This document shows positions 1 to 64,000 of a DNA stretch of 64,000 bases, piece by piece. Location: assembly GCA_013816135.1 (NCBI GenBank), contig JACDEV010000002.1:33120-97119 (forward strand), in the 5' to 3' direction. Numbering within the stretch: position 1 is the first letter of the stretch; each line of letters opens with the position of its first letter. Source of the DNA: Patescibacteria group bacterium. GTDB lineage: Bacteria; Patescibacteriota; Minisyncoccia; Phycocordibacterales; DATDWN01. A program made the position numbers and the translations under genes. Below the pieces are notes generated by a model. The model searched no databases and had not been told where the DNA came from. It saw only the letters and a program-made list of their open reading frames with translations.

Positions 1-126
1 ATATACATATATAGTAGCAGGTTCTTCCCACATAGGGGTATTTCTAGGTGTCTGTCCTCTGTGAGAATGTGATGCTTTATCTTTCAAACCTTCATAAGCT
101 TCAGTTTCTACAATCATGAAAGACAT
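1..126 (-). CDS. DNA-3-methyladenine glycosylase (MPG/AAG family), N-terminal part; gene continues beyond window start
   Basis: Reverse-strand translation gives MSFMIVETEAYEGLKDKASHSHRGQTPRNTPMWEEPATIYVY, matching the conserved MPG-family motif (RIVETEAY...AH..RG.T.RN..MF...G..YVY). An in-frame stop lies just upstream of the first ATG. Confidence 0.6.
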   Translation of the reverse strand, partial: MSFMIVETEAYEGLKDKASHSHRGQTPRNTPMWEEPATIYVY

Positions 127-246
127 AATCTTATCTCTAGTCTTTCTTGTTAAATATTTTCCAATAAGATCTCTAGCTACTAAAACAGAATTCCTATTAA
201 AGAATTCTGGTTTTAGTATTCTCTTCATTTGTAAAATATCTAATTA

Positions 247-579
247 CTATTTCATACAAATTCCTCCAACATCTCCAAAAGGCAATTTAGATCCTGGTTC
301 AGGCTTACACTGATAACCAGCTATACAAGTTTTAGCTGTAGCTGTGTTTCCACCACAATGCTGTCCAGGTCCAGCAAAAGTTGAATATGTTGTTGTAGTG
401 CTAATAGTTGTAGTAGTAACTCCACCAGATGATGCAGAAGTATCGGTATTATTATTTGTATTCACAGTTGTGTCCGTATTATCCATTGTATCGGGAACAT
501 CATTTCTCATAAAGTAAAACGCTCCACCTAAAACTACTAAAACCGCTATTAATATAACTAAAATTTTATTTGTATTCAT
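247..579 (-). CDS. small secreted Thr-rich protein with N-terminal signal/TM segment and Cys-rich C-terminus (hypothetical)
   Basis: 110-aa ORF. Hydrophobic N-terminus (ILVILIAVLVVLGGAFYF), poly-Thr linker, and 4 Cys in the last 40 aa. Confidence 0.4.
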   Translation of the reverse strand: MNTNKILVILIAVLVVLGGAFYFMRNDVPDTMDNTDTTVNTNNNTDTSASSGGVTTTTISTTTTYSTFAGPGQHCGGNTATAKTCIAGYQCKPEPGSKLPFGDVGGICMK

Positions 580-650
580 ATTTTAAGTATATACCCCAAT
601 AAACTTTACGCAAGTAATTTTAACATTTAATTAATACAGTAATTTCTTTA

Positions 651-766
651 GATTTTTGTTTGAGTTCAAGGCGCGACGTTTTGTTTTTGACCAAGGTGTA
701 CATGCTAGTACTCCGCGGGAGAAAATGAAACTAGCAACGCAGAAATCGAACAAAAAAATAAGAAAT
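651..766 (-). repeat. conserved ~115-nt 3'-UTR element, copy A (second copy at 61071-61186, ~85% identical)
   Basis: Starts immediately after the lexA stop codon. Aligns base-for-base with 61071-61186 over its whole length. Contains the GTAC-N5/6-GTAC mini-hairpin and the CAACGCAGA block. Confidence 0.6.
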
Positions 767-1344
767 TAATACTTTCGTATTACACCTTTAACTATAGCTG
801 CAATCTTCAAATCATACTGAGGATATATCGGTGAATAGTTCTTATTAGCCGGTTTTAAATAAACTACATTCCCTTTCTTCTTGAAGTACTTCATTGTCCA
901 GCCACCATCAACTTCTGCAATAACAATATCTCCGTCCTTTGGGTTTCCTCGTCTCTCTACTAAAACCAAGTCACCTTCCTTAATCCCTTCGTCAATCATT
1001 GAATCACCTTTTACTTCCAAAAGATAAGTTGATTCTTTGTTCCCCACTAAGTATTCATTAATACTAAGAGTCTCGGAACTCATCTCGTCTACTGAGGTTG
1101 GAAATCCTGCTTCAACAAGTCCAAGTAAAGGAATCTCACCAAATATCTTCATGGGAGTAAGTTTACCGTTTGAGTCTTTATCTATGACCTCATCATCAAC
1201 AAGTTTATTAATCAATTTATAAACAGCGTTCTTGGACTTGAAACCAACAAGGGTCATGATCTCTTTGTAACCTGGCATCCTTCTATTTTTTCTATAGAAG
1301 GATAGAATCTTATTTTTGTAGTCAGAGTAGTTTTGATCACTCAT
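766..1344 (-). CDS. lexA: LexA repressor (S24 peptidase, SOS regulator)
   Basis: N-terminal wHTH followed by an S24 domain. Ala-Gly cleavage site (VEAGFP), GDSM catalytic Ser motif and a downstream Lys. Confidence 0.9.
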   Translation of the reverse strand: MSDQNYSDYKNKILSFYRKNRRMPGYKEIMTLVGFKSKNAVYKLINKLVDDEVIDKDSNGKLTPMKIFGEIPLLGLVEAGFPTSVDEMSSETLSINEYLVGNKESTYLLEVKGDSMIDEGIKEGDLVLVERRGNPKDGDIVIAEVDGGWTMKYFKKKGNVVYLKPANKNYSPIYPQYDLKIAAIVKGVIRKY

Positions 1345-1348
1345 ATAT

Positions 1349-1549
1349 TTATATTATTGAAAATGTACCAAATGACCTCATCATCCAGTTTGTTTGTGAA
1401 CGTCTTATGTTCGACAAACTCTGAAGAATGAACTTATGTCTTCTGGCTTCTTTTGAATAAGAAAGACCTTTGATAATCTTCTCATCAATCTGATCATTTA
1501 AAACTTCTAATTCCCTCCTCAATGCTCTTTCTAAATTTTGTTTGCTCAT
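1349..1549 (-). CDS. small hypothetical protein co-transcribed with lexA from the SOS promoter
   Basis: 66-aa ORF from the internal ATG (MSKQNLERALRRELEVLNDQ...). Sits 4 nt upstream of lexA on the same strand, directly downstream of the LexA-box promoter. No SD-like sequence in the ~22-nt region upstream of the ATG. Confidence 0.4.
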   Translation of the reverse strand: MSKQNLERALRRELEVLNDQIDEKIIKGLSYSKEARRHKFILQSLSNIRRSQTNWMMRSFGTFSII

Positions 1550-1577
1550 AATTTTTGGGCTAGATTTGTATACATTT

Positions 1578-1607
1578 ATTATAGGTGAACTGTAGTTCAC
1601 TAGTCAA
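1578..1607 (-). promoter_or_regulatory. sigma70-like promoter (TTGACT-N18-TATAAT) with embedded Cheo-type LexA box GTGAAC-TGTA-GTTCAC
   Basis: On the minus strand, -35 TTGACT is the reverse complement of 1602-1607 and -10 TATAAT of 1578-1583. The palindrome GAAC-N4-GTTC at 1587-1598 lies in the spacer, the classic arrangement for SOS operators of Gram-positive-type LexA. Confidence 0.65.
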
Positions 1608-1711
1608 CAAAATAACTGTGGATAGCGACATACAACCTAATTTAATTAAGAGGTCAATAATACTTGACACATTTTTAATATATGCTATCATTTTAAATGG
1701 AGGCAAAGGTA

Positions 1712-1927
1712 ATGCCAAATTTGGACAGTCAGCGTGCAAGACTCGTCCGTTATGGACGGAGCACGGGATTTCAATCCCAAAACGGCGTCATCAACATGAG
1801 CGCCGACCAGCTTCAGGCTTCAATGAAGCCGAGACTGATTCCGACGAAAACGGCCGTTCCGCCAACCTGGAACAGCCGTCGACGTGGAGCTTGGAGTTCG
1901 GATACGGATGGTAAGGATCAGAACTAG
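1712..1927 (+). CDS. small basic hypothetical protein in a GC-rich island
   Basis: SD GGAGG (1700-1704) 7 nt before the ATG. Preceded by TTGACA (1664-1669) with an extended -10-like TGCTATCAT. Followed by the hairpin AAAGGCCGTCGCAAGACGGCCTTT at ~1988-2013. Confidence 0.3.
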   Translation: MPNLDSQRARLVRYGRSTGFQSQNGVINMSADQLQASMKPRLIPTKTAVPPTWNSRRRGAWSSDTDGKDQN

Positions 1928-2073
1928 TTTGATCCGAAGTTCTAAAATCTCTCCCTCGTAAGACCCCGCAAGTCTCCCCCTCAAACAAAGGCCGTCGCAA
2001 GACGGCCTTTCCTCATATCTATAAGTTATTTTGAAAAAAAATTTATATATGCTAGATTTTCACTGGAGAAAAA

Positions 2074-2274
2074 ATGGGTACACCTTTTTCGATACCGAAA
2101 GTGAGCTTTCAAGAATTCAATAATGGGAAGAGTGTCTGCATAGTAGTAAGTGGCACGACCCCAGCAAAGAGTTCAACTGTGAAATGGTCGCATGGAAGTC
2201 ATCTAGGTACTGCCACAGTTGTCTGGGTCGAATTAACACAAGGTCGGCAAGAAGTTTGGGTAAGAAAAAACTGA
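2074..2274 (+). CDS. small hypothetical protein (66 aa) in a GC-rich island
   Basis: SD GGAG 6 nt before the ATG. A perfect hairpin terminator follows immediately. Confidence 0.35.
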   Translation: MGTPFSIPKVSFQEFNNGKSVCIVVSGTTPAKSSTVKWSHGSHLGTATVVWVELTQGRQEVWVRKN

Positions 2275-2279
2275 TTAGT

Positions 2280-2317
2280 AAAACCCGTTTTATACATTTA
2301 TGTATAAAACGGGTTTT
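2280..2317. terminator. perfect palindromic bidirectional rho-independent terminator
   Basis: AAACCCGTTTTATACATTTATGTATAAAACGGGTTTT: a 16-bp stem flanked by A-runs and T-runs on both sides. Confidence 0.7.
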
Positions 2318-2322
2318 GAATT

Positions 2323-2559
2323 TTATATGAACTTCAACTTCTCACTACGTGTGAGTTTTTTTATATTTGATTCTGCTTTAGAAGCAGTGGAACGATTCCG
2401 AAACTTTTTTGACCACACTAGCGAAACTGGTCGCCTGGCTTTCGTATATTTTGCTCCTTTTTTCGACAAATTATGTTCTTCTAATCTTCTTTTCAAATCA
2501 ACTGTTATACCTGTGTAGAGAGTTTCATCTGCACATTTTAGAATATATAGATAATACAT
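2323..2559 (-). CDS. GIY-YIG nuclease family protein (UPF0213-like)
   Basis: MYYLYILKCADETLYTGITVDLKRRLEEH is a canonical GIY-YIG motif. Start placed at the internal Met to avoid overlapping the upstream gene. Confidence 0.8.
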   Translation of the reverse strand: MYYLYILKCADETLYTGITVDLKRRLEEHNLSKKGAKYTKARRPVSLVWSKKFRNRSTASKAESNIKKLTRSEKLKFI

Positions 2560-2563
2560 CGAA

Positions 2564-3148
2564 TTAATGTCCTTGGGATTGCCAGACCTTGATAGACTCA
2601 ACAGGATGAACCAACATAATAATATTTAATGTCAGATTATCTCTTATCCAAAACAGACAACCAAGTTCCATAATTATAACTAAGAAAATTGAAACCCATA
2701 TTTTTGAAAACCGAGCGATATAAAATCCAACAGACATCATAAGAATATCTGATACGGAGTTCAATACACTATCCCCTACATACCCTTGAGAAATAGTGGC
2801 AGCCCGGTAGCGATCGATTATAAAGTGTGAGTTTTCCAAAAGTTCCCAGCCAGCTTCTAAAACCACTGCAATCAAAAATCTATATTTTACCGGTAATTTT
2901 CTTGCGAAGTAACGCAATACCGCATAAAAAATTATTCCGTGGATTATGTGAGAAAAAGAATAAGCATCTGCAAATCTTTGCGAGTTCTCACTCCCCCAGA
3001 TATTTCCATCCCACCATCCGAACATCCCATCTGGGCCGAGGAGTGACCTACCGCCGAAATATTCAATGCCTGCGACAAATACAGCTGTCAAAAGAAAACT
3101 AATTATCACAAATCGATTATTTTTTAAGTAATTTATAACTTTGTCCAT
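2564..3148 (-). CDS. DUF2585/UPF0314-like integral membrane protein
   Basis: Several TM helices. The conserved-looking SHIIHG and WELLEN blocks are recalled as typical of this family. Confidence 0.5.
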   Translation of the reverse strand: MDKVINYLKNNRFVIISFLLTAVFVAGIEYFGGRSLLGPDGMFGWWDGNIWGSENSQRFADAYSFSHIIHGIIFYAVLRYFARKLPVKYRFLIAVVLEAGWELLENSHFIIDRYRAATISQGYVGDSVLNSVSDILMMSVGFYIARFSKIWVSIFLVIIMELGCLFWIRDNLTLNIIMLVHPVESIKVWQSQGH

Positions 3149-3163
3149 TTACTAATTATACAC

Positions 3164-4852
3164 TCAATATTCTTCTACAAATAATCTTGCTAGTCTTATT
3201 TTCAGATAACTTGGTTTTTTCTTTTGCTTCAAAAGTAGATTATAAACCGGAGATAAGGTCATAGTTCCTGTTTTCTTGAAAGCTGAGATAATGTCATCTA
3301 GTTCGCTCCGTTTCAGTTCTCGTTTTAAGTAAGTTATATCTGGACACTTTTTCTCTGCTCTCAACTCCTCCACATGAGAAACAACTGTTTCTGCTTTCAA
3401 TCCTCTAGCATCGGCAATGTCTGATAATGGTACTTCCTGTTCAAGCATTCCCGCAGTGATCTCTTGAGTAGATTTTTTTACTTCTCTATTCTCTTCCTTT
3501 TCTTTTCTTTTTATCTTTAATTTTTCTTCTGGCTCAATTGATTTTATAAATTTCTGTTGGATCTCCTGAATATCTTTTTCCGAAAGCTCATTTAAGTCAG
3601 TGACCGCATCTACTGATAAATCCCGAAATCTTTGATCCATTTCTAAGACTTCTGGATCTACCTCCAGGGCTATATCGTTAAATCCCAAAAGCTTCATACC
3701 TCCAAGTGACCTTACACGTGAAAGAGCAACATATCCCATTCCTTTTACAAACGATTTGGAAAGGTCTACTTCCATAGCATCTAGTGACATTCCCTGACTC
3801 TTATGTACTGTAATAGCCCACGCTAACCTTAAGGGGTACTGTGTAATTTCCGCTTTAACTTTGCCTTCTTCTTCTACTTTCCAAGATTGGGGAGAAACAG
3901 ACAATTTCATGCCGTTAGTTGTTTCCACAATAGGATCACCAAAAGAATTAAAATCAGAAATTACTCCTAATGTTCCGTTTACATAAATACCTTCATTATG
4001 ATTTTTTGTAAACATAACACGAGCACCTTTTTTTAAAGTTAATACCTCAGGAGACAAACAACTTTTTTTTAAACTTTCCATTAGCCCAGATGAGCCTTTC
4101 CATGTCATGTTGTATTCTTTCTCATCACCCTTTATTAGATTAAGGTGTCTTTTGTTCACCACATCTACATCGATGTTGTGAGTATAAACTCTAGTTGCAA
4201 CTGCTCCTGATTCAGGATCTTTATTAAATCTGGTTTTCAAAAGCTCGATAGTTTTTTTAGTAACTTTGTTTTCGCGTATCTGATTCAAGATAGCAAGATA
4301 AGTATTATCCTTTTGGCGATGCTGTTCCGAGAGGTGACAAATGGTAAATTTTGAAGCTAACCAGCTTTCTGCTTTATAAGCAAACTCAGACTCAGCTGAC
4401 TCCCTTATGCCTCTAGTAACAGGCGGTAGTTGAAAAAAATCCCCACATAAAATAATCTGCATACCTCCGAATGGCCTTTCATTATGTTTCATTTGTCGGC
4501 ATATCCACTCTATGAGGTCTAGTCTGAAATGATGTAGCATTGAAACTTCATCAATTATCAAAACCTTAGTACGTTCAAATCTTTTATATAAATACTGTCT
4601 TTCCATCAAATCCTCAATGTCATAATCAGTCAGAATGTCTCTAACTCCCAAACCGGACCATGAATGTATAGTCATTCCACCCAAGTGTGTAGCAGCTATT
4701 CCTGTTGAAGCTGTGACAGCTACATCTACCGCATGAGATTTCAAATAATTTATATAGGAATTCAAAACATAAGTTTTTCCACTTCCCGCCGGGCCTGTCA
4801 AAAAAACATTTTTTCCCATTTTTAAAATATCTAATGCTTCAGATTGCAACAT
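3164..4852 (-). CDS. PIF1/RecD-like ATP-dependent DNA helicase
   Basis: Walker A LTGPAGSGKTYVL and Walker B VLIIDEVSML. SF1 helicase motifs with a RecD/Pif1-type arrangement. Confidence 0.8.
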   Translation of the reverse strand: MLQSEALDILKMGKNVFLTGPAGSGKTYVLNSYINYLKSHAVDVAVTASTGIAATHLGGMTIHSWSGLGVRDILTDYDIEDLMERQYLYKRFERTKVLIIDEVSMLHHFRLDLIEWICRQMKHNERPFGGMQIILCGDFFQLPPVTRGIRESAESEFAYKAESWLASKFTICHLSEQHRQKDNTYLAILNQIRENKVTKKTIELLKTRFNKDPESGAVATRVYTHNIDVDVVNKRHLNLIKGDEKEYNMTWKGSSGLMESLKKSCLSPEVLTLKKGARVMFTKNHNEGIYVNGTLGVISDFNSFGDPIVETTNGMKLSVSPQSWKVEEEGKVKAEITQYPLRLAWAITVHKSQGMSLDAMEVDLSKSFVKGMGYVALSRVRSLGGMKLLGFNDIALEVDPEVLEMDQRFRDLSVDAVTDLNELSEKDIQEIQQKFIKSIEPEEKLKIKRKEKEENREVKKSTQEITAGMLEQEVPLSDIADARGLKAETVVSHVEELRAEKKCPDITYLKRELKRSELDDIISAFKKTGTMTLSPVYNLLLKQKKKPSYLKIRLARLFVEEY

Positions 4853-4949
4853 GGTTTCATTCTACCAACCGGACTGTGTATAAGGATAGTTGACAGTCAA
4901 GTGTAAGTATTAGAAAATCCAACATTTACTCAGGCGATTTTTAAAGAAA

Positions 4950-5603
4950 TTATTTACTTAAAACTTTCCAAGCCTCTATTTTCTTGTGATCACCTGATAA
5001 TAAAATTTTCGGTACTTTGTATTTCTTACCTTTATATTGGAATATTTCTGGACGTGTATATACATCATGACTTGATACCCGAGACTCTTCTAGAGAGGAA
5101 AAGTTCCCAAGTACTCCTTCCACTTGCCTTGCAACACAATCCAAGAGAACCATTGCTGGCAACTCACCACCAGTTAGCACAAAAGGACCTACAGAAACAT
5201 CTTCCATTTTGAAAACTTTTTTTATTCTTGCATCAATTCCTTCATATCTTCCTGCAACTAAAATAATATCAGTGTATTTTTTTGAAGTCTGTTTTGCATA
5301 TTCAGTATTGAACTGCTTACCTCCTGGCGAAAAGAAAATTATCTTCACTTTTGATTTTTTGTTTCTTTTTATTTGCGTTAAAGCCTTTTCAATTGCCTTA
5401 ATGGTTGGTAAAGCCTGAATAACCATTCCGGGTCCTCCGCTGTAAGGCTTCTGATCTACTCTCTTCCATTTGTCATCAGAATAATCTCTTGGATTATAAA
5501 AACTGACTTTTATTTTCTTATCCGCAATTGCTCGCGAGATAATAGACTCATTCAGATATGAGTCAAAAGCGCTGGGAAACAATGTTATGACGTGAAATTT
5601 CAC
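4950..5603 (-). CDS. trmD: tRNA (guanine37-N1)-methyltransferase
   Basis: TrmD signature blocks: ITLFP, GRYEGIDARI, VGPFVLTGGELPAMVLLD. Confidence 0.9.
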   Translation of the reverse strand: MKFHVITLFPSAFDSYLNESIISRAIADKKIKVSFYNPRDYSDDKWKRVDQKPYSGGPGMVIQALPTIKAIEKALTQIKRNKKSKVKIIFFSPGGKQFNTEYAKQTSKKYTDIILVAGRYEGIDARIKKVFKMEDVSVGPFVLTGGELPAMVLLDCVARQVEGVLGNFSSLEESRVSSHDVYTRPEIFQYKGKKYKVPKILLSGDHKKIEAWKVLSK

Positions 5604-5636
5604 ACCCTACTTATACCACAAATTTTGACATTAGAA

Positions 5637-5660
5637 AAGGGCGCACATTGCGCCCTTTTA
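5637..5660 (-). terminator. hairpin AAAAGGGCGCACATTGCGCCCTTTT between the Cys-rich ORF and trmD
   Basis: 9-bp GC-rich stem with a flanking T-run on the minus strand. Confidence 0.5.
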
Positions 5661-5672
5661 ATTACCCAAAAG

Positions 5673-5885
5673 CTATCTTCCCGACGCCATCTGCTCAGGC
5701 TCGTACAGCTTCACTTTTCCCCCAGCCAAAAGCTCAGTCTCTGTAGAGAAGTTTGGTAGATCGCTACCACATTGAATGCATGTAGTCTGCCCTACCAACT
5801 CCTGCTTGTAGCCGCACTCCTTTCCAGAACGGCCATCGACTACTGGTGTATTTCTACAAGTGATCCACGGTAATTGGAGAGTCAT
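5673..5885 (-). CDS. hypothetical Cys-rich small protein (possible zinc ribbon) at the position where rimM is usually found
   Basis: 70-aa ORF with C-x13-C-x11-C-x2-C spacing. GC-richer than its surroundings. Own terminator hairpin downstream. Confidence 0.25.
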   Translation of the reverse strand: MTLQLPWITCRNTPVVDGRSGKECGYKQELVGQTTCIQCGSDLPNFSTETELLAGGKVKLYEPEQMASGR

Positions 5886-6030
5886 CCATCCCCCTGGTTT
5901 GTATCTAAGTAAAATGATAACACCATTTTTTCGAAAAAAATCTAATGAGCAATCTAGAAGTGCATAACTTTTGTAGACATTAACAAAAATAACCTCGTGT
6001 GAGGTTATTTTTGTTAATTTGTTAATTAGA

Positions 6031-6354
6031 TTAAAGCTTTAAGTCGCTCATTGCATCGTCTAAGGACTTTGTAGCACTTGTTCTTACTTCGTTAATACTT
6101 CCTGCTGGCTCATTTATTTTTAGATTTACACGAGCGTTGTTCTTCATTCCTACTACGCGCAATAGTGTTCGGATTGCCTTTGCGGTATTTCCTTCTCTGC
6201 CGATTATCTTTCCCATATCGTCCTTGTGAACATCTAGTGTCATCAAAACCCCCATTTCATCTACGGTTCGAACTATTTTTACATCCTCAGGATGTTCAAC
6301 CAAAGTTTTTATTATAAAATCTAGAAACTGTACGTCTTTTTCCATGATGGACAA
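6031..6354 (-). CDS. KH-domain RNA-binding protein (YlqC/UPF0109 family)
   Basis: GKIIGREGNTAKAIRTLL matches the KH GxxG loop. Conserved position between rpsP and trmD. Confidence 0.8.
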   Translation of the reverse strand: MSIMEKDVQFLDFIIKTLVEHPEDVKIVRTVDEMGVLMTLDVHKDDMGKIIGREGNTAKAIRTLLRVVGMKNNARVNLKINEPAGSINEVRTSATKSLDDAMSDLKL

Positions 6355-6453
6355 TCAGTTAAATTATAAACCTGCACTATAATTGTAATAACTAAAAAAC
6401 TTAGTGTCAATTGTAAAATCAATAAAGAAAACAATTAATTGCGTAAAAAGAGA

Positions 6454-6906
6454 TTAAGCAGGTACTTCTTCGGTGGCGGGAGCTGGAGATGGAGTCTCTA
6501 CTGGAGTTTCCACCTCTATTTTTTCCTCAGCTTTTTCCTCAGCTTTTTCTGGAGCAGTTGCTGGTTTTGCTTCTGGTTTTTCTTCTGGAGTTGCTTCTAC
6601 CGCCTCTCCAACTGGTGCATCCTTAACAATTGCTTTCTTTAAAGGAAGAACGTTGACCTTCTTTCCAGAAATAATATTCTTGCTTACAAGAAGATTGTGA
6701 ACCGTTCCAGAAACCTGTGCTCCTTTTGAGATCCAGTAAGTTACTCTGTCTGCCTTGAAAGTAGATTTGTCTCCTCTTCTTGCATCATAGCTACCCAAAA
6801 CTTCCAATGATTTTCCGCTTTTTGCAGCGTTTTGAGACTCAGTAACAACAAGACGAAATGACGGTTCGTGTGTCCGTCCTACTCTCTGTAATCGTATTTT
6901 TAACAT
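6454..6906 (-). CDS. rpsP: 30S ribosomal protein S16 with a long Ala/Pro/Glu-rich C-terminal extension
   Basis: MLKIRLQRVGRTHEPSFRLVV is the S16 N-terminus. The C-terminal ~70 aa are low-complexity and encoded by tandem 15-bp repeats near 6527-6556. Confidence 0.85.
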   Translation of the reverse strand: MLKIRLQRVGRTHEPSFRLVVTESQNAAKSGKSLEVLGSYDARRGDKSTFKADRVTYWISKGAQVSGTVHNLLVSKNIISGKKVNVLPLKKAIVKDAPVGEAVEATPEEKPEAKPATAPEKAEEKAEEKIEVETPVETPSPAPATEEVPA

Positions 6907-6999
6907 GTACGCTATAGTAACAGAATGAAACAAAATGGTCAATTAAACAAAGCAAGTCTGACCCCCTCATTTGGAATCAGACTTGGTGACCGAGAGAAG

Positions 7000-7263
7000 T
7001 TAACACTTTTGACGGTCAATATAATTGGCACAATTACGAAGAAGGGTTTCTCGAGGAAGATTCATCTGTCCTGTGCCTTTTGAGCCTTCAGGAAGTGCCG
7101 AGTCATAAAGGGTAATGTCTGCCATCCAACACCGAGCATTGTTCTCCCGAGCTTTATGAGTCCTCAAAAGATTTCTTAAACGCTGTAGCTCCTTTCCTCG
7201 CTCGGACAAGCTCATTTCTTTAATATCACGATCCAGTTTCATCCTGAACCTTCTTTTTGACAT
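7000..7263 (-). CDS. hypothetical protein
   Basis: 87-aa ORF. A second 45-aa ORF in another frame (7235-7372) overlaps its start, so a frameshift or two tiny genes are possible. Confidence 0.25.
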   Translation of the reverse strand: MSKRRFRMKLDRDIKEMSLSERGKELQRLRNLLRTHKARENNARCWMADITLYDSALPEGSKGTGQMNLPRETLLRNCANYIDRQKC

Positions 7264-7460
7264 AAACCTTTGGTTTCAACAAAGAAAGATTATCGATGGT
7301 TTTTTGTATTGCCTCTTGTTGTTCTTTGCGACTTTTACTATTCCAAAGCTTGGTTACTTCATCCATTATGTACTCCTAATGACAAATTTATCATGAGTAT
7401 AATTTAATGTCTATAATTTTAATTTCTTATTAAAGTTCTAATCTGCTATACTAAACCGAA

Positions 7461-9401
7461 ATGGAAAAAGAAGGGAAAGTTTTTACAGGACCTATAAGTA
7501 TCAACACAAAAGGTGTTGGTTTTTTCGATATAGACCCAGGCGACAAAAAAAATGGAACAAGTATTGAGATTCAGCCCCAATTCATAAATAGGGCTTTTCA
7601 TGGAGATATTGTAGAAGTAACCTTAACTGGAGAGAAAATTCGAAATCGCGAGCAAGGCAAAGTAACAAAAATAGTAAAAAGATCAAAGGATGAGTTTGTA
7701 GGATTGATTGAAAAAAAAGAAGGAGCAACCTTTGTCACTCCAGATGACAAGCGTCTGTATGTAGACATCTTTCTTCCTGAAGGGAGCAACGCTCCAGAAG
7801 GAGAAAAAGTCTTAGTCAAAATCACCGATTGGGAAGCCAAAAATCTACAAGGTGAAGTCTTGAAGGTTATTGGTAAAAAAGGCGAAAATAATACAGAAAT
7901 GGAATCTATAGTCTTGGAAAAAGGCTTTAGAATAGAATTCCCCCACTCTGTTGAAGAAGAGGCGGAAAAGATCAAAAGAGAATATAAGAACAACTTTGAA
8001 GACGAGATAAAAAATCGCAGAGATATGCGTGGTGTAACAACAATGACTATCGACCCTGCTGATGCAAAGGACTTTGACGACGCAATTTCATTTGCAGATT
8101 TAGGAAATGACCAATTTGAGATTGGAATTCATATTGCTGATGTATCATATTTTGTTACTCCAGGAACTGAGCTCGATAGAGAATCAGAAAAGAGAGGTTT
8201 ATCTGTATATCTAGTTGATAGAACTATTCCTATGCTTCCTGAAGTCTTATCAAACGATTTGTGTTCACTTAATCCCAATGAAGATAAGTTTACTTTTTCT
8301 GCGGTATTCAAAATGACTGGCGAAGGAAAAGTTCTTGAAGAATGGTTTGGACGAACTGTAATCCACAGTGATAAAAGATTTACATATGAAGATGCAAATG
8401 ACGTAATCATCGGGAAAACAGATGGTCCATACAAGACAGAACTCCTAAAGCTTAACGAGATTGCAAAAAAACTGGAAAAAGCCAAATCCCAAAATGGCGC
8501 AATGAGCTTTGAAACCGAAGAAGTTAAATTTGAACTAGATAAAAATGGAAAACCTCTACGTGTATATAAAAAATCACGACTTGATACTCACAAGCTGGTT
8601 GAAGAATTTATGCTTTTAGCTAATCGCGCTGTGGCAAAGTACGTTTTCATGTCCCAGAATAAAGGATTGATGAAAGATAAAAAACAATCCGTTTACCGTA
8701 TCCATCCTCATCCAGATGTAGATAGAATCCAAAACCTTGCAGTTTTTCTGAAAGCTATGGGTTTTGATCTAAAGAACAAAGATGGAAAAGTAACTTCTGC
8801 GGATTTGAATGCACTACTCAAAGAAGCTAAAGGCACTCCAAACGAAGGCTTAATAAATACTGCAACTGTCCGAAGCATGGCCAAAGCTACTTACTCTACA
8901 AAAAACATCGGACACTTTAGCTTGGCGTTTACTTACTATACTCACTTCACCTCTCCTATCAGACGATATCCTGACGTTTTGGTGCATAGATTTTTGGAAC
9001 GTGAACTTAAAGGTGGAAAAGTGGAACAGAATGAATATGAGAAATTTGAAGCTATTTGCCTAGCTTCATCAGAACTGGAGAAAAAAGCATCTGATGCTGA
9101 ACGCTCTTCAATAAAATATAAACAAGTCGAATATATGACTGAACACATTGGGGAAATCTATGACGGTACGATTACGGGAGTAACTGAATGGGGAATTTAT
9201 ATAGAAGAAAAAGAAACAAAATGCGAAGGTATGGTAAAAACAAGAGACATTGGCGATGACTTCTATGTTCTGGATGAAAAAAACTATACATTGAAAGGAG
9301 AAAAAACTGGAAAAAAATATACTCTGGGAGATTCAGTAAAATTTAAAGTGGTTTCTGCAGATATGGAACGAAGAGTCTTGGATTACGCATTGCTAAGCTA
9401 A
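7461..9401 (+). CDS. rnr: ribonuclease R (RNB exoribonuclease with C-terminal S1 domain)
   Basis: N-terminal cold-shock-like OB fold, RNB catalytic domain (DPADAKDFDDAIS block), C-terminal S1 domain. Confidence 0.9.
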   Translation: MEKEGKVFTGPISINTKGVGFFDIDPGDKKNGTSIEIQPQFINRAFHGDIVEVTLTGEKIRNREQGKVTKIVKRSKDEFVGLIEKKEGATFVTPDDKRLYVDIFLPEGSNAPEGEKVLVKITDWEAKNLQGEVLKVIGKKGENNTEMESIVLEKGFRIEFPHSVEEEAEKIKREYKNNFEDEIKNRRDMRGVTTMTIDPADAKDFDDAISFADLGNDQFEIGIHIADVSYFVTPGTELDRESEKRGLSVYLVDRTIPMLPEVLSNDLCSLNPNEDKFTFSAVFKMTGEGKVLEEWFGRTVIHSDKRFTYEDANDVIIGKTDGPYKTELLKLNEIAKKLEKAKSQNGAMSFETEEVKFELDKNGKPLRVYKKSRLDTHKLVEEFMLLANRAVAKYVFMSQNKGLMKDKKQSVYRIHPHPDVDRIQNLAVFLKAMGFDLKNKDGKVTSADLNALLKEAKGTPNEGLINTATVRSMAKATYSTKNIGHFSLAFTYYTHFTSPIRRYPDVLVHRFLERELKGGKVEQNEYEKFEAICLASSELEKKASDAERSSIKYKQVEYMTEHIGEIYDGTITGVTEWGIYIEEKETKCEGMVKTRDIGDDFYVLDEKNYTLKGEKTGKKYTLGDSVKFKVVSADMERRVLDYALLS

Positions 9402-9407
9402 AAGGAA

Positions 9408-9442
9408 AACCTCGTGACGCTTGTAAACGACACGAGGTTTTG
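9408..9442 (+). terminator. rnr terminator hairpin
   Basis: AACCTCGTG...CACGAGGTT followed by TTTT. Confidence 0.5.
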
Positions 9443-9469
9443 AGCTAAAAGCAAGGTATGCAAATAAAA

Positions 9470-9754
9470 TTAGTGAATGACTGTGTCCCTCTGGCCAATA
9501 TGTGTGTCAATTGACCACCCAGCATTCACACCCGCTCCATTCACTTCACAAACGTTAATTTCGGAACCAACTTCCGGATTAACCCCTCCGTGAAAAGGAG
9601 CCTTAAAAACTTCAAGAACCTTAAAAGTGAGGTGCATCGTCTTCCCTTTCTCGACCTTGCTCTTGAGCCGAACTCTCCAGTGAGCACCATCTTCGTAATA
9701 GTTAGCCTCGTCTCCGACTTCCAGAATGTCTGACTGGTACATGTGTCCCTCCAC
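9470..9754 (-). CDS. hypothetical protein (GC-richer than surroundings)
   Basis: 94-aa ORF. No recognisable motif. Confidence 0.3.
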   Translation of the reverse strand: MEGHMYQSDILEVGDEANYYEDGAHWRVRLKSKVEKGKTMHLTFKVLEVFKAPFHGGVNPEVGSEINVCEVNGAGVNAGWSIDTHIGQRDTVIH

Positions 9755-9856
9755 TTTTAAAACTACAACGACAGCGTGAAAGTGTCAAATTTGGGGAGTC
9801 CGATATTAGAGATTAAAATTATTCAGTTATTTCTCGGACTAAAAGGCAAGAATAAT

Positions 9857-12103
9857 TTACTTTGCTACTGAAACAGCCTCCTCAAAAGCCACTGACAATA
9901 GTTTCGAACCTCCACCCATTCCCATTGTCACTCCATATAATATTCCAGCACGGGACATAGTTTCACGATTGTGAGTAATGACGATAAGCTGAGAATACTT
10001 AGAAAGATTCTCAATCATGTCAGCGTATTTTTTTGAATTAGCTTCATCTAGCGCCGCGTCAGTTTCATCGAGAATAATAAAGGGTGGTGGATTAACTTGA
10101 GAAATTGCAAACAATAAAGCAATGGAGGTTAGTGCTCTTTCACCACCAGAAAGCATCATCAAACCTTTGACTTTTTTCTTTGGCAAATTTACTTCTATCT
10201 CTATTCCCTCCTCTTCTTCTATCATTTCTGGAACTTCAATATCGTCCTCATCTAATGAAAGATCTGTATCTTTTTTCTTCTTTTTAACCGGAACTGTTAC
10301 AGAAAGCTTAGCTTCGCCACCTCCAAACATAACAGCAAAATATTCTTTAAACTGTGTGTTTATCTTATCTAAACCTGTCTTAAACTCCACACTTAATCGC
10401 GTATCAAGATCCTTTATTAACTCAGTTAATGATGAGGCAGATTTTTCTAAGTCTGTAATTTCTTTTTCCAAAAAAGCATCTCTTTCAGTAGCCTCTGTAA
10501 ACTCTTTGACCACATCAGATCCTCCCAGACCTCCAGCATCTTCCAATCGTATTTTTATCTTTTCTATTTTTCTTCGTCGTTCTTCCTGGAGAGTTCTTGC
10601 TTCATTGAAATCAAATGAAAGCGATTGGAACTGGAGAACATGAGTACCAAGAAGCATACCCAGCTCTGTTAGTTCTCTTTTAAAATCCTCTTTAAGAAGT
10701 TTCAAAGTCTCTTCTTCCAAATTCAAACTATGAAGTTTTGAACGAACTTCTTGTGACTCAGCCATGATCCTGAAAACAGCTTTTTCAGCATCTCTATTAG
10801 TATCTTTTTCTTTATCTATTGCTTCCTTCAATTCAGAATATTCTTTGCTAAGTTTATTTTCTCGATTTTTTATTTCTTCAAGTGAATCTTCTATCTGTTT
10901 CTTTGATTCTTTTAGATTTTCAATATCCTTTTGTGCATCTGCAATGAGAGACATATCTATTTTGTCTTTGTTCTGGTCTATAAAGTCAGTCAAAAAAGTC
11001 GATATTACATCCAATGATTTGACTAATTCTTCAATATTTCCTGAATTCTTTACCTGCTTTATTTGATCTTCAATTTTGCTCGATACTTCTTCAACAGATG
11101 AAAGAGTGACTGTCTTGTGATCCAGAGAGTGAGCTACTTCTTCCTGTTTTTTTACCATTCTTGCAAGAGATGATATTTCACCATCAAGCCGACCGAAATC
11201 TCTAAACAACTTATCTTTCTCTTCTCGAGTATCATGAAGAGATTTTTCCAGAGAAATCAGCTTTTCAGATTTTATATCTTTATTCTTTGCTCCTTCTAAT
11301 ACAGCCTTGGCTTCATTTAATTCATTTTCTAATGATTTTTCTTTTTCTAAAAGTGGTGACTTCTCAATATTCAATCTGTTTGTAGTCCTGTTTATATATT
11401 CATCTTCCCGACAACAATATTCCAAAGCTTCTTTCTGTAGTTCTTCCTTCATCTCTATGGTTTTCTGAACTTTCTCAACCTGCTTTTTTAGAAACCGGAT
11501 GTGTGGCATTATCTCTCTGCGGAGAGAACCCACTTGCTCTATGTTTTCGCGAGTCTTTACAAGCTTCCTTTCACTTTCTTGTTTCTTGTATTGATACATC
11601 TTCAATCCTAGTGCTTCCTCAATCATTGATTTTCTTTCCTTGATGGACGCATTCAGAACTCTATCAGCTTCGCCTTGAGAAATTATATGGTGTCCAGAAG
11701 AACCTATGTGAGCGCTAGCTAAAAGTTCAATGACGTCCCTTAGTCTGACCTGTGAGCCATTTATTAGATATTCATTTACAGAATCACGATGAACCACTCT
11801 TTCTATAGTTACTGTCTCAAAATCAAGAGGAAGGAATTTAGAGCTATTATCAAAAACAACCTTGACGCTTGCACGATTTCCTCGAGGCAACTCTCCTGCA
11901 CCATTGAAAATAAGATCTTCTCCTTTTTTGCCACGAAGTGATTTAATTGATTGCTCGCCTAAAACAAATCTAAATGCCTCAGCGATATTTGATTTACCTG
12001 AACCGTTCGGTCCGACAATAGCTGAGACTTTTGAAGAAAAATTAAGCTCGCTTTTTTTGGCGAAAGATTTGAATCCGGAAAGTTCGATACTCTTCAAGTA
12101 CAT
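9857..12103 (-). CDS. smc: SMC-family chromosome partition ATPase, unusually short (748 aa) and apparently hinge-less
   Basis: N-terminal head IELSGFKSFA...VGPNGSGKSNI (Walker A). C-terminal LSGGERALTSIALLFAI...FIILDETDAALD (ABC signature and Walker B). The middle is continuous coiled coil with no hinge-like Gly-rich block. Conserved rnc-smc synteny. Confidence 0.8.
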   Translation of the reverse strand: MYLKSIELSGFKSFAKKSELNFSSKVSAIVGPNGSGKSNIAEAFRFVLGEQSIKSLRGKKGEDLIFNGAGELPRGNRASVKVVFDNSSKFLPLDFETVTIERVVHRDSVNEYLINGSQVRLRDVIELLASAHIGSSGHHIISQGEADRVLNASIKERKSMIEEALGLKMYQYKKQESERKLVKTRENIEQVGSLRREIMPHIRFLKKQVEKVQKTIEMKEELQKEALEYCCREDEYINRTTNRLNIEKSPLLEKEKSLENELNEAKAVLEGAKNKDIKSEKLISLEKSLHDTREEKDKLFRDFGRLDGEISSLARMVKKQEEVAHSLDHKTVTLSSVEEVSSKIEDQIKQVKNSGNIEELVKSLDVISTFLTDFIDQNKDKIDMSLIADAQKDIENLKESKKQIEDSLEEIKNRENKLSKEYSELKEAIDKEKDTNRDAEKAVFRIMAESQEVRSKLHSLNLEEETLKLLKEDFKRELTELGMLLGTHVLQFQSLSFDFNEARTLQEERRRKIEKIKIRLEDAGGLGGSDVVKEFTEATERDAFLEKEITDLEKSASSLTELIKDLDTRLSVEFKTGLDKINTQFKEYFAVMFGGGEAKLSVTVPVKKKKKDTDLSLDEDDIEVPEMIEEEEGIEIEVNLPKKKVKGLMMLSGGERALTSIALLFAISQVNPPPFIILDETDAALDEANSKKYADMIENLSKYSQLIVITHNRETMSRAGILYGVTMGMGGGSKLLSVAFEEAVSVAK

Positions 12104-12198
12104 ATTGTTTTATTATATCAAAAATTGTTAGAAAAAATATAAGTGAAAAGGCATTACGCAGAGCGTAACGCCTTTTTCTCTAGGTATCTACCAGAAGG

Positions 12199-12480
12199 CT
12201 AAATTCTAATGGATGATATAGCTTGTTTGTTACCTGAAAGATGATTAGTGTAAGCTGTCCAGAAAATCTTCAATGCACTTCTGGAACGTCGAATTGCCTC
12301 CACACGTCTTCCCCTACGTTCCAACTCTTCTGCTTCCGACTTCAGTAACAAAGCTGACTCTGGATAAGAAAACTCTGATGCTTCCCCTGCAATTACCAGC
12401 GTTTGCCTGAGTTCTGATAGCTTCGCAGTCACTTCAAACTTCAGCGTTCTCTTCATCTCTTCTCCTAATGTACATACCAA
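12199..12480 (-). CDS. hypothetical protein
   Basis: 93-aa ORF between rnc and smc, GC-richer than surroundings. An imperfect hairpin at 12148-12180 follows. Confidence 0.25.
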   Translation of the reverse strand: MVCTLGEEMKRTLKFEVTAKLSELRQTLVIAGEASEFSYPESALLLKSEAEELERRGRRVEAIRRSRSALKIFWTAYTNHLSGNKQAISSIRI

Positions 12481-12527
12481 GATTGGTATTTTTTTATATA
12501 ATGTCGTGAATTTATACTTAAGTCAAG

Positions 12528-13220
12528 TTACTCCCAACCTCGAGTTTCTAGTGCCCTCTTTGCTGCTCCTTGTTCTGCGTCCTGTTTTGATTCTCCTTCA
12601 CCTGTAGCAACGAGGTCCTTACCTATGTAAACACCAACTGTAAATCTTTTTTCATGATCTGGCCCTGATTCCTTTACGGTTTTATATGAAGGTGTGATAC
12701 CGTCATATTCCTGAGCTTTTTCCTGGAATAATGATTTTGCATCAATGAATGTTTTTTCAGAAATAATAGCTTCAATGAGAGTTGTGAAATTGCGTTCAAT
12801 AAATTTCCTTACAGTGTCATATCCTTGATCAATATATATTGATCCAATCAAAGCTTCTAGTGCATTAGCAAGAATGTATTGCCTCGCACGTCCCACATCT
12901 TTACTTTCACCTTTTGAAAGAAGTAAATAGTCTCCCATATTTAAATTTACAGCGATGGAAGCGCATGTATCAGCATTAACCAATGCTGAACGATAAGCTG
13001 TTAGATCACCTTCGGTTTTGTCCGTATATTTATTGTAAAGAAAATCAGTAATAACAAGTTCCAACACAGCATCTCCTAAAAACTCCAGTCTTTCGTTATG
13101 TGAAAGTCCTGATTGCTTATTTTCATTTATATATGAACGATGAACAAAAGCCTGTTTTAAAACATCTTTATCTTTGAAGGTTACTTCCGCTTTTTTTTCG
13201 AACTCTGCAAAATCAGGCAT
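12528..13220 (-). CDS. rnc: ribonuclease III
   Basis: RNase III signature ERLEFLGDAVLELVITDFLY plus a C-terminal dsRBD. Confidence 0.9.
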   Translation of the reverse strand: MPDFAEFEKKAEVTFKDKDVLKQAFVHRSYINENKQSGLSHNERLEFLGDAVLELVITDFLYNKYTDKTEGDLTAYRSALVNADTCASIAVNLNMGDYLLLSKGESKDVGRARQYILANALEALIGSIYIDQGYDTVRKFIERNFTTLIEAIISEKTFIDAKSLFQEKAQEYDGITPSYKTVKESGPDHEKRFTVGVYIGKDLVATGEGESKQDAEQGAAKRALETRGWE

Positions 13221-13235
13221 ATGAAGTAGTGGATT

Positions 13236-14147
13236 TTAGGCTTTTTTTAATAACAAATTGATTGCTTTGGTCACGAGTGGAAGGATATCATTATAGAAGT
13301 TTAGGTCAAGTATGTCAGCTAATTTGAACCATTTTGCATCATCTAGCCCACCTTTCTGCTCAACGACTATATCTTTATATTGTGATTCTGCCAAAAAGTA
13401 AACTACATGTTTTCTAGTCTTGCCTTTTTCAGGGTGGTAAGCAATGTATTCGTTTTCACCAAGTTTCTCTTTAATCTCAATATCGAGTCCGAGTTCCTCT
13501 TTTATTTCACGGATAGTTCCTTCCTCAATAGTTTCATTGGCAACTTCAGGACTATCACCTATTTTTCCTTTTGAAAGTGTCCACCTCCCGAAAACATCGT
13601 GTACTAATGCAAGATAAATATCTTCTCCATCTTTGGCATAGACAACTGCTCCGCCTAATTTTTCATTATGGACCACAGCACCATTTGCAATCTTATTTTT
13701 TGTCTTGGAAGTTTCGTCCTTGCCTGGCTCGCCAAGTTCTTTGTATACAGCACCCAATACTCCGTTAACAAACTTACTTGATGTGTCTCCTCCAAAAGCT
13801 TTGGATAATTCAATTGCTTCATTGATAGCCACCTTAGGAGGAACTTGTGATCGGTCGGCAAAAAGCAGTTCGTACAATCCTATACGCAAAATATTTCTAT
13901 CTATTATATTGATTTTATCCATTGGCCAATCAGGAGCAGCTTTAACAATAATCAAATCAATATCTTTTTGTTTACCTAAAACTCCCTTGAGCAAAGTTTC
14001 CATAAAGGAAAAATCTCCCAAACCGGGAGCAAATTCCTCTGCATTACGCGCAAAAATTTCCATAGCCTGATCAGAATTTCGTGAACCGAAATCCCATTCA
14101 AATAGTGTCTGCAATATTATTGATCTGGAAAGGTGCCGGTTTGCCAT
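13236..14147 (-). CDS. nusB: NusB-like antitermination domain fused to a C-terminal Nudix hydrolase domain
   Basis: The N-terminal ~140 aa are a NusB fold (LFEWDF...FVNGVLGAV). The C-terminal half carries the Nudix box GX5EX7REIKEELGL. Confidence 0.75.
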   Translation of the reverse strand: MANRHLSRSIILQTLFEWDFGSRNSDQAMEIFARNAEEFAPGLGDFSFMETLLKGVLGKQKDIDLIIVKAAPDWPMDKINIIDRNILRIGLYELLFADRSQVPPKVAINEAIELSKAFGGDTSSKFVNGVLGAVYKELGEPGKDETSKTKNKIANGAVVHNEKLGGAVVYAKDGEDIYLALVHDVFGRWTLSKGKIGDSPEVANETIEEGTIREIKEELGLDIEIKEKLGENEYIAYHPEKGKTRKHVVYFLAESQYKDIVVEQKGGLDDAKWFKLADILDLNFYNDILPLVTKAINLLLKKA

Positions 14148-14340
14148 AATTAAGTGGTTCTAATTCCTAGAAATAGCATACCAAAAAATAAATTCTTAGT
14201 CTAGGGTAGTAACAATCAACTTAAACTTTCAAATTTGAGTGAAATCCGAGGCGGATAAGGAAAAGAACTGGAGACGTATAGTAATACGTTGACAGGTATT
14301 TTCTGAAATCCAACGACGGAGTTCGCCAAATTTGAAAGTT

Positions 14341-14568
14341 TTATCTACCTTCCTTCTTTGCTGCTTGAGCTTTTTTGTTGCGCTTTGTAATCTTTGCCTG
14401 AACATCTATTACCTGTCTGCCTTTGTACAATCCAGTTACAAGTGATGCTCGGTGTCGAAGATGAGGAACGTTTGTGCTTTTATCTACAGTTACTGCAGGA
14501 GAAGATAAGCCATCGTGAGATCGCCTGTTGTTTCTATGACTTTTGGTGCTACGCATTCTTACTACCAT
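14341..14568 (-). CDS. rpmF: 50S ribosomal protein L32
   Basis: RRSHDGLSSPAVTVDKSTNVPHLRHRASL...GLYKGRQVI matches the L32 consensus. The true start may be the downstream Met (14556). Confidence 0.8.
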   Translation of the reverse strand: MVVRMRSTKSHRNNRRSHDGLSSPAVTVDKSTNVPHLRHRASLVTGLYKGRQVIDVQAKITKRNKKAQAAKKEGR

Positions 14569-14631
14569 AATGTGAATACATTACATTAAAGCCTCAGAAA
14601 AATCAACTCACTTACATAAACTATTCATATA

Positions 14632-14660
14632 TAAAAAAACCGCCGATAAAATCGGGGTTC
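14632..14660 (-). terminator. rho-independent terminator after the Nudix gene
   Basis: Minus-strand hairpin AACCCCGATTTTATCGGCGG followed by 7 T. A 13-bp inverted repeat AGGTCTCATGAGG/CCTCATGAGACCT (14661-14700) overlaps the Nudix stop codon. Confidence 0.6.
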
Positions 14661-14681
14661 GAGGTCTCATGAGGTAATTAC

Positions 14682-15140
14682 TTATTTCCTCATGAGACCT
14701 AAGTGCTGTAATGCCTTTAGCAAGGCCATCTGATGGGTTCGAAAAACTTTTTTGATAGCTTCCTCATCACTTATCCAGTAGGGAGAGGAAAGACGATCCG
14801 TACCATCTAGAATTTCATGCATTCTTATCTTTCCTTCCAAATCCTCTTCCTTAATAAGGTAAAAGAACATTGGAAAGTTCTCAACGACTACATGAATTTC
14901 TTCTGGAACAACAGCAGGCTTTAACCTTAGACCTGTTTCTTCCCATAACTCCCTACGCATCGTGAGAACAGGAGTTCTTTCTTTTTTTCTTTTTTTACGC
15001 CCACCGCCTGGAAATTTGGTTTGTGTGGGTTTCTTCGAGTATCTGGAATCGACACTTTTACTGTCGATTACCAAAACCTCTAATCTACCCTTACAAAATC
15101 TCCAAACAATGGCTCCTGCCCAACCTTTGAGCCATTCCAC
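14682..15140 (-). CDS. Nudix hydrolase
   Basis: Nudix box GGGRKKRKKERTPVLTMRRELWEETGL. Confidence 0.8.
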   Translation of the reverse strand: MEWLKGWAGAIVWRFCKGRLEVLVIDSKSVDSRYSKKPTQTKFPGGGRKKRKKERTPVLTMRRELWEETGLRLKPAVVPEEIHVVVENFPMFFYLIKEEDLEGKIRMHEILDGTDRLSSPYWISDEEAIKKVFRTHQMALLKALQHLGLMRK

Positions 15141-15223
15141 ATAGTTACCTCTTTCCTTTCTTATGGTTTGTACTTTATATAATCCCTAATTGCATCCTAC
15201 AATGGTTTATTAAAAACGTCAAC

Positions 15224-15838
15224 TCAACCAATAGATATTTTTAGGTTTCGACAAAAAGTCCTTCGGTGTAGTTCTGATATTCCATGCAATTCAATCAAGG
15301 ACCTATGTCCCTTTGTTCCGTAACCTTTGTGACTATCAAATCCATAAACTGGAAACTTTTTTGAGAGTTGGCACATCAATTTATCCCTTGATACTTTGGC
15401 TAGTATAGAAGCCCACGCTATAATCTTTTCCTTTTCATCACCCTTGATAATTGTTTGCTGATCCAAAAATTCATCAGGAGCTTTAAGGTTTCCATCCAGA
15501 AGAACTCGACAATTCTTTGCATCAAAGCCTAGTTTTTTCAAACTAGAGGACATAGCCTTTTTTATTGCGAAAACTATTCCTTGAGAATCTATAGTTTTGT
15601 TTCCTATATGAGTTACTGCATAAAAAATTTTACCTTCTTTTGAAAAAGACTTCAAAATTTTATCGAATTTATTTCTCTCCTCTGGTTTTAATTTTTTACT
15701 ATCCTTACCTACAACAGGGAGATATTTGGAATTCTTAAGTTTCCGATAGATTTTATATTCACAAGCAACTACACAGACTGAAACTGGACCTCCCAATGGT
15801 CCCTTGCCGACTTCATCTATTCCCAAAATCATTTTCAT
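15224..15838 (-). CDS. rnhB: ribonuclease HII
   Basis: ILGIDEVGKGPLGGPV N-terminal catalytic motif. Confidence 0.9.
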   Translation of the reverse strand: MKMILGIDEVGKGPLGGPVSVCVVACEYKIYRKLKNSKYLPVVGKDSKKLKPEERNKFDKILKSFSKEGKIFYAVTHIGNKTIDSQGIVFAIKKAMSSSLKKLGFDAKNCRVLLDGNLKAPDEFLDQQTIIKGDEKEKIIAWASILAKVSRDKLMCQLSKKFPVYGFDSHKGYGTKGHRSLIELHGISELHRRTFCRNLKISIG

Positions 15839-15910
15839 CCCACAATATTAACATGAAGATTTTTGTATATGAAAAATCGTCCCGCGCACAACGCTTGGAC
15901 GATTTTATAT

Positions 15911-16240
15911 CTAGAATGAATATGTCTTAAGTACTCTATCCACTTTCTCCTTGAATTCCTCACACGGTGTGAGTTGTGCAAGATTAGGACTCTGAAGAAG
16001 CGGGATTTCATCGTTTGCAACTCGGGCGGTTCGATTTTCAGTCTGTTCTCGAAGAAGGACAAGGTCTAAGGCCGCTTGGGTAATTTCGTAAACCGACTGT
16101 GGTTGCCAATTCTTGTAGCTGACTTCCAACTTGCCTGCCGGATTTCGCCGACGATTCCGATTCACCACTTCTTTCAAGTGATTTTCTGCTGCTTCTAGAT
16201 CGGACACATCAGCACGGAGATCTTGACTTGTTTCGAACAT
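15911..16240 (-). CDS. hypothetical protein (GC-richer than surroundings)
   Basis: 109-aa ORF upstream of rnhB on the same strand. Confidence 0.3.
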   Translation of the reverse strand: MFETSQDLRADVSDLEAAENHLKEVVNRNRRRNPAGKLEVSYKNWQPQSVYEITQAALDLVLLREQTENRTARVANDEIPLLQSPNLAQLTPCEEFKEKVDRVLKTYSF

Positions 16241-16332
16241 TTGGACCTCAAGGTTAGTTTATTTCTTAGAAGAATATAGTGAAAAAAGCTCCCAATGTCA
16301 ATATAAAGAAAAGGTAGTGTCACATGATATAA

Positions 16333-19300
16333 TTGCAAATCATGGCCTCCAAATTCATTCATCTCCACACTCATTCCCACTACTCACTTCTAAATGCTCT
16401 GCCAAAAATAAAAGCCTTAGTAGACGAAGCAAAAAAAAATGACATGCCGGCTTTGGCGCTGACAGATAATTGCAATTTATACGGAGCTGTAGAGTTCTAT
16501 CAAGCCTGCAAAAAAAAAGATATCAAACCCATTATAGGAATTGATGCTTATGTTTCCTATCGTTCAAGACACGATAAACAAACTGGTATCGACAAAGAAA
16601 GATATCGATTGGTACTCCTTGCAAAAAATGATGTTGGATATAAGAACCTGATAAAACTTGTGACTTTGGCTCATGTTGAAGGTTTTTACTACAAACCTAG
16701 AATTGACCGTGAACTCATGGAAAAATACAGTGAAGGGTTAATAGCTATCGCTCCTTCATTTCAAAGCGATATACTTTCCTCTCTGAAATTGGCCAACACA
16801 GAAAAAGCAATGGAGAGATTGGCTTGGTACAAAAAAACATTTAATGGTTCAGACGAAGAACCCAACTTTTATCTTGAAGTAACTCATCATCCTGAAATAA
16901 AAGGCCATGATGAAAACATGACGAAAATTATAGCCTTTGCAAAAGAAACAAAAACGCCACTTGTTGCAGCAAATGATGTTTACTATATTTCACCAGAAGA
17001 CAGACCGGCAAGAGAAACTTTAATGGCAGTACAACAGAATATTGATATTGCAGACAGAAGTCCAGAGACTGACGACTTATCATTTATCTCTGATAAAACA
17101 GCAAAAAAATATTTCAAAGATCTACCTGATGCTTTAGAAAACACCACCAAAATTGCAGATAGATGTAATCTAGAAATTTCAATTGGTAAATGGTTCTTAC
17201 CTAAGTACATAGTCGAAAGTGGACTTTCATATGATGACGAACTACGCCGAATTGTAGAAGAAGGAATACCAAAACGAAAACTTGCTAAAACTCCCGAGTT
17301 ATTAGAAAGAATGGAATATGAATTGAAAATCATAAAAGATAAAGGCTATGCTCCATATTTTCTTGTAGTATCTGATCTTCTACGTTACGCTCACGCTAAT
17401 GGAATACTAACTACTATCAGAGGGTCGGTTGCGGGATCATTAGCAACGTATCTAGCTGGTATTACAAATGTTAATCCGATCGAATATCTTCTTCCATTTG
17501 AAAGATTTCTAAACCCTGAAAGACCATCGGCACCAGATATCGATATGGACTTTGCAGATAATAGAAGAGACCAGATGATCGACTATGCTCGAGGAAAATA
17601 TGGTTTCGACAAAGTAGCCCAGATAGGAACCTTCGGTACTATGGCCGCAAGAGGAGCTGTCAGAGATGTTACTAGAGCTTTAGGATTTCCATATGTAACT
17701 GGAGATACAATTGCCAAACTTATTCCTATGGGAGCACAGGGTTTCCCAATGACAATCGACAGAGCCTTGAAAGAAGAGCCTGATTTAAAAAAATTATATG
17801 AAGCGGAGTCAGATGTAAAAAAGATAATAGATATGGCAAAAAAGATTGAGGGTTGTGCTCGCCATATTTCTGTTCATGCTGCCGGAGTTGTTATTTCTCC
17901 AACCCCGCTTACAGATTATGTTCCTCTCCAATACGATACAAAAGGCGACAACAAAATAATTACCCAATATGACATGCATGCAGTGGGAGAAGACGGCGTT
18001 GGTCTATTAAAATTTGATTTTCTTGGAATCAGAAATCTTTCGATACTCGCAGATGCGGTAAAGCTCGCTGAAAAGATTGAAGGTGTAAAAGTTGATATTG
18101 AAAATGTGCCTGTTGATGATAAAAAAGTTTTTGAAATGTTGGCTCGCGGAGAAACAGTAGGTCTCTTTCAGCTAAACGGTGATGGAATGACTAGGTCTCT
18201 TATGGAACTAAAACCTACCGCAATCCACGACATTAACTTGATGGTGGCGCTTTATCGTCCTGGTCCGATGGAAAACATTAACGAATACATTGCTAGAAAG
18301 CACGGTAAAAAACCTGTGGTTTATCTCCACCCTAAAATGAAAAAGTTTTTAGATAAAACATACGGTGTGCTTGTTTATCAAGACGATTTGCTGATGACTG
18401 CAATTGAAGTTGCAGGTTACACTTGGGGAGAAGTAGATAAATTTCGTAAAGCTGTCGGAAAAAAAATCCGTGAAGAAATGGCCAAACAACATATTAAGTT
18501 CGTGGAAGGATGTATCACGCATGGTGGAATGGAAAGAAAAAAAGCTGAAGAACTTTGGAATCTATTTGAGCCTTTCCAAGGATATGGATTCAACAAAGCA
18601 CATGCTGCAAGTTATGGAAAAGTAGCTTATCAAACTGCTTACATGAAAACTCATTTTCCAGCAATTTATATGTCAGCAGTGTTAACCGCCGAATCAGGAA
18701 ATATTGAAATGATTTCTGAAATAGTCGGCGAATGTAAAAGAATGAAGATTCCAGTTCTACCTCCTGATGTAAATGAATCATTTGAAGGCTTCACTGTCGT
18801 TAAGACGACAGTGAACAATATACAGCCTGTGATTAAAGAATCCGTTGACTCGATCAGGTTTGGACTTACAACAATAAAAAACTTTGGAGAAGGGATAGCT
18901 ACTTCGATAATTGAAGAAAGAAAAGCCAATGGTCCATTCGTTTCTATTTCCGACTTCCTACGCAGGATTAAAGATAAGAACTTAAACAAGAAATCCCTTG
19001 AATCTCTAATTAAAACAGGGGCTTTGGATTCATTTGACCAAACTCACACAGAAAATTTTAGAGCTATGCTTCTTTTTAACCTAGACCGTTTATTAACTTT
19101 TAACAAAGAAGAAAGAAGTAAAGAAACTGATCAGGATTCCCTCTTCTCCCTTATGGCAACACCAGCTCAAGCTAGTGAAGTTCATCTTGAAAAATCTCCA
19201 CCTAGTAATCCGACTGACAAGTTGGGATGGGAAAAAGATTTACTTGGTTTGTACATTTCCGGACATCCTTTAGATAGCTTTAGAGAAAAACTATCTGGTC

Positions 19301-19590
19301 GTGATTCAAATATAAAAAAACTAAAAGAAACTTCAAAGGAAAAGGACTCTGTTGTGGTTGGAGGAATAATTGAAGAAATAAAAAGCGTTATGACTAAAAA
19401 AGGTGATAAAATGATTTTCTTGAAAATTGCTGATTTGTCCGACAACATTGAGGCTGTAGCTTTTCCTAAAATATTTGAGGAATTCCAAGATATATTAACT
19501 CCTGAGAACTGTGTAGTTGTAAAAGGTACTTTCTCTACTCGAAATGGTGGAAAAAGTATACTAGTTGATAAAGTGAAATTAATGGAGTGA
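16333..19590 (+). CDS. dnaE: DNA polymerase III alpha subunit
   Basis: PHP domain (FIHLHTHSHYSLL), polymerase core, and C-terminal OB fold. 1085 aa. Confidence 0.9.
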   Translation: MQIMASKFIHLHTHSHYSLLNALPKIKALVDEAKKNDMPALALTDNCNLYGAVEFYQACKKKDIKPIIGIDAYVSYRSRHDKQTGIDKERYRLVLLAKNDVGYKNLIKLVTLAHVEGFYYKPRIDRELMEKYSEGLIAIAPSFQSDILSSLKLANTEKAMERLAWYKKTFNGSDEEPNFYLEVTHHPEIKGHDENMTKIIAFAKETKTPLVAANDVYYISPEDRPARETLMAVQQNIDIADRSPETDDLSFISDKTAKKYFKDLPDALENTTKIADRCNLEISIGKWFLPKYIVESGLSYDDELRRIVEEGIPKRKLAKTPELLERMEYELKIIKDKGYAPYFLVVSDLLRYAHANGILTTIRGSVAGSLATYLAGITNVNPIEYLLPFERFLNPERPSAPDIDMDFADNRRDQMIDYARGKYGFDKVAQIGTFGTMAARGAVRDVTRALGFPYVTGDTIAKLIPMGAQGFPMTIDRALKEEPDLKKLYEAESDVKKIIDMAKKIEGCARHISVHAAGVVISPTPLTDYVPLQYDTKGDNKIITQYDMHAVGEDGVGLLKFDFLGIRNLSILADAVKLAEKIEGVKVDIENVPVDDKKVFEMLARGETVGLFQLNGDGMTRSLMELKPTAIHDINLMVALYRPGPMENINEYIARKHGKKPVVYLHPKMKKFLDKTYGVLVYQDDLLMTAIEVAGYTWGEVDKFRKAVGKKIREEMAKQHIKFVEGCITHGGMERKKAEELWNLFEPFQGYGFNKAHAASYGKVAYQTAYMKTHFPAIYMSAVLTAESGNIEMISEIVGECKRMKIPVLPPDVNESFEGFTVVKTTVNNIQPVIKESVDSIRFGLTTIKNFGEGIATSIIEERKANGPFVSISDFLRRIKDKNLNKKSLESLIKTGALDSFDQTHTENFRAMLLFNLDRLLTFNKEERSKETDQDSLFSLMATPAQASEVHLEKSPPSNPTDKLGWEKDLLGLYISGHPLDSFREKLSGRDSNIKKLKETSKEKDSVVVGGIIEEIKSVMTKKGDKMIFLKIADLSDNIEAVAFPKIFEEFQDILTPENCVVVKGTFSTRNGGKSILVDKVKLME

Positions 19591-19787
19591 GAATTTAAAT
19601 AGTTTTTCCAAGACACGCATAAAGTTCTATTGAACTTTTGCTATGCTCGTCAATCAAGAAAACAAACAATAAAATGAGTTGGTCCTCTCGCAAACTCGGG
19701 ATTACCCTCAAACAGTGCTTCGGACTATTCATTTTATTGTTGTTTTCTAATTGACTGTGCAATGTCTTGGAAAAACTATTTAAATTC
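19591..19787. repeat. MITE-like element: perfect 25-bp terminal inverted repeats flanking an imperfectly palindromic ~150-bp core
   Basis: GAATTTAAATAGTTTTTCCAAGACA (19591-19615) is the exact inverse complement of 19763-19787. Inner arms (CAATCAAGAAAACAAACAATAAAATGAGT) also pair imperfectly. Starts 1 nt after the dnaE stop. Confidence 0.5.
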
Positions 19788-19800
19788 TTTGATGGAAAGA

Positions 19801-19862
19801 CTGATGGTATAAAAAAGCGTCGAGATTTCTCTCGACGCGGGACTGCTTTCGCACTCCCGCGT
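19801..19862 (-). terminator. tandem hairpins terminating the 135-aa gene
   Basis: GCGTCGAGATTTCTCTCGACGC preceded by an A-run (T-run on the minus strand). CGACGCGGGA...TCCCGCGTCG is a second 10-bp stem. Confidence 0.5.
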
Positions 19863-19874
19863 CGGGTGTGCAAA

Positions 19875-20282
19875 TTACTCTACTTCTTGCTGGAGTTTTC
19901 GGATTGTATGGGAATTTTCCCTTTTTTCGGCGATTTTTGTGACTAGCTCTTTGCTGAGAAACATTATCTCTTTGTCCTTTTCGCGGATCTGCTCATTCGC
20001 CCAAGCAACGTAATTGAGAAGAGTACGTCTGTTGATCAGGATTTCCGGGACTACCCCAATGTACAATTCAACTTCGGATTGCATCATTTGGAGACTCCGA
20101 CCACTGAGCGTTTTCAATCGAATTTCCAGTGTTTCTCGGTACCCTCTATTCCACCCCTTACACTTCTTCTTTCCCTTATGGATCCAATCTTCTGCTAGTC
20201 CTCGCGCTGTACGCCCATGAACGGGACGATGCCATGAAAACGTAACTCGAACACTACCATCATTTATAAACTTGTCAGCCAT
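19875..20282 (-). CDS. hypothetical protein (basic N-terminus, coiled-coil C-terminus)
   Basis: 135-aa ORF, GC-richer than surroundings. Divergent from thrS. Confidence 0.35.
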   Translation of the reverse strand: MADKFINDGSVRVTFSWHRPVHGRTARGLAEDWIHKGKKKCKGWNRGYRETLEIRLKTLSGRSLQMMQSEVELYIGVVPEILINRRTLLNYVAWANEQIREKDKEIMFLSKELVTKIAEKRENSHTIRKLQQEVE

Positions 20283-20369
20283 TTAATCCTCCAATTTTGA
20301 AATTATCACACAAGGTACCACTAGTCAAAGGGCATTCTACTTTTTTAGAAACTCTGGTATGCTGAATAT

Positions 20370-21635
20370 ATGACTGACGAAAATGCAAAAAACAGCGGAA
20401 ACGAGATGGACAAAAATGACCACAGAGTACTAGGTAAAGAACTAGATCTATTTGTTTTTTCAGATGTTGTTGGAAAAGGACTACCTCTTTATACAGAAAA
20501 AGGAGCAGCAATAAGACGTGAATTAGAAAGGTTCATTGTGGATGAAGAAATTAAACGCGGGTACAGACATGTCTCAACTCCAGATATAGCAAAACTAGAT
20601 TTATACAAAAAATCTGGACATTACCCATACTACAAAGACACAATGTATGCTCCTATAGATATTGATGGAGAAGAGTTTATGCTTCGTCCAATGACTTGTC
20701 CTCATCATTACGAATTATATTTATCAAAACCACACTCATACAAAGAACTTCCAGTACGTATTGCAGAGATGGCAAAATTATATAGATACGAAGCTTCTGG
20801 AAACCTTTCAGGACTTGTAAGAGTTCGGTCTTTCTGCCTGGCTGATGCCCATATAATTTGTGCAAACAACGAACAATCCCTCGCTGAAGTAAAAAAGGCG
20901 CTTGATTTGATAACATATATAGCAGAAGTTTTTGGTTTGAAAAAAGGAGAGGATTTCTGGTACAGACTCTCTTTAGGTAACAGAAAAGACGATAAAAAAT
21001 ATCATAAAGACGATAAAATCTGGGACGAGTCAGAGGAAATCCTTAGAAGTGTATTGAAAGGCCAAGATGTAAGATTTTATGAAGCAGAAGACGAAGCTGC
21101 ATTCTATGGTCCAAAAATTGATGTACAAATGAAAGATGTTCGTGGACTGGAAAACACTGCTTTTACTGTTCAGTATGATGCTCTTGCTCCTGGCAAATTT
21201 GAACTTTCATACACAGATTCTGACGGTAAAATAAAACTTTGTACTTCAGTTATCCATCGATCATCTATCGGTGCTATTGAAAGGAGTATGGCTTTCCTTA
21301 TCGAAAAATATCAAGGGAGCTTCCCTCTTTGGCTTTCTCCTGTCCAAGTCAAAGTAATTCCTGTACGTGAAAACCACAATGCGTATGCTAAAGAAATATT
21401 TGATATGCTTATTGATCAAGGCATACGAGCAGAACTAGATAACTCAGATGAGAACTTAGGAAAGAAGGTTAGAGATGCCAAGAATAATAAAATGCCTTAC
21501 TGGATTGTAATAGGAGATAAGGAAATAGAAGCTGAAAAAATAACACTTGAATCAAGAGATAATGGTCAATTAGGACAACTATCAAAAGACGAAGTGATGA
21601 CCAAATTACAGACAGAAATTAAGAATAAAAAATAA
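20370..21635 (+). CDS. thrS: threonyl-tRNA synthetase, catalytic core plus anticodon-binding domain only (no N-terminal TGS/editing domains)
   Basis: HRVLGKELDLF and LRPMTCPHH class II ThrRS core motifs, then a C-terminal class II anticodon-binding domain. Only ~25 aa precede the catalytic core, versus ~240 aa in canonical ThrRS. Confidence 0.85.
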   Translation: MTDENAKNSGNEMDKNDHRVLGKELDLFVFSDVVGKGLPLYTEKGAAIRRELERFIVDEEIKRGYRHVSTPDIAKLDLYKKSGHYPYYKDTMYAPIDIDGEEFMLRPMTCPHHYELYLSKPHSYKELPVRIAEMAKLYRYEASGNLSGLVRVRSFCLADAHIICANNEQSLAEVKKALDLITYIAEVFGLKKGEDFWYRLSLGNRKDDKKYHKDDKIWDESEEILRSVLKGQDVRFYEAEDEAAFYGPKIDVQMKDVRGLENTAFTVQYDALAPGKFELSYTDSDGKIKLCTSVIHRSSIGAIERSMAFLIEKYQGSFPLWLSPVQVKVIPVRENHNAYAKEIFDMLIDQGIRAELDNSDENLGKKVRDAKNNKMPYWIVIGDKEIEAEKITLESRDNGQLGQLSKDEVMTKLQTEIKNKK

Positions 21636-21638
21636 CAT

Positions 21639-21875
21639 ATGAAAAAACTATACAAAAGTGAAAAGGATAATGTCTTAACGGGAGTAATTGGAGGAATTGC
21701 TGAATATTATGAAATAGATTCTACTATTCTACGACTCATTTATATTCTCATTGTAATTTTGACTGGTATTGTTCCAGGAATTATCGGATACATTATTGCT
21801 AGTTTAGTAGTTCCCCAAAGATCTAAGGTAAGTCCAGTTTCTGAAGCTGTTTCTTCTGAACCTGAAGTAAAGTAA
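21639..21875 (+). CDS. PspC-domain membrane protein
   Basis: VLTGVIGGIAEYYEIDSTILRLIYIL is a PspC domain followed by a TM helix. Starts 3 nt after the thrS stop. Confidence 0.6.
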   Translation: MKKLYKSEKDNVLTGVIGGIAEYYEIDSTILRLIYILIVILTGIVPGIIGYIIASLVVPQRSKVSPVSEAVSSEPEVK

Positions 21876-21923
21876 TCTGTGATTAGCAAAACCTATTTTG
21901 TTAATTCACTAAATATCAGGTAA

Positions 21924-22418
21924 TTAAATAGAAAATAAATAATTTTCTATTTCTTTTAACGAATGAAAAACAATAACTTTTTTCTTATAAACATCTATTA
22001 GTTCCTCAATTAATGGTGCATGACTTCCATAACCTTTTTTGTATTTCTTCTTAGTTACATGAGTTAGTAAGTTCCAAAGATCTGCAATTTTTTCTTCTTC
22101 TTTGTATATTGAACGTTTGATAATAAAATAGTACTGATAAAGAATACTTTTAAATTTTAAAACAAAAATTATATCTGCCTTATCTAAACCATACATTATA
22201 AGGTGTCTTGTAGAACCTGACATCACCCACTCACTAGTATCATATATTTTATTTACTTCTATCACACTCTGATCTCTAATTGCTGGCTCAGAGTATTTTA
22301 TTTTCCAGAAAAAGTCGTCTGTATCATAGTGTGGAATATTAAATTTATTAGATAACTTTAAAGCAAGAGTAGTCTTCCCTCTCCCAGAATCTCCTAAGAT
22401 TAAAATTTTTTTATACAT
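21924..22418 (-). CDS. P-loop NTPase/kinase (topology modulation protein FlaR-like, adenylate-kinase fold)
   Basis: ILILGDSGRGKTTLA Walker A, then HYDTDDFFW, typical of the FlaR/AAA_33-like small kinases. Confidence 0.55.
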   Translation of the reverse strand: MYKKILILGDSGRGKTTLALKLSNKFNIPHYDTDDFFWKIKYSEPAIRDQSVIEVNKIYDTSEWVMSGSTRHLIMYGLDKADIIFVLKFKSILYQYYFIIKRSIYKEEEKIADLWNLLTHVTKKKYKKGYGSHAPLIEELIDVYKKKVIVFHSLKEIENYLFSI

Positions 22419-22497
22419 AATTAATACTCCATAATATAACTCTTTAAATCAGGATCATTTCCCCCAAGTTCAACACAGGAGTACTTTAAATGTGGAA

Positions 22498-24585
22498 TTA
22501 TATATCTATAGTAGCCTTTGTCGCATTTGACTGTATAAATGATTTTCTAGCTGGAACATCAGTTCCCATGAGAATATCAAAGACTTTGTCTGCAGCTCCA
22601 ATATCCTGAACAGCTACTTGTTTTAGAATTCTTCTAGCAGGATCCATAGTTGTTTCCCAAAGTTCATCTGAGTTCATTTCTCCAAGACCCTTGTATCGTT
22701 GGATTGAAATCTTAGCTTTTTTCTTTTCGTCTTTCTTTGTAGTTTTTTCTTCTACTTCATCTTCTTCAGTTTCTTCAGGCTCATCTGCAACTTCATCAAC
22801 TTCCGCAATATCATCTACGTTTTCCTTTCCAATAATTTTTACTTTGTCTTCATCTGAATAAGCATAAAATACTTCCTTTCCTTTCTTGATCTTATATAGA
22901 GGTGGTTGAGCGATATAAATAAATCCTCCATCAATAAGTGGTTTAAAGAATCTGTAGAGCAATGTCAGAATAAGAGTTCTGATGTGGGCACCGTCCACGT
23001 CAGCATCTGTAGCTATAATTATCTTGTGATATCTAAGTTTTGTAATATCAAATGTATCTCCGATAGCCGTACCCAAAGCGATAACCAGATTCTTTATCTG
23101 TTCAGATTCCAACATTCTATCAAGTCTTGCTCTTTCGATGTTTAGTATCTTTCCTCGAAGTGGAAGAATGGCTTGTGTTCTTCTATCGCGTCCCGTCTTT
23201 GCAGTACCTCCCGCAGAATCTCCCTCCACAATAAACAGTTCTGAATCTTCAGCACTCTTCGACTGACAGTCAGCTAACTTTCCAGGGAGAGTCATTCCTT
23301 CCAAAGCTCCTTTACGCAACACAGAATCCTTCGCAGCTTTTGCCGCTTTTCTAGCTTTCAAAGCTAAGACAACTTTATTTATAATAGCTTTAGCGTCATC
23401 TGGATTTTCCTCTAGGAAATAAGTAAAAGCTTCTGAGAAAACAGTGTTAACTGAGCCTTGTGCCTCAACTGTTCCAAGTTTACCTTTTGTCTGACCTTCA
23501 AACTGAATCTCACGAAGTTTAATTGACACAACAGCGGTCAAACCCTCAAGCACATCTTCTCCAGTGAAGTTATCTTCAGATTCTTTTATAAGATTATTTT
23601 TTCTTCCGTATGAATTAAGAATTCTAGTGAGCGCAGTTTTAAAACCAGTTACATGTGTACCTCCTTCTGGAGTATTAATATTGTTTGCAAATGCTGATAG
23701 TCTGCAAGTTATATCATCTACATATTGGAGAGATATTTCTACCGACTCCCATTCATTAGTTTTCTTCTCAATATAAAAAACATTCTTATGAATAGGCTTC
23801 TGAGTGCTGTTCATGAACTTTACCAAAGAAAGCAATCCTCCTTCGAAATAAAAAGACATGGAAGGAATCTCTAGTTCGAGCTCTGAAATCTTGAATACAT
23901 CGTCTTCTTTTATTTTGCCTTCATATTTTGAAGCGTCGTTTACAGTGATCCTGAGGCCTTTCACTAGATACGCTTGCTGACGCATATGGTCCATTATTCG
24001 CTTTGGATTGAATTCAATTATTGGGAAAATAGCTGGATCAGGTTCGAATACAACGATAGTTCCGTTTTTCTTTGTTGTACCTACTTTCTTTACAAGAGCT
24101 TTTTTCTTTCCTTGAGAATACTCTTGCATATATACACCACCTTCTTTGTGAACAATAACTTTACAATAAATAGAAAGAGCGTTTACAACAGATGCTCCCA
24201 CTCCGTGCAATCCTCCTGACACTTTGTATCCGCCATCTTCTCCACCAAATTTTCCTCCGGCATGGAGAGTAGTCATAATAGTTTCAAGAGCTGAAACTTT
24301 TGTTTGTTTGTGAATATCAACTGGAATACCTCGCCCGTTATCGGATACTCGGATTCGGTTACCCGGAAGAAGTGTTACCTCAATATCGTTTGCAAAACCA
24401 CCCATGGCCTCATCACGAGAGTTATCAAATATTTCTGTTATGAGGTGATGGAGACCATCAAGACCCGTAGTCCCAATGTACATTCCAGGACGCTTTCTAA
24501 CAGGTTCTAGTCCTTCAAGTATCTGAATGGCATCAGCTCCATATGAGTCCTTTTTTGCCTTTTTTCCTAAAATTTCCTTAGCCAT
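22498..24585 (-). CDS. gyrB: type IIA topoisomerase ATPase subunit B (DNA gyrase B or ParE) with an acidic C-terminal insertion
   Basis: GHKL ATPase, transducer and TOPRIM domains. PGMYIGTT and EIFDNSRDEAMGG motifs. Confidence 0.85.
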   Translation of the reverse strand: MAKEILGKKAKKDSYGADAIQILEGLEPVRKRPGMYIGTTGLDGLHHLITEIFDNSRDEAMGGFANDIEVTLLPGNRIRVSDNGRGIPVDIHKQTKVSALETIMTTLHAGGKFGGEDGGYKVSGGLHGVGASVVNALSIYCKVIVHKEGGVYMQEYSQGKKKALVKKVGTTKKNGTIVVFEPDPAIFPIIEFNPKRIMDHMRQQAYLVKGLRITVNDASKYEGKIKEDDVFKISELELEIPSMSFYFEGGLLSLVKFMNSTQKPIHKNVFYIEKKTNEWESVEISLQYVDDITCRLSAFANNINTPEGGTHVTGFKTALTRILNSYGRKNNLIKESEDNFTGEDVLEGLTAVVSIKLREIQFEGQTKGKLGTVEAQGSVNTVFSEAFTYFLEENPDDAKAIINKVVLALKARKAAKAAKDSVLRKGALEGMTLPGKLADCQSKSAEDSELFIVEGDSAGGTAKTGRDRRTQAILPLRGKILNIERARLDRMLESEQIKNLVIALGTAIGDTFDITKLRYHKIIIATDADVDGAHIRTLILTLLYRFFKPLIDGGFIYIAQPPLYKIKKGKEVFYAYSDEDKVKIIGKENVDDIAEVDEVADEPEETEEDEVEEKTTKKDEKKKAKISIQRYKGLGEMNSDELWETTMDPARRILKQVAVQDIGAADKVFDILMGTDVPARKSFIQSNATKATIDI

Positions 24586-24657
24586 ATTGGAAATATTATA
24601 TCAAAAATAAGTATGCTAAACAAGCGATTTATTCATATTTTTAGGCTTAAATTATAC

Positions 24658-24686
24658 TTGACAAATAGTTATTATTGTGCTAATAT
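24658..24686 (+). promoter_or_regulatory. consensus sigma70 promoter TTGACA-N17-TAATAT
   Basis: -35 at 24658-24663, -10 at 24681-24686. SD GAAGAGG precedes the ATG at 24741. Confidence 0.6.
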
Positions 24687-24740
24687 TGTAAATAGAAAGA
24701 CTCACAGTCTAGCTATCTAACAACTGAAGAGGTATAAGAC

Positions 24741-24938
24741 ATGAGAAACTTTATGAGAGGATTTGCAACCGGCTTTGGTGCTGAAGTGGTCATGGGGGTT
24801 CTCCTCTATGTTTTCCTTCAGTCACAGAATGCCCTTCGACCGGGCACCGGAACCACGTACATCGCTGTAATGGGAAGCTTCGCACTGTTTTTCGGCGTTA
24901 TCACAGGCATTGGAGTAATCACCCGGAAAAAAATCTAG
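24741..24938 (+). CDS. small membrane protein (65 aa, two predicted TM segments), GC-rich
   Basis: ORF with a strong promoter, an SD and a strong terminator. Confidence 0.45.
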   Translation: MRNFMRGFATGFGAEVVMGVLLYVFLQSQNALRPGTGTTYIAVMGSFALFFGVITGIGVITRKKI

Positions 24939-24968
24939 AGGCAAGCCGCCACCAATCCCGATACAGAA

Positions 24969-25005
24969 CCTCGCACAGATGTGCGACTCTGTGCGGGGTT
25001 TTTGT
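24969..25005 (+). terminator. rho-independent terminator
   Basis: CGCACAG-ATGTGCGACT-CTGTGCG followed by GGG TTTTT. Confidence 0.65.
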
Positions 25006-25064
25006 ATTTATTTAAACTCGTTGAAACAAAGCAATTTATTCAGATTTTTAGCCTTAAATTAAGG

Positions 25065-25093
25065 TTGACAATAGAATAAATTTAAAGTATAAT
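25065..25093 (+). promoter_or_regulatory. consensus sigma70 promoter TTGACA-N17-TATAAT
   Basis: -35 at 25065-25070, -10 at 25088-25093. The ~45 nt upstream are a near-duplicate of the sequence upstream of the 24658 promoter. Confidence 0.65.
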
Positions 25094-25129
25094 CCGAAAA
25101 GACGAAACGGTGAACAAGTACCGAAAGGA

Positions 25130-25555
25130 GTGGTCGTGAGGAGATTTGTATTCTATGTAAGGGTCCTATGGGCACCAGTATCAGTGGTTGCCCTAATTGT
25201 ATTGGGCCTCGCTATTCTGGATGGTCCAACTACGATTACGGTCGCGGAACGGACAGACATTGCCCAGCCTGGCGACATCGATATGGCTGTGGCAAATCAA
25301 CAGTTCGCCTCAGCCAAGCCATCCGACATCGTTTTCCTGGACTCATACGGTTACCTAGATTTCCAGGAAACCGAGAATGAAACGGGTTTGTATATTCTCC
25401 GCTCCGGCTCATATACAATCCGGATCGGTCCAAAAGCAGTAACCCAGTACCATGCGAAAATAATCAAGAATGGTACAGCGGAGTACGACGCGATTCGTGA
25501 TCTGGAACAAAAACGAAGAAATATCTCCGATCCAGGACCAGTCGTCTGGTTCTAA
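25130..25555 (+). CDS. small secreted/membrane-anchored hypothetical protein, GC-rich (~50% GC)
   Basis: SD AGGAG followed by a GTG start. N-terminal hydrophobic segment VLWAPVSVVALIVLGLAIL. Strong terminator follows. Confidence 0.45.
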   Translation: MVVRRFVFYVRVLWAPVSVVALIVLGLAILDGPTTITVAERTDIAQPGDIDMAVANQQFASAKPSDIVFLDSYGYLDFQETENETGLYILRSGSYTIRIGPKAVTQYHAKIIKNGTAEYDAIRDLEQKRRNISDPGPVVWF

Positions 25556-25580
25556 CCCCGTCACAGAAACCCGTACAGAA

Positions 25581-25617
25581 ATGTACGAACTCTGTACGGG
25601 GTTTTTGTATTCTAAAA
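25581..25617 (+). terminator. rho-independent terminator homologous to the one at 24969-25005
   Basis: CCGTACAG-AAATGTACGAACT-CTGTACGG followed by GG TTTTT. Same GGGGTTTTTGTATT tail as the previous terminator. Confidence 0.65.
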
Positions 25618-25776
25618 ATATCGTTGACTCATAAGTTTTCTGAGACTTTCACAGGCTGACGAGCCGAGAATAGCAAAATCCTAGCAAGGATTTATGTGTG
25701 TTGAAGAAAACTTATGAGGAGAAAGAGATTGTGGATTTGAGTTGAATTTTTGGCCATTTTTGGCTAGACTGTCTAG

Positions 25777-26943
25777 ATGAACAAAGACGATATACAGCCG
25801 GACCTTAACCCTACCGAATACATCATTTCAAAGGATAATGAGAACACGGTTTTGGAATCTTTGGAAAAGCGCGAGGATGCCGAGGCTATTCGCATAAGGC
25901 GATATCTCGATATGTCCGACCTTTCTAGAAAAGACGGTAGTCCCCTATCTGAAATCATAAAGAGAGTAAAAAACCTACCTCTTATCAAAGGTTTTGACGA
26001 TGTGGTTATTCCAGAGATAGTGCCGGCTGACATAAGCTTTGATTTATTTGACTTTGCCGCAGATCATCCAGCCCGTAGCAAATCTGATACATATTATGCG
26101 GACGATAAAAACATACTCCGAACACATGACACGGTCATGTGGTATTACTATTTAAATCTGCCTGAAATAAAACAAAGAATTGCAGAAAATAAAACACTCG
26201 GCGTTCTTTGTTATGGAAAAGTTTACAGAAAAGATGAGATAGATCGAAAGCATATGAACATCTTCCATCAGATGGGAGGGTTATACTTGGTTCCGGATAA
26301 TAAAGAAGCGTTGACGATTGATGACTTGAAAAATATCTTATCTGAAATAGTTAAAGGGATCTTTGGACCTCAAGTGGAATTCAGATTCCTTTTAGACACT
26401 TTCCCTTACACAGATCCAAGCCTTCAAGTAGAAGTTATGGTAAACGGCGACTGGCTAGAGATATTGGGTGGAGGTATGCCAAAGAAAAGCGTCCTCAAAA
26501 ACTTTGGATTAGAAGGCTACCACGGGTGGGCATTCGGATTCGGTTTAGAAAGACTAGCGATGATCAGCTTAGAGCTTCCAGATATACGCCTACTATGGTC
26601 ACCTGATCCTAGGGTAATAAAACAGCTTAAATTAGGTAATAAGTATGTAGAAGTAAGCAAATATCCGGAAATAACGCGGGATATTTCTTTCATTGTAGAT
26701 AAAGATTTCATGCCAAATAACTACTTCGACTTAATCCGGGATATCGGCGGGGACTTAGTTGAACAGGTAGAGATGCTAGATAAATATGAGAACACAGAAA
26801 AATTCGGTGTAGATAAGATTAGTTACGCCTATAGAATAATTTACAGAAGTAATGATAAAACTTTGCGAAGCGAAGAAGTCGATGCTTTGCACAAAAAAAT
26901 AGAAGAAGAAACTATAAAAGCCTTCGGGGCTTCAGTTCGATAA
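25777..26943 (+). CDS. pheS: single-chain (mitochondrial-type) phenylalanyl-tRNA synthetase: PheS-like class II catalytic domain plus C-terminal FDX-ACB anticodon-binding domain
   Basis: Class II motifs HPARSKSDTYY, FRFLLDTFPYTDPSLQVEV, WLEILGGGM, GWAFGFGLERLAM. The C-terminal ~100 aa (ITRDISFIVDKDF...) match the ferredoxin-fold FDX-ACB module. No pheT gene in the window. Confidence 0.7.
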   Translation: MNKDDIQPDLNPTEYIISKDNENTVLESLEKREDAEAIRIRRYLDMSDLSRKDGSPLSEIIKRVKNLPLIKGFDDVVIPEIVPADISFDLFDFAADHPARSKSDTYYADDKNILRTHDTVMWYYYLNLPEIKQRIAENKTLGVLCYGKVYRKDEIDRKHMNIFHQMGGLYLVPDNKEALTIDDLKNILSEIVKGIFGPQVEFRFLLDTFPYTDPSLQVEVMVNGDWLEILGGGMPKKSVLKNFGLEGYHGWAFGFGLERLAMISLELPDIRLLWSPDPRVIKQLKLGNKYVEVSKYPEITRDISFIVDKDFMPNNYFDLIRDIGGDLVEQVEMLDKYENTEKFGVDKISYAYRIIYRSNDKTLRSEEVDALHKKIEEETIKAFGASVR

Positions 26944-26947
26944 ATAT

Positions 26948-28195
26948 ATGCCAGGTATAAGCAATATAATCACATATGTATTCTTATTTGCTTCCCTCAA
27001 CTTTGAGGTTTTTTTGCTTATCACCTATTTTGAAAACAGATTGGATATAAAAGCAGAGGAAAACATGGTTTCAGAAGGTATTATTGATTATCCTTCTGTA
27101 ACCATCATCGTTCCATGCTGGAATGAAGAATACACTGTTTCAAAAACTATATTTTCCCTTCTTGATTTGAATTATCCGAAAGACAAACTAAAAATAACCA
27201 TAATTGATGATGGTTCTACTGATAACACTTGGCAAAAGATTCAGGAATTCAAAAATCATCCGCAGATTGATATACACACAAAAGTAAATGGAGGAAAACA
27301 TACAGCTTTGAATTATGGTATTTCAAAACTGACAACTGATCTTGTTGGCTGCTTGGATGCTGATTCCTATGTTGATAAAGAAGCATTGATGCAGATAGTT
27401 CCTTATTTCAAGGACAAAGAAACTATGGCTGTAGCCCCATCGGTCAAACTCTGGGAACCAAAGGGACCACTTCAGCTTTTACAAAAAGTAGAATATGGTA
27501 TCGGAATATTTACAAGAAAAATGTTTCACTATATGCAGGCGGTTTATATAACACCTGGACCTTTTTCAATATTTAGAAGAGAAGTATTTGAAAAACTTGG
27601 AGGCTATGAACACGCACACAATACTGAAGATATCGAAATTGCTCTTAGGATGCAAAAGAATGGTTACAAGATAGTCCATGCTCATAATGCTGTGGTTTAT
27701 ACAGTTGCTCCAAGTACAATGAAAAAACTCTTGAAACAGAGAATCCGATGGTCCTATGGTTTTATCCAAAATGCGTCTGACTATAGAGAGATATTCTTTA
27801 ATAAAAAATATGGCAATCTAGGAATGATGGTGTTGCCAATGGCTGGTATTTCTATTATCTCAATTATCAGTTTATCAGCTATCATGGTTTATAATTTACT
27901 TCATTTTGCTTTTAACTTGTACCAAAAAATCCAGACTGTAGGATTTACTTTCCATTTTACAAAATTCAGTTTTGACTGGTTTTACATAAACACTGAGATC
28001 CTGGCTATTATTGGCGTCGTAGCCACACTAGGAACAATAACAATGATTCTTATTTCAAAGAAAATGTCTGAAGGTAAACTACGGTTTGGAATGGATTTGA
28101 TTTATTTCCTAACTTTGTATATGTTTATTGCTCCCTTATGGATAGGAAAGGCTGCTTATAATGCAGTGTTCAAAGTTAAAGCATCATGGCGATAG
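26948..28195 (+). CDS. family 2 glycosyltransferase, membrane-embedded processive type
   Basis: DDGSTD and DAD motifs plus QRIRW (QxxRW). Multiple C-terminal TM helices. Confidence 0.8.
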   Translation: MPGISNIITYVFLFASLNFEVFLLITYFENRLDIKAEENMVSEGIIDYPSVTIIVPCWNEEYTVSKTIFSLLDLNYPKDKLKITIIDDGSTDNTWQKIQEFKNHPQIDIHTKVNGGKHTALNYGISKLTTDLVGCLDADSYVDKEALMQIVPYFKDKETMAVAPSVKLWEPKGPLQLLQKVEYGIGIFTRKMFHYMQAVYITPGPFSIFRREVFEKLGGYEHAHNTEDIEIALRMQKNGYKIVHAHNAVVYTVAPSTMKKLLKQRIRWSYGFIQNASDYREIFFNKKYGNLGMMVLPMAGISIISIISLSAIMVYNLLHFAFNLYQKIQTVGFTFHFTKFSFDWFYINTEILAIIGVVATLGTITMILISKKMSEGKLRFGMDLIYFLTLYMFIAPLWIGKAAYNAVFKVKASWR

Positions 28196-28198
28196 AAG

Positions 28199-28903
28199 AT
28201 GAATAAAGAAGTTCAAACAAAAAAATACTTATACTCATTTCTAATAACTGTGATTATTTTTTCAACAGCTATTTATATCTCACATTATTTCAATCAAAAG
28301 AAGCTAGATGAAATAAGAAGTATACAAGATAAAATCGCTATAGACATACTTTCATCAGAGACACAATTTTCTTTACTTGAAGAATCATCTTGTAAAGATA
28401 TAGGTTCAGGCACTTTATCTTCTGAGTTAGGTAACCTTGAAGACAAGCTTACATATACTACAAATCAACGAGGTTATAATGATCCGGAAGTACTAACTTT
28501 GAAAAGATACTATGCTCTCCTAGAAATCAAAGACTATCTCTTGATGAACAAGATTAGTCAAAAATGTAAAAAAACACCCCTTTCTATAATCTACTTCTAT
28601 TCCAACGATGGGACATGCGAAGACTGTGAAAGAGAAGGATACGTATTGACCAATTTGCGAGAAACTTATCCTGATCTTAGAGTTTATTCCTTTGATTACA
28701 ATGCCGACCTTTCAGCAGTGAAGACTCTCATCTCTATAAACAAGGTCAAAAATGACTTACCAGCTATCTTCGTCAAAGATAAGGCTTACTATGGTTTTCA
28801 AAGTATAGAAGATGTTGAAAAGGCTGTACCAGAACTTTTAGTTCTAAAAGCTCAGATTGAGGCTTCATCAACTACAAAAACAGCTACAACAACAAAGAAG
28901 TAA
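28199..28903 (+). CDS. membrane-anchored hypothetical protein with a CEDC (CxxC) motif, possibly thioredoxin-like
   Basis: N-terminal TM helix. FYSNDGTCEDCE motif. Thr-rich C-terminal tail. Confidence 0.45.
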   Translation: MNKEVQTKKYLYSFLITVIIFSTAIYISHYFNQKKLDEIRSIQDKIAIDILSSETQFSLLEESSCKDIGSGTLSSELGNLEDKLTYTTNQRGYNDPEVLTLKRYYALLEIKDYLLMNKISQKCKKTPLSIIYFYSNDGTCEDCEREGYVLTNLRETYPDLRVYSFDYNADLSAVKTLISINKVKNDLPAIFVKDKAYYGFQSIEDVEKAVPELLVLKAQIEASSTTKTATTTKK

Positions 28904-28904
28904 T

Positions 28905-31900
28905 TTATTTAGTTTTTGTTCTAAGATACTCTTCTAAGTCCTGATCGAATTTATCCATACTTTTTTCGATCAACTCATCAAAATCAGGAACCACATTTGT
29001 GTGCTCGTCTCCAAAGATACTAGCAAGCTCCTGACGCTGAGATTCATTCCCCAGCAGAATTGCTGAGTACATATGCTCTCCGAATCCTCGTTCAGATTCG
29101 TTGACTTGAAGAAAATTAGAAATATTTTTTCCGTTTCCACAGGTGTCCCCTCCATCTCCAACAAAGTAAAAAGCGGATGCATAGTCAGGAAATTCTTCCA
29201 CTTGTTTGTTAAGCTCAGTTGCTGACTTTTTTATTCCTTCCAGCATATTTGTGCCACCATTTGCATTCAGTCCTTTCATTAATCTGACCTTTATAGTTGA
29301 GTTTGTACCGTCACCAAAATCATACCTTTGAGGTGAGTCGTAGTCTTGTTGGAAACCTTTTATTTCGGTTACGGAATCAGAAAAAGTATCAATTGAAAAT
29401 CTTATGTATCCAAACGCATCAGAAATACGACTAAATAGTTCAGAATAAAATACTAAAAGTTTCCTAGCACTTTTTAATTTTTCTCCTGCCATTGATCCTG
29501 AAACATCCACAAGAATAGAAGCCATAAATCTAGGTTTAATCGAAGGACGGATCTCTCGAGGATTCTTAACCATGCCAAAAATTAGATTTCTTGTTCTCAT
29601 TACTGCCCGACGATTAAATGACCCTTGTCGAGTTAACGAGTCTTCATCTAAACCTACTTCCTCTTGCCTTGGCAAGCGTTCTGCAAAATACTTAAACCAC
29701 TTATCAACTAAAATTGAGACTTCTTCTCGTATATCCTCATATTCACTGTATAGTTTATTCTCCTGTTCTACTTCTTTCTGTACTCGATCAAGATCTTCAA
29801 GTTTTTTTTCGTCTAATTCCTTCAATATTTCATCTCTTTTCTTTTCATCCATAAATCCGTCTTCTACCATCTTATCTACCCCCTCTCTTATCTTATCTTT
29901 CATCTGATCTTCTTTAGCTTCAATCTTATCTTGAAGTTCTTTCTTCATATCATCAAAAATTTCAGCTTCTTCAATCTCTTTTTTCAAATCAGCGAGCTCT
30001 TTGAATTTTTCTGCCTTCTCCATATTTTCATCGAGTCTCTTTTTTTGCTCCCCCATCTTATCCATTGTGTCTTTTGCTTCCTGAAGCTCTGACTCTGACT
30101 GTTCCATTTCTTTGTCTGTTGCATCAGGCATCTGATCTGTCGGGCTTTCCGATTTTCCTTCACCTTTTTCTTTCCCAGGTTTTTTACTTTTCTTTCCTTC
30201 TTTATCACCTTTTTTACTTTCTTTGTCTTGAGGACCTTCTACACCTCCGTCCTCAGCTTCCTCGGAAGATTCGTTGTTTTTTTCTTTATCTTTATCCTTC
30301 TTGTCCTTTTTATCCTCAGGTTTAGGATTCGGTGTAGCATCAAAACGTCTCCAACTATTTCCATCCCATATTTCTGACCAGGCATGGCCAGTACTTTGGG
30401 TAATAGATGATTTTCCTTCCTTAGAACCTTGGACTTTATGTCCTATAATTAGTCGAGCTGGTACTCCTGCCTTACGAACCATCGCAATGAATTTGGTATT
30501 TGCAGAATAACACTCTAGATATTCAGAGCTATCTAAGTTTTGAATATAATTATCACCAGTAGAATCTTTTCGCAATTTATATTGTAAAGCTTGGGCCATT
30601 TGTAAATCTCCACCTCCAGGATAAAAGTGATTGGCAAGTATGTGCTGACGAGCTTGTTCTGCTTTTTGAATTGAATTACCCATCATGCGAGAAATTACTA
30701 CTTCAGTTTTCGCAGATAAAGTACCTTTATAAAGTGAAGTGGAGTCTTCAATAATTGGAGAATTGATAAATGCATTCTCTTCTTTTTGAAAGCTAATTGA
30801 AAATTTAACAGGAGCATTTGCCTTTATATAAAAACATCCATTTTGATCACGAGAAATTTCAGGTTTATCACCTCCTTCATATGTAAGTGATGAAATATCC
30901 AAAGCGTAACTATTTGGTATTGGTAGGGATTTTAAACCCTTATCTAAAATTCCTGAAATAGTAGAGTGATCAAGATTCTTACTTGACTCATTATATAAAG
31001 TAAGTTGTTTCTTCTTGCTCCAAGTCTTTGTCTCCTTATCATAATAGCTTTTCCTTCCACTTATATAATATCCACCTAAAGCTGGTTCAATCTCAAAAAT
31101 AGGCGTTGCTTCCATTTTTTCTTTTGATTCATTACCTTGTGCTGGTGGAGGAGTATGATATTCATCCTGATCATCTTCAGGAATAGCTGGATCTTCGGGT
31201 GCTCCCGGTGGCACAGCTTCCTGTTTGAATTCTTCAAGTTCTTTTTCAAGTTCCTTCATACTGTCACTTGAATCGTTACTTTGTGTTTCTTTTTGGATAG
31301 TTTTTAATTCATCACGGACTGTTTCTGTTAATTTCTTATATCCTTCTTCATTGCCATTCTGAACATATTCGTTGTAAGAATTATTTAGGTTTTCGAATAA
31401 AGCACGTTCGTCTCCTGAGAGCTGAGAAATTGCTGCATCTCTTTCTTCAGATGAAACAAGCTTCATTTCTTCTGATAACCAGTTCATTTTTAAGGCTTTT
31501 AAAACTTTTTCTGATCTAGAAAAATCATTTATTTTCTCAATAGTGTCTTTTGCTTCATTCTCCAACGTATTAATTATTTGTTTTTGTCCTGTATATCCAT
31601 AAGAATCATAAACTTTTTTTTGGATTCTAGATTTTGTTATATGGCTATATAAATTATCGAGCTCCTCGAGTGGAATATCCTTTCCTCTCATACTTTCTAC
31701 AAACTTAGCAAACCTTGGATAATCATAATGTGCAACAAAAGCCGTAGTGTCACGAATACGTGCTGAAACTTTTTCCAATCCTTCTTTTTCTATATCTTCA
31801 GCATTGTATATAAGGGCATCTGGAGTTATGTCGTGAGCTACTTCTTCAGCCGAAAGATTTCCATCCAATAGACCTTGAAGTTTCTCGGCGCGAGAGGCCT

Positions 31901-32057
31901 TATCAACTGGGTGATGTAATGCCCATTCCTTACCCGGTAAAACTTTTATATTTCCTTCTGCTGAACTTTCAGCCAAAAAAATCATCTCACGGCTGAATTT
32001 TGAATTCTTTACATGCTGTGGCTGAAACATTCCACCGAATTTATCTAATCCTTTCAT
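28905..32057 (-). CDS. multidomain protein: transglutaminase-like Cys-peptidase core, K/E/D-rich coiled-coil linker, C-terminal vWA (MIDAS) domain
   Basis: TGase-like core CYSANTKFIAMVRKAGVPARLIIG...GHAWSEIWDGNSWRRFDAT (C/H/D triad). ~250 aa of charged low-complexity coiled coil. vWA MIDAS motif ILVDVSGSMAG plus GGTNM and GDGGDT. Confidence 0.8.
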   Translation of the reverse strand: MKGLDKFGGMFQPQHVKNSKFSREMIFLAESSAEGNIKVLPGKEWALHHPVDKASRAEKLQGLLDGNLSAEEVAHDITPDALIYNAEDIEKEGLEKVSARIRDTTAFVAHYDYPRFAKFVESMRGKDIPLEELDNLYSHITKSRIQKKVYDSYGYTGQKQIINTLENEAKDTIEKINDFSRSEKVLKALKMNWLSEEMKLVSSEERDAAISQLSGDERALFENLNNSYNEYVQNGNEEGYKKLTETVRDELKTIQKETQSNDSSDSMKELEKELEEFKQEAVPPGAPEDPAIPEDDQDEYHTPPPAQGNESKEKMEATPIFEIEPALGGYYISGRKSYYDKETKTWSKKKQLTLYNESSKNLDHSTISGILDKGLKSLPIPNSYALDISSLTYEGGDKPEISRDQNGCFYIKANAPVKFSISFQKEENAFINSPIIEDSTSLYKGTLSAKTEVVISRMMGNSIQKAEQARQHILANHFYPGGGDLQMAQALQYKLRKDSTGDNYIQNLDSSEYLECYSANTKFIAMVRKAGVPARLIIGHKVQGSKEGKSSITQSTGHAWSEIWDGNSWRRFDATPNPKPEDKKDKKDKDKEKNNESSEEAEDGGVEGPQDKESKKGDKEGKKSKKPGKEKGEGKSESPTDQMPDATDKEMEQSESELQEAKDTMDKMGEQKKRLDENMEKAEKFKELADLKKEIEEAEIFDDMKKELQDKIEAKEDQMKDKIREGVDKMVEDGFMDEKKRDEILKELDEKKLEDLDRVQKEVEQENKLYSEYEDIREEVSILVDKWFKYFAERLPRQEEVGLDEDSLTRQGSFNRRAVMRTRNLIFGMVKNPREIRPSIKPRFMASILVDVSGSMAGEKLKSARKLLVFYSELFSRISDAFGYIRFSIDTFSDSVTEIKGFQQDYDSPQRYDFGDGTNSTIKVRLMKGLNANGGTNMLEGIKKSATELNKQVEEFPDYASAFYFVGDGGDTCGNGKNISNFLQVNESERGFGEHMYSAILLGNESQRQELASIFGDEHTNVVPDFDELIEKSMDKFDQDLEEYLRTKTK

Positions 32058-32061
32058 ATTA

Positions 32062-35000
32062 TTATGCCCTTACACGCTTTTTTGAAGTCCAAGTATTCAT
32101 TACTGTTCGAATTCTCTCCTGATCTTCTTTTTTATCTATATGAGTCAAGAAATACTTATCTAAGAGATTCCTAGCTACAGTTTCAGGATTTGCAGTAGCT
32201 TTCTCTTCTGGAGTCATCTTGCTAAGGGAGTATGCACAGCGTCGCAATTCACGACTAGTGATTGGCTGTGTAACAGGCAAAGCATTTCTTGATTCTCTAG
32301 TTTTTTCAAAAACTTTAATAAAGTCTGCTCTTAAATTATTGGAAAATTGGACTAATGCCAAAGAAGCATCCAAATCGAACTTTTGTGTACTTGTAGGGTC
32401 TTGAGCACCGTTCTCTATGCCATTTACATATCTATCCCAAAGTTTTACAAATTCGTTGCGCTCTAAGCTAGCCTCATATGTCAGATCTTCCAGCGAATCT
32501 ATACCTCTTGCCAACCGTAAAGCTTCCGATGCGTCATAAGGCAAATTCGGATTATTATCACCAGTATCTGGATTTCGTTTTAAAGGCGGATAATCTATTT
32601 CCATTTCTACCATACGGCTTCTGGTAGCAAGCTGAGGATCAAATGTTCCAGGATATCCAGGATTCATTGAACCGATCAAAATAACACTAGGTAATGCTTT
32701 TATTGTTTTTCCTGAGCTAGTCTTCAAAGTCAGTGAGCGCTTTTCATCCATAAGAGAATGTAGGAAGATCTGAGCCTGTTCCGGCATAGCATTCAATTCA
32801 TTAAAATAAACTATAGCCCCAGGAGTAGTAATTCCATTAAGTACGGCAGATGGCACCTTCACAGTTTGTGAAGCCCCATCCTTTGATTCGAGCATAACAT
32901 CTTCAGATAATTCAAATTCGGTGGTCCATTTTGAACAATCAATTCCAAAATACGGACGATGTGTTAAAGAAGAAAACATCTTTATCCTAACATCTTTTCC
33001 AGTGCCGGCATGGCCTTTCAAGTTTAAAAGATCTGCTTGCAAATCTAATTGCATCTTCAAAGCTTCTGCCATTTTTTCCAAATCCTTTTCTGTTTGGCTG
33101 TCTATAACCCAATGACTCTGCCATTCAGGAACATAACCTTTGCCGTTAGTATATCCTACTTCAGGCTCAGTTTTTACCTCGTCTATTCGTCTCAAAATTG
33201 AAATATTATGTTCCGCAGCAAAAGCTGAATATTCTTTTAATTTTTCTTTATATTCGTTTTGCCATACAACATCTAGTTCTGGTATTCTTTCACTTTTTTT
33301 TGGCCTTCGAGAATAAGTTTCCTTCAAAGCTTCTCTTTTCTTCTCAAATTCTGTCCTCAAAGGAGATTTTTCTCCTTGTGACCAGTCTGTATATTCTTTC
33401 CTTATATTTTTAAATTCTTTTGCACTCAAATATGATGGTGGAATAGACTCTCCTCGATAAGAAAGCAGTCCTAGTCTCCATTCATTTTCTTGTTCCCAAC
33501 CTTCATATAAACGAACATGTTCAACCTTGCCTGTAGACGTTTTAATTGATAGTGAAATATCGCCATAAATATCTGTAGCTTTGACACCTGGGCCGTGACT
33601 TCTCTCATCTTCTTCGAAAGTGACATCTACTTTACGTTCTACTTTTTCCTTTACTTTGGCTTCCCATTTTGGGAAAGGAGTTTTTCCAAACAAAATCATT
33701 TGCTGTCCTGTTTCTGCTACTTTTGTCATTGCCCCTCTTTCAATTTCGGTCAATGCATTGGAAATTCTTACTTTTAAACCTTTTTCTAATTCTTTTGCAA
33801 CATCAGGATTATCATTTGAAAGGCCCTTTATTTCTATTTCCAAAGTTTTTTTAGCTTCACTAGAAGAAAGGTACTGTTCAGCATCTTTTCTGCTAGTAAA
33901 TCCTTTTGTTCGCAATCTATCAATTAAACCGTCTGCATCTTGAGAAAGTACATCTACAGTCGTTCCTATTCTTTCAGAAGCTTTTTCTCTGACTTTTGCA
34001 TATTCTAATTTAAACTTTTCTTCATTTGTCGCTGCAATATGTTGTAATTCATTTCGAGCAGAGATTATGGCTTTGTATGCTTCATCAGCTTCCAGAGGAA
34101 CATCTTTTAGTAAGGAACCTAGTCTGGATTTTAATTGTGGATATCGGAATTCCAACCAATCATCCATCTGTGATTTGCTGGTAAAAGCTTCAATATCTAC
34201 CCTCGTTCTTTCTATCATTCCTGCTATATCTTTTGTGATCTCTCCACCACGTTGCCGAAAAAGTTCCAAAGACTTTTGTTCAAGTTCAGTCGATAATTCG
34301 CTCACTTCTTCACGTAAGTTATTTTCAAGAAGAGCTTCGACTGCCCTGACCTTGGTCATCATAGCTCTGGCTTCCCCCACAGAAGAAATAGTGAGTCCGC
34401 TGATAAGATTTGCTCGCACTGAAGTTAAAGCCTCTTGTGCAACTTTGAGTGCAAATTCTTTTTCTTTAGAGACAATAGGTTCTTCTAAACCTTCTATAAT
34501 GTAATCAATTTCATTTTGTTTAAGACCTTGTCTTACAAGAACACCTTTGAGTTTTTCAAATCCTTGCCTAACACGAAGTGCATCTTCTTCAGTTGTCATC
34601 TTCGAAATCACCTCACTAATCTGTTCTTTATATTTTATACGCAATGGATCCAGGTGTTCCAAGCTCTCTCCAGTTTTGGCAACCTTCTTTAAAGCTTCTG
34701 CTTCAAAAAGATCTCCAATAGAAACACCTTCTGCGATTTTGGCCACACGTCTTTTCTCCAGCTCTTCTTCAAAATCAGCAAAATTAGGTTCCAATATGAC
34801 CAAGAAACCATCTTTATTGATAGCTCTGATTCTTCCAGTAGAATCAAAATTAACCTGAGTTAGTCCTGGAACTCTCTTAACTTCTTCGAGCGTATCTTTA
34901 GTAATTACAACTAGATCTTCTTTTGAATAAAAAAAGAAAAAATTACCTGTAGGATCTATCTGAAGATTACTTATACTTTCATATTTTTTTGGGAATAGAA

Positions 35001-35949
35001 CTGAAACTGGACTCCATATAGAGGTATCTTGACTCATATCTAATTTAAATACTTCACTAGGATTATTATTTCTACAATAAAATATTGTATTAGGATTTTT
35101 CGGATCCTTTACAATATTATTCTTTATTCCCGAAATATTATCAAAAAAGAGTGGCTTTTCATTTATTTTATTCTTATCTACAATATTTATACCAATATCA
35201 GTAATTAAAACTCCATATTTCTCATGTGAAATATCGCAATATTCCCCGGGCAATCCTTCAAAAGTTTCAATGTATTTCTGCAGGTCTTCTGGAACAACTT
35301 CAGAGTTAGGGTCTATTCTTTTCCAGTTTCGAGGAGCTTGAATAACTCCTGCGGCATTCTCAGTAATGTAGGATATAAATAGATTTTTACCTTTATTACC
35401 AAAAACAATATATTTACCACCATTAAGGATGTGAGCTGAAGGTTCACTAAGTAGAAGGTGTTCTTTTTGATGAAAGTTAGCTATTGGAAAACACCAGTCA
35501 TTACTATGTCTTTTTATAATATCTCCTCCTTTTTTATGTAAAAATGGTGGTAAATCCTTTAAATTGAGTACCATTGAATGTACTTGACTATCATTTCCTA
35601 AGTGAGTTTTTCTTTTGTCTTGAACTATTTTTTTTATATCAATGTCTACATTGGTTTTATTCAATGAATCACTGAAATCCTTAACTTCTTCACCTTTATC
35701 ATCATAAATAGTTATTTTATCTGAATTTTCCAAAACGACTATTGTATAGTCATTCCATGGTAAGATATTTTCAATTTTTTGTGATCTTCCACCTTCTTTA
35801 TTGATCGGTTTTTCAGATCTTCTTATCTCCTTAAGCTCTAGTTCTGCTAATGCCTCATTATCCTTTGGAGCTGATGATTGTTGTGGAACTGGAACATCAC
35901 TATGGGCCGGAATTCCTGACATTGCTCCTTCACGATTAAAAATAGACAT
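32062..35949 (-). CDS. giant (1295 aa) protein with a C-terminal MoxR-like/AAA_5-type AAA+ ATPase domain
   Basis: Walker A LKGHAGTGKD (~33000), Walker B IVYFNELNAM, sensor-1/Arg-finger region ILIGSMNPGYPGTFDPQLATRSRM. The N-terminal ~900 aa are unassigned (possible beta-rich repeats then long helical region). 2 nt separate it from the downstream vWA gene. Confidence 0.75.
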   Translation of the reverse strand: MSIFNREGAMSGIPAHSDVPVPQQSSAPKDNEALAELELKEIRRSEKPINKEGGRSQKIENILPWNDYTIVVLENSDKITIYDDKGEEVKDFSDSLNKTNVDIDIKKIVQDKRKTHLGNDSQVHSMVLNLKDLPPFLHKKGGDIIKRHSNDWCFPIANFHQKEHLLLSEPSAHILNGGKYIVFGNKGKNLFISYITENAAGVIQAPRNWKRIDPNSEVVPEDLQKYIETFEGLPGEYCDISHEKYGVLITDIGINIVDKNKINEKPLFFDNISGIKNNIVKDPKNPNTIFYCRNNNPSEVFKLDMSQDTSIWSPVSVLFPKKYESISNLQIDPTGNFFFFYSKEDLVVITKDTLEEVKRVPGLTQVNFDSTGRIRAINKDGFLVILEPNFADFEEELEKRRVAKIAEGVSIGDLFEAEALKKVAKTGESLEHLDPLRIKYKEQISEVISKMTTEEDALRVRQGFEKLKGVLVRQGLKQNEIDYIIEGLEEPIVSKEKEFALKVAQEALTSVRANLISGLTISSVGEARAMMTKVRAVEALLENNLREEVSELSTELEQKSLELFRQRGGEITKDIAGMIERTRVDIEAFTSKSQMDDWLEFRYPQLKSRLGSLLKDVPLEADEAYKAIISARNELQHIAATNEEKFKLEYAKVREKASERIGTTVDVLSQDADGLIDRLRTKGFTSRKDAEQYLSSSEAKKTLEIEIKGLSNDNPDVAKELEKGLKVRISNALTEIERGAMTKVAETGQQMILFGKTPFPKWEAKVKEKVERKVDVTFEEDERSHGPGVKATDIYGDISLSIKTSTGKVEHVRLYEGWEQENEWRLGLLSYRGESIPPSYLSAKEFKNIRKEYTDWSQGEKSPLRTEFEKKREALKETYSRRPKKSERIPELDVVWQNEYKEKLKEYSAFAAEHNISILRRIDEVKTEPEVGYTNGKGYVPEWQSHWVIDSQTEKDLEKMAEALKMQLDLQADLLNLKGHAGTGKDVRIKMFSSLTHRPYFGIDCSKWTTEFELSEDVMLESKDGASQTVKVPSAVLNGITTPGAIVYFNELNAMPEQAQIFLHSLMDEKRSLTLKTSSGKTIKALPSVILIGSMNPGYPGTFDPQLATRSRMVEMEIDYPPLKRNPDTGDNNPNLPYDASEALRLARGIDSLEDLTYEASLERNEFVKLWDRYVNGIENGAQDPTSTQKFDLDASLALVQFSNNLRADFIKVFEKTRESRNALPVTQPITSRELRRCAYSLSKMTPEEKATANPETVARNLLDKYFLTHIDKKEDQERIRTVMNTWTSKKRVRA

Positions 35950-36372
35950 ATGATTTAAGTTAGATTAATTCTAACTTATTAATTTTATAAAAGCCAAGGA
36001 GAACAACACACTGTCAGGTTTTCCTTCGCCTCTCAAACTTGTCGTCACGTGGCCGTTCGCCTCCTTACAGGAGCAGTACACCTTGCCTGGTTTTTTCATT
36101 CACTTTGTTCTGAAAAAACCAGGCAAGGTCTTGCGACTGGGACCCTTATCCCAGTCTCACCTCTCAGGTAAACCTGACAGCGTGGCACGCAAAAATCCGC
36201 TTTCGCGGATTTTTTCGTGAGCCACCTTGTCTTCTGGGAAACACCACAAGAGTACTTCCATTTGCTAAAGCAAATTAGGTCGCCCACGGTTTTCCCAATC
36301 CTTCCTCCACGGGAAACTCCCGTTTCCCGACCCCTTCCCGCTGACAGGAAAATCTCACTAATGTGAGATTTT

Positions 36373-36448
36373 TGGAGCCACCTGTCAGGTTTGAACTGAC
36401 GACCTGCCGTTTACAAAACGGCTGCTCTACCAACTGAGCTAAGGTGGC
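36373..36448 (-). tRNA. tRNA-Thr (anticodon UGU), CCA encoded
   Basis: Reverse complement GCCACCTTAGCTCAGTTGGTAGAGCAGCCGTTTTGTAAACGGCAGGTCGTCAGTTCAAACCTGACAGGTGGCTCCA folds as a cloverleaf. 7-bp acceptor stem, anticodon loop TTTGTAA, T-arm GTCAG/CTGAC. Confidence 0.85.
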
Positions 36449-36564
36449 AATAATTAAATTCGTGGCGGGCAGGGCTAAGGTGGCAATATTTACTTTTAAT
36501 CCTAGGCTTTAGGCCACCAAATTAACTCATTGAATTTAACATTCTTCGAGCTTTATTTCAAGCT

Positions 36565-36945
36565 TTAAACCTTGTTGCTTTTTATACCTGGTCTCTCTTC
36601 TGACAATCTTTCAAGGAAAAAAGAAACAGATCCATTACTTCGGAGTATTCTTCTTCCACGAAGATCATCTCCAGCGCTATAGTATTTTTTTGCTACATAA
36701 TCCTTCAATCGAACGATAAGTTCATATAAGTATGAAGGTAAAAAATCAAACAAAAATAGGTTCATTATTTTACGATATAGATTGTACTTGCTAATACCGT
36801 GATTTATCAAAGCATGTATCTTCACATCTCCTTTGTGAAAAAGGTCAGATAAAAAGCCGATCTTTTTAACCTTAGTTTCAAAGATCTTTGAAACTACCAA
36901 CATAAACAATACGAACAAAGATAATACAAATAATACAGTTGTCAT
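36565..36945 (-). CDS. hypothetical membrane-anchored protein
   Basis: 126-aa ORF with an N-terminal TM helix. Confidence 0.4.
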   Translation of the reverse strand: MTTVLFVLSLFVLFMLVVSKIFETKVKKIGFLSDLFHKGDVKIHALINHGISKYNLYRKIMNLFLFDFLPSYLYELIVRLKDYVAKKYYSAGDDLRGRRILRSNGSVSFFLERLSEERPGIKSNKV

Positions 36946-36954
36946 AATATTTAA

Positions 36955-37449
36955 TTATTTAGAAACAGAGTATCGAGTGAACCTGGATATTTCTATGTTT
37001 TCGCCAAATTTCTGAACTGCCCTCTGGATAAGGCTCAAAATCGTTATCTCTGGGTTTTTTATAAAAGGTTGATTTAACAATACATCTTCTGGTTCTCCAC
37101 CTTCGGTCACGTCTTCCAATTTTAGGAAGCGAGGATTAGCGGCAGCGATGTGCATTGCTATGTCGCGAGCCATTTTCTTGAATTCTTCGTTCTGTGCAAC
37201 GAAGTCTGTCTCACATAGTAATTCTACCATAGTGCCTACAGTTCCGGTAGCATGAATATAAGAAGAAACTACTCCTGCAGCCAAAGTTCTATCACCTTTT
37301 TTGCTAGCAATATCAGCGCTTTTTGCCTGTAATATAGCCACTGCCTTCTCCTTATCCCCACCTGCTTCCTCTAATGCCTTCTTACACTGCATGACAGATA
37401 CACCCGTCATGTCACGTAACTCTTTTATAAGTTCTGTTGTTATTTCCAT
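36955..37449 (-). CDS. tsf: elongation factor Ts (short form)
   Basis: N-terminal UBA-like ELRDMTGVSVMQCKKALEEAGGD. Adjacent to rpsB. Confidence 0.85.
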   Translation of the reverse strand: MEITTELIKELRDMTGVSVMQCKKALEEAGGDKEKAVAILQAKSADIASKKGDRTLAAGVVSSYIHATGTVGTMVELLCETDFVAQNEEFKKMARDIAMHIAAANPRFLKLEDVTEGGEPEDVLLNQPFIKNPEITILSLIQRAVQKFGENIEISRFTRYSVSK

Positions 37450-37508
37450 AATTTTAAATTAAATATACGAATATGCGAATAATTCGAATCAACGAATGGC
37501 TACGAATA

Positions 37509-38255
37509 TTACTGAGTCAATGCTGGAGCGTCTGTCTTTTTCATCTGGCCGGCTTTGTAAGCTTCTGCCACTTTCTGAAGGAAGTATTCGATGCTTGTTC
37601 TTGATGCATCGTTTCCTGGAATTGGAAATTCAACTTCGTTTAGGTTGTTATCTGTACCAGAAAGGCTAATCACAGGAATTCCCATCTTCTGAGCTTCTTT
37701 GACAGCGATAAATTCCTTCTTGCTGTCCACAACAAAGATAGCTTTTGGAAGATTCTTCATAACTGAAAGTCCGAAGAAAAATTCTCTAAGCTTATCTATT
37801 TCACGGTCGATAAGTAATCTTTCTTTTTTTGTATATTTTACCAATTCCCCTTTCTCTCTCTGTGACACAAGAGTCTCTAGCTTTTCTACTCGCTTTCGGA
37901 TTTCTGGGAAGTTAGTCAAAGATCCTCCGATAAATCGTCCAGCTACGTATGGCATGTTGATTCCCTCAGCTACCGCTGTGATAGCTGCTCTAGCCTCATT
38001 TTTACCGCTCACAAATAGAATCTTGCTACCTGTCTCTCCTAGGCTCTCAACGAAGTCTAGTGCTCTTTTCAAAGAGTCTTTTGTTTTCTCAAGGTCAAAA
38101 ATCTCAATCTTATTCTTTACTCCGAAGATAAAAGGCTTTGTGCTTGGGTGTCGTCTTGATTTAACGAAACCGAAGTGTGCCCCTACAGAAAAAAGAGCGT
38201 CTACAACGCTGTTATCTATAGTTGTTGCAATTTCTGTATCTGTTGTTTTTGTCAT
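37509..38255 (-). CDS. rpsB: 30S ribosomal protein S2
   Basis: LFSVGAHFGFVKSRRHPSTKPFIFG matches the S2 signature. Confidence 0.9.
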   Translation of the reverse strand: MTKTTDTEIATTIDNSVVDALFSVGAHFGFVKSRRHPSTKPFIFGVKNKIEIFDLEKTKDSLKRALDFVESLGETGSKILFVSGKNEARAAITAVAEGINMPYVAGRFIGGSLTNFPEIRKRVEKLETLVSQREKGELVKYTKKERLLIDREIDKLREFFFGLSVMKNLPKAIFVVDSKKEFIAVKEAQKMGIPVISLSGTDNNLNEVEFPIPGNDASRTSIEYFLQKVAEAYKAGQMKKTDAPALTQ

Positions 38256-38309
38256 GTATAAAAACTAGCTTAGCAGAAAGTCATACTTAGCGCAACTGTA
38301 TTGTGAGTC

Positions 38310-38358
38310 AAAAAAAGACCACTTAGTGGTCTAGGTCGGTGGCTCAAGCCACCGACCT
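38310..38358 (-). terminator. double-hairpin rho-independent terminator
   Basis: AGGTCGGTGGCTCAAGCCACCGACCT and AGACCACTTAGTGGTCT followed by 7 T on the minus strand. Confidence 0.6.
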
Positions 38359-38390
38359 CAGTATTTAACTAGATTTAAAAATTGTGTGCT

Positions 38391-38861
38391 TTAATCGCCT
38401 GGATAGAAAACTCTTGTACCACTTTGAGAGATCAAGTATGGTGCCCACGCAACCAAACCCCACCAGGGTTTTGATGGACACCACATGACGGTAATGGGGC
38501 AAGAATCAATGAAGAAGAGATTGACCACGTCACCTTTAGTAACAAGCAATCCCTCTTCACCATTCCATTGCAAAGTGATGAGTTCTTCAATGACCGCTAG
38601 AGCTTGCGACTTATCAAAAACATGTTGAGTTGGCAACATTTTTCTGATCTCGTAATCCCTCATATCCTGAGTGATCTGGGTACTGTTGAGTTTAACAATT
38701 GTCCCCATCTCTGTTGGATGCGTATTCGCAACGGCTAGTTGAAGAAAAGAGTCTCGCACATAGAGTCCTTCTCGAGTGCGATAGAACCTAGATGGGTCCC
38801 GATATTGACTTATCGTAAGTTCTGATGAAATAGCTGGAGTCAAACTTGTAATTGCTGTCAT
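38391..38861 (-). CDS. hypothetical protein
   Basis: 156-aa ORF followed by a strong terminator. Confidence 0.4.
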   Translation of the reverse strand: MTAITSLTPAISSELTISQYRDPSRFYRTREGLYVRDSFLQLAVANTHPTEMGTIVKLNSTQITQDMRDYEIRKMLPTQHVFDKSQALAVIEELITLQWNGEEGLLVTKGDVVNLFFIDSCPITVMWCPSKPWWGLVAWAPYLISQSGTRVFYPGD

Positions 38862-39065
38862 AACTTCACCTCTATCTATACCATAACATCTTAAACTAAT
38901 TTGTCAAACGTTTTTCGAATAATGCTAAATTAAAATCTCGTTGGCTCATAATCTTTTTGGAGGCTCAGAAGCGCGACGGCGCGAGGATTCGAGAGATTTT
39001 TCAGTAAGAAAAATCGCGTACTCCAAAAAGGTTGTGAGTCAAGAAGAGATTTTATAAATACAAAA

Positions 39066-40037
39066 TTACTCACTATCATCAACCACTCCTTGCCCATCGT
39101 AATTCGCCATTGCCTCCAAAATAGGCTCAATTCCCCCAGCTTGGATCTTTTCGATATTGTGCCATGACTGCTTGATACGGTGGTCAGTAATTCTATCTTG
39201 TAAAATATTATAAGTACGAATTTTCTCGGATCTGTCCGCAGTACCGATTTGAGACTTTCTGTCGGCTGAATATTTTGCCGCTTCTTCCTCTTCTTTTTTT
39301 GCTTCAAGTTTGGCAATAAGTATGCTCATAGCCATTTCTTTGTTTTTGAGCTGATTTCTCTGGGAAGTAGAGCGAACATCAATTCCTGTAGGTATATGAA
39401 TGATACGTACCGCAGTTTCCACCTTGTTCACATTCTGACCTCCAGCGCCTCCAGATCTCGAAGTCTCAATTTCAAGATCAGATGGCTTTATCTCAATACT
39501 AGTCTTTTTTCTAACGGGTAGAACAGCAACTGTAGCAGTAGAGGTATGAACTCTGCCCATCTTCTCGGTTGCTGGGATTCTCTGAACTCTATGAACTCCA
39601 GTTTCAAATCGTAAATTCTTATAAACATCTTTACCTCTTATCTCGAAAGAAGCTTCTTTGTAACCTCCAACAGCACTGTGTGATTCGTTCACTACATGAG
39701 CAACCCAGCCTTGGTTTTTGGCATAAGTACAATACATATTAGCTAGTTCTTCGGCAAAAAGAGAAGCTTCTTCTCCTCCTGCTCCTGCTCGAACTTCTAA
39801 GATAACTTCGTTTGGAAATTCTTCTATCTTTTCATCCTCCTTTAAAATCTCATCCATCTGGTTAAATAGTGCTTCTTTTTGTTCACGAAGAGACTTCAAT
39901 TCTGACTCCGCTAATTCAGCAAGATTTGGATCATGCTTGATCATATCTTCTGTAGCGACTTCTTCATCTACAAGTTTATTATAGAGTTCAGCTAAGTAAG
40001 AGGTCTTCTGATTTTGTTGAAATCTTTCTATGTCCAT
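39066..40037 (-). CDS. prfA: peptide chain release factor 1
   Basis: GGQ motif ([11 protein letters not shown]) and the PAT tripeptide ([14 protein letters not shown]) that is diagnostic of RF1. Confidence 0.85.
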
Positions 40038-40164
40038 TGTGTTAAGTATAGCAATTAAGAACCAAGAAAATAGCCCTGGATGCTAGGCGCGGAAAGATTT
40101 TCGAGTGAGATGTACATTGAGTACATTGAACGAGAAAATCTGCATCGCAACAACGCAGACAGGG

Positions 40165-40437
40165 TTATTTTGTTGTGTTCTTACCGGCTTTAGCTTTGGC
40201 GACTCTCGCTTTGAACTTCTCCGCTCTTCCAGCAGTATCGAGTGACTTCTCATTTCCAGTATAAAAAGGATGTGATGCACTAGAAACTTCAAGTCGAAAC
40301 AATGGATATTCTTTACCATCTTTAGCTTTGCCTTGTTCAGTTGTAACTACTGTAGACGAAATAACAAACTCAGCTGAATTTGAGTTATCAATAAATAGTA
40401 CTTTCCTATAGTTCTTTGGATGTATGTCTTTTTTCAT
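40165..40437 (-). CDS. rpmE: 50S ribosomal protein L31 (type B, non-zinc)
   Basis: MKKDIHPKNYRKVLF...HPFYTG. Confidence 0.85.
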   Translation of the reverse strand: MKKDIHPKNYRKVLFIDNSNSAEFVISSTVVTTEQGKAKDGKEYPLFRLEVSSASHPFYTGNEKSLDTAGRAEKFKARVAKAKAGKNTTK

Positions 40438-40547
40438 GTTTTTATTGCTCCACTACTCTATCAAAATAGGCCTATTTTTGCAAGATTTGCAATATAAAGA
40501 TTTCTATGTAGTATTTTCAGGAGAACAACGTAATTGAAGAGGTTAAT

Positions 40548-40925
40548 ATGGTTTTCAATCCGAAGACAGATCAGTGGATGAAAAGAGTCCAAGCAGAAGA
40601 AATTGAACGAATTCGAAAGGAAATTCGTAAACTTCCTCGAAACATAAGCTCATTGATTGAAAAAGGTGAAGACACAATAGATGAGCATTTCAAATTCAGA
40701 GATAAAGAAAAGGAAACTGGTAGATATACAAGTGAGGACGTTATTGGTTTGAATGTCTTTCATCTTGGAGAAAACATTCCTGGGGATGTTTTGAAATATC
40801 TAATGATGCTTTACACTGCCTCTGGCTTTTATCATGTTGGCTTTATGTGCGATCAATTCTCGACTGAAAACAGTGCGACTCGAGTGAAATACCCGAACTC
40901 AATCACATTAAGAATTTCTCGCTAA
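40548..40925 (+). CDS. hypothetical protein
   Basis: 125-aa ORF. Confidence 0.3.
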   Translation: MVFNPKTDQWMKRVQAEEIERIRKEIRKLPRNISSLIEKGEDTIDEHFKFRDKEKETGRYTSEDVIGLNVFHLGENIPGDVLKYLMMLYTASGFYHVGFMCDQFSTENSATRVKYPNSITLRISR

Positions 40926-40986
40926 AAACCCATCACCCTGGGACAGAATTCCTGTCATATCATGTGTATGGGTTTTCTGTTTTAAG

Positions 40987-42390
40987 CTAAAAATTTAAAG
41001 GGTCGATCATAGTGGTCTGGATGCGCTCTGCAATACTCATCACACTATTTCCATACGAAATATTCGGCGGTTGTCGATTTGAAGAACAAACTGACCCCGA
41101 ATAATACTTACACGCGGCATTTCTTTCAGCTGTATATGAACCTGAAACTGCACCTAGTTCTTTCATATAAATAGCAGTTGCCATAAATGCGTCACGAGCA
41201 TTCCATGGATTAGCATTATCCCCAGAAATTCCTATCATTGAACCTACCTTATCTTTAAAAAGTTCCCAAGTTGATGGAATAAATTGTGATGGACCCATAC
41301 CTCCTCCATATCCTCGACTGGAACTATAGGTTGCTCCGAGCGGACATGATATAGGTGTGGTCTTCCAATCTTTTCCTAGTCGTGCCGTTATGGTTTGAAA
41401 CGGAACTGTATCCCTCGGTGCCTTCATTACCTTCTCAAAAATCGTGCCAGAATTTTTACCAACACCATCTCCGCTTGTAATATCTGTTAGTAAACATGAA
41501 CCTACATTTTGACCAAGGTTGCTTTCTTGGGTCAAAATAGCCAATAGGAAAGCTGTACGAGTTCCTGTCTTTTCAGCTGCTTGTTGGGCATATTGTAATG
41601 CTTCTCCGAAAGAAATAGCTCCTGTATCTCGCAACTTAAATAAAGCTGCCTTAATTTCATTTGCTCTCTTCTGCTTTTCAGCTAGGACTTGTTCGTAGGT
41701 TTTCTCTTGGGTTTTGTTAACAGTTATTAAATACTGTTTTTGTTTTTCATTAATTTCCACCTGTTTCTTCTGAGCCTCAACTGCCATTTTGGTGTCTATT
41801 TCTTTTATTTTAGCGGTGTCTAGAGAAGCTTTTTCTTTTTCTGTCACTGCTTTTGTATCACGAATCTGGTTAAAAAGATCCTGAAGAGATTTCTTTATCA
41901 TTCGGAATGAATCGATATCTGAGAAAAAATCTGAAATATTTTTGTTACCCAAAACAACTTCCATTAGTGAAAATTGATCAATCTGATTTGTCTTCCGAAG
42001 AAGTTGTGAAAGGGATTCATGCCCCTTTTCTATTTTTGCCTCAAGCTGATTTATTTTTACAGTTTTTTTATTAATATCTACACCCAACTGTTGAATGTTT
42101 ATATTTCTCTGTTTTATTAGGGCCTGAGCCTGTTTAATCTTCGCGTTCAGTATAGCTGCATCTTGTTGAAGAGATTTAGTATTGGCTTTTGTGCTGTTTA
42201 ATATAGATTGCCACTTAAGAATATCCTGTTCTGTTTGAGCAAGTTCATCTCTCCAAATGGCTTCTTGCTCTTCTTGAGTTATTGCAAAAACCTTTTCAAA
42301 TTTGAAAAAAGTGACTGAAAATAGACATAGGAATACAAAAAAACCAATCAAAATAGACTTTCTGGATAATTGAAAGGACATTGTATGCAT
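40987..42390 (-). CDS. membrane-anchored coiled-coil protein with C-terminal lytic transglycosylase (SLT/GH23-like) domain
   Basis: N-terminal TM helix and ~250 aa of coiled coil. The C-terminus has ILTQESNLGQ (catalytic Glu context) and GGMGPSQFIPSTW. Confidence 0.7.
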   Translation of the reverse strand: MHTMSFQLSRKSILIGFFVFLCLFSVTFFKFEKVFAITQEEQEAIWRDELAQTEQDILKWQSILNSTKANTKSLQQDAAILNAKIKQAQALIKQRNINIQQLGVDINKKTVKINQLEAKIEKGHESLSQLLRKTNQIDQFSLMEVVLGNKNISDFFSDIDSFRMIKKSLQDLFNQIRDTKAVTEKEKASLDTAKIKEIDTKMAVEAQKKQVEINEKQKQYLITVNKTQEKTYEQVLAEKQKRANEIKAALFKLRDTGAISFGEALQYAQQAAEKTGTRTAFLLAILTQESNLGQNVGSCLLTDITSGDGVGKNSGTIFEKVMKAPRDTVPFQTITARLGKDWKTTPISCPLGATYSSSRGYGGGMGPSQFIPSTWELFKDKVGSMIGISGDNANPWNARDAFMATAIYMKELGAVSGSYTAERNAACKYYSGSVCSSNRQPPNISYGNSVMSIAERIQTTMIDPLNF

Positions 42391-42553
42391 TCTATTTATT
42401 ATACCTTCAATTCACACTTATTTAAAGACGAAATAACCTATAGAATATTACCTCTTATAGCAAAATTAGCGAAAAGAACTTAGATGCTAGGTGCAAAAGT
42501 TGCAACCTGCGTGCAGTGGCAAGCAACACAGATGAGTTCGTTTCGCTGATTTT

Positions 42554-43192
42554 TTAGGCTTCTGGGATGACTTCCTCCTCCTTCTTACCCTTCTTTTCTA
42601 CTTCAATTGTAGACAAGTCTACTGGTGTAGTATCTTCTACTTCTTCTTCCTTAGGAGCTGCAGCAGAAGCTACAACCTGATCAGGAAGCTCGATTAAAGT
42701 TACACCTGTTGGAAGTTTGATTTCAGAAGCAATAATTACACTGTCGAAAGTTTCAAGAGTTGAAATATCAACCTTAATGTCATGAGGAATATGTTGTGGA
42801 TCTGCGGAAATTTTTAATTCGTGTAGGGCTTTTACCAAGCTTCCTCCTAAGTCTTTAACTGCAGGAGCAACGCCTATGAAATCCAATGGTACAGAAACTT
42901 CGAGTTTCTTTCCTTTTTCGAATACGTAGAAATCAGCATGTCGTGGGATATCAGAAACTGGATCAAGGTCAACAGCTTTGATAAGTGCATCAACTGGACC
43001 TGTAGCACTCTGAAGAGTTACAACTCCTGATTCACCTACTGCATGCCAAACTTTAATAAATTCCTTTCGTATTAGAGTAATTGGAGTAGCGTTTGTCTTC
43101 TTTCCGTAAAAAACTGCAGGCATTTTGCCTTCTTTCCTGAGGAGATCTAGATTTTCTTTATTATCTCGTAGAGCAGCATCTAATGTAGTCAT
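42554..43192 (-). CDS. rplY: 50S ribosomal protein L25 / general stress protein Ctc
   Basis: L25 N-domain (RKEGKMPAVFYGK) with the Ctc-type C-terminal extension. Confidence 0.85.
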   Translation of the reverse strand: MTTLDAALRDNKENLDLLRKEGKMPAVFYGKKTNATPITLIRKEFIKVWHAVGESGVVTLQSATGPVDALIKAVDLDPVSDIPRHADFYVFEKGKKLEVSVPLDFIGVAPAVKDLGGSLVKALHELKISADPQHIPHDIKVDISTLETFDSVIIASEIKLPTGVTLIELPDQVVASAAAPKEEEVEDTTPVDLSTIEVEKKGKKEEEVIPEA

Positions 43193-43407
43193 TCGGCCAG
43201 TATATAGAAAAGGTGATAAAAAATCAACCTCCGATCACAATTACAAAATCTCTTTCTCATCATATCTTTTTTTGAGCCACATAAAAGCCTACTGGCTTTT
43301 TGTTCTGTCTCGGCTACCCGCCTGCGAATGCTCCAAAAAAAATATTACTCGACGAGATTTTGTACACTAGCTCAAATCTAAGTTTCGAAGTTACTTATTG
43401 TTATCTG

Positions 43408-44274
43408 TTATATGTTATTGAAAAAGCGGAGTTTTTTTTCGACTACATCTTGAACAGCTTTAATTGAAGTTTTGAGATATTTGTAAGGAGCTACTTCGTC
43501 TGGGTTTTCGTTTAATCCGAGCATCAAGCCTTGCTTAAAGGCTACTCTGATCTCTGTATTTATATGTACGATTGAAACACCGTTTGCGATCGCCTGTTTA
43601 AAGTCATCTTCTGAGTTACCTGAACCACCATGGAGAACTAACGGAATACCGACTGCCTCTGATATTGCTTTCGTCCTTTCAATGTTTAATTTCGGATCAA
43701 TGCCTCCACGTAGCATGCCATGGAAGTTTCCAATGGCAGGAGCGAGCATGTCGACTCCAGTTTGTTCCACAAACTCTTTAGCCTTTACAGGATCAGTAAG
43801 AGAACTCTCATCAAGAAGAACTCCGTCTGGTATAGCATCCAAGACCTTGGAGGATGTCCCTATGAAACCAAGTTCGGCTTCGACAAGAATATCGGGATTT
43901 ACACTTCGGGCGTACTCTACACATTGTTTTGTGATTTTTACATTTTCTTCAAATGAAAGTTTTGCTCCGTCGAAGATGACCGAGTCAAAACCAGCATCAA
44001 TTGCTTCTTTTACCCTTTCAAATGAATATGTATGATCAGCATTTAGAAAAATAGGATAATTATATTGTTCACGAATGCTTTTTACCAAGGCAGTCACTTG
44101 AGGAACCCCTATATAGTCTCTCTCACCTTCTGATGCGCCAATAATAACAGGTAAGTTTAAAGATTGTGCTGCTCGAAAGATACCCCACAAAGCCTCAAGA
44201 TTAGAAATATTGAAATGACCGACCGCAACTTTATTTTCTTTAGCTTCTTTTACGCATTCTCTTAGTGTTTTCAT
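43408..44274 (-). CDS. fba: class II fructose-bisphosphate aldolase family
   Basis: VAVGHFNISNLE, LVLHGGSG and GNFHG motifs. Confidence 0.85.
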   Translation of the reverse strand: MKTLRECVKEAKENKVAVGHFNISNLEALWGIFRAAQSLNLPVIIGASEGERDYIGVPQVTALVKSIREQYNYPIFLNADHTYSFERVKEAIDAGFDSVIFDGAKLSFEENVKITKQCVEYARSVNPDILVEAELGFIGTSSKVLDAIPDGVLLDESSLTDPVKAKEFVEQTGVDMLAPAIGNFHGMLRGGIDPKLNIERTKAISEAVGIPLVLHGGSGNSEDDFKQAIANGVSIVHINTEIRVAFKQGLMLGLNENPDEVAPYKYLKTSIKAVQDVVEKKLRFFNNI

Positions 44275-44348
44275 TGGATAATTGTAACATAAATTTTTTT
44301 AGGTAAAAATGACTATGATTAGAGCTGATATTTTGATATAATTTGTAA

Positions 44349-45350
44349 ATGTTACAAACAGATATTCTTTCTATTGGAGATATAACAACAGATGCTTTCA
44401 TAAAAATCAGCAACGCAGAAGTTCATTGTGATATCGATAAACAAAACTGTAAGCTCTGTGTTAACTTCGGCGACAAGATTCCTTACGACTCCGTAACTCT
44501 GGTTAAAGCTGTAGGAAACAGCGCAAATGCTGCAGTTTCTGCAGCCAGACTTGGACTGAATTCGGCTTTGCTTGCATATGTTGGAGATGATGAAAACGGA
44601 AAAGACGATATTGAAATTTTGAAAAAAAATAATGTCGACACTAAATATGTCAGAGTAGAAGAAGGAAAGAAAACAAACTACCACTATGTCCTATGGTATG
44701 ACGTTGATAGGACAATATTAGTTAAACATGAAAGTTTTAGTTATGAATTAGGAGATATTGAACCACCAAAATGGATCTATTTAAGTTCGCTCGGGGACAA
44801 CACTCTAGATTTTCATATACAAATCGCAGACTATATTGAAAAAAATCCTAACATTAAGCTTGCTTTCCAACCTGGAACATTCCAAATTAAAATTGGGAAA
44901 GAAGCTCTAAAAAAAATCTACAGCCAGACTGAAATATTTTTTTGTAATGTCGAGGAAGCTCAGCTTATTTTAAGTGAATCTTCACGAGCTATTCCTGTTC
45001 TTGTAAAAGGTATTGCTTCCTTGGGTCCAAAAACTGTAGTTATTACTGATGGTTTCGCTGGAGCTTATGCGTGTGATACAAAAAACGATGCAGAGACAAT
45101 ATGGTTTATGCCTGTTTATCCTCATACTCCTATCGAAAGAACAGGAGCTGGTGATGCTTTTGCTTCAACTATAGTTTCTGCAATCATTCTAGGTAAAACA
45201 CTCCAAGACGCTTTGACTTGGGCACCTATAAACTCCATGTCAGTTGTACAAAAAGTCGGAGCACAAGAAGGACTACTTTCTAAAACGGAGATTGAAAACT
45301 ATCTAGCAAAAGCTCCTGAGGATTACAAACCTTCAAAACTAAATTCCTAA
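44349..45350 (+). CDS. PfkB-family carbohydrate kinase (possible 6-phosphofructokinase/ribokinase-like)
   Basis: C-terminal GAGDAFAS anion-hole motif. Ribokinase-fold blocks. Confidence 0.8.
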   Translation: MLQTDILSIGDITTDAFIKISNAEVHCDIDKQNCKLCVNFGDKIPYDSVTLVKAVGNSANAAVSAARLGLNSALLAYVGDDENGKDDIEILKKNNVDTKYVRVEEGKKTNYHYVLWYDVDRTILVKHESFSYELGDIEPPKWIYLSSLGDNTLDFHIQIADYIEKNPNIKLAFQPGTFQIKIGKEALKKIYSQTEIFFCNVEEAQLILSESSRAIPVLVKGIASLGPKTVVITDGFAGAYACDTKNDAETIWFMPVYPHTPIERTGAGDAFASTIVSAIILGKTLQDALTWAPINSMSVVQKVGAQEGLLSKTEIENYLAKAPEDYKPSKLNS

Positions 45351-45461
45351 AAGTTTTTAAAATTGCTTTAGATGCTAGGCGTGTGAGATTTTATGAGTGA
45401 GCCGTACATTTAGTACGGTGAAAGAATAAAATTGAAACACAACAACGCAGATGAAGTGTTT

Positions 45462-46463
45462 TTAAGGACTTTTCCTGCCGATTACTTTTTTGGCGGCTAA
45501 GATTATATGCGACTGATTCATTCCATAATGACCAATAAGCTCATCTTGTGTTCCTGATTGTCCAAACTTATCTCTGACTCCGATAAATTCGATTGGTACT
45601 GGAAAATTTTCTGCTAAGGTTTCAGCAATAAGTGACCCCATACCCCCCATAATCTGATGCTCTTCAACAGTGACAATACATCCCGTGGTCCGTGCAAGAT
45701 TTACTACCGATTCAACATCCAAAGGCTTAATGGTTGCGAGATTCATTACCTTGGCGGATATACCTTCTAATTTCAAAGCTTCAGCGGCAAGTAAAGCTCG
45801 ATGGACCAAGGCACCAGTGGCAATTATTCCAACATCTGCATGAACTTCCTCTTCTCCATAAAATAGAACGGCTCTGCCAAGCTCAAAGGGAGTTTCATCT
45901 GTAGTAATAACTGCAGTTTTTTCGCGGGCTAATCGAATATAAACAGGATGACCTATTTCAGCCACTGCCAATGTTGCTTTCCTAGCTTCTATGTAATCAC
46001 ATGGAGAAACTACCACCATCTTTGGAATAACTCTTGTAAGTGCGATGTCTTCAATTGCTTGATGAGTTCCCCCATCAGGGCCTACAGAAACTCCAGCGTG
46101 TGAACCCGCAATGATAACAGCTCTATTGTTGTAGCAAATTGTAGTTCTGATCTGTTCCCAATTTCTACCAGGAGAAAACATTGCATAACTGGAGATGAAA
46201 GGAATTTTTCCCATGGCAGCCATACCAGAAGCAACGGAAGCTAAGTTTTGTTCTGCCACTCCAATTTCCACAAACCTGTCAGGAAATTTATCTCGAAATA
46301 GATTCATCTTAGTTGACTCAGTCAGATCTGCGCATAACCCGACAACCTGAGAATTATTTTCACCTGCTAAAACTAATCCCTCTCCAAAACCATTGCGAAT
46401 AGGAACTTTCTCAACATCTTTTTTAAAAATCTTGGGATTAAGTTTTAAGGATTTGTTGATCAT
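45462..46463 (-). CDS. transketolase, C-terminal subunit
   Basis: Pyrimidine-binding and C-terminal domains of a split transketolase. Confidence 0.85.
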   Translation of the reverse strand: MINKSLKLNPKIFKKDVEKVPIRNGFGEGLVLAGENNSQVVGLCADLTESTKMNLFRDKFPDRFVEIGVAEQNLASVASGMAAMGKIPFISSYAMFSPGRNWEQIRTTICYNNRAVIIAGSHAGVSVGPDGGTHQAIEDIALTRVIPKMVVVSPCDYIEARKATLAVAEIGHPVYIRLAREKTAVITTDETPFELGRAVLFYGEEEVHADVGIIATGALVHRALLAAEALKLEGISAKVMNLATIKPLDVESVVNLARTTGCIVTVEEHQIMGGMGSLIAETLAENFPVPIEFIGVRDKFGQSGTQDELIGHYGMNQSHIILAAKKVIGRKSP

Positions 46464-46472
46464 AGTTTTATT

Positions 46473-47372
46473 TTATTCGTGTTCGGATGTTATCTGTCCC
46501 CCAAGACTACGTAATTCTCTCAAAGCAATTTCTGCTTGTTTTTCTTTCGGTGGTTCACCGGCTATTTCTGTTCCAGGAGGATTACCATGCCATTTATAAT
46601 CTTTTTCCATAAATGAAACTCCTTTGCCAGGAATTGTATTGGCAATGATTACACTCGGGCCATCAAAAACCGCCTGAGCTCTTCCAATAGCTTCCACTAT
46701 ATCCGAAAAATTATGACCATCTATTTCTTCTACATGAAAACCAAAACTTTCGAACTTATGTGATAGCGGAGACAAAGGCATTACTTCATCTGTATATCCG
46801 TCGATTTGAATATTATTTCTATCAACAATAGCGATAAGATTTCCTAACTTTTCTTTAGAAGCCAGCATCATAGCTTCCCAATTCTGACCTTCATCGAGTT
46901 CTCCATCCCCTAACATGCAATAGAAAAATCTATCTGATGTTCTACCAAAGTCCATTCTATCAGCGATAGCCATACCCACAGCCTGAGAAAGACCAGAACC
47001 AAGAGGACCTGAGCTTGTCTCGAGCATTGGCAAGAATTCCCTGTGTGGATGGCCTTGGAGTCTGGATTTATATTTTCTCAAAGTCAAAAGTTCTTTCACA
47101 GGAAAATATCCACAATGAGCCATTGTGGCATACAAGACTGGAGCGATGTGCCCATTGGAAAGTATTAGTCGATCACGTGAAGGCCAAGTTGGGACCTTTG
47201 GATCATGTCTAAGAATAAAAAAATAAAGCGTGGCAAATATGTCAGCCATACCCAACGGTCCAGCAGAATGTCCAGATCCTGCAGAGACTAGCATCTCTAT
47301 GATCGATATCCTTATTTCTTTAGCTTTTTCTTCAAGGAACTCGATTTTTTCGGGAGTAAGATTATTTAACAT
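46473..47372 (-). CDS. transketolase, N-terminal (TPP-binding) subunit
   Basis: GHSAGPLGMADIFATLYF and GDGELDEG TPP-binding motifs. Confidence 0.85.
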   Translation of the reverse strand: MLNNLTPEKIEFLEEKAKEIRISIIEMLVSAGSGHSAGPLGMADIFATLYFFILRHDPKVPTWPSRDRLILSNGHIAPVLYATMAHCGYFPVKELLTLRKYKSRLQGHPHREFLPMLETSSGPLGSGLSQAVGMAIADRMDFGRTSDRFFYCMLGDGELDEGQNWEAMMLASKEKLGNLIAIVDRNNIQIDGYTDEVMPLSPLSHKFESFGFHVEEIDGHNFSDIVEAIGRAQAVFDGPSVIIANTIPGKGVSFMEKDYKWHGNPPGTEIAGEPPKEKQAEIALRELRSLGGQITSEHE

Positions 47373-47423
47373 ACATCAAAATAATTATACGCTTCCTATA
47401 ACTAATCGCAATAAATAATCCAT

Positions 47424-48098
47424 CTATTCGATTGATTTCAAATAGTTATATGCTTCTTCTGGACTACTTGATTCTAAAATATCTTTGCCTGAAATAAGTT
47501 TTGTTGCTCCAGCAGAAACTAATTCCTGCGCTGTCTCTTCATTTACTCCTATATCAATAGCTATTTCTTTTTCAGGATAAGTTGTGTGTAGAGCTGTAAT
47601 TTGTTCGATAGCTTTCGGATCGAGTACAACACCATGTTTACCTAGAAAGTCTGACCCCATACATTGAATAAAATCTACATTTGGAACAAAAGAAGCTATT
47701 CTGGATATATCTGTTGACGGTTTTATAGCTATACCTATTAAAACACTATTTTCTCGACAAAGATCAATAACTTTTTGAAAATTATCTGTCGATTCTATAT
47801 GAGCTACTATGGAAGTCGCGCCTGTTTTTATCCAGTCCAAAACAACGATCTCTGGAGACTTTATCATTAGGTGAATCTCTATTTCCAAATCCTCCCATCG
47901 AGGCCAACCTTCCTGCTCGGTCTTCAATAAATCAAAATATTCCAAATCCCTTCCGTTGTATGGCCAAGTTTTTGTAGGCACGAAAATACCGTCAGAAATA
48001 TCTATCTGAACTATTGTCGCAAACTGAGCGACTTTTCTTATTTCTTCCTCAAGTTGAGCTTTAGTATGAGGGATGATAGCTGGAACTACTGTAGTCAT
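47424..48098 (-). CDS. rpe: ribulose-phosphate 3-epimerase-like TIM-barrel protein
   Basis: IDISDGIFVP and IEIHLMIKSP correspond to the Rpe metal-binding blocks. Overlaps rpiB by 4 nt. Confidence 0.65.
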   Translation of the reverse strand: MTTVVPAIIPHTKAQLEEEIRKVAQFATIVQIDISDGIFVPTKTWPYNGRDLEYFDLLKTEQEGWPRWEDLEIEIHLMIKSPEIVVLDWIKTGATSIVAHIESTDNFQKVIDLCRENSVLIGIAIKPSTDISRIASFVPNVDFIQCMGSDFLGKHGVVLDPKAIEQITALHTTYPEKEIAIDIGVNEETAQELVSAGATKLISGKDILESSSPEEAYNYLKSIE

Positions 48099-48544
48099 AT
48101 TTTTACTTCTTCTATTTTTTTTATTCTTCTTTTGTGTCTTTCATCACCTGAAAATTTTGTATGAAGCCATAGCTCCACTGCTTGCTTTGCTTCCTGAGTA
48201 GTAATGAATTGAGAACCAAGGGACAAAATATTAGCATCATTATGTTCCCGCGAAAGAGTCAGAATATGTTTAGAACCTCCGTAAAATACAGCACATCTGA
48301 CGTTTGAAAATCTATTACAAACCATAGCTTCTCCCTGACCGGACCAGCCAATAACTATTCCTTTTGACTCAGGGTCCTTGGAAACATTATGAGCGACAAC
48401 CGAAACATAATCAGGATAGTCGTCATCGTGCTCGTACTTTGTTGGTCCGCAATCTACCAATTCATTTCCAAGAGAAGCTAGAAAAACCTTGAGTTCCCTC
48501 TTCATTTCAAACCCAGCATGATCTGAACCAATAAAAATCTTCAT
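48095..48544 (-). CDS. rpiB: ribose-5-phosphate isomerase B
   Basis: MKIFIGSDHAGFEMK N-terminus. Confidence 0.85.
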   Translation of the reverse strand: MKIFIGSDHAGFEMKRELKVFLASLGNELVDCGPTKYEHDDDYPDYVSVVAHNVSKDPESKGIVIGWSGQGEAMVCNRFSNVRCAVFYGGSKHILTLSREHNDANILSLGSQFITTQEAKQAVELWLHTKFSGDERHKRRIKKIEEVKI

Positions 48545-48580
48545 AATAGTATTATAACAAAATTACAAAATATATTAGAC

Positions 48581-49132
48581 TTATTTTCCATATCTAATTT
48601 TCAATTCCATCTTGTCCATTTCTGACATTTTATTACCATATTCATCTGGAGCACTGATTATTTTTGTCATAGCCTCTTCTTTTTTCTCCTTACTCCAATC
48701 TTCTGGTATTGAAGTAGTAGCCGATGGTGTAATCAAATAACCACCATCAGTATCTTTGATTAATAAAAAATTGTATCCCCCAAAGTTCGCCCCGAGCTGC
48801 ATTGCTTTATTGGTATGAGAATTTTCGTGACTAAGTGTATCGATAAGAGAATCATGATCAAATCCTAGAATTTCCATAACTCGTTTCGCCTCTAGGAGGG
48901 TCTCAACAAGTATTGACGCTTCATCTAACCTTTCTCGATATGAATAATAATATTCAAGTTCTTCGTCGGTTAGCTCCCTATCTTTCTGTATAATAGTTGC
49001 TTCAATAAGTTTACTAGCAATCTCCTTCTCCTCAGAGATAGTTAAACAATATGATTTTGCATGAAAGATTTTTCCTTGAAGTTTATTCTCAACTTCTTCC
49101 GGTAAACTTGTAATCGTGTGAATTTTTTCCAT
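48581..49132 (-). CDS. hypothetical protein containing an HENSH (HExxH-like) motif
   Basis: 183-aa ORF between rpiB and gap. Confidence 0.4.
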   Translation of the reverse strand: MEKIHTITSLPEEVENKLQGKIFHAKSYCLTISEEKEIASKLIEATIIQKDRELTDEELEYYYSYRERLDEASILVETLLEAKRVMEILGFDHDSLIDTLSHENSHTNKAMQLGANFGGYNFLLIKDTDGGYLITPSATTSIPEDWSKEKKEEAMTKIISAPDEYGNKMSEMDKMELKIRYGK

Positions 49133-49135
49133 ACT

Positions 49136-50164
49136 TTATAAAAAACTTGCAGTCTTTACAACATGTTCAACCAAAGAATGTGTGTATCCCATTTCATTAT
49201 CATACCAAGCCATCACCTTCACCAAATTTCCGCCAATCACTCGTGTCAATCCAAGGTCAGCTATTGAAGCATACTTACTGCCTAGAATATCAGAAGAAAC
49301 AATCGGATCTTCTGTCACTGAAAAAATATTTGCCCAATGTTTATCTTCGCTGGCTTTCTTTAATATTTCATTTACTTCTTTGACACTAGTTTCTCGTTTA
49401 GAAATAAAAGTTATATCGACTATTGATCCTGCAATTACTGGCACTCTGATAGCAATACCATCAAACTTACCTTCAAGCTGAGTCATAACCTTTGTCACTG
49501 CAATTGCCGCTCCTGTAGTTGTTGGAACTATATTCTGTGCAGCAGCTCTTCCTTCCTTAAAGTCCTTTGCATTTGGACCATCCACAATTCCTTGGCTAGC
49601 AGTGTAACCATGAACTGTGTTGAGCACGGCTTTTTCGATTCCTATCGCTCCATCCAAGATAGACAAAACTGGGCTTCCGGCATTTGTAGTACAGGATGCA
49701 TTAGAAGTGACAATTTTCTCATTCAAAGTATCACAATTTATTCCCATAAGTATTGTTCCTTCATCAGCTGCACTTGGATTATCTTTTGCTGGCGCAGTAA
49801 TTACCACTTTCTTTGCCCCAGCTGTGACATGAGCCCGAGCTTTTTCAAACGAAGTAAAGAATCCGGTAGATTCAACTACCACATCTATTTCAAGATCTTT
49901 CCAAGGCAAGTTCACAGGGTCTTTTTCAGATAAAAAAGCAACTTCTTGACCATCGACAATAATATTTTTTTTGTCAGCAGAAGTAGTTACAGAAGTGAAT
50001 TTCTGTCCATAAGCAGTATCGTATTTTAATAAATAAGCGATGTTATCAATATTTCCTAAGTCATTTATAGCGACCACTTCAATATCTTCTCTTGTATGAG
50101 CGATTCTGAAAAAAGCTCTTCCTATTCTTCCACCTCCGTTAATTGCCACTTTGATTTTCTTCAT
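49136..50164 (-). CDS. gap: glyceraldehyde-3-phosphate dehydrogenase
   Basis: INGGGRIGR Rossmann motif and ASCTTN active site. Confidence 0.9.
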   Translation of the reverse strand: MKKIKVAINGGGRIGRAFFRIAHTREDIEVVAINDLGNIDNIAYLLKYDTAYGQKFTSVTTSADKKNIIVDGQEVAFLSEKDPVNLPWKDLEIDVVVESTGFFTSFEKARAHVTAGAKKVVITAPAKDNPSAADEGTILMGINCDTLNEKIVTSNASCTTNAGSPVLSILDGAIGIEKAVLNTVHGYTASQGIVDGPNAKDFKEGRAAAQNIVPTTTGAAIAVTKVMTQLEGKFDGIAIRVPVIAGSIVDITFISKRETSVKEVNEILKKASEDKHWANIFSVTEDPIVSSDILGSKYASIADLGLTRVIGGNLVKVMAWYDNEMGYTHSLVEHVVKTASFL

Positions 50165-50261
50165 ATGAAATTAGCTGAATTTAAATTGTATAAAGAAATT
50201 ATAACAAAATAATAGACAAGAGAAAACCGCCAGCCTAAGCTGACGGTTCCAAAAAAGCTTT

Positions 50262-50456
50262 CTAGATTATGAGCAGAAACCACCCAACTACTGCTCCGAT
50301 ACAAGCAAGCACTCCTGTGATGATCCAGGAGCCGTAACAAGTACGCAATGTAAATTTGCATAGAGTATCTACAGGACAGCGTTTCTTTTTGTGATTTCCT
50401 GAACAGACAACAAGCGATGTGATTGCCATAAAAATGGCTCCGACTACTGCTCCCAT
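50262..50456 (-). CDS. small two-TM membrane protein (hypothetical)
   Basis: 64-aa ORF with two hydrophobic helices. Confidence 0.3.
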   Translation of the reverse strand: MGAVVGAIFMAITSLVVCSGNHKKKRCPVDTLCKFTLRTCYGSWIITGVLACIGAVVGWFLLII

Positions 50457-50530
50457 AATATATTTGTCTCCCTATTTACCCTATAACATAAAGAATTGAA
50501 GGTCAAACAAATCAAAAACCTGAATAAAAG

Positions 50531-53317
50531 TTATTTTTCTATTAAAACTATATTATCTTGCGTTCCCCATACCTCGCTTAATCCGGTATAATCTGCTGAA
50601 ATCGAAATATCCTCAGAATTGTATAAAAAAGGCACAGACCAACTAACATGCATACCTGCTACCAGAGAGCCGAACATGAATACAAATTTATTCTTCTGAA
50701 GAAATTCGGGATGTTTATTTGATGTATATTTATAATAATCCAACCCAGGTATCCAATATTTATCACTATATTTACTTTTAATATACATTCCTACTTCATA
50801 CAAACTTTTACCCACCATTTCATCCAAAGAAAATATTTTTATTTTATCTGATGGTATTAAATCATAATTTATCATTGCAGTGTCTAGATTTAGAACATAT
50901 TCTGCATTATTTCTCGGATCATTATTTTCCCTTATTTGATAATCTAATTGATTTTGCTTAACTATTTCTGGGGTAGGATTTATAGGCTGGAGATTAAAAG
51001 ATGAATGTTTATAAAGATCTACAAGCACAGGATTAAATATCTCGGCCAAAGCTTCCAATGAGAGATTTGAGATTTTTTCCTCCTTCACACTTTCCTTTTT
51101 AGGATTTACTGACTTTCCCCCAGCAGGCCAAGCTTCTCTACTTGGTCCTCGTCCAAAAATATAATCAACTGTATCTCTTGGGCCATTAAACTCTATTGTC
51201 CTTCCTAGCGGAATCTTTGGAGCTTTTATATCAAAAGAATTTACTACTCCGCCCGTCCCATAATCAGGTCTTTGTTCCCAACCGCTGCTTGTAAAAAAAC
51301 CAAACTGATCTTTAAACAACTGATAAAGATAAGCTTTGTCTGTTGGGTTAGTGCTTTGAGAAACAAATTCTTTCCACAAATAATAATCTAATTCATATTT
51401 ATATCCTTCTTTCTGCCACTGTGACAGAACTTTATCTAATCCTCGCATTGAAAGCACTGACTCCTTTAGCATATATTGAATTGCCCTTTGTCCTCCCTCT
51501 TTAAAGTAAAAAGCGCTGTTTGACTCTTTGCCAGCAAAAACATTTTGGGTAACCCTTGCAACCTTAGCCAGATTCCAAAGCTTATCCACTGTATCTTCTG
51601 GTACTTCTAGATTTCCATTATCATCCATCACTTTAGAAATAAGCAGTTGGAATAATTCATTTTCTCCACCCGCCTCTGAATAAATAGTCCCTTCTGTTAC
51701 TTGTGGCAAATAATCATATTCAATTTTATAAATTCTAGACAAAAAAGCAGGGTCCATGTCTTGTCTATCGACATATCTGTCATCTCCTTGATTTAAATTC
51801 CCAGTCATTATAACGCCGTAACCCTCTTTCACAGTTATTGCTGAACCGCTGTTTTGTTGGACACTTACTTCATCACCCACTTTTCTTGTCAAAATATGAT
51901 TCATACTTATAAGAAGTTCATGCGGAATAGCGTTTACTTCGTCGATAATAACTGGCTTTCCTTCTGCCATTGCTCGATAAATTGGTCCGATAAAAAAATC
52001 AGATATGGTTCCACCTTTGAACTGAGTTAAATAAGTTTGAAGTAACCTCTCATGTGCTCGGTTTTTTTCATTTTCTGCGATCTCTGGAGGCAGTGAACTT
52101 AATTTATCTTGATTCTCTATAATCCAATCATCATATTTTTTCTCAACATTTTTTACAAAAACTTCAAGTTCTTCCTTCTTTATTTTTTCAATATCAAGCA
52201 CCTGATGACCATACAACTCAGCACTAGACATGTTCTTTGACCCAGAAATAACTAAAGCAGACCTGTGAGAACTATCTAATTCTTTTCTTTCCTCCTTTTG
52301 TTCTTCCAAAGAGGCGTTCGGATTTTTTTCTAACCATACCTTGTAAGATTCTTCAATTTTTTGGTCGATATCAGGCCGATCATTCAAAATATAATTTTTA
52401 GCAATATGCATTGCTAATTCAGTTTTACCGCTTCCAAGATGTCCATATATCATTACTGGTTTTCCGGAATTCAAGTGGCTGACAACATCTTCGATGTTCT
52501 TAACTACATATGGAGTTTCTGCAATACGACCGTTTTCTAAGTCATCTTTGTATTTTTTTAGTTGCTTAAGGTGTAATCCATAATAAGCTTCAGGTGAGGA
52601 AACAAGTAGATTTTCTTTTTTCCATTGTTCCTCATTTATTTCTTCTCTGATCTCATTTAAAGCTTCCAGTTCAGAACTACCAGGTTCCTCTTTCATACTT
52701 TTCAAAATTTCACTTTCTTCTTTTCTTAAAGAACGAAGGCGTGACTCTATATCATGTTCTTCCCTCAAAGCTTGTCGTAGATTTGCAGTTTTAAATTTTA
52801 TTAATTTTTTTTCTGGAGAATTATCCTTTCCCAAACTTTCTTCTAATTCTCTTTCCAAACTCTCTTCATTAATTAAAGCTTTATTTGCAACTCTAGGCCT
52901 TCTAGACTTTGAAAGAACCTCTTCAGGCTTTAAAGGCATTCTTTCTGTGTTCGAAAGTTCAGTCTCTTTATATAGCTCATTCTTTACTTTATGAAGTTGT
53001 CTTGCTTTCTTTTCGATGTCATTGACCTTATATTCAATTTGAGGCCATTCCACTGGCTCTTCTTCAACAACTATCTCCCCTATAAAATACCCTGAGTAAG
53101 GGTCAGCAGGATTAGAATCACTAATAATTCTGATTGTATGAGGATCTGTTCCAGGTGATTGGGTACCTTGAAGTCTGATTATTTTTCTTCCTTTTGCACT
53201 ACTTTCCCACGCTATAACATTATTATTTTTATCTTTCTTCTCTTTAAAAAAAACGCCTGAAAGCACCTTATTATCTTCTTGTTTTTCAATTGTTTCGCTT
53301 GATGGGAATTTTTCCAT
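50531..53317 (-). CDS. MoxR-like/AAA_5-type AAA+ ATPase (928 aa) with long N- and C-terminal extensions
   Basis: Walker A GHLGSGKTE (~52430), then a ~150-aa insertion, Walker B PVIIDEVNAIP, and sensor/Arg region VIMTGNLNQGDDRYVDRQDMDPAFLSRI. Confidence 0.75.
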   Translation of the reverse strand: MEKFPSSETIEKQEDNKVLSGVFFKEKKDKNNNVIAWESSAKGRKIIRLQGTQSPGTDPHTIRIISDSNPADPYSGYFIGEIVVEEEPVEWPQIEYKVNDIEKKARQLHKVKNELYKETELSNTERMPLKPEEVLSKSRRPRVANKALINEESLERELEESLGKDNSPEKKLIKFKTANLRQALREEHDIESRLRSLRKEESEILKSMKEEPGSSELEALNEIREEINEEQWKKENLLVSSPEAYYGLHLKQLKKYKDDLENGRIAETPYVVKNIEDVVSHLNSGKPVMIYGHLGSGKTELAMHIAKNYILNDRPDIDQKIEESYKVWLEKNPNASLEEQKEERKELDSSHRSALVISGSKNMSSAELYGHQVLDIEKIKKEELEVFVKNVEKKYDDWIIENQDKLSSLPPEIAENEKNRAHERLLQTYLTQFKGGTISDFFIGPIYRAMAEGKPVIIDEVNAIPHELLISMNHILTRKVGDEVSVQQNSGSAITVKEGYGVIMTGNLNQGDDRYVDRQDMDPAFLSRIYKIEYDYLPQVTEGTIYSEAGGENELFQLLISKVMDDNGNLEVPEDTVDKLWNLAKVARVTQNVFAGKESNSAFYFKEGGQRAIQYMLKESVLSMRGLDKVLSQWQKEGYKYELDYYLWKEFVSQSTNPTDKAYLYQLFKDQFGFFTSSGWEQRPDYGTGGVVNSFDIKAPKIPLGRTIEFNGPRDTVDYIFGRGPSREAWPAGGKSVNPKKESVKEEKISNLSLEALAEIFNPVLVDLYKHSSFNLQPINPTPEIVKQNQLDYQIRENNDPRNNAEYVLNLDTAMINYDLIPSDKIKIFSLDEMVGKSLYEVGMYIKSKYSDKYWIPGLDYYKYTSNKHPEFLQKNKFVFMFGSLVAGMHVSWSVPFLYNSEDISISADYTGLSEVWGTQDNIVLIEK

Positions 53318-53372
53318 TTCTATATATAAATTATATATTTATAATAGCTAATTATAGACAACATTGTAATAC

Positions 53373-53401
53373 TTGACAGTATAATGATTGTCTGCTATGC
53401 T
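53373..53401 (+). promoter_or_regulatory. candidate promoter TTGACA-N17-TATGCT (plus strand, intergenic)
   Basis: -35 at 53373-53378, -10 at 53396-53401. The downstream + strand transcript would end at the 53625-53648 terminator. Confidence 0.35.
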
Positions 53402-53624
53402 TATTTTAGAATATATGGTGTATGATTTCGTTAACGTTTAAGGTCTTATGGAGCTATGACTCCAACGCTTAAAAGCGGGTTTCTTGATTAGCCAAATCAT
53501 GAAAGCACTCCCACGCTTCGTTTGTCTAGCCACGACAAACGAAGCACAAGCCCATAAAAGCGGAAGGCCTAGAGTAAAGAAACTGGAGACCCACCATGGA
53601 CCAACATTGAATAAGCTTTTGTAA

Positions 53625-53648
53625 GGGCCCCTCGATAGGGGCCTTTTA
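53625..53648 (+). terminator. plus-strand rho-independent terminator
   Basis: GGGCCCCTCGATAGGGGCC followed by TTTT. Confidence 0.55.
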
Positions 53649-53698
53649 TCTTCCAAAATAGCCTTAGAAATAAGGTTATTTTTGTATTTAAAATTAAC

Positions 53699-53727
53699 TT
53701 GACAAACATAGCTGGGTCTGCTATACT
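53699..53727 (+). promoter_or_regulatory. candidate promoter TTGACA-N17-TATACT (plus strand, intergenic)
   Basis: -35 at 53699-53704, -10 at 53722-53727. The transcript would end at the 53888-53913 terminator (~175 nt). Confidence 0.45.
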
Positions 53728-53850
53728 ATCTACAGTAGTTGGAATTTTTTTCAACTATAGTTCCTTAGGAAAATGTTTATTGTCCGAGTTGATGGTTAGC
53801 CACACCATCATGCTTCTCGGCTTCTAGTTGCTTAGCCACAGCGACAAGAT

Positions 53851-53913
53851 GAAAAAAATGAGACTCTTTAAATAAAGAGTCAAACAAGTCCATCTTAAAG
53901 GTGGACTTTTTTT
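53851..53913. terminator. back-to-back terminators: minus-strand hairpin GAGACTCTTTAAATAAAGAGTC with an A-run (53851-53881) and plus-strand hairpin GTCCATCTTAAAGGTGGAC followed by T7 (53888-53913)
   Basis: The minus-strand hairpin/T-run ends the upstream vWA gene transcript. The plus-strand hairpin/T-run ends the candidate plus-strand sRNA. Confidence 0.55.
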
Positions 53914-53914
53914 A

Positions 53915-63765: not shown

Positions 63766-64000
63766 TCTGGTGTTTAAAAATCTTCACTAATTTAGCTAAG
63801 CCTCGATGGATCCTTACTGCTATAGTATTCTCGCTTTCGCCTGTTATCTCAGATATCTCTTTCAAAGATAGGTCTTCAACGAATCTCATACCTAAAGCCT
63901 GCTTATAAGGTTCTGGTATCTGTGAGAGCATTGCTAAGGCTTGTTCTGCATCCAAACGATTGATCATGTGCTCATACTCGTCAATAGATGGTTCAAATCC
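63758..64000 (-). CDS. ECF-type sigma-70 family sigma factor, C-terminal (region 4) part; gene start lies beyond the window end
   Basis: Region 4 HTH LSLKEISEITGESENTIAVRIHRGLAKL. The reading frame stays open to the window edge. Confidence 0.7.
   Translation of the reverse strand, partial: GFEPSIDEYEHMINRLDAEQALAMLSQIPEPYKQALGMRFVEDLSLKEISEITGESENTIAVRIHRGLAKLVKIFKHQND

Follow-up and report, generated by a model that had tools for sequence, protein, structure and literature searches.

The Tuberculosis Rho-independent terminator motif (TRIT) of Mycobacterium is a sequence-conserved hairpin with 147 copies, narrowly distributed around position -8 of the stop codon (PMC3152330); its authors inferred a factor that binds the motif (Gardner et al., 2011; PMC3152330). 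ERIC and Correia repeats at 3′ ends are transcribed along with the gene and influence mRNA stability (PMC3184786), some copies altering it through RNase E or RNase III (PMC3184786; PMC2759123). Both are imperfect palindromes of about 100-157 bp (ERIC, from enterobacteria, measures 127 bp; Correia elements are from Neisseria) that lie outside genes but within transcribed DNA, commonly intercistronic or at 3′ ends. Their terminal inverted repeats are conserved, TA duplications flank them, and either orientation occurs. REPINs, of the REP-RAYT system, are long extragenic hairpins that form persistent, vertically inherited populations with conserved sequence (PMC3116915). Each is a pair of inverted REPs whose ends are conserved and whose middle varies, bearing a 5′ GTAG/CGTC tag, and a single-copy RAYT gene accompanies them. 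The integron attC site is an imperfect palindrome of 57-141 bp that abuts or covers the upstream gene's stop codon, and its folding strand is antisense to that gene.

Genomes of the candidate phyla radiation (CPR, Patescibacteria) are about 1 Mb and highly streamlined. We examined 64 kb of one of these (the window, that is, the whole stretch of DNA analyzed), where two look-alike sequences, copies A and B, are members of a previously undescribed family of conserved hairpins in CPR (Paceibacteria) genomes. Six copies are in the window and about 30 more are in related Paceibacteria and Zambryskibacteria assemblies. This streamlined lineage still keeps roughly one conserved 125-nt hairpin per 10 kb, even inside ribosomal-protein operons.

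Comparison with known repeats and RNAs

Like TRIT, the CPR element is a many-copy palindrome conserved in sequence and structure, narrowly placed at stop codons and beginning within coding sequence. TRIT is much shorter, GC-rich, restricted to Mycobacterium and proposed as the terminator itself, whereas the CPR element is a rod of about 125 nt with an AU-rich base and several internal loops, its folding signals favor the antisense strand, and it is often found ahead of a separate canonical terminator or inside operons. By size and base composition homology is unlikely, and TRIT, compared here by its description, is a functional analogy only.

The element shares with ERIC and Correia repeats its size class, its extragenic placement in transcribed regions and a highly conserved sequence at locations that vary between species; as with MITEs of this type it is multi-copy and non-coding, with site differences among relatives (six copies per 64 kb; lexA, KH and rpsN sites). 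Unlike them, it has termini that vary and covary in place of conserved terminal inverted repeats, no flanking target-site duplication such as TA, about 80% of copies in one orientation, and one end flush with an ORF. REPINs differ in having the reverse layout, the CPR element being conserved in the middle and variable at its ends, without the tag, and no RAYT gene was seen at the loci looked at. As in attC, an imperfect palindrome lies at or over a stop codon with its folding strand antisense to the gene, but the R″(RYYYAAC)...R′(GTTRRRY) boxes are missing; the stem base is AATTTCTG...CAGAAATT, with its GTT and AAC triplets in the reverse arrangement (GTTYGA...TCGRAC). Nor is there an integrase context or a promoterless cassette array of the intI/attI kind; the neighbors are syntenic housekeeping genes, and some copies are reversed, ahead of start codons. 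Likeness to hammerhead, 6S, SRP, T-box or attC was backed by neither sequence nor Rfam. For 6S RNA (about 180 nt with a large central bubble, RF00013) there was no Rfam match, and the largest internal loop of the element is about 6 x 9 nt.

Copies A and B

Copy A (641-767) and copy B (61062-61187) are non-coding, in the same orientation and about 86% identical (blastn: 86.5% identity across 104 nt, E = 3e-20). In a MAFFT alignment their similarity ends at AATTTCT and AGAAATT boundaries, and a 27-nt pattern common to both has two matches in the window with none expected (100 shuffles). A sequence-only reading had already picked out this pair of non-coding look-alikes as 651-766 and 61071-61186; the likeness is confirmed and both copies prove slightly longer. 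The same reading placed them against minus-strand stop codons, which is correct to within an overlap. Copy A touches the stop codon of a LexA-like repressor gene (Peptidase_S24; 766-1344, minus strand), its closing helix sharing 2 nt with that codon (766-768), and copy B shares 1 nt with the stop codon (61187-61189) of an RRM_1 RNA-binding protein gene (61187-61498, minus strand). The order at the latter locus, in gene sense, is RRM stop, element and then an ordinary bidirectional intrinsic terminator (61012-61043), 16 nt past copy B.

Each copy forms one long imperfect hairpin of about 125 nt (z = -4.9 to -6.8; none of 200 shuffles folded as well). We refer to the better-folding strand of the element as the model sense, which for copies A and B is the plus strand, antisense to lexA and to the RRM gene. 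Along this strand of copy A, the 5′ arm of the closing helix P1, AATTTCTT (641-648), pairs with AAGAAATT (760-767); a conserved internal loop has CAAGGCGCGA (668-677) as its 5′ strand, with the family-wide core AGGCG in invariant columns, and CTAGCAACGCAGAA (732-745) as its 3′ strand, with the family-wide core CAAC-NN-AG-A; and the apical hairpin GGTGTAC-ATGCTA-GTACTCC (695-714) has a covarying stem and a loop of free sequence. The GTAC-N5/6-GTAC mini-hairpin and the CTAGCAAC(G/A)(C/A)AG block that were listed earlier as separate features are present, and both are parts of this single hairpin.

The family in the window and in relatives

About 32 distinct copies were gathered by pattern scans and two covariance models, R1 and R2. 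Canonical and divergent copies were modeled separately because MAFFT offsets the middle helix by one column between the groups; a single broad model was dropped for this misalignment. R1 scores copy A at 144 bits and copy B at 156 bits. R2, made from divergent copies alone, retrieves both on the called strand only, copy A through its core (659-750, 44 bits, plus strand only) and copy B with 60 bits.

The covariance models found four more, divergent, copies in the window. The one at 14223-14344 (plus strand; folding energy -52 versus -41.7 kcal/mol; R2 93 bits) overlaps with its 3′ end the stop codon of rpmF (L32; 14341-14568, minus strand), and has a nusB/NUDIX gene downstream. That at 40056-40184 (plus strand; -63.2 versus -47.9 kcal/mol; R2 93 bits) includes in its lower stem the final codons and stop of rpmE (L31; 40165-40437, minus strand), and prfA starts about 20 nt past its other end. 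The copy at 45349-45473 (plus strand; -43.0 versus -25.8 kcal/mol; R2 91 bits) fills the convergent spacer between a pfkB-family kinase gene (plus strand, stop 45348-45350) and the gene for a transketolase C-terminal subunit (minus strand, stop 45462-45464). The fourth (57288-57406, minus strand; R2 82.5 bits) lies in the nrdA-nrdB spacer with its model sense coinciding with that of the mRNA, and its 3′ end is 13 nt ahead of the nrdB ATG (57274).

A search of the whole window with Rfam 15 at gathering thresholds gave tRNA-Thr as its sole match, and a scan of 560-820 at E ≤ 10 gave only chance-level matches to MicF and mir-553, at about 15 bits. Phage and plasmid collections yielded no blastn match to the element; in IMG/VR the canonical pattern was absent and the four matches of a looser pattern were false. 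Our literature search turned up no earlier description of such a repeat or structured RNA in CPR. The window also holds a second, unrelated family of hairpin repeats of about 130 nt.

Fold and covariation

Family members are rod-shaped hairpins of 120-135 nt with a fixed architecture. From base to tip this consists of a variable, covarying closing stem (P1/P2), a short helix, the asymmetric internal loop 5′-AGGCG / CAAC-NN-AG-A-3′, a middle helix, purine-rich internal loops, which in the divergent copies are 5′-GA/5′-GA tandems, and an apical stem of 6-7 bp with a free loop. A conserved G.U pair closes the helix beside the GA/GA tandem in seven of eight divergent copies. The termini (among them AATTTCT, AATTTGC, AATCTATC, AATCCTG and AAGCTTGG) are least conserved and the interior most conserved.

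The fold is strongly supported by covariation. For the canonical set, 94.5% of cells are paired and 18 pairs have two-sided changes, values matched by none of 500 shuffles, and slid controls reach 41-49%; for the divergent set, 89.6% are paired and 21 of 30 pairs have double changes (again none of 500 shuffles). P1 is the most variable part of the family, with both sides changed in seven of the eight pairs of helix 1; the apical stem (helix 5) has four of six pairs so changed. The suggestion that the sequences are structured, non-random and non-coding, to be judged by compensatory changes, is thus borne out. A minus-strand ORF that had been pointed out, MYTLVKNKTSRL..., does exist, but not as a gene: its start codon (MYTLVK...) has changed from ATG to ATA at the KH locus of relatives, so that the ORF is a by-product of nucleotide conservation. 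A plus-strand ORF with a TTG start is broken by 1-nt indels. Variation tracks base pairs and hits first and second codon positions.

Position at ORF ends

One defined end of the element is nearly always at an ORF boundary, usually the stop codon of the convergent gene and sometimes a start codon; in about 31 of 32 copies an ORF start or stop is touched by the 3′ end of the model sense. For copies after 17 gene families the hairpin base lies -24 to +5 nt from the stop codon, with the mode at +1/+2. At least 17 gene families precede the element, including those of a KhpA-like KH protein, rpsN, rpmE, rpmF, rplF, secY, ssb, HU, a DksA-like protein, FKBP, a XerC-like protein and transketolase; four genes (nrdB, rpsN, rplX and one of 374 aa) have it ahead of their start codon. 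The element has no particular attachment to lexA or the RRM gene, and the tie to those two proteins that had been proposed from copies A and B lacks support. Nor is it a simple repeat scattered at random positions and orientations: copies are many, but highly non-random relative to ORF ends, and about 80% uniform in orientation. Inward-pointing copies bracket rpsN (in L008 and L022) and the 374-aa gene (L010).

The order stop codon, element, intrinsic terminator is found for copy B, L016, four KH loci and L022b; at the exceptional L040 the copy is beyond, not ahead of, the terminator of the gene. Within the spc operon the element occurs between rpsN and rpsH, rplF and rplR, and secY and adk, and other intercistronic copies are at rpmE-prfA, ssb-rpsR and nrdA-nrdB. 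Copies are dispersed behind syntenic housekeeping genes (spc operon, rpsP-KH-trmD, lexA).

Upstream of the element in the model sense we found no sigma-70-like promoters; -10-like hexamers could be seen there by eye at inconsistent distances. At seven or more loci a strong intrinsic terminator lies 0-45 nt upstream in this sense, too close to accommodate a promoter. Orthologous loci share no conserved upstream flank.

No target-site duplication or target motif was consistent across copies, and occupied and empty lexA sites compared with each other show no duplication. TA or TAA is on the stop-codon flank only and comes from the stop codon itself; the other flank is GA, AC, AG, AT or TT.

Selection in place and variable occupancy

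At orthologous sites the element is 0.83-0.94 identical, against 0.39-0.64 at fourfold-degenerate (synonymous) positions in the gene next to it; the contrast is smaller for the RRM pair (0.74 versus 0.64). Being conserved so far above synonymous sites, the element is under purifying selection in place. Within orthologous sets, 19 pairs switch between two Watson-Crick types, and at the KH locus a synonymous AAA to AAG change in the last codons is compensated in the non-coding arm. Elements have been gained or lost at single sites among related genomes though selected in place. The lexA site is occupied in four genomes and empty in five (in L033 the empty site is a lexA TAATG DUF1905 overlap); the KH site is occupied in L001-3, L018 and L033 and empty in the window's own genome; and the rpsN-rpsH site is empty in L007. 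The association with the RRM gene is kept in a second genome (L016) and that with lexA in three others, although most LexA orthologs examined have no element. Upkeep of the hairpin above synonymous sites points to an unrecognized lineage-wide process at the ends of coding regions, with a putative factor that would read the invariant loop.

Strand asymmetry

In 27 of 28 copies the model sense gives the more stable fold, with an advantage of up to 18.6 kcal/mol. It has 39 G.U pairs versus 13 for the opposite strand in canonical copies, 18 versus 3 in divergent copies, and 12 versus 2 among in-situ changes that could be aligned reliably. Wobble pairs, folding energy and tandem G.A loops agree in favoring this sense. 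About 80% of copies have it antisense to the mRNA, and in six or seven it is within an mRNA (W45344, L010b, nrdB, rpsN, rplX and the L010a leader).

Three explanations were set aside. A mutational bias has the wrong sign: with G<C on the window's plus strand, deamination on the leading or non-template strand would push the wobble asymmetry the other way. Cruciform DNA cannot be asymmetric between strands, since a G.T in either arm is matched by an A.C in the opposite one. By reasoning, if the 3′-UTR copies were targets of the sense-strand RNA and paired with it in trans, most one-sided changes would give A.C mismatches.

Covariation, wobble asymmetry and genomic context therefore conflict on whether the functional strand is an mRNA-sense RNA, an antisense RNA or single-stranded DNA. 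The initial view of copies A and B as 3′-UTR RNA elements is partly upheld: in gene sense they are 3′ UTR or intercistronic spacer following a stop codon, but the better-folding, wobble-tolerant strand is antisense to lexA and RRM. A plain mRNA-sense function fails to predict the strand signals, because the favored strand is antisense to mRNA in most copies. This conflict makes the element a clean test case, and the strand question bears on whether mRNA-end processing, antisense control or a single-stranded-DNA mechanism is at work.

Interpretation

We lean, somewhat short of thinking it probable, toward the view by analogy that the element is a dispersed hairpin module, retained by the host and co-transcribed, that sits at mRNA ends and binds a shared putative factor. 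It would derive from a mobile palindromic repeat that the host has kept to act in cis where coding regions end. Its position between stop codon and terminator or between cistrons suggests that it is transcribed together with the neighboring gene. The RNA hairpin would then form with its base starting at or including the stop codon, and one trans factor would recognize the invariant internal loop. The outcome would be a defined, processed or protected mRNA end, with RNase III-type cleavage, obstruction of 3′ exonucleases and factor-assisted termination as candidate actions. Such a role has been proposed for TRIT and shown in some ERIC and Correia copies. At several copies the element is not itself the terminator, because ordinary terminators come after it. 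Against this reading, a stabilizing hairpin would not need invariant loops.

A rather doubtful alternative is that the functional molecule is the model-sense RNA, acting as a 5′ leader or 3′-UTR element where this is the mRNA strand and elsewhere as a cis-antisense RNA or an insulator or attenuator. In the latter form the hairpin would be on transcripts that enter an ORF from outside, pointing inward at either end, and would stop, or trigger the cleavage of, antisense and read-through transcripts. Every strand-sensitive signal favors this strand, including purine-rich loops with tandem G.A and conserved G.U, and the expected mutational bias would have reversed the wobble asymmetry; contact of the 3′ end with ORFs, the genes bracketed by inward-pointing copies and the copies whose model sense is inside an mRNA also agree with it. 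However, no sigma-70-like promoter lies upstream, the terminators just upstream at seven or more loci leave no promoter room and nothing to terminate, many copies are antisense within highly transcribed ribosomal-protein operons, the hairpin has no U-tract after it, and upstream flanks are unconserved at orthologous loci.

It is likewise possible, though we hold it speculative, that the element represents a new class of gene-boundary 'guard', a structured nucleic acid maintained by host-level selection, with the strand under selection running antisense to the host's mRNA at most sites. Such a guard may be a factor-dependent hairpin present only on transcripts entering an ORF from outside, insulating it from antisense and read-through transcription in what may be a promoter-rich setting in an AT-rich, streamlined genome; or it may be a single-stranded-DNA signal read in replication or recombination. 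If true, this would imply a Paceibacteria-specific protein that recognizes the AGGCG / CAAC-NN-AG-A loop.

We consider it unlikely that the element is a mobile one acting as single-stranded DNA, in the manner of REPIN/RAYT, of an IS200/IS605-derived palindrome or of attC, with its model-sense hairpin recognized by a putative HUH-type or tyrosine recombinase and copies surviving mainly in the orientation antisense to leading-strand genes, in which that strand would seldom be single-stranded. This would accommodate the multi-copy state with clear presence/absence differences among related genomes, the strand asymmetry without sign of transcription of that strand, the attC-like start at a stop codon with an antisense folding strand, and the second hairpin repeat family of the window; REPINs are also long-lived within a lineage (PMC3116915; bioRxiv 10.1101/2021.07.10.451892). 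However, variable termini around a conserved interior are the reverse of transposon ends, REPs and attC R boxes, and neither a consistent target-site duplication or flanking motif nor, on reading the sequence, RYYYAAC...GTTRRRY boxes or GTAG/CGTC tags were found. The copies are behind syntenic housekeeping genes rather than in cassette arrays; compensation in situ, together with conservation well beyond that of synonymous sites, speaks for a host-level role of every copy where it sits; and no transposase was seen at the loci examined. A reverse transcriptase gene next to L008b is part of a diversity-generating retroelement that has inserted between rplE and rpsN, with template-repeat-like and variable-repeat-like ORFs, and is unrelated to the element.

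That the gene-end position merely reflects where a compact genome tolerates insertions is already disfavored, and we give it very little weight. The element is indeed a palindrome of about 125 bp, multi-copy and intergenic, with sites that vary between genomes, and where genes overlap, as in lexA TAATG DUF1905, any insertion must touch ORF ends; but tolerance would explain neither the conservation above synonymous sites at orthologous loci, nor the 19 in-situ compensatory pairs, nor the strong orientation bias with only one end flush with an ORF, and variable termini without target-site duplication also speak against it. No more credible is a small RNA derived from the 3′ UTR, or an autoregulatory site at which the adjacent RRM protein (or LexA) would bind: for this there are the RRM link kept in L016 and the lexA link in three other genomes, and against it the 17 or more unrelated gene families before the element and four others after it, and the lack of one at most LexA orthologs examined. 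An ordinary Rho-independent terminator or a small protein-coding gene, which the placement after stop codons and the short ORFs readable on both strands might suggest, can be practically dismissed, the AU-rich stem base being followed by UUA and coding sequence in place of a GC-rich stem running directly into a U-tract, as canonical terminators with T-runs do elsewhere in the genome and past copy B, and the ORFs failing as described above, with substitutions that follow base pairs and not codon positions.

For genome annotation, both covariance models can be used to annotate these elements, which mark gene ends very precisely.

Homologous hairpins in the window

We found that Paceibacteria contain a new family of strongly structured non-coding elements, situated at ORF boundaries, maintained by selection and evolutionarily mobile. 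Two copies, A (641-767) and B (61062-61187), are homologous and in the same orientation, with 86.5% identity over 104 nt (blastn, E=3e-20); a 27-nt pattern common to both gave two matches, against none expected in shuffles. Their likeness stops at AATTTCT / AGAAATT boundaries. Copy A has the stop codon of a lexA-like gene (766-1344, minus strand, Peptidase_S24) on one side and the start of a 110-aa ORF (247-579) on the other; copy B is flanked by the RRM_1 gene's stop codon (gene at 61187-61498) and by a canonical bidirectional terminator (61012-61043), beyond which is a DUF192 gene. Each is a single long imperfect hairpin, whichever strand is folded (z-scores -4.9 to -6.8). A sequence-only reading had described this look-alike pair correctly, with segments that are real but about 10 nt too short at the left end. 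Of the motifs it picked out, GTAC-N5/6-GTAC is the apical stem of the hairpin, and the CTAGCAAC..AG block forms the 3′ side of the main internal loop.

Read along the better-folding strand, the hairpin begins with P1 (~8 bp, variable; 641-648/760-767 in copy A), separated by a small internal loop from P2 (~11 bp, then a bulged base) and P3 (3-4 bp). There follow an asymmetric internal loop, 5′-(C)AAGGCG..-3′ facing 5′-..CAAC-NN-AG-A-3′ (strands 668-677 and 732-745 in copy A), a middle helix (8-11 bp), one or two internal loops rich in purines, and an apical stem of 6-7 bp whose loop sequence is free (apical hairpin 695-714 in copy A). In divergent copies symmetric 5′-GA/5′-GA tandem loops flank the apical stem, which is closed by a G.U pair in seven of eight. 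P1 and the apical stem are the most variable parts; nucleotides of the internal loops hardly vary, nor does the middle helix of canonical copies. Neither strand of the element contains a conserved reading frame.

Covariation support for the fold is strong. In the canonical set 94.5% of alignment cells are paired, against 41-49% for slid partners, and both sides have changed in 18 pairs; in the divergent set 89.6% are paired and both sides have changed in 21 of 30 pairs. For neither set was any of 500 shuffles as good. The compensatory changes that had been proposed as a check on the fold are present in both alignments.

Family members

Scanning one genome per species for the pattern gave 10 loci, in CPR assemblies that bear the labels Zambryskibacteria, Paceibacterota, ‘Saccharibacteria’ and WWE3, and a metagenome scan added 13 true loci along with 7 false ones. 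Some loci are one contig under several bin names: L007, L009, L020 and L026, named as a WWE3 bin, a Zambryskibacteria bin and two metagenome records, are identical across the compared stretch around the element. Taxon labels beyond Paceibacteria therefore need caution. MAGs labelled ‘Saccharibacteria’ have a LexA ~84% identical to the Zambryskibacteria type; because identical sequence and such LexA cross bin names, the phylum labels of these assemblies are unreliable. The window LexA, itself a ‘Patescibacteria group’ protein, shares 80-90% identity with hundreds of Zambryskibacteria/Paceibacterota relatives.

Covariance model R1, built from 19 non-redundant canonical copies, picked up weaker copies, both within the window and in sequence flanking the fetched loci. 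Model R2 was built solely from the 89-nt core of eight divergent copies, leaving out A and B. In the window it detects six copies and no more, all of them on a single strand: 659-750 (+, copy A), 14239-14326 (+), 40075-40163 (+), 45367-45455 (+), 57303-57390 (-) and 61080-61170 (+, copy B). Recovery of A and B by a model built without them establishes their homology and orientation with the divergent copies. R2 yielded additional copies in other loci, and about 32 distinct copies have been found so far. The copies are many, but a simple repeat at random positions and in random orientations is not what they form: both features are highly non-random with respect to ORF ends. The element had no match in Rfam 15, phage records, plasmid records or IMG/VR, and literature searches did not find it described.

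Position at ORF boundaries

We call the better-folding strand of the element the model sense; it is the window plus strand for five of the six copies. Its 3′ end is flush with an ORF boundary in ~31 of 32 copies. In most this is the stop codon of a convergent gene, where the element starts in the gene sense; the hairpin base starts -24 to +5 nt from the stop, most commonly at the second or third base of the codon. Such genes are lexA (four genomes), RRM (two), a KhpA-like KH protein (four), rpsN (three), rpmE, rpmF, rplF, secY, ssb, HU, and those for a DksA-like protein, FKBP, a XerC-like recombinase, an MscS-like membrane protein, a TPR protein, transketolase and a 374-aa protein. In copy B, L016, four KH loci and L022b the element separates the stop codon from the intrinsic terminator of that gene; other copies stand between cistrons of the conserved operons rpsN-rpsH, rplF-rplR, secY-adk, rpmE-prfA, ssb-rpsR and lexA-DUF1905. 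The stop-codon copies must therefore be transcribed within the mRNA, opposite to model sense. At L040 the gene's terminator stands between stop codon and element.

Model sense is mRNA sense in four gene contexts (five copies), where the element ends 0-13 nt before the start codon: nrdB (window), rpsN (L008, L022), rplX (L024) and the 374-aa gene (L010). Two copies fill spacers between convergent genes (window 45349-45473; L010 2099-2188), and some genes are bracketed by copies that both point inward (rpsN in L008 and L022; the 374-aa gene in L010).

Locus L022 (6.1 kb, spc operon) has four copies in 6 kb, a density much above that elsewhere: 1449-1582, 4342-4430 and 5504-5636 after secY, rplF and rpsN, and 5826-5946 in opposite orientation before rpsN. 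In L014 a polyprenyl-synthetase-like ORF (34-537, +) stops at 167 aa inside an element (468-601) and has the first DDxxD motif only; this may reflect truncation of the gene, through the element or an adjacent rearrangement.

Strand asymmetry

Every strand-distinguishing signal in the sequences points to the model sense. The ratio of G.U-type to A.C-type cells is 39:13 for the canonical alignment and 18:3 for the divergent alignment. Twelve pairs have switched between Watson-Crick and model-sense G.U inside orthologous sets, against only two reliably aligned pairs with the reverse toggle. Model sense is more stable in 27 of 28 copies, by 1-19 kcal/mol (for example -63.2 vs -47.9, -52.0 vs -41.7 and -43.0 vs -25.8 kcal/mol), and the nucleotides left unpaired in it are rich in purines, with tandem G.A motifs and a conserved G.U. 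The bias is present in antisense-context and mRNA-sense copies alike.

C>T changes build up on non-template and leading strands. This usual mutational asymmetry was rejected as the cause of the wobble bias, since it predicts the opposite sign; the window plus strand has G<C. Cruciform DNA was rejected because it cannot yield any asymmetry, and pairing of the mRNA-sense copies with a trans RNA because it is inconsistent with which positions vary.

A model-sense RNA serving as cis-antisense RNA, leader or insulator would fit both the strand signals and the rule that the element points into the ORF. However, no promoter for model-sense transcription was found in the copies examined, at seven or more loci a strong terminator stands 0-45 nt upstream in model sense, and many copies lie antisense within ribosomal-protein operons; we consider such an RNA possible but unlikely.

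Selection and site turnover

Compared at orthologous sites, elements have an identity of 0.83-0.94, far above the 0.39-0.64 of 4-fold degenerate sites in the adjoining gene, whose overall identity is 0.72-0.86; the RRM pair is weaker (0.74 vs 0.64). Within orthologous sets 19 base pairs alternate between two Watson-Crick types. At the KH locus the gene's native last codons form the lower stem: the protein ends ...DLKI* with the element and ...DLKL* in a genome without it, and at L003 a synonymous AAA>AAG is accompanied by a compensating change on the non-coding arm. From the conservation relative to 4-fold sites, the Watson-Crick switches and the KH compensation it follows that the structure is kept in place.

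The set of occupied sites varies among related genomes. The lexA site has the element in the window genome, L004, L006 and L012 and is empty in L033/L034, L035, L040, L041 and L042; in L033 lexA and DUF1905 overlap (TAATG). The KH site has it in L001-3, L018 and L033, while the window's own genome has an ordinary terminator directly after the KH stop and no element. In L007 rpsN and rpsH overlap without an intervening element. Density is 6 copies per 64 kb in the window vs 0-1 per 20 kb in sampled relatives. The element remains with lexA where the downstream gene differs between genomes. Across the copies compared we found no conserved termini, target-site duplication or flanking motif.

A mobile element active as single-stranded DNA (REPIN, attC or IS200 type) would fit the dispersal and the strand asymmetry; given the variable ends and the in-situ selection, it is doubtful. 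A neutral MITE is very improbable.

Interpretation

Our tentative preference is for a palindromic repeat that the host has retained at coding-region ends. It would be co-transcribed with the neighbouring coding region and act in cis, a common factor binding the invariant internal loop; the factor-bound hairpin may define, process or protect mRNA ends. Conserved palindromic repeats at gene ends are a known kind; new here are the positional rule, the strong purifying selection and the strand asymmetry. The closest precedents are the mycobacterial TRIT hairpins, which occur in 147 copies conserved in sequence, cluster narrowly around -8 relative to the stop codon and are inferred to bind a factor (PMC3152330), and the ERIC and Correia repeats, ~127-bp palindromes in transcribed spacers that affect mRNA stability (PMC3184786). 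The element is a member of none of these families. Its termini are not conserved inverted repeats, and it has neither duplications nor REP tags, and no attC boxes or U-tract.

The sequence-only reading saw 3′-UTR RNA elements, possibly binding sites for the adjacent RRM protein. Structured, non-random elements at 3′ ends they are, but with no specificity to lexA or RRM and on a doubtful strand, and an RRM- or LexA-specific role is hardly credible. A plain terminator or small ORF can practically be dismissed.

Other features

The window holds a second, unrelated family of ~130-nt structured repeats, in which a long lower stem bears two small hairpins (25616-25742, +; 38929-39060, +; 43236-43368, -). 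Its motifs are AAAATCTCGT..CTCATAA..TTTTTGGAG....CGAG...TATGTG...GAGAAAGAGATTTT, one strand folds better by 8-15 kcal/mol, and there is no match in Rfam. Two copies precede pheS and the L25/Ctc gene in sense orientation; the third, in antisense, is 5 nt away from the stop codon of prfA.

The ~700 nt at 1600-2320, flanked by a small gene (1349-1600) and by one that is GIY-YIG-like (2323-2601), hold no convincing ORF, just short overlapping ORFs on both strands, and an Rfam E-value scan found nothing there; an RNA gene not yet described, or a degraded gene, could lie here. The otherwise compact window has further long spacers (366-615 nt) at 24586-25129, 35950-36372 (directly followed by tRNA-Thr, 36373-36448) and 50165-50530.

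In the spc operon of L008, a diversity-generating retroelement (4538-7111, minus strand) is inserted between rplE and rpsN. Its parts are a 327-aa reverse transcriptase (RVT_1), a target protein of 228 aa that ends ...YWSVGWWYWRVSWLGYDFDQHNVSAVLAS, and an asparagine-rich template-like copy (...YWNDGKWNWNVNWLDNDFDQNNVSAVLAT).

What the first reader, a model, noticed from the sequence alone, without database searches (positions are those of the whole stretch)
1349..1607. SOS promoter with Cheo-type LexA box driving a small-protein/lexA operon
A consensus promoter (TTGACT-N18-TATAAT, minus strand) has the palindrome GTGAAC-TGTA-GTTCAC (GAAC-N4-GTTC, the Gram-positive-type LexA operator) exactly in its spacer. 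It transcribes a 66-aa ORF and then lexA 4 nt later. In many bacteria a small SOS-induced protein encoded next to lexA is a cell-division inhibitor (YneA/SulA analogues). This ORF, with a hydrophobic C-terminal tail, could be the equivalent in this lineage. No other GAAC-N4-GTTC box was seen near the helicase, GIY-YIG or dnaE genes in the window.
Basis: partly seen in the sequence, partly recalled or inferred. Interest (0 to 1): 0.5.

Follow-up and report, generated by a model that had tools for sequence, protein, structure and literature searches.

The report
SOS lexA operon with small partner
In an uncultured Patescibacteria genome, the DNA-damage repressor LexA very probably shuts off its own promoter, and that promoter also makes a conserved 66-residue protein of unknown function that stays in one operon with lexA across its whole lineage.

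Summary
On the minus strand, TTGACT (1607-1602), an 18-nt spacer and TATAAT (1583-1578) enclose the perfect palindrome GTGAAC-TACA-GTTCAC (1600-1585). A 66-aa ORF (1549-1349) follows, and lexA (1344-766) starts 4 nt after it.

The design is strongly conserved. All 79 evaluable related genomes keep the palindrome arms while the central 4 nt vary freely. All 80 carry the small ORF next to lexA. The same operator also precedes umuD-like/Y-family polymerase operons in metagenomes, so it marks a regulon.

The small protein is really coding. It is a basic helical hairpin with a short hydrophobic C-terminus, no transmembrane segment and no detectable homologue of known function. The pair survives even where gene order is inverted (lexA then small ORF). 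It is therefore not a leader peptide.

The cell-division-inhibitor idea is plausible but untested. The defining features of the known inhibitor families are not met.

A DnaA-box consensus (TTATCCACA; CTATCCACA here, 1625-1617) lies upstream of the -35, at quantised spacings of about 0, 9 or 18 nt.

Verdict: a known kind of circuit with a new, uncharacterised conserved partner.

The parts
1617..1625 (-). DnaA-box-like 9-mer CTATCCACA (8 of 9 matches to TTATCCACA), 9 nt upstream of the -35
   Evidence: A site with at most 1 mismatch is present in 80 of 80 evaluable loci, 58 of them perfect. The distance to the operator is quantised at 7-8, 13-17 or 24-26 nt. This was replicated in 74 independent metagenome promoters. 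Binding by DnaA is inferred from the consensus only.
1602..1607 (-). -35 hexamer TTGACT
   Evidence: TTGAC is conserved at this position in relatives.
1585..1600 (-). Presumed LexA operator, 16-bp palindrome GTGAAC-N4-GTTCAC filling the -35/-10 spacer
   Evidence: The arms are invariant and the N4 variable in 79 of 79 relatives. The same site precedes umuD-like/Y-family polymerase operons.
1578..1583 (-). -10 hexamer TATAAT
   Evidence: Relatives have TATAAT or TATACT 0-1 nt after the operator.
1349..1549 (-). Small ORF of 66 aa (stop included): a basic helical-hairpin protein, first cistron of the operon
   Evidence: Homologue next to lexA in 80 of 80 loci. Pairwise identity by codon position is 0.63/0.73/0.41. 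The AlphaFold2 model has two helices and pLDDT 85. The family has 334 representatives at 50% identity, none annotated.
766..1344 (-). lexA, 192 aa (stop included)
   Evidence: TIGR00498 at 120 bits against a cut-off of 111. Pfam Peptidase_S24, E = 1.8e-28. Full-length match to Thermotoga maritima LexA 3K2Z, E = 4.9e-21. Ala79-Gly80, Ser115 and Lys152 are present.
1664..1691 (+). Divergent promoter-like site TTGACA-16-TATCAT with TG upstream. It shares the intergenic region with the SOS promoter but has no LexA box.
1712..1927 (+). Divergent GC-rich 71-aa ORF (Shine-Dalgarno GGAGG at 1699-1703). A neighbour, not shown to belong to the SOS unit.
   Evidence: 55% GC against about 33% in the surroundings. 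No Rfam family. Called as a gene in a second assembly. Positional counterparts share short motifs in L001, L009, L011, L013 and L014. Only self-hits in the protein database.

Best explanation
This is the autoregulated SOS operon of a Parcubacteria-type (Patescibacteria) bacterium.

How it most likely works:
1. A LexA dimer binds the 16-bp palindrome GTGAAC-N4-GTTCAC, which fills the spacer of a near-consensus sigma-70-type promoter. This blocks RNA polymerase (inferred).
2. After DNA damage, RecA-stimulated self-cleavage of LexA at Ala79-Gly80 frees the promoter (inferred from conserved residues).
3. One transcript then yields a 66-aa basic helical-hairpin protein and new LexA. The new LexA resets the switch.

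The small protein is a real protein under purifying selection. It is kept in one LexA-controlled operon with lexA in either gene order (shown). Its function is unknown. The reading I favour (about 0.35) is a damage-induced checkpoint effector that binds a partner protein of cell division or replication. Its invariably hydrophobic C-terminus would serve for membrane contact or rapid proteolysis.

A conserved TTATCCACA site sits at fixed steps upstream of the -35. It probably adds an input from DnaA (about 0.55).
For: Promoter and operator geometry:
- Read from the sequence.
- In 79 of 79 evaluable related genomes the palindrome arms are invariant while the central 4 nt vary, always between TTGAC and TATAAT/TATACT.
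- More distant family members show the same layout.

Regulon evidence from 120 metagenome loci carrying operator plus -10:
- 88 precede lexA: 63 through the small ORF and 25 directly.
- 5 precede umuD-like or Y-family polymerase genes.

LexA identity and catalytic residues.

Operon structure:
- The gap between the genes is 1-12 nt in most loci.
- No second operator lies in the longer gaps.
- No promoter-like site on this strand lies inside the small ORF.

The small ORF is a protein:
- Third codon positions are the least conserved.
- Nine residues are invariant.
- The AlphaFold2 hairpin is confident.

The pair is kept when the order is inverted: lexA comes first and the small ORF second in L094 and L120.

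Some related LexA loci of 6.8-13 kb lack the small ORF nearby. LexA therefore does not strictly need it, which fits an effector better than an obligate cofactor.

Protein properties: the C-terminal residue is hydrophobic in 78 of 80, and mean net charge is +7.75.

Precedent: genes next to lexA that share its operator encode division inhibitors in Firmicutes and Actinobacteria (PMC6851548).

DnaA-like site:
-.
- A pair of such 9-mers 2 nt apart lies upstream of rpoB.
- An 8-of-9 site lies upstream of nrdAB.
- DnaA and LexA co-regulate uvrB and recN in E. coli (PMC8203912).
Against: - No binding or expression data exist. LexA binding is inferred from motif type and position.
- Only about 84 kb of this genome could be scanned, and it holds no second operator. 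The regulon evidence comes from unassigned metagenome contigs.
- Against the checkpoint reading: there is no transmembrane segment, LysM or SulA similarity. The amphipathic signal of the tail is weak (mean z 0.74). The gene is co-transcribed with lexA, so it is made at basal level all the time. The strong positive charge would also suit nucleic-acid binding.
- Structure search gives only generic helical hairpins.
- The TTATCCACA site is also common at other promoters of these genomes. It may therefore belong to another global factor. No oriC or dnaA region of this lineage could be inspected.
Confidence: 0.55

Rival explanations
1. The small protein is an accessory of the LexA/RecA switch itself. 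It would bind LexA or RecA and tune operator binding or self-cleavage. Phage GIL01 gp7 does this for Bacillus LexA, and DinI and RecX do it for RecA (own knowledge).
For: - The pairing with lexA is unbroken across the whole detectable family: 80 of 80 genomes, plus the distant members P0147, P0223 and P0211 (P0215 is followed by an unannotated 176-aa gene cut by the contig end).
- The pairing survives gene-order inversion.
- The tight 1-12 nt spacing suggests matched production.
- Conserved polar residues on both helices suggest a specific protein interface.
- The protein never occurs fused or alone in the loci examined.
Against: - Several related lexA loci of 6.8-13 kb have no copy nearby, so LexA works without it.
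- 25 of 120 operator-bearing promoters drive lexA alone.
- There is no similarity to any known LexA or RecA modulator.
- A complex prediction could not be run with the tools available.
Confidence: 0.28
2. The small protein is a damage-induced nucleic-acid-binding protein. For example it could coat or protect DNA, or act on RNA. It would not be a regulator of division or of LexA.
For: - Mean net charge is +7.75.
- An Arg-His pair (R37, H38) is invariant and K39 nearly so, in the usual RRHK stretch on helix 2.
- There is no membrane segment.
Against: - A two-helix hairpin is not a recognised DNA-binding fold, and no structural match supports this reading.
- It does not explain the conserved hydrophobic C-terminus.
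Confidence: 0.12
3. The small ORF is only a leader or upstream ORF. Its translation would set lexA translation, and the peptide itself would have no function.
For: - A 4-nt gap separates the genes and there is no Shine-Dalgarno sequence before lexA.
- The small ORF comes first in most loci.
Against: - There is strong amino-acid-level selection, with nine invariant residues.
- Eight loci have gaps of 130-540 nt, three with a further small ORF (L068, L077, L078) and several with an inserted element.
- In L094 and L120 the small ORF lies downstream of lexA.
Confidence: 0.03
4. The palindrome is the operator of a regulator other than LexA.
For: No direct binding data exist. No second site lies in the 84 kb of this genome that could be read.
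Against: - The half-sites and spacing equal the LexA box core of Gram-positive bacteria (established knowledge).
- The palindrome sits in the lexA promoter in every relative.
- It also precedes translesion-polymerase operons, the classic SOS targets.
Confidence: 0.05

Closest known systems
Autoregulated lexA (dinR) of Bacillus subtilis and other Gram-positive bacteria, with the Cheo box CGAAC-N4-GTTCG
   Same: It has the same GAAC-N4-GTTC palindrome core. The operator overlaps the core promoter of lexA itself. LexA has a winged-helix N-terminal domain plus an S24 domain with Ala-Gly, Ser and Lys.
   Different: The flanking bases are T/A (GTGAAC...GTTCAC), not C/G. There is a single site exactly filling the spacer. 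lexA is usually the second cistron, after a small ORF. Some relatives are leaderless.
Patescibacteria SOS network described by Sanchez-Osuna, Barbe and Erill (Environ Microbiol 2017, 19:3465)
   Same: The same superphylum and the same regulator. The paper exists and is cited in PMC8565304 and PMC7739468.
   Different: The paper is not in the library. I could not check whether this motif, the small ORF or the TTATCCACA site are reported there. My recollection of its content is not evidence.
SOS division inhibitors encoded next to lexA: YneA, SosA, DivS, ChiZ
   Same: A small gene adjacent to lexA and, by inference, under the same LexA operator. As in that group, the sequence is unrelated to the others in it (PMC6851548).
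   Different: Those genes are divergent from lexA. Their products have one membrane-spanning segment, an extracellular C-terminus and often LysM. This gene is co-directional and its product is soluble, basic and all-helical.
lexA-sulA operon of Pseudomonas (own knowledge, not checked here)
   Same: An effector is co-transcribed with lexA from the LexA-repressed promoter. The lexA-first order is seen here in L094 and L120.
   Different: There is no SulA similarity. The usual order here is effector first.
E. coli uvrB and recN promoters, co-regulated by DnaA and LexA
   Same: A DnaA-box consensus and a LexA box lie in one promoter region (PMC8203912).
   Different: Here the promoter is that of lexA itself. 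The site is conserved across a whole lineage, at stepped spacings of 0, 9 or 18 nt from the -35.
Sda of Bacillus subtilis, a 46-aa replication checkpoint protein
   Same: Both are small helical hairpins whose gene has DnaA boxes in its promoter (PMC8203912; fold).
   Different: Sda targets sporulation kinases (PMC8203912); I did not check whether this lineage has them.

Membership tests
LexA repressor (TIGR00498) | Full-length match above the curated cut-off | tested here: met
   120.4 bits against a cut-off of 110.95, residues 18-191. Full-length alignment to LexA 3K2Z, E = 4.9e-21.
LexA repressor (TIGR00498) | Self-cleavage site Ala-Gly and catalytic Ser/Lys dyad | tested here: met
   Ala79-Gly80 (VEAGFP), Ser115 (GDSM), Lys152 (TMKYF). 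EAG(I/F)P occurs in 78 of 81 sequences, G(D/E)SM in 81 of 81 and the TMK motif in 80 of 81.
LexA repressor (TIGR00498) | Pfam LexA_DNA_bind N-terminal domain | tested here: inconclusive
   No Pfam hit for residues 1-70. However, the TIGR00498 and 3K2Z alignments extend into this region.
Gram-positive-type LexA operator (Cheo box) | Palindrome GAAC-N4-GTTC in the promoter of an SOS gene | tested here: met
   Site at 1585-1600. Conserved in 79 of 79 relatives.
Gram-positive-type LexA operator (Cheo box) | C/G flanks (CGAAC...GTTCG) | tested here: not met
   The flanks are T/A (GTGAAC...GTTCAC) in the window and in 79 of the 80 aligned promoters; L031 has one arm mismatch.
Gram-positive-type LexA operator (Cheo box) | Occurs at several damage-response operons (a regulon) | tested here: met
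   The same operator precedes umuD-like plus Y-family polymerase operons (L122, L169), further UmuD-like genes (L164, L187) and a Y-family polymerase gene (L124). No second site lies in this genome's 84 kb.
Gram-positive-type LexA operator (Cheo box) | Bound by LexA | not testable with these tools
   Needs a gel-shift or footprint assay.
YneA/SosA/DivS/ChiZ-type SOS division inhibitors | Gene adjacent to lexA and under a LexA box | tested here: met
   Features as listed in PMC6851548.
YneA/SosA/DivS/ChiZ-type SOS division inhibitors | Divergently transcribed from lexA | tested here: not met
   Same strand and same operon in every locus.
YneA/SosA/DivS/ChiZ-type SOS division inhibitors | Single membrane-spanning segment with extracellular C-terminus | tested here: not met
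   The maximum 19-residue Kyte-Doolittle mean is 1.16 (threshold about 1.6) in 80 of 80.
YneA/SosA/DivS/ChiZ-type SOS division inhibitors | LysM domain (YneA, ChiZ) | tested here: not met
   No Pfam hit apart from a chance-level DUF4695 match at E = 0.038.
YneA/SosA/DivS/ChiZ-type SOS division inhibitors | Blocks cell division when induced | not testable with these tools
   Needs expression experiments.
SulA | Sequence match to the SulA family | tested here: not met
   No Pfam or NCBIfam match. The fold is a two-helix hairpin.
DnaA box | 9-mer matching TTATCCACA / TTWTNCACA | tested here: met
   CTATCCACA at 1625-1617 (8 of 9). A perfect match in 58 of 80 relatives, and at most 1 mismatch in all.
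DnaA box | Present at classic DnaA targets or origin of the same lineage | tested here: inconclusive
   An 8-of-9 site lies upstream of nrdAB (chance about 0.05, my own estimate). A pair of 9-mers 2 nt apart lies upstream of rpoB. No dnaA or oriC region was available.
DnaA box | Bound by DnaA | not testable with these tools
   Needs binding assays.
Sda-like checkpoint proteins | Sequence homology to Sda | tested here: not met

The most novel reading that the evidence does not exclude
The small protein founds a new family of SOS checkpoint effectors specific to Parcubacteria-type Patescibacteria. It would be soluble, helical and unrelated to SulA, YneA, SosA or SidA. Its operon with lexA would integrate two signals at one promoter: DNA damage through LexA and replication status through DnaA.
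Probability: 0.25. Interest if true: 0.7.

Novelty: new variant of a known kind. Interest (0 to 1): 0.5.

Why it matters
Patescibacteria are mostly uncultured bacteria with tiny genomes and few regulators, and how they control their cell cycle is unknown.

A LexA-repressed lexA promoter is expected. Two things are not:
- A small protein stays in the lexA operon across hundreds of lineages, in either gene order.
- A DnaA-type site is locked at stepped distances from the same promoter.

If the small protein is the damage checkpoint effector, it would be a new solution to a problem that bacteria have solved several times with unrelated proteins. If it tunes LexA, it would be a chromosomal counterpart of phage-encoded LexA modulators.

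Both readings can be tested with a 66-residue protein and a 50-bp promoter.

Tried and rejected
What led nowhere, and what I considered and rejected:

- **GC-rich block 1700-2030 as a structured RNA.** I first suspected one immediately upstream. Rfam found nothing at gathering or at E up to 10, and ARAGORN found nothing. Both strands fold better than shuffles (z -3.9 and -4.4). However, relatives show a promoter, a Shine-Dalgarno sequence and an ORF of similar length at the same place. I now read it as a small GC-rich gene. It has no LexA box.
- **Homology of the small protein.** Pfam, NCBIfam, PADLOC, PHROGs, PDB sequences and Foldseek against PDB gave nothing significant. AFDB50 was not available.
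- **Viral contigs.** There is no copy of the small protein, so a prophage origin is not supported.
- **Sda.** No homology.
- **dnaA, recA, uvrA and ftsZ motif searches.** None found in the window or the 80 loci. The DnaA-box identity could therefore not be checked against an origin.
- **Second operators.** A search of 472 kb of flanking DNA found none with at most 1 mismatch.
- **The 2017 Patescibacteria SOS paper.** It could not be read.
- **Membrane-targeting helix.** The idea that the C-terminal tail is one got only weak support.

Full report
**1.

Read on the minus strand, the region is CTATCCACA (1625-1617), 9 nt, TTGACT (1607-1602), A, GTGAAC-TACA-GTTCAC (1600-1585), C, TATAAT (1583-1578). 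A leader of about 22 nt follows (assuming a start about 7 nt after the -10). ATG at 1549 opens a 66-codon ORF that stops at 1351-1349. Four nt later, ATG at 1344 opens a 192-codon gene ending at 766.

The promoter matches the consensus at 11 of 12 positions and is the best such site in 1-3200. The 12-nt core GAAC-N4-GTTC alone is only mildly unusual: 3 in the window against 0.74 expected. The 16-bp palindrome is unique in the window. All other matches need at least 2 mismatches, and such matches are no commoner than in shuffled sequence. The two other core matches (14966, 22554) fall within listed ORFs and lack the flanks.

**2. The second gene is lexA**

- It passes the NCBIfam LexA equivalog model (120.4 bits against a cut-off of 110.95).
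- It has the Peptidase_S24 domain.
- It aligns over its full length with Thermotoga maritima LexA (3K2Z, E = 4.9e-21).
- It keeps Ala79-Gly80, Ser115 and Lys152, as do its relatives.

The organism is a member of the Patescibacteria, Parcubacteria group. The small protein is identical to MBA3732894.1, a 'hypothetical protein' from a Patescibacteria group bacterium. The closest lexA loci are labelled Zambryskibacteria, Paceibacterota, Taylorbacteria and similar.

**3. Conservation of the regulatory design**

I fetched 80 lexA loci from different species (LexA identity 63-87%).

- *Small ORF.* A homologue lies just upstream of lexA in 80 of 80.
- *Operator.* One locus is cut off. Of the other 79, 78 have a perfect GAAC-N4-GTTC upstream of the small ORF and one has a single mismatch.
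- *Alignment on the palindrome.* The consensus is TTGAC-n-gGTGAAC-NNNN-GTTCAC-y-TATA(A/C)T. The two arms are invariant and the four central bases vary freely. That pattern is the signature of a dimeric repressor site.
- *Specificity.* No further site with at most 1 mismatch occurs in the 472 kb of flanking DNA.
- *Leaderless relatives.* In nine loci the ATG follows the -10 by about 7 nt, which implies a leaderless transcript.

**4. Evidence for a regulon**

I scanned the metagenome collection for the operator plus the start of the -10. Classification:

| Downstream of the operator | Loci |
|---|---|
| Small ORF (60 followed by an S24/LexA gene, 3 cut by the contig end) | 63 |
| lexA directly, commonly with the ATG 29 nt after the operator start (implying a leaderless transcript) | 25 |
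| UmuD-like gene | 4 |
| Y-family polymerase gene | 1 |
| Cut by the contig end | 10 |
| Other; most lack a TTATCCACA-like site upstream, and about half of those I inspected lack a -35, so many are probably chance | 17 |

Two of the UmuD-like genes are followed by a Y-family polymerase (L122, L169). Translesion polymerases are the classic SOS targets. This supports the reading that the palindrome is the LexA box, although the contigs are not assigned to organisms.

**5. The small protein**

- *It is coding.* Pairwise identity over the first 45 codons is 0.63, 0.73 and 0.41 for codon positions 1, 2 and 3.
- *Conserved residues.* Nine residues are invariant among 71 homologues: E13, N18, I21, D22, G28, Y31, E34, R37, H38.
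- *Fold.* AlphaFold2 gives a two-helix hairpin (3-27 and 32-60) with mean pLDDT 85. Confidence is high to residue 50 and low in the tail.
- *Physical properties.* No transmembrane segment, mean net charge +7.75, and a hydrophobic last residue in 78 of 80.
- *Family size.* A profile search of 1.8 billion representatives finds 334 clusters at 50% identity. All of the 150 listed are small and none shows a fused domain.
- *No known relatives.* Pfam, NCBIfam, PADLOC, PHROGs, PDB sequences and Foldseek against PDB give nothing significant. Public records that carry a name call it 'hypothetical'. It is absent from viral contigs.

**6. The pairing with lexA**

- P0147, P0223 and P0211, among the weaker of the 150 listed matches, again sit immediately before an S24 gene of LexA size. 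P0215 is followed by an unannotated 176-aa gene cut by the contig end. In one case the order is small ORF, lexA, umuD-like, umuC-like. They have the same promoter layout.
- Eight loci have gaps of 130-540 nt between the two genes. Three hold a further small ORF, and several hold a copy of the inserted element noted under 'noticed in passing'. None contains a second operator.
- In L094 and L120 the order is inverted. The promoter drives lexA first, and the small ORF follows 24 nt or less downstream.
- Four related lexA loci of 6.8-13 kb show no copy at all.

These facts exclude a mere leader peptide. They show selection for co-transcription with lexA under LexA control, and they show that LexA can do without the small protein.

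**7. What the small protein does is not shown**

In Firmicutes and Actinobacteria, unrelated small genes next to lexA and under its operator encode the SOS division inhibitors (PMC6851548). The features that define that group are absent here: divergent orientation, one membrane-spanning segment, an extracellular C-terminus and often LysM. Membership is therefore rejected, while the functional analogy stays open.

The main rival is a modulator of LexA or RecA. The unbroken pairing favours it, and the lexA loci without the gene count against it. I rate the options as follows:

| Reading | Probability |
|---|---|
| Checkpoint effector | about 0.35 |
| LexA/RecA accessory | about 0.28 |
| Nucleic-acid binding | about 0.12 |
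| Leader peptide | about 0.03 |
| Something not considered | the rest |

**8.

The 9-mer TTATCCACA is the DnaA-box consensus (PMC8203912). It lies upstream of the -35 in all 80 evaluable loci with at most one mismatch, and 58 are perfect. The window has CTATCCACA.

Its distance to the operator is quantised:

| Distance to the operator (nt) | Genome loci | Independent metagenome promoters |
|---|---|---|
| 5-8 (7-8 in the genome loci) | 12 | 5 |
| 9-12 | 0 | 0 |
| 13-17 | 47 | 63 |
| 18-23 | 0 | 0 |
| 24-27 (24-26 in the genome loci) | 21 | 6 |

These classes correspond to about 0, 9 or 18 nt from the -35.

The core 8-mer TATCCACA occurs 66 times in these promoters. About 7 per strand are expected by composition in the whole 472 kb.

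The motif also occurs at other promoters:
- A pair of 9-mers 2 nt apart lies upstream of rpoB in this genome and in eight relatives.
- An 8-of-9 copy lies upstream of nrdAB.
- TTATACACA lies upstream of the PIF1-type helicase gene.

DnaA and LexA are known to co-regulate uvrB and recN in E. coli. No paper in the library links a DnaA box to a lexA promoter. I could not inspect a dnaA or oriC region of this lineage. The assignment to DnaA therefore rests on the consensus alone, and I put it at about 0.55.

**9. Surroundings**

- *Upstream and divergent.* A 71-aa GC-rich ORF (1712-1927, 55% GC in a 33% GC context) has its own promoter and a Shine-Dalgarno sequence but no LexA box. It is called as a gene in a second assembly. 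It has only itself as a database hit. Positional counterparts in close relatives share short motifs. It occupies the position that division-inhibitor genes hold in Gram-positive bacteria, but nothing links it to LexA.
- *Downstream of lexA, same strand.* A small secreted-looking protein, 3-methyladenine glycosylase, an Ogt-like methyltransferase domain and an EVE-domain protein, followed by rpoB, rpoC and dnaG. Ogt follows lexA on the same strand in 23 of 80 loci. No clear terminator follows lexA on this strand, so read-through is possible but untested.

**10. Verdict**

The sequence observation is confirmed and is far beyond chance once relatives are considered. The circuit is a known kind: a LexA-repressed lexA promoter with a Gram-positive-type box. 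An SOS study of Patescibacteria exists (Environ Microbiol 2017, 19:3465), but I could not read it.

Three things appear new, as far as I could check:
- the conserved, uncharacterised small protein kept in the lexA operon;
- its occurrence in both gene orders;
- the phase-locked DnaA-type site.

Interest is moderate at 0.5. I class it as a new variant of a known kind.

Noticed in passing
window 1617-1625 (-); L001-L087; L091-L210: The DnaA-box consensus TTATCCACA is conserved upstream of the -35 of the lexA operon. At most 1 mismatch in 80 of 80 loci. Spacing to the operator is quantised at 7-8, 13-17 or 24-26 nt, and this was replicated in an independent metagenome set.
   Followed up: yes
window 1712-1927 (+), promoter 1664-1691: A divergent 71-aa ORF with 55% GC in a 33% GC genome. 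It has a strong Shine-Dalgarno sequence and a terminator-like hairpin. There is no Rfam or Pfam match and only a self-hit in the protein database. GC-rich (60-76%) positional counterparts with shared short motifs (GFQ; PW.DP.VP.L..FS; AWSS[DE]) occur in L001, L009, L011, L013 and L014. Both strands also fold better than shuffles (z about -4).
   Followed up: partly
window 2074-2274 (+) and hairpin 2279-2318: A second orphan 66-aa ORF, called as a gene in another assembly. It is followed by an 18-bp perfect hairpin that can serve as a terminator for either strand. No family match.
   Followed up: no
L088 13037 (-), same genome about 3 kb beyond the window start; also L001, L002, L004, L007, L011, L015, L023, L027: TTATCCACA, 2 nt, then a weaker 9-mer (CTACTCACA or CTATTCACA), flanked by TTGAC-type -35 elements on both strands. 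In this genome the element lies in the intergenic region upstream of rpoB-rpoC.
   Followed up: partly
window 60416-60424 (-): TTATCCACT (8 of 9) lies in the intergenic region upstream of nrdA-nrdB (ribonucleotide reductase). nrdAB is a classic DnaA-regulated operon in E. coli (own knowledge). There is no LexA box here.
   Followed up: partly
window 4875-4883 (-): TTATACACA lies 10 nt upstream of an extended -10 (TGGTAGAAT) in front of the PIF1-type helicase / DUF2585 / GIY-YIG gene cluster. A site there could be repressive.
   Followed up: no
L094 and L120 (metagenome loci): Inverted gene order: the same promoter drives a leaderless lexA, and the small-protein homologue follows immediately downstream. 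The L120 copy is only 46 aa.
   Followed up: yes
L068, L077, L078, between the small ORF and lexA: An additional conserved small ORF of about 54-58 aa (motif ILYSxxGFxKFRxxFGD) is inserted in the operon. No Pfam match.
   Followed up: partly
L008, L016, L027, L044 (5' leader); L027, L051, L078 (gap before lexA): A recurrent inserted element of about 130 nt (…GGCTCGAAT…CGCCTCGAACTGCA…) lies between the promoter and the small ORF, or between the small ORF and lexA. It could be a mobile element or an RNA motif. L039 and L073 also have leaders of about 160-190 nt, but with different sequence.
   Followed up: no
5' leaders of L004, L011, L013, L014, L021, L022, L025, L026 and others: A conserved ACCAGGGTTTA motif lies about 25-35 nt upstream of the small-ORF ATG. 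It is absent from the window.
   Followed up: no
L088 10001-12927 (downstream of lexA, same strand); L081-L083; L066; L085: DNA-repair and modification genes follow lexA: Mpg, an Ogt-like domain (in 23 of 80 loci) and an EVE-domain protein in this genome; umuD-like plus umuC-like genes in L081-L083; a Y-family polymerase motif in L066; a Dam-like methyltransferase in L085. Read-through from the SOS promoter is possible.
   Followed up: partly
L145, L096 (metagenome loci): The operator plus -10 lies in front of large N6-adenine methyltransferase-like genes (NPPY/NPPF motifs). L145 also has a perfect TTATCCACA. These may be further LexA targets or chance matches.
   Followed up: no

What the first reader, a model, noticed from the sequence alone, without database searches (positions are those of the whole stretch)
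13236..15140. NusB fused to a Nudix hydrolase, with a second Nudix gene two ORFs away
The 303-aa protein couples a complete NusB antitermination fold to a complete Nudix domain with an intact Nudix box. A stand-alone 152-aa Nudix hydrolase sits on the other side of rpmF. A Nudix activity (e.g. RNA decapping or NDP-X hydrolysis) physically tethered to the NusB antitermination factor is an unusual pairing of transcription/rRNA processing with nucleotide hydrolysis.
Basis: partly seen in the sequence, partly recalled or inferred. Interest (0 to 1): 0.5.

Follow-up and report, generated by a model that had tools for sequence, protein, structure and literature searches.

The report
NusB carrying a tethered Nudix domain
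In a large group of ultra-small (Patescibacteria) bacteria, the rRNA transcription factor NusB carries a permanently attached Nudix domain that keeps its likely nucleotide-binding residues but often loses its catalytic ones, so it probably binds rather than cleaves; the second Nudix gene nearby is an unrelated lineage-specific extra.

Summary
ORF 13236..14147(-) encodes 303 aa: a bona fide NusB (TIGR01951, 123.9 bits against a cut-off of 88.35), a disordered ~20-aa linker, and a Nudix domain (PF00293). It is not a frameshift artefact. All 120 best database hits, ~54 clusters at 50% identity and ~45 GTDB species representatives (Paceibacterota, Zambryski-, Kaiser-, Nomura-, Niyogi-, Ryan-, Komeilibacteria) have the same single ORF, always between rpmF and rnc, where NusB-only Patescibacteria have plain nusB. 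The Nudix half is closest to dinucleoside-polyphosphate (Ap4A/Ap6A) hydrolases.

The catalytic reading is weakened. The window's copy keeps REIKEELGL but has Gx10E instead of Gx5E. Family-wide, the box is the least constrained part: R plus three Glu are intact in 45/120 close and 9/54 diverse relatives, with ≥25 state changes on the tree. The aligned putative nucleotide-contact residues (K193, Y234, Y250, Y285) stay at 87-100% even where the glutamates are gone. I infer a mostly non-catalytic nucleotide-binding module tethered to the rRNA antitermination/RNase III processing machinery.

The stand-alone 152-aa Nudix is unrelated in sequence, basic, nearly an orphan, and present at that position in only one other locus. 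No paper describing the fusion was found. Verdict: new variant of a known kind; moderate interest.

The parts
13236..14147 (-). nusB-nudix fusion CDS (303 aa plus stop)
   Evidence: ORF; Pfam and NCBIfam domains; 100% identical NCBI protein P0001 named 'transcription antitermination factor NusB'.
13728..14147 (-). NusB domain, aa 1-140 (seven helices)
   Evidence: TIGR01951 123.9 bits, above the cut-off. The model has helices 2-138 with pLDDT mostly above 90. It superposes on NusB of the NusB-NusE-BoxA complex 3r2c (TM 0.88, rmsd 1.8 A). F126 aligns to NusB F122 and D83 to E81, the BoxA-U8 pocket residues, and both are conserved family-wide.
13671..13727 (-). Flexible basic linker, aa 141-159 (conserved GEPGK start, then a variable K-rich stretch)
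   Evidence: pLDDT below 50 for residues 145-154 and pTM 0.61; highest sequence entropy of the protein; net charge +2, pI 9.6.
13239..13670 (-). Nudix domain, aa 160-303, ApnA-hydrolase-like
   Evidence: PF00293 46.2 bits. Foldseek best hit is Aquifex Ap4A hydrolase 3i7u (E 3e-9, TM 0.86), followed by MutT1/Rv2985, Ndx1 and CT771. The phmmer search of PDB sequences gives the same ranking.
13485..13568 (-). Nudix box region, aa 194-221: G194-x10-E205-x7-REIKEELGL
   Evidence: Read directly from the sequence. The 5-aa insert and the family-wide variability of R213/E214/E217 are shown.
14341..14568 (-). rpmF (ribosomal protein L32)
   Evidence: PF01783 and TIGR01031; conserved upstream neighbour of nusB in related loci.
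12528..13220 (-). rnc (RNase III), starting 15 nt after the fusion's stop codon
   Evidence: Ribonuclease_3 plus dsrm domains; immediately downstream of nusB or nusB-nudix in nearly all of the 80 loci.
14682..15140 (-). Stand-alone 152-aa Nudix ('Nudix2'): basic, near-orphan, NOT a functional partner of the fusion
   Evidence: PF00293 30.2 bits; only a self-hit in the protein collection; 33% identical homolog only in L001; pI 9.74; no similarity to the fused Nudix.
15224..15838 (-). rnhB (RNase HII), conserved upstream flank of the cluster
   Evidence: PF01351; synteny.
9857..12103 (-). smc, conserved downstream flank (rnc-smc)
   Evidence: Translation; synteny by tblastn.

Best explanation
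This gene is the organism's orthologous nusB. In one large Patescibacteria clade (Paceibacteria/Parcubacteria lineages) it acquired a C-terminal Nudix domain of the dinucleoside-polyphosphate (ApnA) hydrolase type, joined by a disordered linker of about 20 residues.

Shown: the NusB half keeps the BoxA/NusE determinants and the orthologous genomic position, so it should act with NusE on the rRNA leader in the antitermination and processing complex whose downstream step is RNase III cleavage. RNase III is encoded immediately downstream.

Inferred: the Nudix half is kept under strong purifying selection for its fold and for residues that align with the nucleotide-contacting residues of ApnA hydrolases, but not for the metal-binding glutamates. 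Its conserved job is therefore to BIND a nucleotide-polyphosphate ligand, not to hydrolyse it. Candidate ligands are free ApnA or NTP-type molecules, or a 5'-ppp or Np4-capped RNA end. Such binding could give NusB a ligand-dependent regulatory input or an extra anchor that stabilises its residence in the complex, a role comparable to the enzyme-fold protein SuhB in E. coli.

In the window's own copy the REUxEE residues are intact, so residual hydrolysis is possible. Family comparison suggests it is not the selected function.
For: The fusion is real and widespread. All 120 top homologs are 293-352 aa with both Pfam domains. About 54 full-length fusion clusters exist at the 50% level, down to 34% identity. 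About 45 GTDB species representatives carry it.

Orthology to nusB. TIGR01951 scores above its cut-off. The gene order rnhB-rpmF-nusB(-nudix)-rnc-smc is the same in fusion and NusB-only genomes, with only 30-250 nt between nusB and rnc in the latter. F126 (=F122) is invariant and D83 (=E81) is at least 90% conserved.

Two domains on a tether. pLDDT is 91, the linker is below 50, and pTM is 0.61.

ApnA-hydrolase affinity. Y234 aligns to the ApnA specificity tyrosine of human NUDT2 (PMC5389931).

Catalysis is not the constrained feature. R plus 3 Glu are intact in 45/120 close and 9/54 diverse fusions, and E214 is Gly in 54/120. The box helix has the highest entropy of the folded parts. At least 25 state changes occur on a 174-taxon tree, and pairs 93-94% identical outside the box differ in it.

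Putative binding residues persist. K193, Y234, K246, Y250, W273 and Y285 are 87-100% retained even where at most 1 of 3 Glu remains. A decayed-box member still models as the same fold at pLDDT 92.5.

Functional link between NusB/BoxA tethering, SuhB stabilisation and RNase III processing: PMC4807359, PMC6614801, bioRxiv 10.64898/2026.03.17.712431.
Against: No ligand, partner or activity has been measured, so the binding role is inferred from conservation patterns only. Several 'binding' residues (W189, Y250, W273) could be conserved simply as core residues. I had no model coordinates with which to check solvent exposure. The window's own protein, and 64% of the relatives that share its 5-aa insert, keep R plus 3 Glu, so this sub-lineage may still be an active enzyme. 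The domain is acidic (pI about 5.2), which argues against an extended RNA-binding surface. AlphaFold gives no confident docking of the two domains. Absence of SuhB in these genomes was not testable. No rRNA leader or boxA is in the window. The NJ/Fitch count of losses is approximate.
Confidence: 0.5

Rival explanations
1. Active enzyme tethered to the transcription complex. The Nudix domain is a working pyrophosphohydrolase that NusB delivers to nascent rRNA or mRNA. There it would remove 5'-pyrophosphate or Np4A/NAD-type caps, or locally clear ApnA or oxidised NTPs.
For: The window's copy has E205-x7-REIKEELGL with all three glutamates. 27 of the 42 close relatives with the same loop insert keep them. 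Some divergent fusions have fully canonical boxes, for example P0231 and P0246, so the ancestral fusion was probably an active ApnA-type hydrolase. ApnA-type Nudix enzymes and RppH can remove Np4 caps (PMC7044304, PMC8833179).
Against: Most family members lack at least one essential glutamate. E214 is G, I, V or K in the majority, and the state flips between near-identical proteins. That pattern is not expected if hydrolysis were the selected function. The Gx5E spacing is broken by a 5-aa insert in the window's copy. RppH, NudC and Dcp2 are only distant structural hits (ranks 16 and 46-50). The domain is acidic, unlike RNA-directed Nudix enzymes.
Confidence: 0.27
2. Fusion of convenience. A housekeeping Nudix gene was fused to nusB during genome streamlining for co-expression only. 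There is no functional coupling, and the Nudix part is slowly decaying.
For: CPR genomes are compact and rich in odd fusions. Related NusB proteins carry other C-terminal extensions without Pfam matches. The catalytic box is decaying.
Against: Outside the box, the Nudix domain is conserved almost as strongly as NusB (mean entropy 0.58 against 0.49 bits in close relatives, 2.39 against 1.95 in diverse ones). It has been retained across lineages that are only 34-40% identical. No unfused nusB+nudix neighbour arrangement was seen in about 35 NusB-only loci. No convincing stand-alone ortholog was found. A decaying passenger would accumulate stops, deletions and fold-breaking changes, not only box changes.
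Confidence: 0.18
3. Sequencing or assembly artefact: a frameshift joins two separate genes.
For: None found.
Against: The same uninterrupted ORF with a conserved linker start (GEPGK) occurs in hundreds of independent assemblies from NCBI, JGI, ENA and Logan and in about 45 GTDB species representatives. There is no homopolymer run at the junction.
Confidence: 0.01

Closest known systems
Canonical bacterial NusB (E. coli, Aquifex, M. tuberculosis; TIGR01951, PF01029) in the NusB-NusE-BoxA and rrnTAC complexes
   Same: The N-terminal 140 aa have the same fold (TM 0.88 to 3r2c) and score above the equivalog HMM cut-off. The BoxA-U8 pocket residues are conserved (F126=F122, D83=E81), as is the aromatic residue at the nusB5 position (F16=Y18). 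The gene sits at the orthologous position next to rnc.
   Different: It carries a 160-aa C-terminal extension (linker plus Nudix domain) that the characterised NusB proteins compared here lack. Whether SuhB, S4 and other rrnTAC partners exist in these organisms is unknown.
Dinucleoside-polyphosphate (Ap4A/Ap6A) Nudix hydrolases: Aquifex aq_158 (3i7u), Thermus Ndx1 (1vc8), M. tuberculosis Rv2985/MutT1 Nudix domain (9cxx), Chlamydia CT771, human NUDT2
   Same: They are the best structural and sequence neighbours of the C-terminal domain (TM 0.86, 28% identity to 3i7u). The domain has a W-x-x-(P/S)-K-G strand before the box, the ApnA specificity tyrosine (Y234) and a C-terminal aromatic residue (Y285). 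It is acidic, like these small-molecule enzymes.
   Different: It is fused to NusB. The family-wide Nudix box is degenerate (E214 mostly not Glu). The window's copy has a Gx10E loop insert. No activity is known.
Non-catalytic Nudix-fold ligand-binding domains (NrtR ADP-ribose sensor, TRPM2 NUDT9-H, DBC1, MutY C-terminal domain)
   Same: A Nudix fold is retained while the catalytic box residues are relaxed. The domain is attached to a module that acts on nucleic acid or transcription. The NrtR Nudix domain appears among the structural hits (3gz8).
   Different: There is no specific sequence relationship, and the NrtR superposition is poor (rmsd 9 A). The partner here is an elongation/antitermination factor, not a DNA-binding repressor. 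Some members, including the window's, still have a complete catalytic helix.
SuhB in the E. coli rRNA antitermination complex
   Same: By hypothesis only: a small-molecule-enzyme fold recruited as a component that stabilises NusB/NusE on the boxA-containing leader and promotes RNase III processing (PMC6614801; bioRxiv 10.64898/2026.03.17.712431).
   Different: The fold is unrelated (IMPase against Nudix). SuhB is a separate dimeric protein and is not fused. No evidence here shows that the Nudix domain contacts NusA, RNAP or RNA.
RsmB/Sun (NusB-like N-terminal domain fused to a 16S rRNA m5C methyltransferase)
   Same: A NusB-fold N-terminal domain is fused to a C-terminal enzyme-fold domain. 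Weak partial NCBIfam hits to the RsmB N-terminus were seen.
   Different: The RsmB models score far below their cut-offs (52 against 319 bits). There is no methyltransferase domain. The N-terminal domain here is the true nusB ortholog by HMM and by synteny.

Membership tests
NusB (TIGR01951 / PF01029) | Family HMM score above the curated cut-off | tested here: met
   TIGR01951 123.9 bits against 88.35; PF01029 109.6 bits against 23.1.
NusB (TIGR01951 / PF01029) | All-helical NusB fold superposable on NusB from NusB-NusE(-BoxA) complexes | tested here: met
   Model pLDDT mostly above 90 over residues 1-138; 3r2c TM 0.88 with rmsd 1.8 A; 3d3c TM 0.81.
NusB (TIGR01951 / PF01029) | BoxA-contact residues (Phe122 stacking on U8, Glu81) and the NusE-interface aromatic residue (Tyr18) | tested here: met
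   The alignment to E. coli NusB, together with PMC3177189, gives F126=F122 (invariant in 56 diverse fusions), D83=E81 (acidic in at least 97%) and F16=Y18.
NusB (TIGR01951 / PF01029) | Orthologous single-copy gene position | tested here: met
   The rpmF-nusB-rnc order is the same in fusion and NusB-only Patescibacteria. There is no second NusB in the window, and no second NusB locus from any fusion-bearing assembly among the 80 best loci. Whole genomes were not searchable.
NusB (TIGR01951 / PF01029) | Binds NusE (S10) and a boxA element in the rRNA leader | not testable with these tools
   The window has no rRNA operon (Rfam finds only tRNA-Thr).
Nudix superfamily (PF00293) | Family HMM above the gathering score, and an alpha/beta/alpha Nudix fold | tested here: met
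   46.2 bits against 21.1; the model has the strand-helix-strand topology and hits more than 300 Nudix chains.
Nudix hydrolases (catalytically active) | Nudix box GX5EX7REUXEEXGU in the protein itself | tested here: inconclusive
   E205-x7-R213-E214-I-K-E217-E218-L-G220-L is present, but G194-x10-E205 replaces Gx5E because of a 5-aa insert.
Nudix hydrolases (catalytically active) | Catalytic box residues conserved among orthologs | tested here: not met
   R plus 3 Glu are intact in 45/120 close and 9/54 diverse fusions. E214 is conserved at 0.22 in the diverse set. At least 25 state changes occur on the tree.
Nudix hydrolases (catalytically active) | Measured pyrophosphohydrolase activity | not testable with these tools
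   Requires biochemistry.
ApnA (Ap4A/Ap6A) hydrolase subfamily | Closest relatives are ApnA hydrolases, and the specificity tyrosine downstream of the box is present | tested here: met
   3i7u, 9cxx, 1vc8, 4mpo and 1ktg top the Foldseek and phmmer lists. Y234 aligns to NUDT2 Tyr82, which is Tyr87 in 1XSC numbering (PMC5389931). It is Y or F in 87% of diverse fusions.
RNA-directed Nudix enzymes (RppH / NudC / Dcp2) | Specific similarity to RppH, NudC or Dcp2, and a basic RNA-binding surface | tested here: not met
   BdRppH (rank 46, TM 0.63), NudC (rank 50) and Dcp2 (rmsd above 11 A) are only distant hits. NF001299 (NAD+ diphosphatase) scores 19 against a cut-off of 158. The domain's pI is 5.15.
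RsmB/Sun NusB-like fusion | C-terminal SAM-dependent methyltransferase domain | tested here: not met
   Only partial N-terminal matches far below the cut-offs. The C-terminal domain is Nudix.
Stand-alone ORF 14682..15140 as a Nudix hydrolase | PF00293 above the gathering score and a REUxEExGU helix | tested here: met
   30.2 bits against 21.1; RELWEETGL at aa 63-71, with a lengthened basic loop. Its subfamily is unknown: the best PDB sequence hit is NudF at E 0.14.

The most novel reading that the evidence does not exclude
The NusB-tethered Nudix domain is a pseudoenzyme or sensor. It binds an ApnA-type alarmone, an NTP, or the 5'-polyphosphate or Np4-capped end of the nascent rRNA leader. Through that binding it controls or stabilises assembly of the NusB-NusE-BoxA complex, coupling rRNA transcription and RNase III processing to nucleotide status in host-dependent, nucleotide-scavenging CPR bacteria. 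It would be a built-in functional replacement for SuhB-type stabilisation.
Probability: 0.25. Interest if true: 0.7.

Novelty: new variant of a known kind. Interest (0 to 1): 0.45.

Why it matters
NusB is a core, near-universal bacterial transcription and ribosome-biogenesis factor that is normally a bare 140-aa helical protein. A clade-wide, strongly conserved fusion to a nucleotide-binding fold suggests that a major group of uncultivated, genome-reduced bacteria has wired an extra input or anchor into rRNA antitermination and processing. The repeated loss of the catalytic glutamates, with retention of residues that align with the binding cleft, makes it a possible natural case of an enzyme fold being converted into a binding module. 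It also flags an annotation gap: public sources name these proteins only 'NusB'. If the ligand were an alarmone or an RNA 5' end, it would give a directly testable link between nucleotide status and ribosome synthesis in CPR bacteria.

Tried and rejected
(1) Frameshift or misassembly artefact: rejected, because the same ORF occurs in hundreds of independent assemblies.

(2) The two Nudix genes as duplicates or a functional pair: rejected. They show no pairwise similarity. Nudix2 is an orphan and is syntenic in only L001. The L022 slot ORF has only motif-level resemblance.

(3) Origin by fusion of adjacent nusB and nudix genes: no unfused arrangement was found in about 35 NusB-only loci.

(4) Stand-alone orthologs of the Nudix domain as donors: the candidate short representatives are truncations. 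P0245 starts 22 nt from a contig edge, and P0235 starts inside the linker. P0250 looks chimeric and was left unresolved.

(5) The 120-nt hairpin upstream of nusB as an rncO-like or NusB-specific regulatory element: set aside. It is a repeated element with a second copy at 57289-57405, and it is absent from the closest relative's spacer.

(6) Literature: four searches found no description of a NusB-Nudix fusion. The Nudix-clan review PMC5389931 does not mention NusB.

(7) AFDB fold search for the architecture outside Patescibacteria: the library was unavailable.

(8) boxA or rRNA leader test: impossible, because the window has no rRNA.

(9) dN/dS on the box: not attempted, because synonymous sites would be saturated at 60-80% protein identity.
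Full report
OBSERVATION.

- 13236..14147(-) encodes 303 aa.
- 14341..14568(-) encodes a 75-aa L32.
- 14682..15140(-) encodes a 152-aa protein with a GTG start.

Pfam and NCBIfam place NusB at aa 7-136 of the 303-aa protein. PF01029 scores 109.6 bits. The equivalog model TIGR01951 scores 123.9 bits against a cut-off of 88.35. NUDIX (PF00293) covers aa 166-285 at 46.2 bits against a cut-off of 21.1. The 152-aa ORF is also NUDIX (30.2 bits).

The neighbours are RNase HII (15224..15838), RNase III (12528..13220, starting 15 nt after the fusion's stop) and SMC (9857..12103), all on the minus strand. DnaE lies divergently at 16333..19590. The window is about 37% G+C. It carries no rRNA, only one tRNA-Thr.

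IS THE FUSION REAL?

Yes. A 100% identical protein is in NCBI under the name 'transcription antitermination factor NusB [Patescibacteria group bacterium]'. All 120 best homologs (75-84% identical, 293-352 aa, from NCBI, JGI, ENA and Logan assemblies) carry both Pfam domains.

An exhaustive search of 1.84 billion cluster representatives gave 157 hits below 1e-30. About 54 of these are full-length fusions, down to 34% identity.

A scan of one genome per GTDB species returned about 45 species whose match covers residues 1-~300 in one frame. They are labelled Paceibacterota, Kaiser-, Zambryski-, Nomura-, Niyogi-, Ryan- and Komeilibacteria, and Parcubacteria. Other Patescibacteria (Azam-, Yanofsky-, Moran-, Staskawicz-, Doudnabacteria and others) matched only residues 1-~140. 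The junction DNA has no homopolymer run.

IS IT THE nusB ORTHOLOG?

tblastn of the window's neighbours against the 80 loci shows a near-invariant order: DnaE(-) | RNase HII - L32 - NusB(-Nudix) - RNase III - SMC. NusB-only genomes keep L32 - NusB - RNase III with only 30-250 nt between nusB and rnc. So the fusion sits at the orthologous nusB position, and there is no 'split' nusB + nudix arrangement.

No second NusB is in the window. No fusion-bearing assembly contributed a second NusB locus among the 80 best.

The NusB half aligns end-to-end with E. coli and Aquifex NusB. According to the NusB-NusE-BoxA structure paper (PMC3177189), BoxA-U8 is stacked by NusB-F122 and read by E81.
- F122 aligns to F126, one of only three invariant columns in 56 diverse fusions.
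- E81 aligns to D83, which is acidic in at least 97% of fusions.
- Y18, the nusB5 position, aligns to F16.

The AlphaFold model (56-sequence alignment; pLDDT 91) superposes on NusB of 3r2c with TM 0.88 and rmsd 1.8 A.

WHAT KIND OF NUDIX?

By sequence and by structure, the C-terminal domain is closest to dinucleoside-polyphosphate hydrolases:
- Aquifex Ap4A hydrolase 3i7u (E 3e-9, TM 0.86, 28% identity);
- M. smegmatis MutT1 and M. tuberculosis Rv2985 ('Nudix diadenosine polyphosphatase');
- Thermus Ndx1 (Ap6A);
- Chlamydia CT771;
- C. elegans and human Ap4A hydrolases.

RppH, NudC and Dcp2 are only distant hits. Against human NUDT2, whose sequence I verified against 3u53, the domain aligns at E 6e-4.
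- W189-T-L-S-K193-G aligns to W-T-P-P-K-G.
- Y234 aligns to Tyr82, which is Tyr87 in 1XSC numbering. This is the documented ApnA 'specificity tyrosine' that contacts the adenine ring (PMC5389931).
- Y285 aligns to Phe128 (Phe133 in 1XSC numbering). I recall this as the second adenine-stacking residue, but that rests on memory and was not checked here.

The linker (residues 145-154) has pLDDT below 50 and pTM is 0.61. The model therefore shows two confident domains on a flexible tether with no confident docking.

THE CATALYTIC BOX IS THE LEAST CONSTRAINED PART.

The window's protein reads G194-KIGDSPEVAN-E205-TIEEGTI-R213-E214-I-K-E217-E218-L-G220-L. The Ex7REUxEExGU part is intact. The first spacing is Gx10E instead of Gx5E because of a 5-aa insert shared by 42/120 close relatives.

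Across the family the picture changes.
- R213+E214+E217+E218 are all present in only 45/120 close relatives and 9/54 diverse cluster representatives.
- E214, which occupies the position of the first Glu of REUxEE, is Gly in 54/120 close relatives. It is I, V, K or A in most diverse ones.
- In the diverse set, the best-conserved Nudix positions are G166 (0.91), D184 (0.87), W189 (0.94), T190 (0.87), K193 (0.93), Y250 (0.89), W273 (0.93) and Y285 (0.91).
- The box positions are lower: E205 0.65, R213 0.59, E214 0.22, E217 0.54 and E218 0.74.
- In close relatives the box helix has the highest entropy of any folded segment: 0.97 bits, against 0.58 for the whole Nudix domain and 0.49 for NusB.

I built a neighbour-joining tree without the box columns. 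The 'R+3E intact' state needs at least 25 changes over 174 taxa (the shuffled expectation is 46). Proteins 93-94% identical elsewhere differ in state, for example P0078 REIKEE against P0049 QGIKDE.

The putative binding residues (K193, Y234, K246, Y250, W273, Y285) remain at 87-100% even in fusions retaining at most one of the three glutamates. A decayed-box member (P0140, box CDGIKNELNI) is modelled with the same topology at pLDDT 92.5. That is modest evidence, because the alignment imposes the family fold. The domain is acidic (pI 5.15; below 6 in 39/54 representatives).

INTERPRETATION.

Shown:
- It is a real, ancient, clade-wide fusion of the orthologous NusB with an ApnA-hydrolase-type Nudix fold.
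- The fold, and the residues that align with the binding cleft, are under strong constraint.
- Constraint on the catalytic glutamates is relaxed and has been lost repeatedly.

Inferred: the conserved function of the appended domain is binding, not hydrolysis. Two facts about NusB's role frame this inference. NusB/NusE tether the boxA leader to elongating RNAP and so promote formation of the RNase III substrate helix (PMC4807359). In E. coli the NusB/E interaction is transient until it is stabilised by SuhB, itself an enzyme-fold protein, and stable assembly boosts co-transcriptional RNase III cleavage (PMC6614801; bioRxiv 10.64898/2026.03.17.712431). On that basis I propose that the tethered Nudix module gives NusB one of two things in these organisms. 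It could be a ligand-dependent input (ApnA or NTP-type nucleotides, or a 5'-ppp or Np4-capped RNA end; cf. PMC7044304 and PMC8833179). Or it could be an additional anchor.

The conserved nusB-rnc adjacency fits a shared rRNA-processing context. I give this about 0.5. The main rival, at about 0.27, is that the window's sub-lineage still uses the domain as an active hydrolase. A passive 'fusion of convenience' gets about 0.18, and an artefact about 0.01.

THE SECOND NUDIX.

ORF 14682..15140 shares no significant similarity with the fused domain. It finds only itself among 5.8 billion proteins. Its best PDB sequence hit is NudF at E 0.14. It is strongly basic (pI 9.74), with an RKKRKKER insert before RELWEETGL.

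Only L001 has a homolog at the same position (33% identity, E 4e-21). L022 has a small ORF with a Nudix motif there but no significant similarity. Most genomes have nothing in that slot, or unrelated ORFs. It is therefore a lineage-specific accessory gene in a variable slot, not a conserved partner of the fusion. If either protein is RNA-directed, its charge makes Nudix2 the better candidate, but this is speculation.

COMPARISON AND NOVELTY.

The N-terminal half passes every NusB membership test that could be run. The C-terminal half is a Nudix-fold member of the ApnA-hydrolase neighbourhood, but it fails the 'catalytic residues conserved among orthologs' test. It resembles non-catalytic Nudix sensors (NrtR, TRPM2 NUDT9-H, DBC1) in principle, not in sequence. 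It is not an RsmB-type NusB-like fusion.

Public sources name these proteins only 'NusB'. Four literature searches found no description of the architecture, and the Nudix-clan survey PMC5389931 does not mention NusB. The searchable library is incomplete, and domain-architecture databases could not be queried.

I rate it a new variant of a known kind, interest 0.45. A transcription specialist would find a clade-wide NusB-Nudix fusion with a decaying catalytic site notable. But the function is inferred, and CPR genomes contain many unusual fusions.

LIMITS.
- No coordinates were available to separate core residues from cleft residues.
- The loss count uses a distance tree with Fitch parsimony.
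- Whole genomes could not be searched for a second nusB or for suhB.
- No rRNA leader was available.
- The AFDB library was unavailable.

Noticed in passing
window 14223-14341 and 57289-57405: A repeated palindromic element of about 117 nt. Copy A lies between the rpmF stop and the nusB-nudix start. It has a perfect 15-nt terminal inverted repeat (AAACTTTCAAATTTG) and folds into one long hairpin (-53.7 kcal/mol, z -6.7). Copy B, in another intergenic spacer, is roughly 75-80% identical in the opposite orientation and has the same span. It looks like a MITE/REP-like intergenic hairpin repeat. Structured L32-nusB spacers (z <= -3) occur in 14/38 related loci, but not in the closest relative L001.
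   Followed up: partly
window 13290-13318 (-): A promoter-like site CTGACA-17-TATAAT (11/12 matches) lies inside the 3' end of the Nudix coding region, about 70 nt upstream of rnc. The TATAAT is formed by codons Y285-N286 of the highly conserved FYND motif. It could be an internal rnc promoter that adds nucleotide-level constraint, or it could be chance in an AT-rich genome.
   Followed up: no
window 14928-15011 (-) and 14643-14700: The stand-alone Nudix has a lysine/arginine-rich insert (RKKRKKER) in its Nudix-box loop and a pI of 9.74. A 17-nt inverted repeat straddles its stop codon, followed by a terminator-like hairpin with a T-run. The gene therefore appears to be its own transcription unit.
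   Followed up: partly
loci L001-L080 (slot between RNase HII and L32); window 14569-15223: The rnhB-rpmF spacer is a variable slot: 11-1488 nt across related genomes. It is empty in most. Elsewhere it holds unrelated accessory ORFs, for example a 218-aa ORF in L027, a 223-aa ORF in L029, a 140-aa ORF in L030, and two ORFs (one with a Nudix motif) in L022.
   Followed up: partly
proteins P0257, P0264, P0266, P0247, P0155, P0161, P0179, P0209, P0125: Related Patescibacteria NusB proteins carry other C-terminal extensions of 70-200 aa with no Pfam match; at least four of them (P0247, P0257, P0264, P0266) are visibly K/E-rich and low in complexity. One fusion (P0125, 358 aa) has an extra weak Rho_N-like tail after the Nudix domain. 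The NusB C-terminus seems to be a hot spot for appended modules in this phylum.
   Followed up: partly
protein P0250 (142 aa); P0136 (254 aa); P0150 (200 aa): P0250 looks like a stand-alone Nudix. Its N-terminal half is a canonical MutT-like sequence (GQWVAPGGRIEFGE...REIKEELGL) and its C-terminal half is nearly identical to the fusion family. It could be a donor, a recombinant or a chimera. P0136 and P0150 are fusions with large internal deletions in the NusB domain. All three are single cluster representatives, and their contigs were not examined.
   Followed up: no
loci L001-L080; window 9857-14568: The rpmF-nusB-rnc(-smc) adjacency is conserved across many Patescibacteria lineages, whether or not NusB carries the Nudix domain. 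The nusB-rnc linkage mirrors the genetic and functional nus-rnc connection described in E. coli.
   Followed up: partly
window 19590-19615 / 19763-19788: A perfect 26-nt inverted repeat with 147 nt between the arms, plus a nested 18-nt repeat (19660-19677 / 19729-19746), lies at the 3' end of dnaE and overlaps small minus-strand ORFs (I1 and I8). It is unexplained.
   Followed up: no
records behind P0008, L047, L053, L080 and the many 'uncultured Candidatus Saccharibacteria' loci: Several source records carrying this Paceibacteria-type nusB region are labelled Nitrospira, Bdellovibrionales, Gammaproteobacteria or Saccharibacteria. These are probably mis-binned MAGs or loosely assigned taxonomy, not evidence for the gene outside this group.
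   Followed up: no

Follow-up and report, generated by a model that had tools for sequence, protein, structure and literature searches.

Two adjacent, putatively moron-like units with homologous flanks and unrelated small ORFs between gyrB and pheS of a Patescibacteria group bacterium

Organization of the gyrB-pheS gap

The analyzed stretch of DNA, a window of 64 kb with a GC content of 36.9%, corresponds to a contig in a metagenome-assembled genome of the Patescibacteria group (locus tags H0W91_00915, H0W91_00920 and H0W91_00925). All genes called in it are housekeeping or hypothetical genes, such as gyrB and those for PheRS, a ProRS-like protein and DnaE, and no Pfam domain of an integrase, transposase or recombinase was found in any called gene of the 64-kb window. 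The locus described here fills the 1.2-kb gap between the divergently transcribed gyrB and pheS and is made of two consecutive units, each with an upstream (P) module, a promoter, one small ORF and a terminator (T) module (Table 1).

Table 1. Coordinates of the features in and around the gyrB-pheS gap (window positions).
Feature	Position	Strand	Description
gyrB	22498-24585	minus	ORF and domain calls; ATG at 24585
Putative gyrB promoter	24595-24623	minus	-35 TTGTTT 24623-24618, 17-nt spacer, extended -10 TGATATAAT; read from sequence
P module, copy 1	24618-24664	+	AT-rich with T-tracts; ends in -35 TTGACA plus A
Promoter 1	24658-24686	+	TTGACA-17-TAATAT with TG extension; predicted start near 24693
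ORF1	24741-24938	+	65 aa; two hydrophobic helices, positive N- and C-termini; AGAGG 8 nt before ATG 24741
T module, copy 1	24957-25024	+	Hairpin 24965-25002, TTTTTGTATT tail, ends TCGTTGA
P module, copy 2	25024-25071	+	By alignment to copy 1
Promoter 2	25065-25093	+	TTGACA-17-TATAAT; predicted start near 25100
ORF2	25136-25555	+	139 aa from GTG 25136; AGGAG 5 nt upstream
T module, copy 2	25557-25627	+	Stem arms 25567-25579/25591-25603, TTTTTGTATT tail, ends TCGTTGA
pheS (single-chain PheRS)	25777-26943		Class II core and FDX-ACB domain

The duplicated upstream block that an earlier note on this DNA had described is present and extends to 47 nt. In a gapped alignment, the two P modules are identical at 41 of 47 positions with one indel (87.2%); the 43-nt stretch 24622-24664 is 86% identical to 25029-25071, and a 31-nt core with no obvious dyad or repeat reaches about 90%. 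The strings given as examples of the two modules are ATTTATTCANATTTTTAGSCTTAAATTA and CTCTGTRCGGGGTTTTTGTATT. The mismatches are clustered, with TAC in one copy and AGG in the other directly before the -35 hexamer, and the homology on the 5' side ends sharply after it. The promoter spacer, the -10 and the 5'UTR of unit 1 could not be aligned with those of unit 2 (p=0.70). Despite these unalignable spacers, the -10 lies exactly 17 nt after the -35 in both units, and each has the near-consensus sigma-70 promoter proposed earlier; promoter 2 matches the consensus at 12/12 positions and is the sole such match in the window when both strands are scanned. Other GC-rich islands with strong promoters occur in the window, and at least one of them (36000-36375) is a candidate for a highly structured RNA.

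The T modules, previously described as homologous terminators, indeed share 57 of 66 aligned positions with seven gap columns (86.4%); the ungapped stretch 24986-25024 versus 25589-25627 is 79% identical. In each, a G+C-rich stem of 13-15 bp leads into TTTTTGTATT, the signature of a strong intrinsic terminator. A C-G pair in the middle of the stem of terminator 1 is replaced by T-A in terminator 2, and this compensatory change indicates that both hairpins are maintained. The mismatches gather in a 9-nt stretch 3' of the T-tail. The TCGTTGA end of the first T module adjoins the AAACAA start of the second P module without a gap (1-2 nt overlap). Behind the second T module, TCGTTGA continues into unrelated pheS-proximal DNA, and the sequence left of the first P module showed no significant similarity to anything.

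The first P module also overlaps the putative gyrB promoter. Its first hexamer, AAACAA, is the putative gyrB -35 (TTGTTT) read on the other strand; the gyrB -10 hexamer occupies 24600-24595, which predicts a transcript that begins about 3 nt upstream of the ATG of gyrB. The second P module carries a copy of the gyrB -35 without a usable -10, the corresponding position reading TACAAA. Judging from these signals, the locus would consist of two independent monocistronic units, each of which is predicted to be expressed.

Protein-coding potential of the two interiors

The 65-aa ORF with two transmembrane segments reported for unit 1 was recovered as two hydrophobic segments (ORF1). For unit 2, the 141-aa ORF of the earlier note exists from GTG 25130, but GTG 25136 is the better start and gives 139 aa, as does the database entry; the description of its product as secreted was not upheld, since it has an N-terminal hydrophobic helix only and no obvious signal-peptidase site. 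Behind this N-terminal transmembrane helix lie about 110 aa for which a domain with many beta-strands is predicted. A single-sequence AlphaFold model of ORF2 (pLDDT 47) was confident for the N-terminal helix only and too poor for a fold search. Both proteins begin with MR-x-F and a hydrophobic helix.

The interiors of both units are protein-coding. This follows from the well-placed Shine-Dalgarno sites, the codon-position composition of each ORF, which has the same shape as that of gyrB (periodicity p=5e-4 each), the extent to which the ORFs fill the promoter-terminator intervals (p=0.05 and p=0.0008 for the pair, dinucleotide shuffles), the hydrophobic helices, the ordinary mRNA-like folding and the lack of an Rfam match. 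The alternative that the interiors are non-coding RNA genes with accidental ORFs draws on the GC-rich islands with strong promoters elsewhere in the window, at least one of which is the kind of structured candidate mentioned above, on the lack of homologs of the ORFs, and on the fold z-scores of the whole transcripts, terminators included (-2.3 for unit 1 and -4.7 for unit 2). However, the excess in the whole transcripts is due to the terminators: the interiors without them reach z-scores of -0.3 and -2.2, are equal on both strands, and fall within the range of neighboring mRNAs (+0.7 to -2.7). Together with the significant periodicity, ORF lengths that are improbable by chance, the Shine-Dalgarno sites, the transmembrane-like helices, and Rfam searches that gave nothing relevant at the gathering cut-off or at E<=10, this makes a non-coding origin extremely unlikely.

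The small size, hydrophobicity and strong promoter of ORF1 recall the toxins of type I toxin-antitoxin systems, in which case an antisense RNA would be transcribed from promoter-like sites on the minus strand of the second P module. Two such sites with 9/12 matches (25071-25044 and 25114-25086) do point toward terminator 1 and ORF1. They are weak, however, the copy of the gyrB -35 has TACAAA in place of a usable -10, and a terminator for the antisense RNA was not found. With 65 aa and two helices, ORF1 is longer than toxins of this type usually are, and ORF2 falls outside the scheme altogether; the unit-1 interior has no excess mRNA structure (z=-0.3), and neither PADLOC nor Pfam lends support. 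A toxin-antitoxin function is accordingly regarded as highly improbable. ORF1 is predicted to form a two-helix membrane hairpin and ORF2 a membrane-anchored protein with a probably beta-rich outer domain, which would place both in the cell envelope.

Homologs and base composition of the ORFs

A word-indexed search of 5.8 billion protein clusters with ORF1 and ORF2 returned the entries of this genome only, and nothing above threshold was detected for either in Pfam, NCBIfam, PHROGs, PADLOC or PDB. The similarity of ORF1 to the Pfam family DUF5665 (14.4 bits, E=0.042) lies below the 27-bit gathering cut-off. When ORF2 was compared by HMMER with 1.84 billion representatives, three weak matches (E 2e-5 to 1e-3, each summed over repeats) were obtained, all to Ig-like or beta-sandwich repeats of very large surface proteins; the part of ORF2 concerned is about residues 40-120. 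These matches hint at a beta-rich extracellular domain, without a family assignment.

The two ORFs are also unrelated to each other, as had been proposed: local scores between the interiors are at chance level for DNA (p=0.68) and protein (p=0.45), and no similarity appeared on either strand, in any frame or by alignment from the 3' ends. No paralog of either interior occurs in the roughly 79 kb of genomic sequence examined.

Both ORFs are richer in GC than their surroundings, in agreement with the earlier observation (48.5% for ORF1 and 48.6-48.8% for ORF2 versus 36.9% for the window). Their GC3 values of 0.53 and 0.49 exceed the mean of 45 window genes (0.29, sd 0.054) by 3.7 to 4.4 sd. High expression does not account for this shift, because ribosomal and translation genes in the same window attain no more than 0.36-0.40. 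A foreign origin of ORF1 and ORF2 is the most economical reading of their composition.

Occurrence of the modules in other sequences

Each module pattern is found exactly twice in the 64 kb, where dinucleotide shuffles expect 0.00. A search for additional copies of the upstream block and the terminator, as suggested in the earlier note, yielded none in the window and its extensions of about 15 kb, about 79 kb in all, even when up to 6 mismatched bases were tolerated. When a degenerate 21-base pattern of the P block was searched for as exact matches, it had 2 hits in a genome collection, 10 in a metagenome collection and 2 in a viral collection; the present genome was not itself part of the first two. 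These matches were attributed to chance, being AT-rich, with unrelated flanks and no promoter following them; the same judgment was reached for a group of gut-phage contigs that match at 27/29 nt, whose flanks are unrelated as well. The terminator pattern had no match in viral contigs, and searches of phage and plasmid DNA with the locus gave no match.

Three assemblies hold the locus, namely the contig of the metagenome-assembled genome, a contig of GCA_020064125.1 and the Logan assembly of SRR11719869. Comparison over 12.4 kb and 2.2 kb showed 100% identity among them, and a single sample is probably the source of all three. Since the separate Logan assembly has the same junctions, these are not an artefact specific to one assembler. 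Among about 15 billion proteins, the nearest PheRS shares 73% identity. Six loci from the nearest relatives by PheRS (71-73%) each have another gene upstream of pheS, and gyrB never takes this position; because none of these loci is syntenic, the gyrB-pheS junction is, from gene order, a lineage-specific synteny breakpoint.

These data bear on the suggestion that the locus is a true cassette array. The 115-nt element formed by the first T module and the second P module (24957-25071) would then be a recombination junction, and small promoter-ORF cargos would leave as circles and integrate anew between junctions with the help of RecA or an unknown recombinase, so that the content of the expression slot would be hypervariable across the population. 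The anatomy is consistent with this, with a half-junction, cargo 1, a full junction, cargo 2 and a half-junction in succession; the junction halves are equally diverged, the cargos are unrelated, orphan and foreign in composition, and the locus sits at a lineage-specific breakpoint. Nevertheless, there are two units only, neither module recurs in the 79 kb, the collections gave chance matches to the block pattern and none in viral contigs to the terminator pattern, no recombinase domain is encoded in the window, no core of the GTTRRRY type can be read from the sequence, and the three assemblies do not vary. A cassette array is thus quite improbable. Less probable again is the more specific proposal that the 115-nt element is the junction of a Patescibacteria cassette system, independent of a recombinase or served by an unknown one, that shuffles small surface-protein genes with promoters of their own into a strongly expressed site beside gyrB; if true, the envelope proteins of an episymbiont would vary at the level of the population. 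Of the earlier picture, the duplicated scaffold carrying different cargo of foreign composition stands, while the reusable slot or hypervariable locus has no positive support: no further copies, no recombinase and no variation were found, and across the three assemblies (probably one sample) and about 79 kb the locus is invariant, has the form of a local duplication and lacks further copies.

Evolution of the locus

The reading that we favor, with a probability of roughly 55%, is that the locus comprises two moron-like units for small orphan envelope proteins, the flanks of which were duplicated in tandem and at least one cargo of which was replaced by foreign DNA. A single promoter-gene-terminator unit beside the gyrB promoter would have undergone a tandem duplication of the segment from 24618 to TCGTTGA. 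At least one interior, beginning directly behind the -35 and ending shortly ahead of the terminator hairpin, would then have been swapped for unrelated DNA of foreign composition, probably with the conserved flanks serving as homology arms, or else by illegitimate insertion. This order of events is a reconstruction from one genome and may be read as provisional.

Several features of the flanks are in line with this scheme. The P and T modules are equally diverged (87.2% versus 86.4%), as fits a single duplication event, and the direct abutment of the first T module on the second P module, together with the run of the second T module into unrelated DNA, has the footprint of a tandem duplication. 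The presence of the putative gyrB -35 in the first P module suggests that this copy is the native divergent promoter region, and the useless copy of this hexamer in the second P module, with TACAAA, suggests that copy 2 is derived, or at least that the boundary of the duplication is arbitrary rather than functional. As interiors that were 87% identical would still align, at least one of them would have been replaced after the duplication or have arrived with homologous flanks. The spacing of the promoters speaks against replacement by a random foreign insert, since such DNA would not supply a -10 at exactly 17 nt; this feature is easier to reconcile with cargo that moved between units already alike in design, as the cassette idea has it, or with a duplication so old that conservation is confined to functional elements.

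The latter leads to a rival account in which the units are ancient tandem paralogs, descended from one small membrane-protein gene. Their coding regions would have diverged past recognition and changed in length, while selection or gene conversion kept the functional parts of the flanks, namely the upstream regulatory block, the -35, the terminator arms and the U-tail. The conservation of the flanks is indeed mosaic, the -10 stands at 17 nt in both units although spacer and 5'UTR are unalignable, pairing in the terminator stem is preserved by a compensatory change, and both proteins open with MR-x-F and a hydrophobic helix. The mismatches gather between functional elements, and their clustering leaves room for flanks kept by selection around anciently diverged paralogs. 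On the other hand, no similarity is left between the interiors in DNA (p=0.68) or protein (p=0.45), and the 31-nt core, at about 90% identity and with no obvious dyad or repeat, exceeds what a typical operator needs. The block lies upstream of no other promoter in the 79 kb, and divergence in situ would leave the atypical GC3 of both ORFs unexplained. Ancient paralogy is therefore considered rather unlikely.

Should the duplication of flanks with replacement of cargo be correct, the locus would offer a clean example from the candidate phyla radiation of orphan small genes of foreign composition gaining expression through duplicated native signals. It would help the annotation of small envelope proteins in candidate-phyla-radiation genomes and would not be surprising. 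If populations showed varied cargo between the same flanks, ultra-small symbionts would seem to vary their surface proteins through a simple cassette mechanism driven by homology.

Comparison with known genetic elements

Correia elements, REP/BIME and RUP are dispersed repeats with tens to hundreds of copies and terminal inverted repeats. Like the modules described here, they are short non-coding repeats at gene boundaries with promoter or terminator function. Assignment to a dispersed intergenic repeat (REP, MITE or Correia-like) was rejected, as about 79 kb of sequence contains no more than two copies of the modules, which lie side by side and have no inverted termini.

Integron arrays resemble the locus in that unrelated small ORFs in tandem are separated by a repeated element capable of forming hairpins. 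However, integron cassettes are normally promoterless, whereas the units here carry their own strong promoters, their hairpins are intrinsic terminators with U-tails, and there are two units only. The integron reading was rejected because no IntI-type recombinase is encoded in the 64 kb and the junctions GTTGAAA/GTTGACT do not match GTTRRRY.

In E. coli, ldr and ibs/sib, examples of repeated small-protein or type I toxin loci, are tandem intergenic repeats for small hydrophobic proteins with conserved promoter and terminator regions. The conserved flanks are shared with the present locus. In ldr and ibs/sib, however, the coding regions are homologous too and each repeat contains an antisense RNA gene, whereas the cargos here are unrelated and no convincing antisense gene was seen.

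Phage morons resemble the units in architecture. A moron is an ORF in a phage genome with its own promoter and factor-independent terminator and a deviant composition (Cumby, Davidson and Maxwell, 2012; PMC3594210). Morons sit in phage genomes, between genes that adjoin each other in related phages, whereas the units here lie among chromosomal housekeeping genes and have no PHROG or phage DNA match, and the homologous flanks of the two units are not a moron feature; filing the units as phage morons was thus rejected on the phage context, although their structure agrees. Like a moron, each of the two units holds a single small ORF, is equipped with a promoter and a terminator for it, and has a GC content unlike that of its neighbors, which in morons implies horizontal acquisition.

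Putative structured elements in intergenic regions

An intergenic element, its core spanning about 80–125 nt (TCTGCGTTG...GTACT-A-ATGTAC...CGCGCCT), is present in four copies, each located directly 3' of the stop codon of a minus-strand gene. The four genes are unrelated, comprising lexA-like, RRM protein, L31, and transketolase genes. The copies share a pairwise identity of 73–87%, and RNAalifold predicted 19 base pairs, with compensatory changes in seven of them. No Rfam family matched the element at the gathering score. It may represent a 3'-UTR element or a small-RNA family.

The GC-rich stretch next to tRNA-Thr folds far better than its shuffled versions (z = -9.25), shows no codon periodicity, and even at E ≤ 1 has no match in Rfam. 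Candidate identities are a novel structured RNA about 340 nt in length and a leader, and several of the hairpins resemble bidirectional terminators. Downstream of dnaE, nested inverted repeats (19590–19788) form a hairpin about 200 nt long.

Coordinates and main characteristics of the additional features
Feature	Position	Strand	Characteristics
Four-copy intergenic element	641–767; 61062–61187; 40067–40159; 45359–45451	- (as read)
GC-rich unit	1664–2012	+	54% GC; promoter, GGAGG site, 71/76-aa ORF, terminator
Perfect inverted repeat, 26 nt	19590–19615 / 19763–19788		Encloses a second inverted repeat
Fourth GC-rich orphan-like gene, 135 aa	19875–20282	-	GC3 0.45; own promoter and terminator
113-nt element	25618–25730	+	Follows terminator 2, precedes the pheS promoter
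Single-chain PheRS gene (pheS)	25777–26943
GC-rich intergenic stretch	36000–36375	-	~50% GC; flanked by tRNA-Thr (36373–36448) and the 5' end of a 1295-aa AAA_5 gene

GC-rich units and sequences related to the main locus

Besides the two GC-rich orphan ORFs between gyrB and pheS, two further GC-rich units with their own promoter and terminator were found (see table). The promoter of the unit at 1664–2012 is near-consensus (TTGACA-16-TATCAT with TG). Its 71/76-aa ORF is called by gene callers; codon periodicity was not seen in it (p = 0.23), and the encoded peptide appears disordered. This unit may encode a small RNA and not a protein.

The upstream block, the AT-rich module that ends in the -35 hexamer at the main locus, is identical at 27 of 29 positions to the gut-phage sequence AATTTATTCAAATTTTTAGGCTTAAATTAGCCC (L013, L015, L020, and L021, from human-gut metagenome and viral contigs). 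With unrelated flanks and no promoter downstream, this match was judged to be a chance similarity in AT-rich DNA.

Following terminator 2, the terminator copy behind the second orphan ORF, the 113-nt element contains a perfect 14-bp closing stem (25628–25641 / 25705–25718) and two inner hairpins (folding z = -5.9). Its right part resembles the L25 gene leader at 43238–43273 (81% over 36 nt), and the element is not conserved ahead of the pheS genes of relatives.

Starts and architecture of pheS and gyrB

The pheS transcript appears to be leaderless (25745–25779), with a -10-like TAGACT ending 7 nt ahead of the ATG and no Shine-Dalgarno site. The pheS loci of relatives (L003, L025, L027, and L028) carry TGCTATCAT about 8–10 nt upstream of the ATG. 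The gyrB gene likewise looks nearly leaderless, as TGATATAAT ends 9 nt upstream of its ATG.

The PheRS consists of one 388-aa chain with a class II alpha core and a C-terminal FDX-ACB domain. Proteins similar to it number in the thousands in Paceibacteria-type genomes, and a single chain of this composition is the architecture of mitochondrial PheRS.
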